DNA of 64,000 bases from Eledone cirrhosa (lineage: Eukaryota), in assembly GCA_964016885.1 (NCBI GenBank), contig OZ024741.1, positions 35,154,001 through 35,218,000 on the forward strand, given 5' to 3'. The position numbers and the translations under genes are program-made. The stretch's first letter is position 1, and each line of letters opens with the position of its first letter. Positions 1-64,000 of this stretch are shown here, piece by piece. Below the pieces are notes generated by a model that had not been told where the DNA came from, did no database searches, and was given only the letters and a program-made list of their open reading frames with translations.

Positions 1-250
1 CACTTTTCTAAAAAAAAAATATCATACACAAAACGCCAGCATCAACAGTTTTGTAAGAGATGTCAACATGAATCGATCTGTCATATTTTCTAAAAACATT
101 TTTTCCAATTCTATCTAATTTCTCATTCTTTCTTCTAATGAAGGACTAACGTCAGAAACGTTGAGGCCCTCTTCCTGCTATTTCAAGTGTTAACCAAATA
201 TATTCCTTCCGTATACTGTACTGATTGTGTTGTTATTTCTGTTTACCTTT
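1..250 (+). mobile_element. Second copy of the 24.2-24.5 kb repeat, with a mutated hammerhead core
   Basis: CTT-CTAATGA-AGGAC(TAAC)GTCA-GAAACGTT-GAG at 132-165; flanks homologous to 24200-24466. Confidence 0.6.
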
Positions 251-269
251 TACATGCATACATACATAT

Positions 270-690
270 CACCTTCAGATTTATTCCTGTGATTATTGGG
301 GCACTGGGGTATGTTAGTAACTGCCTCAATACAAATCTTTAGAAGCTAGGCTTCACAGGAACAGAAAGAACACAACTAGTTAGGAAATTACAAGTACAAT
401 CCATTAATGGAACAGTAAATATATGTAAAACATTCCAGAAATGTTGCATCTAATAACTGCATATAGACATGTACAGATGCAAATCATATACACATGCACA
501 CATACAACTCAAAACATCCACATCCACACATACAATAACATCCATATCTACACATGCATGCATACATACATGCATACATATCTACCTACTTGATGTTGTG
601 TAAATTCCAATGAGAGAGTCTTGTGTCTATGTTGGAAACCAACTCTCTCTCTATTGGTAAAACTTTGTGAAATTATAAAACCAGAAGAAC
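270..690 (+). mobile_element. 3' remnant of an R4/Dong-like (RLE) non-LTR element
   Basis: TFRFIPVIIGALGYV...LQVQSINGTVNICKTF with an internal stop; IPVIIGALG is typical of RLE C-termini. Confidence 0.6.
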
Positions 691-1330
691 ATACATACAT
701 ACATACATGGTGGCTGCCAACTCGTTTTCGAGTACGGCCACTACTTTATATCCATGTAGGAGAACCCCTACTGATGCGCTGAACGAGTGTGACTTCTTAG
801 TCCAGCCAGCGACTTGAAAACTCTGGTACAAACACTACACTTGTGACAATTATTGACACATAGTGCTGGGCCCATGGTACCATGTGACGACAAGTGCAGA
901 GAGATCTCCAGATATAAAGCAATGCCTGTGCCGTGAAGCTTTTATAGTGAGCAAAGGCACTGCACAAAGCCAGTCCCACTCTCTTAACCAAGATGATATT
1001 TACCAAAAAGAAGAACAAGTCAACATCATTGGATACCATCAGGGTTGCAGGTGTTATATCAGAGTTTTCCTTCTCCTAGAATTCTGCCTTGACAAAGGCT
1101 AAGGGGTCATCTCTCCCGGTGATTTTGGATGGCCATTGACTCTTAGGAGCTCCTTTGCCCTTTGACAGGTTTTGTTTTTAGTCCTGCAGGATGTCCAAAG
1201 TCACCCTCCTCACCAAGAAACCTTGGTGGGGTTGCCAGTTTAGTGGCCAACGACCCGACCATGGGATAGGTTGTACTGGGATACATGTTACCAGTAGCAC
1301 CAATTGGTGACCTGACATACATTGGTGACC

Positions 1331-1431
1331 TGACATACATACATACATACATACATACATACATACATACATACATACATACATACATACATACATACAT
1401 ACATACATACATACATACATACATACATACA
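1331..1431. repeat. (CATA)n microsatellite
   Basis: Direct reading. Confidence 0.95.
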
Positions 1432-1737
1432 TTCTTATATAAAATGTTAGATAAAAATAAACACATCAAAATAAATAGTTTTATATTGTAGAACCAAGTA
1501 CAGTTTCAGGCAGTTTGGTATCAAAAGTGGCCAATGAAAGTATTCGCCAACATTGATGTTTGAGATGGGCACAAAGCTATATATTTTGGTGGATAGATTA
1601 GATGTCGCCCCATCAATGTTGGTGAATACTTTCATTGGCCACGTTTGATACCAAACTGCCCGAAACTGTAATTGGTTCTACAATATAAAACTATTTATTT
1701 TGATGTGTTTATTTTTATCTAAAATTTTATATAAGAA
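1432..1737. repeat. Long inverted repeat (~127-bp arms, 52-bp spacer)
   Basis: 1432-1558 is the near-perfect reverse complement of 1611-1737. Confidence 0.85.
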
Positions 1738-1944
1738 CTTTTATTACAATTTTATAAAAGCACCTTTGTTTAGTTATGTTTCAAACACCAGCTTAATAAT
1801 GATAAAGTTAGTTATATTACTAAATCTCTTCAAATTCTTTATTATTTTCAAAATGATATGAAAGTTTTAGTCAGTCCTGCTCAAGAATCCTCAGTCGGAT
1901 AAAACAATATTTGGCAGAAATCCCTACTTTAATATTATTAGTTA

Positions 1945-2285
1945 AATTTTACGGCCCTTTATGTTCTGAGTTCAAATCCCGCCGAGGTTAGCTTTGTCTT
2001 TCATCCTTAAGGAGTCAATAAAATACAGGATTAGTAATGCACTGGGGTCGATTTAAACGACTTTGCCCTCCCCACCAAAAATTGTTGGCCTTGTGCCTAA
2101 ATCGGCAGTATCGGTAGAGGGTCGGACGCCATGCTTTGACGCATAGAGTTACGGCCCTTGCCACTCTGAGTTCAAATCCCGCCGAGGCTAACTTTGCCTT
2201 TCGTCCTTACAGGGTCGATAAAATAAAGTACCAGTAATTTACTGGGTAATTGCTGGCCTTGTGCCAAAAGTAGAAACAATTATTA
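1945..2285 (+). mobile_element. Two tandem Deu/Nin-core SINE copies
   Basis: Same B-box and core as the 18-kb cluster. Confidence 0.8.
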
Positions 2286-2874
2286 GTTGAATTATTTTTG
2301 GAAGGAGAGGTTGAGTCCGTTGAATCAACCTCAGTTCCTAACTGGTGCTTATTTTATCGAGTGGCGAAGACATGACTGAGTAGTTAAGATGTCCGTTTCG
2401 CAATTATGAAGCCCTTCGTTCGATACCATTGCATAGCATCTTGAGCATGTGTCTTTACCATAGCCTCGGGTCGACCCAAGTCTTGTGAGTAAAATTAGCG
2501 TCATGGAAACTGTTTGAAAGCCTGTCCGATGGATTGAACCATAATTCAAATGTCCACTTTTGTCACATATGGTGACACACTGATTCGGCTTAAGAATTAA
2601 GTTGTGTACACATGTCTGTAGACTACGGAATACGCAACCACTTAGATGTTAATTCAGGAATTGGACATTCAGTTGATTGAACAGCTGAATGCTCAACGTC
2701 GAAACCCACGGAGGACCAATAATTTTAGTGACCCCCCCCCCCTCCTCTGTAAAGTAAAGAGTTAGAGTTGAATACGGAACTATGGGTTTGAAGTTCTAAT
2801 GAAACAAAATATAACAAAATTTCGACTGGCACTCGACCAATTCTGCTGCCACCCACAGTTCCATCTCCGCCCTC

Positions 2875-2914
<40 letters not shown>

Positions 2915-3206
2915 CATCTCTATAATATTAACGCTGGAAATATCTCCCAGTGCCGGCTCCTTTTAAACTCGTAGCTTCCAGGCGACCTACCACAGGCTGA
3001 GGTTATAAAGCACAGAAAAAATATACCAGAACAGCAGGAACAAAAATACGACGGACCTTATCACACTTCCCATACATAAACCTCGCCCAAGAGAGATATA
3101 TGTTTTATGGCGGGGCGGGGGAGTTAAGGCTTTTACAAGGAATCAAAGGATACGTACATACGTACTTACATTCACACACATATATATATATATATATGTG
3201 TATATG

Positions 3207-3268
<62 letters not shown>

Positions 3269-3894
3269 TGTATATACACATATATATATATGTATGTATG
3301 TATCTGTGTGTGTGTGTTTTACCAAAGATTCTTTTGATAACTTTATGATGATACGGCTTATAATTACACTTAGCATCCAACTTTGATCTTATTAAAATAA
3401 AATGTCAGATGTCTCCCTTGAAGACATAACCTTTATTTAAGAACATATGTACCGTAATTTACACTCGGTTGCCAACGTCTTGTTTGGTCTAAAAACTCAA
3501 GGACGTTGTACTATATGCCATGAAATGTTCAATCATATGTAGTTTTGCGGGGGATGTAATAGAGTGAAGAGGATAGAGGTGGAACCTTTTTTATACGTTT
3601 TGGTTTTTATTTGTTTTGTTTATATATTTATTGGTATTTTTTTTTTTTATACGGTTTAGAATAGTGTTGTTTTCAACATACACGGTCGAAAAAATATTTT
3701 TATTTTTTTAATTAGAAAAAAAGCTGTAAAACTCGTAACGCCCTTTTCCACATGAAACCGTATCACCTAGTGTAAGGGAGGCAACTCTAACGTCTACCAC
3801 TACCATTCTTTTCTCAACTTCCAGTAAACCTGGTATTATGTTTCCTCCAATACATCGATACTTTTATATAAGGGTCTTTAACATACGTGGGTGA

Positions 3895-4530
3895 GGGAAG
3901 TGAAATGGTAGTGGAGTGGCAGTGGAGTGGTGGAGGAATGGCAGTGAAATGATGGTGGAGTGGCCGTGAAGTGGTGGTGGTAGTGGAGTGGCAGTGAAGT
4001 GGTAGTGGAGTGGCAGTGAAATGATGGGGAAGTGGTGGTGGTAGTGGAGTGGCAGTGAAGTGGTAATGGAGTGGCAGTGAAATGATGGTGGAGTGGCAGT
4101 GAAGTGGTGGTGGTAGTGGAGTGGCAGTGAAGTGGTAGTGGAGTGGCAGTGAAATGATGGTGGAGTGGCAGTGAAGTGGTGGCGGTAGTGGAGTGGCAGT
4201 GAAGTGGTAGTGGAGTGGCAGTGAAATGATGGTGGAGTGGCAGTGAAGTGGTGGCGGTAGTGGAGTGGCAGTGAAGTGGTAGTGGAGTGGCAGTGAAATG
4301 ATGGTGGTAGACTGGCAGGGAAGTGATGGTGGTGGAGTGGCAGTGAAGTGGTGGTGGTAGTGGCAGTGAAGTGATGGTGGTAGAGTGGCAGGGAAGTGAT
4401 GGTGGTAGAGTGGCAGTGAAGTGGTAGTGGAATGGCAGTGAAGTGATGGTGGTAGAATGGCAGTGAAGTGTTGGTGGTAGAATAGCAGTGAAGTGTTGGT
4501 GGTAGAGTGGCAGTGAAGTGGTGGTGTAAG
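3895..4530 (+). repeat. G-rich minisatellite based on GTGGAGTGGCAGTGAA
   Basis: ~21-27-bp degenerate units with a higher-order period near 72 bp. Confidence 0.9.
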
Positions 4531-5904
4531 GGCAAAAACAATAAAACGACCTCAGTTAAACTCACCCACCTCATATCCGATGTTATTCCAAAAGATAATG
4601 AGTTTAGTCAACGGTGTATAAAATAGGTTAACCTTTATCCTGAAGATATTTATTACGATGAATTATTCAATCAATATAAACAATTCAAACACGACATTCT
4701 CCATAACGAATACTGCAGACATATTCTAGACATACGTATAGCAAATCATTTCAGCTTGTTTGAAATCTGAATTTCCCAATGTTGAAATCCTTTTCCAAAT
4801 ATTTATGTGAATGAGGCAGACCTACCAATCTCTAAAAATCCAAATGGGGAGAACAACGAACAAAAAGTGCCCGAAAATGGGGAGAAATAAGGCAAAATGG
4901 GAAGATTTTACATAATGGAAGCTATACACATTTTCACAAAAACCGAGAGACATGGAAAATGAGCCAAAACGAGGAGATCTCCCCGTCGGACGGGAATAGT
5001 TGACAGGTTTAATGACGGTCACTAATTGTACTGGGGAGCGAAAATTTACAAAAAATCATCTTTGCAGCACAATGAGACAGTATCAGTTGAATTCACTTTA
5101 TGGGCTCAATTTTTGGACTGGATGGTACGTTGTTTCTTGAACAAAACATTTCAACTTACGTTGAAAACTAGTACCAGCCGAAGGTTGGGGTTTATCTTTG
5201 CGATAGACTGGCGTCTTGACCAGAGAGTGGATATAATATTGTACAGTCAGTCACTTAACGTCGATGAAACCTGAATAGTCATCGACCTGATGAGCCGCCG
5301 GGCTTGGGACATACTTCTAACTTTAATATACATTGAAAGAGACACACTCTACAGACTTTCAACCGATTGTAAAGCAATTTTCTGCAATGAAGTGCCGCAA
5401 ATTATCTAATGTTGAAAAACTTAATTTCATTATATTAGAGGCGAGATATACGAGATGCCCCAGAGCACTGCTTTGTCCGGGGTCCTCGAATATATTTAAG
5501 GCAATGTTGCCTATATCACTAATATGGATTTTTAATTTAGGCACAAAAACCAACAAATTTAAAGAAAGAACAAAGTTGATTAAATAAACCCCATTACTTG
5601 ACTGATATTTTATTTTATTGACTCCGGAAGGATAAAAGTCAAAGTTGACCTCAGCAGGATTTTAACTCAGAATGTAAAGAGCCAGAACAAATCCCAAATA
5701 TCCGATGCTCTACCAATTCTGTCAATCCACTAATATTTCTAACGTAACCGTGTCAATGTATCTATTCAGGTTACTTCAACCACAAGAAAAATAACTACCT
5801 CACAAGGGCCAATCAGAACCGTCAGAACATCTTCCAATGAATGAAATGGACTTAACGTCTGCCTGCTTCATACTTTTATCATATTCGACTTCCCAGGAGA
5901 ATTA

Positions 5905-8082
5905 CACTGGGCATTATTTCTGGTGCCTGGAATATTTCAACGAATTCTTAAGTGGTTTTGCCTGCTAAATTAAAAAAAAACTTCAGTTTTTCTCCATCAG
6001 GTCTAGTTTTCTGACTAGACCTGATAGAGTAAGTATTTATTCATACAAGAGGCATATAATATGAATCAATAAAGAGAGCGTAACACAAAAACAAAACAAA
6101 GTACAAATAAAAATTCAAAATTGAAAATGCACATTGGCAAAGATTTTTGGCAGAAAATTCAAGGAATAAATTTACGCTTCTTTGTGCACCGTGAATGTTG
6201 AACAACAGGAGTATCTCGTTTTAAACACCAGTAATAGTCTGCCATCATCACAGCGTCCCAACGTCCTTGATACCGAGTTTCCATCTCCTGAGGGAATTGT
6301 TCGCCTTGTTCATCGCTAACATCTCCGAGATTTTCAGGAAAACGATCAAGATGACTAAAAAAAATAATGCACTTTGATGCTCATATTCGCGCCAATATCA
6401 CGAAAAGTTGATATCAAGTTGGTAACAAGGTCTTTATAGTTTTCACTTTTGTGTTTCCCAAGGAAATTTTTCACTACTTCTGCAAAGGCTAGCCAAGCTG
6501 ATGCTTCGTTTTCGCTCATCGTTTTCACGAAATCCTTCAAGAGCTTACGGATCTGTGGTTCATCAAAAATCCCTGCTTTAAGTTTTTCAATCGTCAAGTC
6601 TGGAAATATACTGCAGATATACTTGAAGCACTCCCCATTTTTGTCAAGAGCTTTGACGAATTGCTTGATCAATCCGAGTTTGATGTGCAAAGGGGGGGAA
6701 ATGATCTAATCTCGCTCAACTAAAGGTTCTTCCAATATATTGAGAGCTCTACATGGAGCCATATGTGTTCGAGGCGGCCAGTCTTTCTTAACATAGTGGT
6801 TTACTCGGTCTCTACTGTCCCACATCCAAAGAAAGCATGGGTATTTGATAAACCAGATTGCTGTCCCATGAGAAAATTCACCATCTTTAGGTCAACGCAG
6901 ATGACCCATTTATGATCATGATACAGTATCCTCTCTAAAACCAACTCAATTTCTTCATATTTTCCCTTCAGAGTTGTTGAGTTGCTGAGTGGGACAGAGC
7001 CATATACATTTCCGTAGTGCAACAATACATATTTTAAACTAAGTTTAGAGCTGTCTATGAAAAGACGCCATTCCTCTGGTTTGTATTCCTCAATGCCAAG
7101 TTTATTAAGAAGCCCACTGACATCTCTGCAGTAAATCAGCTCTTCATCTTTTGTGTGAGAAAGAAAAGAAATCTTCATACCGACTCCAATAAAAGGTTAT
7201 ACAGACACCATTCTCTAGAAGATTCTTCTCTTTCAGTTGGAAAGCCAACAGTTCTGCAAACATTTTTGGGAGGGTCAAGTCACCGACTAGATCATTCAGC
7301 TCTACCTGGGAGAATAGCTGAGGTAAAGTCTCAACTGAAAAGTCTTGATCTCTCGTCTCATCTTCAGGTGATGAATCTTCTTTGGTTAAAGGTAAAGTTA
7401 TCTGAGGCAAGACATTGAAGACAGGAACAGGAAGCTTTTCACTGTGTGGAACCGGTCTAATAGCAGAGGCAAGATTAGGATAGACAAGCGTTTGTCGATT
7501 TTTCCGTTTAATACCCTTCAAATTTAGGTTACAAAAATAGCAGCCGTCCACGTAATTATAGGGCTCCCTCCATACCATTGGTATAGCAAACCTCATACTT
7601 TTGCTTGTCCCTTTAGTCCATTGTTGCAAATGTTCTGTACATTGTTTGCAGACACTATGCGGTGCCCAATATTTATCTTGGTCTTCAGCTTGACCCCAAA
7701 ATATGCCATATACGCTCTTTCAACAAAATCAGTGATGTTTTTTTTCGATTTTCAGGTAATGTGTATTCTCCACAAACATAACAAAACACATTTGGAGAAT
7801 TAACACAACACTTTCTTGAAGAGGACATCTTGCTCATTTTCTATTGCTTAGTTCACCACAACATCTAAAAAATATGGAAAAAGAAAAAAAATTTAGAATT
7901 AGAATAAAGTAACGAACACTGCGTACTGGACGTACCCACATACATAGTGACTATAGGGATGTTCAATAAGTTAAAAACTAGATCTGATAGGTAAAAAAGA
8001 AGGTTATATTTGGATTCAGGAGACAGGTTTTGTATAGGAATGATGTCTATTTCCTAAACACCAAAAACCTTGTAGACCAGTG
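5905..8082 (-). mobile_element. Chapaev3-like (CMC superfamily) DNA transposon, full length, decayed
   Basis: Termini CACTGG...CCAGTG flanked by a 3-bp TTA duplication (5902-5904, 8083-8085); subterminal inverted motif ATCAG(G/A)TCTAGTTTT near both ends; internal transposase remnant. Confidence 0.85.
6159..7837 (-). pseudogene. Frameshifted Chapaev3/CMC transposase
   Basis: Fragments in different frames: SSRKCCVNSPNVFCYVCGEY, MVWREP...CYFC, WRLFIDSS, ICVDLKMV, LHIKLGLIKQFVKAL, KVHYFF-SHLD...SDEQGE; several indels and stops. Confidence 0.85.
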
Positions 8083-9159
8083 TTATCAATCGACGTTGGT
8101 CCTGCGTTCACATCAACAATAACCCCAGAGAATATTGTTAATGTGAACAATACGTACATCATCATCTCTCCTCTATAGCTTTTCGTTTTACTTCTTTAGT
8201 TCCATTTACTCCCTATAGAACATTGAGCCACGTGAGATCCCCATTCCGCACGATTGCAAGTCCTGTTCCTAGGCCGGAATCTGCTAGTCGTTTCTGTAGC
8301 AATTTTGATTAATGGGGGCAAGGTTGCTAGCTTCGTACTCAATCCATCTTCCTTTCTCCAAGAAGCTGAAAACTAACCTAACGCTTCAAAGTGTTGGGGA
8401 AGGGGCTCCGTAACTCTGGGTAGAGGCCAGTTTTAGGTATTGTCAGCCAGAGCCAGCCGAGCCTGGGACTTAAACCGCTCCACACTATTTTCAAAGTAAC
8501 AATAGATAACGCTACATCCAAAACTGAAATAACGTTTCTTTAGATCGTTTAACTCTACTTTGAAAGAGACCGTATACATGCACACACACACATACACACA
8601 TACACACACACACACACACACACATGCACATATATGCACACACGTACACATATGCACATATACACATATGTGTGTCCCTACGTGCACTCGTACACACACA
8701 CACATATATATATGCACATAGTTGTACATACATGTCCAGGCAAGAATTGATGTAAAAATAGTGAACTACAGACTTAATGGTGATAATAACAGTGATTAAT
8801 TTCAATATGTAATACTAAAATATTGTAACATACCTAATGGGAGTACTTATTTTCCTCGAAGGGGTAGCTTCAATGAGGTCGCTCGTCCTGCTACAAATAT
8901 CAACCAAAATCCCCTTATACAACTTCTTACTATCTTTAAAAAAAGGGAAACAAAACATTGGCTATTGTTTTATTTCCTAGTAAATTGTTTTAAAATAAAA
9001 TGGATGAAATGGTTTAATTATCGGTCAATTTCATCAGGGCTGACTTCTCCCACAATGAAGGCACACATCTCACAATATTTGTCACTTGACCTCAAGAGTC
9101 CAAGAAGAGTCTCTTGTCATAGACACATGAAATATGTTGAACGATAGTCCATATGACGT

Positions 9160-9342
9160 TGGCAGTATCAGTAGAGGGTCTGACGCCATGCTTTGCAGCA
9201 AAGAGTTACTTCCCTTTATGGTCTGAGTTCAAATCCCGCCGAGGTTAACTTTGCCTTTCATCCTTACGGGGTCGATAAAATAAGGTACCAGTAATACACT
9301 GTGATAATTGCTGGCCTTGTGCCAAAAGTAGAAACAATTATT
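9160..9342 (+). mobile_element. Deu/Nin-core SINE
   Basis: Full unit ending AGTAGAAACAATTATT. Confidence 0.8.
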
Positions 9343-9801
9343 ACACCAATTTTCGAGGCGGGGAGTTATGGAGTTCTCGGGCAGAGGAACTACAGAAAAT
9401 TACTATTTTACGAGGATTGTAAACGTTATATTCGTTCAAACTGGAAACCTGACCTGAGTGCTTCCAACAAAATAGACTCAGATAAAAGCACCCATGCACC
9501 ATGTGTGTGTGTGTAGAGGGAGAGGAGTTAAACCAAGCGACAGATTAAGTTTACCACTCAAACAGATCACAGCTGAGATTTGAACTCCGAATGTAAAGAG
9601 TCGGAACACATATTGAAAAGGCATCTCTTCAGAGCCCAAATAATTCCACAAATTCGAAGCCCAGGACTGTTACTTTATTTTATCAATCCCGAAAGAATGA
9701 AAAGACAAAGTTGACTTCGACGGGATTTGAACCCCGAACGCAAAACAGCGGGAATAAATAACACAACGCGTATATATATATATATATATATATACATATA
9801 T

Positions 9802-9847
<46 letters not shown>

Positions 9848-9851
<4 letters not shown>

Positions 9852-10035
9852 GTTTCTACTTTTGGCACAAGGCCATCAAATACCCAGTGCATTACTGGTA
9901 CTTTATTTTATCGACCCCGTTTGGATGAAAGGCAAAGTTAACCTCGGCGGGATTTGAACTCAGACCGCAAAGGGACGTAACTATGCTGGAAAGCATGGCG
10001 TCCGACCCTCTACCGATACTGCCAATCCACCGCCC
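9848..10035 (-). mobile_element. Deu/Nin-core SINE
   Basis: Reverse-complement full unit. Confidence 0.8.
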
Positions 10036-10572
10036 TATATATATATAGAATGTTTGTTTACATGTCTCGCTCGCTTCACCCTCATTTACGTGTCCCAATA
10101 ACTTTTTTTAGTTATTATTCGCACCAACCTCAGGTATAGCCAGTCACTCTCTCAGCTGGCCTCTTCCTCGCACTTTCACTCACTCACTCTCTGCTACTCC
10201 TCCTCTCTCACCTCCTCCCGTTTGACCTGCGTGAAATCCTTTTCTCACTCACATCTCACCCAGGTCGGATGGTCTTTATCTCTCGTCTATGATTTCACAG
10301 AACTTAAATTCATAGATATCACGGACTTGTCTCTTCTCTTCCTCTCTTTCCGTTGCATTACCATCTATGTTTGTTTACATGTCTTGCTCGCTTCACCCTA
10401 TTTTACGAGTCCCAATAACTTTCTTTAGTTATTGCTCGCACCAACCAGAGGTATATGATTTTTAAAGCGAAGAAATGCCAATGACGGTTGGAAGATCACT
10501 GATGAAGGACTAATTTTATTCATATATAACCCATTTGCAACCACGCAGCACGCCATTTTTCATATATATATA

Positions 10573-11298
10573 TTACTCTGGGGTCTTTCCTCATCTGGGT
10601 GCTCAAGCTACAGACCGATTATGCATACACGCTAGCTTGGCCGTATTCTAAAGCTTCGTCAATGCTGTACTAAAATTTATATTTACTCCTAGAATTAATG
10701 ATTAACTGATTAATTTAATTAGATGATTCTATTGATTGATTAATTGTTTAAGTTTGTTTGATAACTTCTGGTTGAGTGCTTTATTCGGTTTGTCTAAAGG
10801 GATTCATTCCTTTATCTCAAATTAGAATTCACCGCCTAAGCGGGGGTTACCTCCCTTGGAGTAAACCACGTGTCTGTGGCGACATTTAAAGCTACAACAT
10901 ACCCGCTCAGGCTAAGAACGAAAGACTTGCTGAAGAAGTAAATCCTATGTTCTGTCGTCAAAAACCATTATATTGCAGACTCCTGCAATAGGAATTTGTC
11001 GATCTTGGATTTGCAGAAACTTAGCGCTGATGTTGGATGCTATATATGTAAGTTATATATTTTGCACTCAGCCTCACCCCTATGTCCGGGTCAGTATAAA
11101 ATCTTTTCCTGGGTCCTGTATTTTCGTTGCTCTAGTGATGCGGCTGGACTGCCGACCGCTATATCTGATTTGCTAAGCTGTCTGAACGTAATGATATTAC
11201 TCTGGGGTCTTTCCTCATCTGAGTGCTCAAGCTACAGACCGATTATGCATATACGCTAGCTTGGCCGTATTCTAAAGCTTCGTCAATGCTGTATTAAA

Positions 11299-11305
<7 letters not shown>
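10573..11305. repeat. ~730-bp element bounded by ~110-bp direct repeats
   Basis: 10573-10682 matches 11197-11306; TA-rich flanks. Confidence 0.7.
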
Positions 11306-11329
<24 letters not shown>

Positions 11330-11667
11330 ACCAAATGTTAATAAGGTTCATTGATTACTCAATGAATATAGTTTTACAATAGATTCAAAGCACTCAACAA
11401 AGAAGTTTTCTGGAGTTATTAACATTATTCAAAATATTAATAAATGAAGACGTTCACATAATCAAAATATGTTCTATTATATATATTTCGGAGGTACTGT
11501 GCTGTTTTTTCAGTACGTCAAGACAGTTGAGGTATGTCGTACATCAATTTATGTATTTTATCTGATGAGGACGTACTGAAAAAACACCACAGTACCTCCG
11601 AAATATATATAATAAAACATATATTTTGATTATGTGAACGACTTCATTTATTAATATTTTGAATAAT
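11330..11667. mobile_element. Short hammerhead-bearing fold-back (PLE pseudo-LTR derivative)
   Basis: Inverted arms 11424-11519 / 11570-11667, (TA)n on both sides. Confidence 0.7.
11556..11617 (+). ncRNA. Minimal type I hammerhead ribozyme
   Basis: UUUUAU-CUGAUGA-GGAcGUACUG(loop)CAGUACcUCC-GAAA-UAUAU-AUA^-AUAAAA; stems I, II and III all pair. Confidence 0.8.
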
Positions 11668-11757
11668 ATATATATATATTTATATATATATATATATATA
11701 TTTATAAAAATTATAAAAAATAAACAAAGAGGCCTTCAATACATCAAACGTCTTTAT

Positions 11758-11803
11758 TAGCCAACAATGTTTCGTCCCATTAATAAGGACTCATCAGGGC
11801 AAG
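11758..11803 (-). ncRNA. Minimal hammerhead ribozyme (left arm of the PLE fold-back)
   Basis: GCC-CUGAUGA-GUCC(UUAUUAAUG)GGAC-GAAAC-AUU-GUU^-GGC. Confidence 0.72.
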
Positions 11804-14126
11804 TAAAGAAACAAGAAGCATTAACGGCCAGAACAATCCAAAACTCAGAAGAATAGGGAGTTTATACCTATGAAAGCTTAGGAAAGATATCAAGGAAAAG
11901 CATGCTAAAGCTAAAAGTGTGCAGTTACAAATATAGACTATAGGGCAAGAAAGCGAGTAACATGTTAAACCTACGTTGAAAGTATAGTATAATACAAATA
12001 CATGAAACACAACATGGTAATATAATGTGAGAATTACAATATGATATAGAATACAATATAATGGATAATAAGGAATAAAAAGCTTAATATATGTATATAT
12101 ATATATATCCATATATATACACATTTACACAAACACATACTAACACTTATTAAGTATTTAAATATAAATATACTCGTTATAATATAAAAAACCTTTATAA
12201 TAGAATAAAATAATCACCCTGACGTTGTGCATAAACAATACAGAAAATAATAGAATAATATACTGACATCAAAAAATATACAAAACTACATCATACATAT
12301 TATTTAAGGTCAATAAATTGTATATAAAGTTTTTCACAGGGTAAGAAAAAATATCATACAAAACTAAAGTATGTTGAAAATATATATATATAAATACATA
12401 AAGTATTGACAATAAATACATAGAGGTATAGGCAGTTTACATTCATAAACTCTAGTACTAATAACATTGAGCATAATAGGAAGAAGCTATATAAATTTTT
12501 TTTAAATTTTAACCTTTCGATCACGATTGATAAGAATGATAGAGCAGTTAACTTTTTAGATGTGACATTAGACTTGGTCACTAATAGTTATAAACCCTTC
12601 CACAAGCCAAATGAGACACTCTCTTACGTTAATACTAATTCCAACCACCCTAAATCTATGATTAGTTCTATAATTAATGGTGTATTTAATAGAATCTCCA
12701 CACTCTCTAAGGATATAGGAATCTTTAATTCACATGCAGAGTATTATAATAATGCCCTAGCTAACTCTGGTTACTCTGGTAGAATACATTATATTCTTAC
12801 CTTTACTATCTCTACCGTTATCTGGTATCTTATTAATAGGATCAGGGTTAATACGAGGAGTAGTTGAAATAACACTATTAGAAGCAGTTAAAACATTACC
12901 ACTGGGTGAACGTTCAGAGCGCCTATCCTGTTCGTTAGAACTAATCTCGAAATGCGTACCAGTAGACTCACTATTACGATTACTATTTCGGTAGCTATAC
13001 TTAGGGTTCGGTTTGGATATATCTATAAGATTTCTATGATTCCTATATTTTCTACTCTTATTCAAGGCCATATTATGGGATATTACGTTATTATGAGTAA
13101 TCGGAGTCATTCCAAGGTTTTCCTCCTTATAATGTATTCTACCAGAGTAACCAGAGTTAGCTAGGGCATTATTATAATACTCTGCATGTGAATTAAAGAT
13201 TCCTATATCCTTAGAGAGTGTGGAGATTCTATTAAATACACCATTAATTATAGAACTAATCATAGATTTAGGGTGGTTGGAATTAGGATTAACGTAAGAG
13301 AGTGTCTCATTTGGCTTGTGGAAGGGTTTATAACTATTAGTGACCAAGTCTAATGTCACATCTAAAAAGTTAACTGCTCTATCATTCTTATCAATCGTGA
13401 TCAAAGGATCAAAGGACTAAAATTTTTAAAAAGTTTATATAGCTTCTTCCTATTATGTTCAATGTTATTAGTGCTAGAGTTTATGAATGTAAACTGCCTA
13501 TACCTCTATGTATTTATTGTCAATACTTTATGTATTTATATATATATTTTTTCAACATACTTTAGTTTTGTATGATATTTTTTCTTACCCTGTGAAAAAC
13601 TTTATATACAATTTATTGACCTTAAATAATATGTATGATGTAGTTTTGTATATTTTTTGATGTCAGTATATTATTCTATTATTTTCTGTATTGTTTATGC
13701 ACAACGTCAGGGTGATTATTTTATTCTATTATAAAGGTTTTTTATATTATAACGAGTATATTTATATTTAAATACTTAATAAGTGTTAGTATGTGTTTGT
13801 GTAAATGTGTATATATATGGATATATATATATATACATATATTAAGCTTTTTATTCCTTATTATCCATTATATTGTATTCTATATCATATTGTAATTCTC
13901 ACATTATATAACCATGTTGTGTTTCATGTATTTGTATTATACTATACTTTCAACGTAGGTTTGACATGTTACTCGCTTTCTTGCCTTATAGTCTATATTT
14001 GTAACTGTACACTTTTAGCTTTAGCATGCTTTTCCTTGATATCTTTCCTAAGCTTTCATAGATATAAACTCCCTATTCTTCTGAGTTTTGGCTTGTTCTG
14101 GCCGTTAATGCTTCTTGTCTCTTTAC

Positions 14127-14172
14127 TTGCCCTGATGAGTCCTTATTAATGGGACGAAACATTGTTGGCTAA
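14127..14172 (+). ncRNA. Minimal hammerhead ribozyme (right arm of the PLE fold-back)
   Basis: GCC-CUGAUGA-GUCC(UUAUUAAUG)GGAC-GAAAC-AUU-GUU^-GGC. Confidence 0.72.
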
Positions 14173-14317
14173 TAAAGACTTTTGATGTATTGAAGGCCTT
14201 TTTGTTTATTTTTTATAATTTTTCGGCTCTGTTATATTACATTGAGCTATATCTTATACTGTCATTTCTATAATACGACGAGTGTGTTTAACTCCAACGC
14301 ACTCTAGTATTTTAATT

Positions 14318-14472
<155 letters not shown>

Positions 14473-14751
14473 ATTTTGGTATGCTTATATACATTTTTTC
14501 TTCTAACTTTGATTTTATACCTAATTGTGTATGGTTGACAATATATTTAATCGATTTCCACGTGCTATTAGAAATGGTGGGTAAATATTCTATAGCTGAA
14601 AATCGCGGATAGATAGCTGTCGTTTATTTATCTATTATTTCTTCATAGGTGCCTTTTAATCTTATAGCCTTGTTTAATTGGTTTTTGATTATGCTGATTG
14701 GGAGAGGAGATGATGTATATATTTTATCCAATGATTCTATGGACATACTTT

Positions 14752-14834
<83 letters not shown>

Positions 14835-16578
14835 GAAAGGTATAGAAATTGTTTTAGCGAGAAGCTAACAGTTCCATAACATATATGCGACTATGTCGTC
14901 AAGATGGGAAAAATAGTTAACGTAAGATGTAGGAAAAATAATTCAAACTCATCTCAAAAGAGAATCAGGATACAAATTCATCCACAGAATTTAGTGAAAT
15001 CCAGGGAAAAATCAATAGACCCTTAACTCATGATAAAATAAAGTTTAAAATACTTATCCTTCAATTTGGAAAAACATCAAATGCTCTGTATAGTCTTAAA
15101 GACTATTTCATGAAAACTTTCAGTGGAGATGGTCACGGTTGGATTTCAATCGTCAGCAGAGCTCAACAGATAACCAGGGCTCCAACAGAATTATAATATA
15201 TATATATATATATTATAGATGATCTAACAATTCACCGCCCAGAACTGGAAATTTATTTTGTTGACTCCAAAAGGATAAAAGGCTAGATTTGAACACAGAG
15301 AACAGAATAAACACCACAAGGAAAAATTGCCAAAGGGGAGAGTTAAAATAAAGTATCAAATACTTTCATAAATATAACTAGGAGCTATAGAAGGGAGGAG
15401 AGAAAGAGATAGGGAGAGTCAGAGAATGTGTGTGTGTGGGAGAGAGAGAGAGAGTGTGTGTGGGGGGGGGGTCTGCGTTTATGAGTGTATATGAGAGCAT
15501 GTGGGGGGAAAAGTGTATGAATGTGTATATATGTGTGTGTGTGTGTGAGAGAGAGAGAAAAAGAGACATTTTTGTTACAACTTAACCCTAGCTTTCTCAG
15601 TGGATGAGAGAAAGTCCGAAGGGTGCCGTCGCCCCCTATAGATGTAACAAATCTCCAGGAGTTGTCACAATTTGTTTTGTTTTTATTTCAATATATTTAT
15701 TGTTTTCACATTTATCATTTAGTATTTAGAAGATCCCAAACACGTGATGTGATGCTCTATATCATGTATTACCCTCCAGACGACTTCTCAAGTTGACGGC
15801 ACATACAGCCGATCATAATATTCCGGTTTGTTTCTTGGTATTGTCCTACTAAATGTATTTTCTGTATTGTGTCTCCCATATTTCCTTTCCGGAATTAGTA
15901 AAACAAGTAATAATTATTCTATAATTATTAGTACTTCTTTCACAGTCTCTGGAAATATAAACTTAAAATTAATTTTTGCAACAGTTAAAAAAACTGCTAT
16001 AGAATGAAAGGGGGATAACTACTGTTCATCCAAGCAAACTTGAAATTTTAATCTATGAGTGTAAACGTTCAAAATATTTCTTCTTCTTCTTCTTCTTCTT
16101 CTTGAGAGATAGATAGAGAGAGAGAGAGAGGGTCGTTGGGGCAGAACCCTCAAACACTCCTTCCAGCAGGTCCTGTCGGAAGCAACCGTTTCCAACTGAT
16201 CCGGCTGGATTCTCAGGCGAGACTAGATAAGCTCAGAGATGTTATTCAACCATATTGCTCGGGGTCTACCACTGGGTCTCCTGTCGGTTGTTTTGGCCCA
16301 TAAAATCTGTCCAGATGCCAACAAAATATCAAGCTTTGAGTAATATAGTTACAAAATCAACAAAAGAAAAAAAATCACAAGTATAGTCCATATTACTATT
16401 TAAACTTTAACTAAATAAATCCGATGAGTGCGGATGCACAAAGCGCATAAATTATAATGGATAGAAATACAATATGAAGATATGTAAGACATTTCATGTG
16501 TCTGACACATATTTTAACAAGATACAGGATTTTGTGAAATTAATAACAAATTCCTCGAATCAATGCTCAGATCATTCC

Positions 16579-18075
16579 TCCAGTGTCATTCCTCTGTTCA
16601 AAAAGGGTGACCGTACATCACCAGTGAAGTATCGTCCAGTCAGGCTTACTAGTTGCATCGCCAAACTGATGGAATCCTGTGTCAGAGAAACACTTTGGAA
16701 CTTCTGGAGCTCTCACAGTCTTATCCGGCCCTCACAATTTGGATTTATCCCCCAACTCCAGCTGCTGTGATCAACTTATAGAGTTTCTTGAGGCCATCAC
16801 CCGGATCACTGATGGCGGCTCATGGGTGGATGTTGTTTACCTTGACTTTGCGAAAGCCTTCAATTCTGTGCCACACAAAAGGCTTATGGCAAAACTCTCT
16901 GCAATGGGTGTGAAGGATGATCTTTTTAACTGGTTGAAGTCCTTCATTCTCAGTCGAAGAGAGGTAGTCACGGTTCTGGGACAGCATTCCTCACCATATG
17001 AGATGTCATCTGGTGTACCACAGGGATCTGTTCTTGGCCCTCTTTTGTTTGTGGCATATATTAATGACATAGATGCCAACTTAAAGAATGCCACGGTACT
17101 AAAGTACGCAGATGACATCAAGCTGTACCTTGAGATAAAAAGGACAGATCCTGAACACTATAGATCTTGCTTGCAGTCTGACCTGGACACAATGCAACAA
17201 TGGATCTCAGACTGGCAACTCAAGCTAGCTGTGGACAAGTGCACCACCATGCATTTTGGGAGTAAAAACCCAGCGTCCACATACTCCCTCCACAGCACTA
17301 ATATCAAGAAGTCTTCTTGTGGACGTGACCTGGGCATTACGGTCAGCAGCGATTTTCGTTGGATGAAGCACGTCTCTAAAATTGTCAAGAGGGCCGAGGG
17401 TATCTTAGCATCACTCAGCAAGACCTTTGTCAGCCGCTCTCCAGATATCTATTTAAGGCTGTACATGGCTATGGTGCGGCCACATTTAGAATTTGCATCA
17501 CCAGTCTGGAACCCCTATCTTGCTCAGAACATTGACCGCCTGGAAACTGTTCAGAGACGTGCAACCAAGCGAATACCCTCCATCAGGCATCTACCATACT
17601 CTGAGCGTCTTGCTTCCCTGGGCATGGATACATTGAAGCTCCGACGTCTGGCAACTGACTTGGTAAACACCCACAAAATTGTTAACCATCTTGCCAACAA
17701 CAACTCTGAGTACCTTTTTGATTTCCATGTGTCTAACACACGTGGACATGCCAACAGAGTCAGAAAACAGCACAGCTCCCATGACTTTTGGAAACATTTT
17801 TTCGCGCTCAGAGTTGCTGAAGCATGGAACAAACTACCTGCATCAGTTGTTAGCTGCAGAGCCACTGCATCCTTTAAAACCTCCATGCTTCCTTAAATTC
17901 GCCAACACTACACCTGATTTCCCCCCTCCATACACATACACACATGTATACCATGACTCATACACTATTCACTTCCCTGACATTTGTGTATTATTCTATG
18001 TACTATACATACACCTTTGACGAGTTGTAGTGCACCTGAGCACTTTACACAATAATTTCATTATTATTATTAATA
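16579..18075 (+). mobile_element. 5'-truncated CR1/Jockey-group LINE (RT region and 3' end)
   Basis: YRPVRLTS, QFGF, DFAKAF, GVPQGSVLGP, YADD, VRPHLEFASPVWNP; 3' UTR ending in (ATT)n. Confidence 0.92.
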
Positions 18076-18972
18076 ATTGTTTCTACTTTTTGGCACAAGG
18101 CCAGTAATTACCCAGTACATTACTGGTACTTTACTTTATCAACTCCGTAAGGATGAAAGGTAAAGTTAACCTCGGCTGGATTTGAATTCAGAACTCGAAG
18201 GGGCGCAATTCGGTGCCCCAAAGCATGGTGTTCGACGCTCTACCGATACAGCCAATCCACTGTACTAATAATTGTTTCTACTTTTGGCACGAGGCCAGCA
18301 ATTATCCCAGTACATTACTGGTGCTTTGTTTTATCTACCCCATAAGGATGAAAATCAAAGTTAACCTCGGTGGGATTTGAAATCAGACCGTAAAGGGGCG
18401 CAACTCTATGCTATACAAAGCATGGCGCCCGACCTTCTACCGATATTGCCAACCCACCGTACTAATAATGCAGCTTGAGTGAGATTTTTCACTATTTCCA
18501 TTTTTCATATTGTTTAAACTTGTAAGACAAATAAAATGTATTGAATTTCTTCGTCTTGGATTTCTATCCATTATTATTTATGGGCGGTGAATTGGCAGTA
18601 TCGGTCGAGGGTCGGACACCATGCTTTGACGCATAGAGTTACGGCCCTTGCCATTCTGAGTTCAAATCCCGCTGAGGTTAACTTTGCCTTTCATCCTTAC
18701 GGGGTCGATAAAATAAAGTACCAGTAATGTACTGTGTAATTGCTGGCCTTGTGCCAATAGTAGAAACAATTATTTTAGGGTGGTTGATTGGCAGTATCAA
18801 TAGAGGGTCGGACGCCATGCTTTGCAGTATAGAGTTACGGACCTTTACGTTCTGGGTTCAAATCCTGGTACGGTTATCTTTGCCTTTCATCCTTACGGGG
18901 TCGATAAAATAAAGCACCAGTAATGCACTGAAATAATTGCTGGCCTTGTGCCAAAAGTAGAAACAATTATTT
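18075..18972. mobile_element. Cluster of four tRNA-derived SINEs with a Deu/Nin-like core
   Basis: ~190-bp units: two on - (18075-18465) and two on + (18582-18972); B-box GAGTTCAAATCCC, core CTTTCATCCTTACGGGGTCGATAAAAT...GTACCAG. Confidence 0.85.
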
Positions 18973-19389
18973 TATTTTAATCTATAAACTTCTGACGCGC
19001 TCTCTACTGTGTTGCTGTGGCGCTTGTATTAAAAGTTATAAATATTAATATCAGATGAAACGTATTTCACTGTTTAATTTCATTCCCAACGCTACAGGAT
19101 TCAAATCCAGACAGGATCAACTCAGCATTTCATCTCTCTTTTATTGATAAAGTACACTGCTTCACAAATCCCCACCCTCCCACTCGCCGCAAAATTTCTC
19201 CAAAATTAATTGTTATTGTACATTTACTTTGTTAATTGTCTTCACAAAATAAAGCTTCTATTTCATATGTACCAATAACATAATAAAGTCGCTTTAACTG
19301 GCCTTATATCTCTGCTACACACTACTTTTAAATGTCTCCTTTTTTTTTTAAATTGGAATTATCACTCTCAATGGCCATTGCTTAGGTGC

Positions 19390-21035
19390 CTTTCCAGAGA
19401 TGCAGGCCACTCGACACACACGAGTCAACCAGAGACTACCTTCTCTATTTAATGCTTTTAACATCTCAGGCGGAATTTCATCCTCTTAAGTGATCTTATC
19501 ACATTTGAGTTCTAGTCAAGTATCTGCATTGAGGATAACTTACAACCAGCCCTGACAGTAAGGTGTTCTGGAAATATGTACGCTCAAAGCAGAAGCCGCA
19601 CTCTCCAGTTGGTCCTCTTCGCAATCCCCACTCAAGCCAGATTACTAACGACCCCAAGGAATGCGCAGAACTCATTGATGAATGCTATGCTGGCATGGCA
19701 TTTTCACTGTTGAAGACCAAAATGTACCATCTCCACCACCTCTGACACCAAATTCTATAACAAATACGGCAACCTATGGCAAAACTCTCTGCAATGGGTG
19801 TGAAGGGTGATCTTTTTAACTGGTTGAAGTCCTTCATTCTCAGTCGAAGAGAGGTAGTCACGGTTCTAAGACAGCATTCCTCCCCGTATGAGATGTCATC
19901 TGGTGTACCATAGGGATCTGTTCTTGGTCCCCTTTTATTTGTTGCATATATTAATGACATAGATGCCAACTTAAAGAATGCCACATTGCTGAAATATGCA
20001 GATAACATCAAGCTGTACCTTGAGATAAAAAAGACAGATCCTGGACTCTATAGTAGAGTAGCGGTTGGCTGAACTGAGCCAAACAACGTACAGAGAATGA
20101 ATTCAAGAGCCATCAGAATGTATAGTGACCTACAGATCTTTCCTGCAATCAGACCTGGACACAATGCAGCAATGGATCACGGACTGGCAACTCAAGCTGG
20201 CTGTGGACAAATGTACCACCATGCATTTTTGGGGAGGAAAAACCCAGCGTCCACATACTCCCTCCACAACACTAATATCAAGAAGTCTTCTTGTGAACGT
20301 GACCTGGGCATTACTGTCAGCAGCGATTTGCGTTGGATGAAGCACGTCTCTAAAATTGTCAAGAGGGCCGAGGGTATCTTAGCATCACTCAGCAAGACCT
20401 TTGTCAGCCGCTCTCCAGATATCTATTTAAAGCTGTATATAGCTATGGTGCGGCCACACTTAGAATTTGCATCACCAGTCTGGAACCCCTATCTTGCTCA
20501 GAACATTGACCTCCTGGAAACTGTTCAGAGACGTGCAACCAAGCGAATACCCTCCATCAGGCATCTACCATACTCTGAGCGCCTTCCTTCCCTGGGCATG
20601 GATACATTGAAGCTCCGACGTCTGGCAACTGACTTGTTAAGCGCCCACAAAATTATTAACCATCATGCCAACAACCCTGAGCACCTTTTTGATTTCCATG
20701 TGTCTAACACACGTGGACATGCCAACAGAGTCAGAAAACAGCACAGCTCCCATGACTTTCGGAAACATTTTTTCGCGCTCAGAGTTGCTGAAGCATGGAA
20801 CAAACTACCTGCATCAGTTGTTAGCTGCAGAGCCACTGCATCCTTTAAAACCTCCATGCTTCCTTAAATTCGCCAACACTACACCTGATTTCCCCCCTCC
20901 ATACATACGCCCACTGACTCATATACTGTTCATTCATTTTCCTGACATTTGTACATTATTCTATGTACTATACATGCACCTTTGATGAGTTGTAGTGCAC
21001 CTGAGCACTGTAGACAATAATTTCATTATTATTAT
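19390..21035 (+). mobile_element. Second, rearranged copy of the same CR1-like LINE
   Basis: Closely similar to 16880-18070 from 19773 onward; internal deletion near 19770, ~75-bp insertion near 20055-20130, in-frame stop; (ATT)n tail. Confidence 0.9.
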
Positions 21036-21918
21036 TTTTTTATTTTTTATTCTCACTATAGAAGGAGGTACTGAAAAGAATCACACGTATTACCTCCCCT
21101 TCCTTTTATTTAGCCATTAAAAAAGATTTTACAGTATTTAATTGTAGCTTTACGTTCGGAAACTAAATCTGACTGTAGTGGACATTGCTTTTCAGTCTTT
21201 CTAAGTACCAATGGTATATGCGACTCATTGAACGAATCGTTAAAAGCTAATGTGTCCTTTAATATTTTTTCAAAGGATGGTAGCGTGAGATTTGTGGAAA
21301 TGTGGTATCACTCTGTATAAGTTCATAAATGTTGTTACGTTAATGAAATTAAAAAGTGGCATTTGAATTTGAGAATAAATGTTTTGTTTTGAAATTTATT
21401 GTCTTATTCTCTTCTAGTATTTCGTGAAAATGTTTATATGAATGATGCATTTTGTAATAGTTTTGATTGTTGGGGAATTCAAAAGATGCCCGAGCGTTGT
21501 CGAAAGTAATGTTAACCAGTGATTGGATATCTGGAAATATTTAATTTTGGGTTACTAGTCTGTATAGACCATTGATTTTATAGTCGTCAAAAAAGAGCTG
21601 GGTCCTTAACACTTTATTATAAATTCCATTCTAAAATTAAATTAAAACTGTCAAAATGCAAAAAATATACCTAAGTCTTAATAGAAATTACGAAATAATA
21701 TATTGAAGGTGTGTAAGCTTTGAATATATATCATCGATAAATAAATAATAGAGGATGTGGAATATAGGAAATAATATTATTAAGAAATATATTTATTAAA
21801 AAAAATACACGATTAAAAATCATTATACAGAGAGAGAAAATAAATGTAGAAAGCACTGTCAACTGGAATAATTTTTCAATCGGAATTTATTTTCTATTTA
21901 CACCGTATTGCTGTCAAC

Positions 21919-32510
<10,592 letters not shown>

Positions 32511-32727
32511 GAAGAGAGCTTAAAAACTTTGGTTAAGGGGAGCCTGTGTATGAGAATTATGCATGTGTGTATGTATGTGTGTAATCAATATGAACCAGAA
32601 CAAAAAAAAAATAGCTTAAATATAATAATCTCCCCCCCCCCCCTCTCTATATATATATAAAAACAAGCAAATTATAAACGTAAACATGTATGTTTTTGAA
32701 ACTGTGCACGAGTTTGAAATTAGAAAC

Positions 32728-32955
32728 TATAAGCTTTCACCATATTTTAGACTAAAAAAATTCCTAGCCTGGTAGTGGGGCTTATAACCCTCGGAGAAAT
32801 GGAAAAAGATGAGTGTTGCCGTACACGGCAACACTCATCTTTTTCCATTTCTCCGAGGGTTATAAACCCCACTATCAGTCTTTTTCCATTTCTCCGAGGG
32901 TTATAAACCCCACTATCAGTCTTGAAATTTCTTTAGTCTAAAATACAGTGAAAGC

Positions 32956-32960
<5 letters not shown>
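32728..32960. repeat. Fold-back hairpin downstream of the TRAPPC5 stop
   Basis: ~40-bp perfect arms centred on 32823-32824, imperfect outer arms, and a 41-bp tandem duplication in the right arm. Confidence 0.85.
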
Positions 32961-32994
<34 letters not shown>

Positions 32995-33812
32995 TGTGTG
33001 TGTGTCCTTATTTATTATTCTCTAAAAAATTATTATTCTCCAAATGATACTAAAAACATTTCAGAAATAATTTGATAGACAAAAACTACACAAGCCCATC
33101 ATATGTGTGTATGTATGTGTTTATGTCCTGTAATTTTGCAGTTCAACAAAAAAAAAAAATCAATGAGTTCTGGGGTCAATATAATTGACTAAATCCATTT
33201 AATGTTTGAAACCAGTAAAGGAATAAAATAATATACCCAATTAATGAGTTGTTTAAATTTTATAGTTAAACATTAATTTCTAATCTCTGAAGTATCTCCC
33301 ATCATGCTGAGAGACATTTGTTGGAAGGAACGTTTCTGTCTTTAGATGTTACATTTACTTTGTCACCTGGTTCTTTCATGCCTTTAACAGAATTTGCTCC
33401 AATGCAAGTATTGCTTGGAGGCCCTGAAAACAGTCATGAGCACTGTCATTCTTCTTCTAATCAGTTATATATATCTTTTCTTTTAAAGATACATTTGTAT
33501 TGATTTCAGAACAGGCTAGATAGTAAACTCAATTTCTTTTGCCCTGAATGAAAGATGATAAGAATAGAGAGGACTTTTTTTTACCATGCAAGGCAGCCTT
33601 TCCAGTGCTGGTGCCATGATAAAATTCACCCAGTACACTCTGTAAATTGTTAAGAAAGATATCCAACCATAGAAACTATGCCAAAAATTAGAACGCATGA
33701 GTGAGACATGGCCCCCTCAACCCATCCATGAGGGTATTAACTAACAATCCAGCATAGAAAGAAGACATAAAATGATAGTGGTGAAAATGATGAAGATGAA
33801 TGCTGTAAAATA

Positions 33813-33969
33813 CGAGGGTTAGCTGAAAAGTTCATAGGCTGACCAAGATACTCTTATTGAATGACCAAATGAGGTTTATTTTTCAACATAGTCCCTGGAA
33901 AGAAACAATGCAGTTATTAATAAGAAGAGTTGAAATTAATGCATGCAAGATTTCACAGCATCACCCTCA
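33813..33969. mobile_element. Mariner-like MITE
   Basis: TA|CGAGGGTTAGCTGAAAAGTT ... TTTCACAGCATCACCCTCA|TA. Confidence 0.55.
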
Positions 33970-34766
33970 TATATTTTTAGAGAGAAAAAAGTTTTGAATA
34001 ATATCAACAGTTTTTTTATTGTTTCAATGCATCTATGAGTTTTATATTAAACGGATGCTAATTTTAACAAAAAACTATTCAGATAAAATAGACAGCAGAA
34101 GATAATCTCTATTTTTTACCTTTAAACTTAACTGCTGCTAAAATATCTTGAATACAATAGTCCAGTTCTTCCTTTCTCATTCATTAGAATATTAACATCA
34201 TACGAAGATATTAACTATATGTAATGAAATAATAATATACAATATTGGTTTGAACGAAAATTCAAACTACCCTTTGTGTTGTAAGAGGTAACTAAGAGAA
34301 TTGGTGCCATGATGACTATAAAGTCTCATGGGGCCTACAAAGTAAACACATACTTTAGAAGTAAAAATAACTAAAACGTTAAAAGTTAGATCCCTTTCTT
34401 TCATTATTTCAATATTAACATCATATGAAAACATTAACTATATGTAATGAAATAATATACAATATTGGTTTGAAAGAAATCCAGCAATTTGCTAGAGTTT
34501 CATTTTTTCTTTTCCATCTCTTATTTTTAGAGAGAACCATATGGAAGCATTAACATTTTTTTTACTGTTTGTAAATCTTCACTTTCCAAAAGAAACAGTG
34601 TAACAAGATAAAAAGTCAGTTTAACAAGGGACAATGGTGGGGAAATGAGATTTAAAGTCTGTTTTTGTTTTTAAAAACAAATTGTTTGAACCGAAAAAAA
34701 AAAGTGAGAGTAAAATACAAGGGATGGTTACATTTGCTGTCAGTTTCTAAAACATTGGTTATAATT

Positions 34767-57455
<22,689 letters not shown>

Positions 57456-58504
57456 AGCTAGACCTTTTGTAGTAGCTTCACTGAGAATCAATCTTTAAAT
57501 AAAGAGCTACAAATAAAAAATGAAAATAAAAATAAATAAAAAAAGAACATAAATTCTCTTATTCTTTTACTGGTTTCAGTCATTTGACAGTGTCTATGCT
57601 GGTACACCACCTACAAGAGATTTAGTAGATCATATCAACCTCAGAACTTTATTTTTTTCGTGTCTGGTACTTATTTTCTATCATTCCATTTTATCAAATG
57701 ATCAGTTATGGTACGTAAGCAAGCATTAAACATAAACAGACATTCAGTGAGTTTTACATCAACAACACAATACCAGTATACATTTGTGTCAAAGAACACC
57801 TCAGAACACATGAATTACCGTTTGAGAAACACATAGATATGTGTAAGAACACAAATAAGGATATAAATAACAGTTACTATCGAAGCCATAGATAGGAATA
57901 CTGGCAATCTTAAAATCAAAGAATCTATTTTAATAGTCAAACTCAAACACCAAATCAACAACAAACTAAAACTCAACACCCAGTGGCTAACATAAACATA
58001 CCCACTACCATACTTCACTCCACTTCAAATATAAATACAAGCCTAGTTGGAAATCGTCTTTTATTCACAGATGTATAAAAATATAATATAATGCTTACAG
58101 AATGAAAACACACACATAATATATACAAATATAAAAGAGAGATTAAAAAAACAACATAAGGAGTGGCAGCATTGCTTTGGGTGATGGCAAGGCTAAGGCA
58201 CTGAAACAACCAGGCGTCCTCACCCTAGTTTAGATGAGAAAATAATTTAGATCAGATACCATGTGATCCATTCACTACTTTCAGCATTGGAAATAAAACA
58301 ACACTGCTTTCAAACTTCAAAAGTGGCTGCCTAAGAGCAACAAAAAATATACATCTCCAAATTAATTTCTTCAATTAATCTTTTGCTGGAGGGACTTTAT
58401 ACCAAAATAAACAACATCCCAACATCATTGTTATTATATTTTTAACAATTAATATCCATCCAATTCACATTCTGGTAGCCTTCAAATAAAACACTATCTT
58501 AATA

Positions 58505-58905
58505 AAAGGAACTAAATCCACTCTGTAAATGTGGTTGGCATTAGGAAAGGCACCCAGCTGTAGAAACCAAGCCAGAAATGGTTGTGTGTGAGTAAGACAC
58601 AGTCATCTGATCTGCCTTGTCTCACAACAGGACAACACGTCTAACCCATACTAACAAGGAAAATGGACGTTAAACAGTGATGTTGATGTGTGTATGTACA
58701 TATACACATGTGTGTAAATATATATATATATATAAAGTTGCAGTAGAAGTAGACCAAGGAAGACCTGGATGAAGGTGGTGAGAGCTGATCTCAAATCGCT
58801 GAAACTCACATGAGATGACGAAGGAACACGTGTGGAGAAATGCTGAAAAAGACCCATCCATCACGTGCAAGCATGGAAAAACAGACGTAAAACAACGATG
58901 ATGAT
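58505..58905 (+). mobile_element. RTE/SINE 3' fragments
   Basis: AGGAAAGGCACCCAGCTGTAGAAA module, RPRKTW remnant and (GAT)n tails. Confidence 0.6.
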
Positions 58906-59411
58906 ATATATAATTTTGATTTTTGGTATAACAGCATTTTAGAACATCGACCCCACCCCACCACCACCTTTTATCTTATATTTGTATTCTATGAAATTTA
59001 GAACATTTTTGACATATCAAAGTGTTCATGTGACAGAGGAACAAAACGCCTGTACAGTTATTATAATATAGATTTGGAATAATGCCACTCAATGTTTTGT
59101 GTTTATAAGGACACATCTGAATGAATGCCTGTAGTAATTATTCCTAATTAGTAAAGCTAGTACTATTTTTTTTCTAATTATACCTTACACATGTTGGGAT
59201 GGTCACTCATCTAAGATCGAGTCTTGACTTCATGGCAGAGTAACCTCATATTGGATTCCTACTAACACAGATCTCACGTAGTTCTACACTGACATGTATA
59301 AATCAATAAAAACAAGCATACATCACATGCAACCACCTGCCCCATTTCTCTCAACTTTACGAATACTGGGATTTGTATCTATGTAAGAAATCAATATATA
59401 TATATATATAT

Positions 59412-59727
59412 AGGCACATGGCTTAGTTGCCTTGCAATCGAAAGGTTGTGAGTTCAATTCTCAGACCGGGTGATGTGTTGTTTCCTTGCGCAAGACACTT
59501 TATTTCAGTTTTATCCAGTTTACTCAGCTGTAGAAATGAGATGATAGGACCCCTGCAAAGTGGTCGTGGAAGTGCCACGGCAAAAAAGCACCCAGCACTC
59601 ACTGTAAATGAGATTGGTGTTAGGAAGGGCATCCAGCTGTAGAAATCAAGCCAGAATCAGTTCCCGTCCCACCCTTGCAAGCAGGGAAAAGCGGACGTAA
59701 AATGATGATGATGATGATGATGATGAT
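59412..59727 (+). mobile_element. tRNA-headed SINE with an RTE-derived tail
   Basis: Same family as 22832-23170; (GAT)n tail. Confidence 0.82.
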
Positions 59728-59819
59728 ACAGAGAATGAGAGCATCCAAGATGCTATAATTTACCAATATAAACCATTACTTTATGAACACTGCATGGCAG
59801 AATGGATATATATATATAT

Positions 59820-60188
59820 GGAGAAGTTATAATTAATTTGTTGGGATTCCAACAAACTTAAATGTTTATAACTAATATAGAGCACTCAACAGAGAACTGG
59901 AGTAAATATTCAATATATTAATAAATGGAAACTATATTTATAAAACCATAATTATTTTATTATATATATTTCAAGGGCGACCAAGCCAATCTTGGTGCGC
60001 TTTCATCAGATAAAATACACAATTTGTTTTATAAATAGTGACATAACCATGGGAAACAACCTTGACGGTTGAAAATTCGCTGGAATTTTCAACCGTCAAG
60101 GCACCAAGATTGGCTTGGTCGCCCTTGAAATATATATAATAAAATAATTATGGTTTTATAAATATAGTTTCCATTTATTAATATATTG
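59820..60188. mobile_element. Short hammerhead-bearing fold-back (PLE pseudo-LTR derivative)
   Basis: Inverted arms 59911-59998 / 60101-60188, inner perfect hairpin 60060-60101, (TA)n on both sides. Confidence 0.7.
59955..60015 (-). ncRNA. Minimal type I hammerhead ribozyme
   Basis: UUUUAU-CUGAUGA-AAGcGCACCAAG(AUUGG)CUUGGUcGCcCUU-GAAA-UAUAU-AUA^-AUAAAA. Confidence 0.8.
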
Positions 60189-60219
<31 letters not shown>

Positions 60220-61984
60220 CATCATCATCATCACCGTTTAACATCCATTTTTTCCATGCTAGCATGGGTTAGACGGGTTGTCCCATTTGGGGTAAGTTGG
60301 GTCAGGTGACCGTGTCTTGCTGATACAGAACTGTTTCTGGCTTGGTGTCTATGGCTGGATGCTCTTCCTAACGCCAACCATATTTACAGTGGGTCTTTTT
60401 GTTGTGACATACACATACACATATATGTAATGATTTTATCAGCACCTTCAACAACCAGTCTCTGTAACATTCCATTAAAATATATGTATATATTATTAAG
60501 AAAAGTATATAGGGCCGTATGGTTAAGAAGTTTGCTTCACAATCATTAGGTCTCAGGTTCGATCTCATTGTGGGACATCTTGGACAAATGTTATCTACTA
60601 TTGCCTCAGGTTAACCCATGCCTTGTGAGTCAACTTGGATAGGCATAAATTGCTTGGAAGTTCGTTGGATGAACTGTATCTGTAATTAAAAGTGGCAGTC
60701 TTTAAAGGACTGCTCCACCACTTACACGTTAATTTCATGAGCAGACTGTTCCATTGATCAAACAACTCATCGCTGAAACCAACGAAGGTCCATCATCATT
60801 ATCGTTTAACGTCCATTTTCCATGATCGAACCAATGAATAAAAAGAAAAAAATACATAAAACTGATACTTGTTTTTTTTTTTAAGGGAAGTGGGGCACAC
60901 TCTAGCTGAATAAAAATGACGGGGTGGTTACGACTGGAACGTGTGTGATAGTAGATCCGTTGGCTGACATGGAACTTAACAAGAATATAAGTAGATATTT
61001 AAAATAGATATTTAATAGATAGATAAAAGAGATATTTAAACAAGCTTCAATCATTAGACTGCGGCCACGCTGGGGCAGTTTTGAAGAGATTCTAGTCGAC
61101 CATACCGACTTCCGCTACTTTTTCAAGTTTCCTATTTTATCGATATATTTTGTGGAACTGCTAGTTTATGCGACATGTATACGCACACATATATATGCAA
61201 CGGGTCTTCCGTACAGTTTCCGTCAACCAAATTTCATTCACAAAGCATTGGTCAACTTGAAGTTATCTTAAAAGACACTTTTCCACAGTACTACTTTTCC
61301 ACGGCAATTTCAGGCAGGTTGGTTATCAAAAGGGTTAATTCAAGAGAATGACTACAATGATTTGTTAAGTTATATGCCAAGAACAACAATGTGTGATTTC
61401 AGGCCGTCTAAGATACAAGTTGGTTGAGATGGCAGACACCTTTCACATTCAAATTCTTCTCCACAATATGTTTCTGATATGATTTAGCTCCACTAAATCG
61501 GCTCTGATCGAGCAGACTTTGAGCGAAGCATTCAGCCACGTCCACCTGTCTATTTTTTTAAAGTTATGATTAACTAATGTGACCCGAACTACATAATATT
61601 TGTTCTTTCTAAAAACAGTAAGGTGTAGTTTGAGGGATTTAATTGCTATTTCTAACAGCTCCTTCATGGGCCTGGGTTACAATGAAAATTTATAAAGAAA
61701 TCCACAATTGTTATTATACCGAAATAAACCATGTAAAATGAGATTACGTAAAAGCAAAGTTCACATTTTCCCACAAACAAATATGCTGACAATACAGATA
61801 GCTTAGAATTACAAAAACAAATGCCATAACTCAAAATTCAACACGGAAATATTACTTAATTACATAAATATTCACATGAAAATATAGAATCAAAACGAAA
61901 GAAACTATTAATTCAACACTAAGTATGTTAATCGGTCACATTTAGGAGTGTCTAAGCCTCGCTCTAATACTTTTTGAGGTAAGC

Positions 61985-62180
61985 TAACATACAGGCAACA
62001 TTAACGTGGTGATGATGCTAGGCGCTGGAACAACCAAGCACCCTCACGGGCATCACCTGAGATTTCGGTAAGGCAAGCCGACAACGATGACAAGAACTTC
62101 CTTGTCAGCGGCCCAGCTCCTCCAAACGCCTCGAACGTCACAGGCTGGAAAACATAGTTTGGCAATTTATCCCTGTGTGG
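61985..62180 (-). mobile_element. CRE-like (RLE) non-LTR C-terminal remnant
   Basis: YVFQPVTFEAFGGAGP...EISGDAREGAWLFQRL. Confidence 0.6.
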
Positions 62181-62398
62181 TCAAACGGCAGATAAAGTGA
62201 AGCTTTCAGAATAATTCACTCATATTATTACTGGAAACGTAAGCCAAGCGGATCCAAAGACCCAGTCTTCGTTGAAGTGATAGTTCGAAACATGCGATCA
62301 AAAACAAAATATCCCAGATATAAGTTATTAATACTATTTCAAATAATCAATACATTTAACATACAATTTACGAAGTCAACATGAAGAAATATACTCAC

Positions 62399-62460
62399 TC
62401 AATACTCGGTAAGCCTGGCAAAACTTCTGGAAGATAGAATGGATACAAAAAACAGTTAAA
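62399..62460 (-). other. Candidate non-coding 5' exon of BLOC1S6 (upstream boundary unknown)
   Basis: Strong donor GA|GTGAGTA at 62398 on the minus strand, in apparently non-repetitive sequence upstream of the acceptor at 57506. Inference only. Confidence 0.35.
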
Positions 62461-63228
62461 GTGTTCAGGTTCAACTGTGTTTACACTTTTTGAACTGGAA
62501 CAACAAACTTGTCATTTCTATTTGTAATATTTAGGCTGCGATTTAAATAACTGTAAATTTATCTACAATCGAAGGATTGCATATAACTAGTTTATTAAAG
62601 TTATAATTCAATTGAATTCATTAAATCTTTAAAACTTCTCAGTCAACATCAATAAAGGGTGTGTTGGAAAAACATCAAATATGTTCATCCATTAACCACC
62701 CATTGACAAAAGTGAGATATTGAATTACACGTATAAAATGTCAGCACTGAATGAATAACAATTTTACATACCTTAATGTTTTAAAAATATAAGTCATACT
62801 TCATATAGTGTCCTCATTTGTAATAATAAGAGATAATAATAATATTTGATCGCCAATGGACGCCACTATATTTCTCAACAACTCAAACGAAAGTACTTCA
62901 GACTCGTTCAAGTCATGTGACCAGAGATCATAACGGAGTTATTTCCCTTTGTCTTTGGCGCATTCTGCTGTTGTTTAGCCTCGTTTATGTATAACTGGTC
63001 GAACTGACCTGTGATCCCGTGTTATTTTCAGAAATAGATATGTCTAAGACAACATTATCCCGTATATCCTTCTTTGTTTAAGATATTAAGATAGTATGGT
63101 GCGATTTCAGTGAGAATTAGCGGAGATTTCCAGCTTAATGCTAGCAAACTACAGTTTAATAGTGCTACCGCCCCCGAATTCCTTTCTTCATACCCTTCTT
63201 AATGACTTCTAGCATAGGCATAGGGCCA

Positions 63229-63263
<35 letters not shown>

Positions 63264-63382
63264 CATACATACACACACATATATATAGGTAGGTGTACTG
63301 GATTATCATGAACTTAGTACTTGACGGGTACTTTATTTTATCGACCCCAGAACTTTAAATGGTTACAATGAAATACTGCAGT

Positions 63383-63570
63383 AATAATTGTTCTACATTT
63401 GGCACAAGGCCAGCAATTACTCCAGTGTATTACTAGTACTTTATTTTATCGACCCCGTAAGGATGAAAGGCAAAGTTAACCTCGGCGGGATTTGAACTCA
63501 GTCGGTAAAGGGACGTAACTATGCTGGAAAGCATGGCGTCCGACCCTCTACCGATACTGCCAATCCACAT
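63383..63570 (-). mobile_element. Deu/Nin-core SINE
   Basis: Reverse-complement full unit. Confidence 0.8.
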
Positions 63571-63729
63571 AATGCAGCCATTCAACCGCCCTATATACTT
63601 TTCTTAATAATATATACACATTTTTTAATGGAATATTGCAGAGACACGTTTTTGAAGGTGCTGATAAAATCGAAATATATATATATATATATATACATTC
63701 ACTTTCATTTTATTGTCTGGATGTGTATA

Positions 63730-64000
63730 CAGTATAGCTTTATTAATCCTTCAACATGTATAAAAATATAATATAAGTCATTGAACAATAATGATAAAGG
63801 AAAGAAAAAAGAGCTGGGGGGAGGGGGGCAATTCACCACCAAGAGCGACAAACGGCCGCACCCCACATCTTAGGGGTGAACTACACTCTTTGAGGCAGGC
63901 CAACACACTCGCAGCATTGCCACGGGTGATAGCCAGGCTAAGGCGCTGAAATAAGCAGGTACCCACACGGGCATCACATGAGACCTCAGTAAGGCGAGCC
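63730..64000 (-). mobile_element. CRE-like (RLE) non-LTR 3' end, continues beyond the window
   Basis: LFQRLSLAITRGNAASVLAC; a related scrap lies at 58160-58225. Confidence 0.6.

Follow-up and report, generated by a model that had tools for sequence, protein, structure and literature searches.

Penelope-like elements (PLEs) of the Hydra clade, as characterized in passages of Craig et al. (2021; PMC8557442), have a single ORF that specifies a reverse transcriptase (RT) with a C-terminal GIY-YIG endonuclease, DKT and RW motifs, a CxCx5C linker and CxxC/CxH motifs; they carry a hammerhead in the pseudo-LTR, insert into (TA)n targets, and occur as tandem and inverted copies with a tail at one end only. 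All of these features are shared by the elements of Eledone cirrhosa described here. The origin of the tandem and inverted insertions, and of the one-sided tail, is treated in those passages as an open question. The one in vitro study, on the Poseidon PLE (Frangieh et al., 2024; PMC11167929), revealed two RT start sites, whose determinant is not given in the excerpts of that paper; the genomic ends of Poseidon coincide with these start sites, each of the two target strands is cut and then extended, and RNA lying 3' of the start site is needed. The minimal type I hammerheads of PLEs and of non-LTR retrozymes (excerpts of PMC4209133 and bioRxiv 2026.07.22.740005) have a short palindromic helix III suiting dimer cleavage, a long helix II and a pseudo-LTR location, again as in E. 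cirrhosa. Ribozymes, the tail and two start sites are thus already known for PLEs. For the bulged-hairpin motif that is our main subject we found no description in the literature, and the words 'hairpin' and 'stem-loop' each have 0 occurrences in the passages of PMC8557442 and PMC3846280.

Hammerheads and the elements that carry them

The window (by which we mean the whole 64,000-nt stretch of E. cirrhosa DNA that was analysed) had been reported in a preliminary description to contain three hammerhead ribozymes and associated hairpins. These are real, but a second hairpin, a fourth family, and an ORF-less element with related hairpins had been overlooked. The three hammerheads lie where they had been placed, each reading TTTTAT-CTGATGA-(stem II)-GAAA-(AT-palindrome)-ATA-ATAAAA, and have the CUGANGA and GAAA cores, the NUH site and the helices I and II of the type I class.

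11556..11617 (+), hammerhead h1, type I, with palindromic helix III and predicted cleavage after AUA, on the short arm of its head-to-head insertion
48800..48866 (-), hammerhead h2, with helix III palindrome AUGCGCAU
59955..60015 (-), hammerhead h3, on the long arm of its head-to-head insertion
11770..11797 (-), fourth-family hammerhead core on the short arm
14132..14159 (+), fourth-family hammerhead core on the long arm

The core pattern CTGATGA-N5-35-GAAA is matched 7 times in the 64-kb window, against 1.28 expected. The pair closing helix II (canonically G10.1-C11.1) is G-C in h1, and A-U in h2 and h3. The stems II had been thought unrelated, but are diverged homologues, CGTAC...GTACC being common to h1- and h3-type stems. 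Helix III is fully self-pairing in 109 of 117 distinct octamers (the outer AT..AT being fixed by the pattern), with exchange of AUAUAUAU to AUGCGCAU; when two hammerheads were co-folded, a helix III dimer was predicted for h2 only. None of these hammerheads, and none of the hairpins of the window, is assigned to a family by Rfam (E<=1), whose matches elsewhere, microsatellite-driven microRNA ones and other weak ones only, were rejected.

As judged from motifs, which are the basis for placing them in the clade, the ribozymes of the window are the ends of Hydra-clade PLEs inserted in (TA)n, a repeat that also dominated the repeat-finder output. The earlier statement that minimal hammerheads sit in PLE pseudo-LTRs is borne out by the ribozyme at 48.8 kb, which follows a Hydra-type GIY-YIG endonuclease frame, and by the existence of intact tandem copies.

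48672..50620 (-), h2 copy of a young Hydra-clade PLE, single-arm and 5'-truncated, flanked by (TA)n on each side
50055..50620 (-), frame for the C-terminal GIY-YIG endonuclease, in which the CxCx5C linker, CxxC and CxH are present

The h2 copy comprises this endonuclease fragment, a 1.2-kb 3' UTR, the hammerhead, a first hairpin (HP1) and a long end. The Pfam GIY-YIG match to the frame is weak (E 0.005, below the cut-off), and Pfam has no family for the full ORF. An intact 799-aa ORF at locus L061 has a YRDD RT and a C-terminal YFG...FKARLYNH. The DKT motif is present as SDKTNN and the RW motif as RRLRWT (RW-K/R/E in homologues), the endonuclease and linker motifs read CNCRIKNKC, CNLC..E and N...CLH, and the protein alignment shows no internal CCHH, as expected of the Hydra clade, in which a hammerhead in the pseudo-LTR and insertion in (TA)n, both found here, are likewise usual. 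The tandem unit, at 3,896 nt, is above the size given for the clade in passages of PMC8557442 ('generally under 3 kb', where 'generally' means that the excess carries little weight); it reaches 3.9 kb because of the 1.2-kb 3' UTR. Viral contigs contained no relative. Classification as a non-LTR retrozyme, in which every unit of a non-coding tandem repeat contains a hammerhead, was rejected, as the h1-h3 families continue into RT ORFs and the ORF-less element is without a canonical hammerhead.

A duplicated hairpin and two fixed ends

The bulged hairpin had been reported about 45-65 nt past the cleavage site for each of the three hammerheads. It is confirmed in all three, 51-62 nt past the predicted site by hand count, and a loose pattern finds it at those three places only in the window; the fourth family has a variant.

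11389..11416 (-), HP1 of the h1 family (ACUC/GAGU, 2-nt bulge, 3' GCU)
48728..48755 (-), HP1 of the h2 family
59881..59903 (-), HP1 of the h3 family, the long end lying at ~59820
14226..14250 (+), fourth-family variant of HP1 (GCUC/GAGC, with U-A and G-C as the upper pairs, a UU bulge and 3' UAU; 15.3 bits and E 0.14 against hairpin model R1)

Genome-wide, the exact pattern has 18,908 matches (9470+9438), compared with 0+0 for a reversed control. The upper stem had been described as CAG/YUG, but this is not universal, C-G and U-A first pairs both being common. In intact copies the hairpin is present twice between the ribozyme and the AUG, the second occurrence (HP2, found in intact copies of three families) being followed by the AUG after 20-35 nt. 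Covariation, which had been suggested as a check, is present, but only in the register with a 2-nt bulge: across 54 aligned hairpins, selected on the CUC/GAG core, 97% of cells are paired, and there are 49 two-sided changes against 11.7 in shuffles (which ignore relatedness). The core is invariant, partly by this selection, so its three pairs give no covariation support, and G-U exceeds A-C in the stems by only 7 to 3. A long-range helix scores above shuffles, which again ignore relatedness, in 18/20 own leaders and 11/13 foreign ones. Coding constraint on the hairpins was ruled out, since they lie 5' of the first Met and their loop lengths change in non-three steps. Relatives that share 28-41% protein identity again have the double hairpin, and in them the distance between HP2 and the RT N-terminus hardly varies; by eye, the double hairpin is also present in published coral and sea-cucumber Hydra sequences. 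The named genomes covered are those of a paper supplement.

The elements terminate at either of two fixed positions, each of which precedes one of the hairpins by about 7-9 nt; both can be seen in the window.

11522..11668 (+), h1 short arm, ending in (TA)n 8-10 nt before the HP1 start expected from its own inverted arm
11330..11521 (-), long arm of h1, with a 5' truncation that falls within stem II, and running through HP1
60096..60188 (+), inverted short arm of h3 (start approximate), ending in (TA)n before HP1
11707..14320 (no strand), fourth-family head-to-head insertion with Hydra-type RT fragments, its short end at ~11707 and long end at ~14320

The h1 long arm stops in (TA)n ~9 nt before the point at which HP2 starts in related intact copies. 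More widely, 21 of 30 hammerhead-anchored loci stop before HP1, 8 read through it and 1 is interrupted, while in the h2 family 9,166 copies pass HP1 and only 238 continue into HP2. (For the short-end pattern the forward count, 6,002, was used, the reverse-strand figure of 20,680 being inflated by overlapping matches.) Relative to the hairpins, distinct ends (54 short, 62 long) concentrate between -10 and -4, the possible junction interval including -8 in 40/54 short ends and -7 in 41/62 long ends, and the junctions with the (TA)n target show AT microhomology. Loose (AT)n ends occur at the same two places in contigs of two public runs, and 8 usable ends of distant relatives lie at -11 to -3, although HP1 and HP2 are 59-71 nt apart there instead of 89-100.

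Within a head-to-head insertion it is the fixed ends that abut the (TA)n target, the variable ends meeting one another in the middle. A short end is paired with a long one in 19/19 resolved cases, 24/26 and 13/14 (three sets), the exceptions being a long-long pairing at L179, one long-long and one short-short among the 26, and one long-long among the 14; in the first 25 Mb of C1, 43 of 95 ends had no detected partner arm. The two arms differ by a median of 1 nt within one insertion, against a mean of 9.5 between insertions, and both stem from the same source element. Of 24 arm pairs, 6 stop within 40 nt of each other, more than the 1.5 expected, and the other 18 stop far apart. The arms overlap in template, so that either one RNA was copied twice by strand displacement, or two RNAs were used.

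The idea of a family-wide cis element is supported, with refinements: the motif is indeed family-wide, and also clade-wide, covarying and tied to element ends, but it is duplicated, each copy lying outside its end. Since each hairpin is just 3' of the end that it marks, it is not a signal carried inside the 3' end of the copy. As to whether the motif can occur independently of hammerheads or PLE ends, one family without a canonical hammerhead carries it, though here too the end is of PLE type.

10575..11302 (+), partial-tandem element without an ORF, its unit measuring about 625-650 nt, with no canonical hammerhead
11199..11227 (+), its deviant HP1 (3-nt bulge; weak model match, E 2.5)
10575..10603, second copy of the deviant HP1
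10685..10780 (+), its HP2, recognized by eye, with the same lower stem, bulge and GCU and a loop of ~75 nt

This element terminates in (TA)n ~8 nt ahead of its own HP2. Its family has 264 read-through copies and 0 short ends, an absence that goes with the deviant HP1 but is confounded by the lack of a hammerhead.

How the hairpins might act

From these comparisons of sequence, it seems likely that the leader hairpins bind the element's RT-endonuclease and set where target-primed reverse transcription starts; such positioning of the RT would account for both the optional 'tail' and the lopsided inverted insertions of this transposon class. The RNA would come from a tandem array, its hammerhead site either uncleaved or re-ligated, and would fold HP1, HP2 and the long-range helix joining them; each hairpin would load one protein unit. 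The endonuclease would nick both strands of a (TA)n tract, whereupon each 3'-OH could pair with the AU-rich sequence that immediately precedes a hairpin and prime cDNA, the far ends of the two cDNAs joining via 1-13 nt of microhomology to give a head-to-head insertion. The tail would be the HP1-to-HP2 spacing, on one side of such an insertion only, and a single priming that gave a visible arm would leave a single-arm copy with either end. More tentatively, and at somewhat less than an even chance, this might amount to programmed twin priming in Hydra-clade PLEs, with two RT-loading hairpins per RNA, two protein units, and two first-strand cDNAs from opposite (TA)n strands yielding both the tail and the head-to-head insertions, the duplicated start signal perhaps being general to PLEs.

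Could the hairpins instead act at the level of DNA? The endonuclease might recognize them in a tandem intermediate, or in cDNA of more than unit length, and cut ~8 nt upstream, so that the ends would be resolution cuts; one cut per hairpin also yields one short and one long end. Passages of PMC8557442 ascribe the tail to endonuclease-mediated resolution, and those of PMC11167929 describe the D. virilis tail as needed for endonuclease recognition. We nevertheless consider this unlikely: covariation and the long-range helix require a folded sense single strand, whereas first-strand cDNA is antisense, the AT microhomology of junctions with the target is what priming would be expected to give, and Poseidon ends are RT start sites in vitro (excerpts of PMC11167929). 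It is also quite improbable that the leader fold does some other job (AUG translation control or hammerhead folding), the ends being AU-rich single-stranded patches that anneal a (TA)n primer. Many AT-rich patches of the leader and 3' UTR, such as (AT)4 in helix III, are unused as ends, the offset between end and hairpin is constant while the intervening sequence and the spacing vary, and the ORF-less element retains both hairpins and the -8 end. The near-fixed placing of HP2 relative to the RT N-terminus and the AU-rich sequence at both start regions would suit such a reading. The leader hairpins may have a second role in translation.

An antisense RNA template, with hairpins as stop (template-boundary) signals as in telomerase RNA, is in our view very improbable, even though passages of PMC3846280 propose an antisense template for rotifer PLEs and those of PMC8557442 make PLE RTs sister to telomerase RT. 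The in vitro template of Poseidon is sense RNA (excerpts of PMC11167929), and with fixed ends at the target and variable ends in mid-insertion, the fixed ends are those that a target could prime. Hardly credible is the reading in which a leader intron has its donor, GTATGT, ahead of the hammerhead and its 3' splice acceptor at ACTCCAG. The CAG does follow a pyrimidine/AT-rich stretch, h1- and h3-type families have a donor-like GGTATGT upstream, and the D. virilis Penelope intron ends at its hammerhead (passages of PMC4209133); but TGG/CGG variants of HP1 have lost the AG, as have HP2 and nearly all relatives, with pairing kept, the h2 family is without the donor-like site, and the element ends would be left unexplained.

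Binding of the RT-endonuclease by the leader hairpins is open to direct test by moving or mutating one hairpin, since the 25-nt motif occurs twice, is conserved in several animal phyla and keeps a constant distance to each end. The motif would also offer a minimal RNA handle on a young family, rich in intact ORFs, a marker for annotating the ends of Hydra PLEs and their non-autonomous passengers, and a point of comparison for how telomerase-related RTs define a template by RNA structure.

Comparison with known systems

In contrast to the elements described here, Hydra-clade PLEs are not credited with any leader hairpin in the passages of PMC8557442, which give a tail of 30-40 nt; the tail here measures 89-100 nt (59-71 nt in relatives), the same as the distance between HP1 and HP2. 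The present copies are ends of autonomous PLEs, and not hammerhead tandem repeats of the kind treated in excerpts of PMC4209133 and bioRxiv 2026.07.22.740005, in which no downstream hairpin is described.

Poseidon of Anolis (excerpts of PMC11167929) shares with our elements two tail-defining RT start sites, extension of both strands, an AT-rich target and a need for RNA 3' of the start site. Its sites, however, lie in the ORF, at an AC-rich stem-loop, whereas the Hydra motif, which differs in sequence, sits in a 5' leader; those excerpts name no duplicated element. (By eye, the text of Fig. S1B there has GAAAG-C...ACAACA twice, ~35 nt apart, which we note as a lead only.) R2 resembles the present case in having two RNA structures, each thought to load one subunit and direct one target strand, but these are two different motifs at opposite ends of the RNA, and there is one first strand (passages of PMC6895275). 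Unlike R2, our elements have two like motifs 60-110 nt apart, each of which would start a first strand.

In L1 twin priming, associated with the work of Ostertag and Kazazian in 2001, both target strands reportedly prime on the element RNA, the resulting inversion being joined by microhomology; the second priming is said to occur at variable internal sites, and the arms barely to overlap. Here, by contrast, RNA structure would fix both sites, and the overlap between the arms can reach several kb.

Hammerheads, hairpins and the elements that carry them

Hammerhead motifs at window positions 11556-11617 (+), 48800-48866 (-) and 59955-60015 (-) (h1, h2 and h3, names also used for their families of Hydra-clade Penelope-like elements, PLEs), and bulged hairpins at 11389-11416, 48728-48755 and 59881-59903 (all -), are present as in the preliminary description; its "unrelated" stems II are instead diverged homologues. 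Cores of the form CTGATGA-N5-35-GAAA number seven in the window (1.28 expected), and in 109 of the 117 distinct copies compared, helix III is an octamer able to pair with itself, with AUAUAUAU and AUGCGCAU exchanged between copies. Rfam gave no match at the places of the three hammerheads and hairpins. Further hammerhead-like cores with no hairpin-model match nearby (24287-24310 (-), 29832-29858 (-), 53459-53488 (+) and 23769-23797 (+)) may represent other PLE clades or short ends. Upstream of the hammerhead by 20-45 nt, two families have a donor-like GGTATGT (window 11530-11540 (+); h1/h3-type loci such as L085 and L093), which h2 lacks; it may mark a leader intron.

The hairpin pattern has 18,908 matches in the 3.0-Gb genome and none when read backwards. 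A hammerhead core lies upstream of 20 of the first 30 matches (19 at -102 to -108, one shifted by an insertion), and most of the other ten are 5'-truncated or inverted where the hammerhead would be. Five copies of a SINE-like repeat (window 24737, 32116, 39048, 41046, 59594) also include GAGTGCT, but in a different setting that has nothing to do with the hairpin.

The 48.8-kb hammerhead sits 1.2 kb after an endonuclease frame for which a genome search gave 60,833 first-look candidates. Judged by sequence, the h2 family is very young, because all 150 scored endonuclease matches are 99-100% identical, many of them within intact 821-codon frames. The organization of an intact element is seen at one fetched locus:

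L061: intact tandem copy; its 3,896-nt unit has the order hammerhead, leader, 799-aa ORF, 3' UTR, and the copy ends in (TA)n

The window also has LINE-type endonuclease/RT frames (42821-45631 (-), 16670-17896 (+), 20073-20867 (-), 39705-40894 (-); one of 936 codons), and broken-up frames at 6355-7719 (-) that, by eye, we take to resemble a DNA-transposon protein. The L061 protein carries the motifs listed for the Hydra clade (PMC8557442), which would place these elements there. The stretch 11707-14320 belongs to a fourth family of Hydra type. It has a small hammerhead of its own (GUU site, by eye), a variant first hairpin ending in UAU and, again, one short and one long end.

The hairpin pair and the two fixed ends

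Of 30 loci chosen with the hammerhead as sole criterion, 21 end in (TA)n immediately upstream of the hairpin (the short end), eight read through and one is interrupted. A second hairpin, GCUC-stem-loop-UN-GAGC-GCU, closely follows the long end in copies continuing into the ORF; we call the two leader hairpins HP1 and HP2 and their spacing the tail. A two-hairpin pattern (h2 family excluded) gave 36 matches against none in controls, and all 30 of those fetched continue into RT-coding sequence. In the h2 family, 6,002 copies stop short (forward strand) and 9,166 pass HP1 (both strands), only 238 entering HP2. On leaders with both hairpins, 54 short and 62 long distinct ends have their centre at -8/-7 relative to the first base of the hairpin, with a spread widened by diverged old-family references; 24 other (AT) runs, most of them internal, were set aside. 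Contigs of two public runs (one study, of a kind not known), which may themselves be the source of the assembly, have loose (AT)n ends at both end positions, and their summed depth drops more than 100-fold past the long end.

The proposal that the hairpin is family-wide is supported by covariation and by its setting in relatives. In 59 clusters anchored on CTC and GAG only, the outer pair is kept in 52 (shuffle mean 38) and, in the 2-nt-bulge register, the next three pairs in 53, 44 and 35 (shuffle 41, 26 and 26); 16 tests of other registers gave a single result at p 0.02, all others falling close to the shuffle level or under it. In 54 hand-curated hairpins (five false, mis-anchored or N-containing rows dropped, three re-anchored), 97% of cells pair, two-sided changes number 49 against 11.7, and slid registers pair at 23-59%; the shuffle controls take no account of relatedness, and the hairpins had been selected on the CUC/GAG core. 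All 54 have U as the first base of the bulge, and 51 have RCU as the 3' triplet. A predicted helix between the 3' sides of HP1 and HP2 exceeds shuffles in 18 of the 20 own leaders and in 11 of the 13 foreign ones, although the sequences are unrelated. By eye, the leader (L061:5373-5540; loci L111-L140) also contains two further hairpins, one in the middle that shows compensatory changes and a small AU-rich one directly before HP1.

In 79 metagenome contigs at 28-41% identity, fetched by protein profile (best 80 of 427 matches), a hairpin model partly built from many of the same loci gave 83 matches, 80 on the sense strand. Once two more were entered by hand, a hammerhead core upstream or an RT N-terminus downstream accompanies 78 of the 82 sense-strand hairpins, and by eye the other four share that context. 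The N-terminus pattern matched 40 times (seven dropped as internal by position); of the 33 kept, some on near-duplicate contigs, 31 carry a hairpin, 24 of them two, and one miss (L240) has diverged hairpins by eye, GUUC/GAAC among them. Candidate ends numbered 26; setting aside 17 self or TA-only matches and one with a poor reference leaves eight usable ends, at -11 to -3 of the hairpin. In the supplement of PMC8557442, by eye, Hydra-1_Ajap (sea cucumber) begins with both hairpins, HP1 follows the hammerhead in Hydra-2_Ajap and Hydra-2_Amil (coral), and Hydra-1_Crog has a possible GCCC/GGGC variant.

The supposed tie of the hairpin to hammerheads and PLE ends holds for the ends, but less strictly for the ribozyme, in view of one element:

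10575-11302 (+): ORF-less partial-tandem element with two related hairpins, PLE-type (TA)n ends and no canonical hammerhead

Its HP1 has a 3-nt bulge and its HP2 a long loop; a structured GC-rich stretch lies at ~11060-11180. All 12 fetched copies end ~8 nt before HP2 (the query favoured such copies), at least 264 copies genome-wide read through HP1, two patterns found no short end genome-wide, and no head-to-head pair occurs among 100 listed copies. These data fit HP1's setting the short end, with the missing ribozyme as a confound. The element is probably a non-autonomous passenger of Hydra PLEs.

Short and long ends in head-to-head insertions

In head-to-head pairs, two inverted arms have fixed ends outward at the target and variable ends meeting in the middle. 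Selection by endonuclease match, blind to the ends, gave 21 pairs. Both sides could be resolved in 19, every one of which combines a short with a long end, as do three further pairs; one small long-long pair was seen. In the first 25 Mb of genome contig C1, with "long" meaning passing HP1, 24 of 26 pairs are short-long, one long-long and one short-short (permutation p 5e-6), and 43 of 95 ends have no partner. Thirteen of 14 pairs from three families conform (one shared with the C1 set, two fetched because of an HP1 match), and the window contains three short-long pairs. In 15 young pairs, differences between the two arms have a median of 1 nt in 1,987, whereas separate pairs differ by 9.5 on average, and arms stop no more than 40 nt apart in 6 of 24 pairs (1.5 expected, p 0.002). 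Most arm junctions overlap by 1-13 nt and some have gaps.

The hairpins as candidate loading sites, and known PLEs

Since the copied segment does not include the hairpin that marks its end, that hairpin must be read on some longer molecule, of which RNA is the simplest candidate. Fixed ends adjoin the target and variable ends join in mid-insertion, the arrangement that priming of a cDNA by each target strand would produce. Copies with both the ribozyme's 5' half and tail derive from RNA continuous across the cleavage site, uncleaved or re-ligated; in Poseidon, unprocessed RNA is the main substrate (PMC11167929), and RNA circles have been proposed (PMC4209133). Taken together, these features suggest that the hairpins are probably RT-loading sites: protein would bind them and form a dimer, both target strands would be nicked, and each would prime a cDNA, with strand displacement during copying.

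Resolution by the endonuclease seems an unlikely source of the ends. That the hairpins serve some other leader function, with microhomology setting the ends, we consider quite improbable. That they bound the template on an antisense RNA is very improbable indeed, and a splice acceptor is scarcely credible.

Earlier publications already describe PLE hammerheads (PMC4209133), Hydra hammerheads with (TA)n targeting and the one-sided tail (PMC8557442, PMC3846280), as well as two sites of RT initiation (PMC11167929). In the literature searched, of which coverage was partial, we found no account of a duplicated hairpin, of its constant distance from both ends, or of the short-long rule as a count. 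By eye, in the Poseidon RNA (Fig. S1B of PMC11167929 supplement 1), GAAAG-C...ACAACA occurs twice, ~35 nt apart, about the tail length, possibly a duplicated start signal in another PLE clade.
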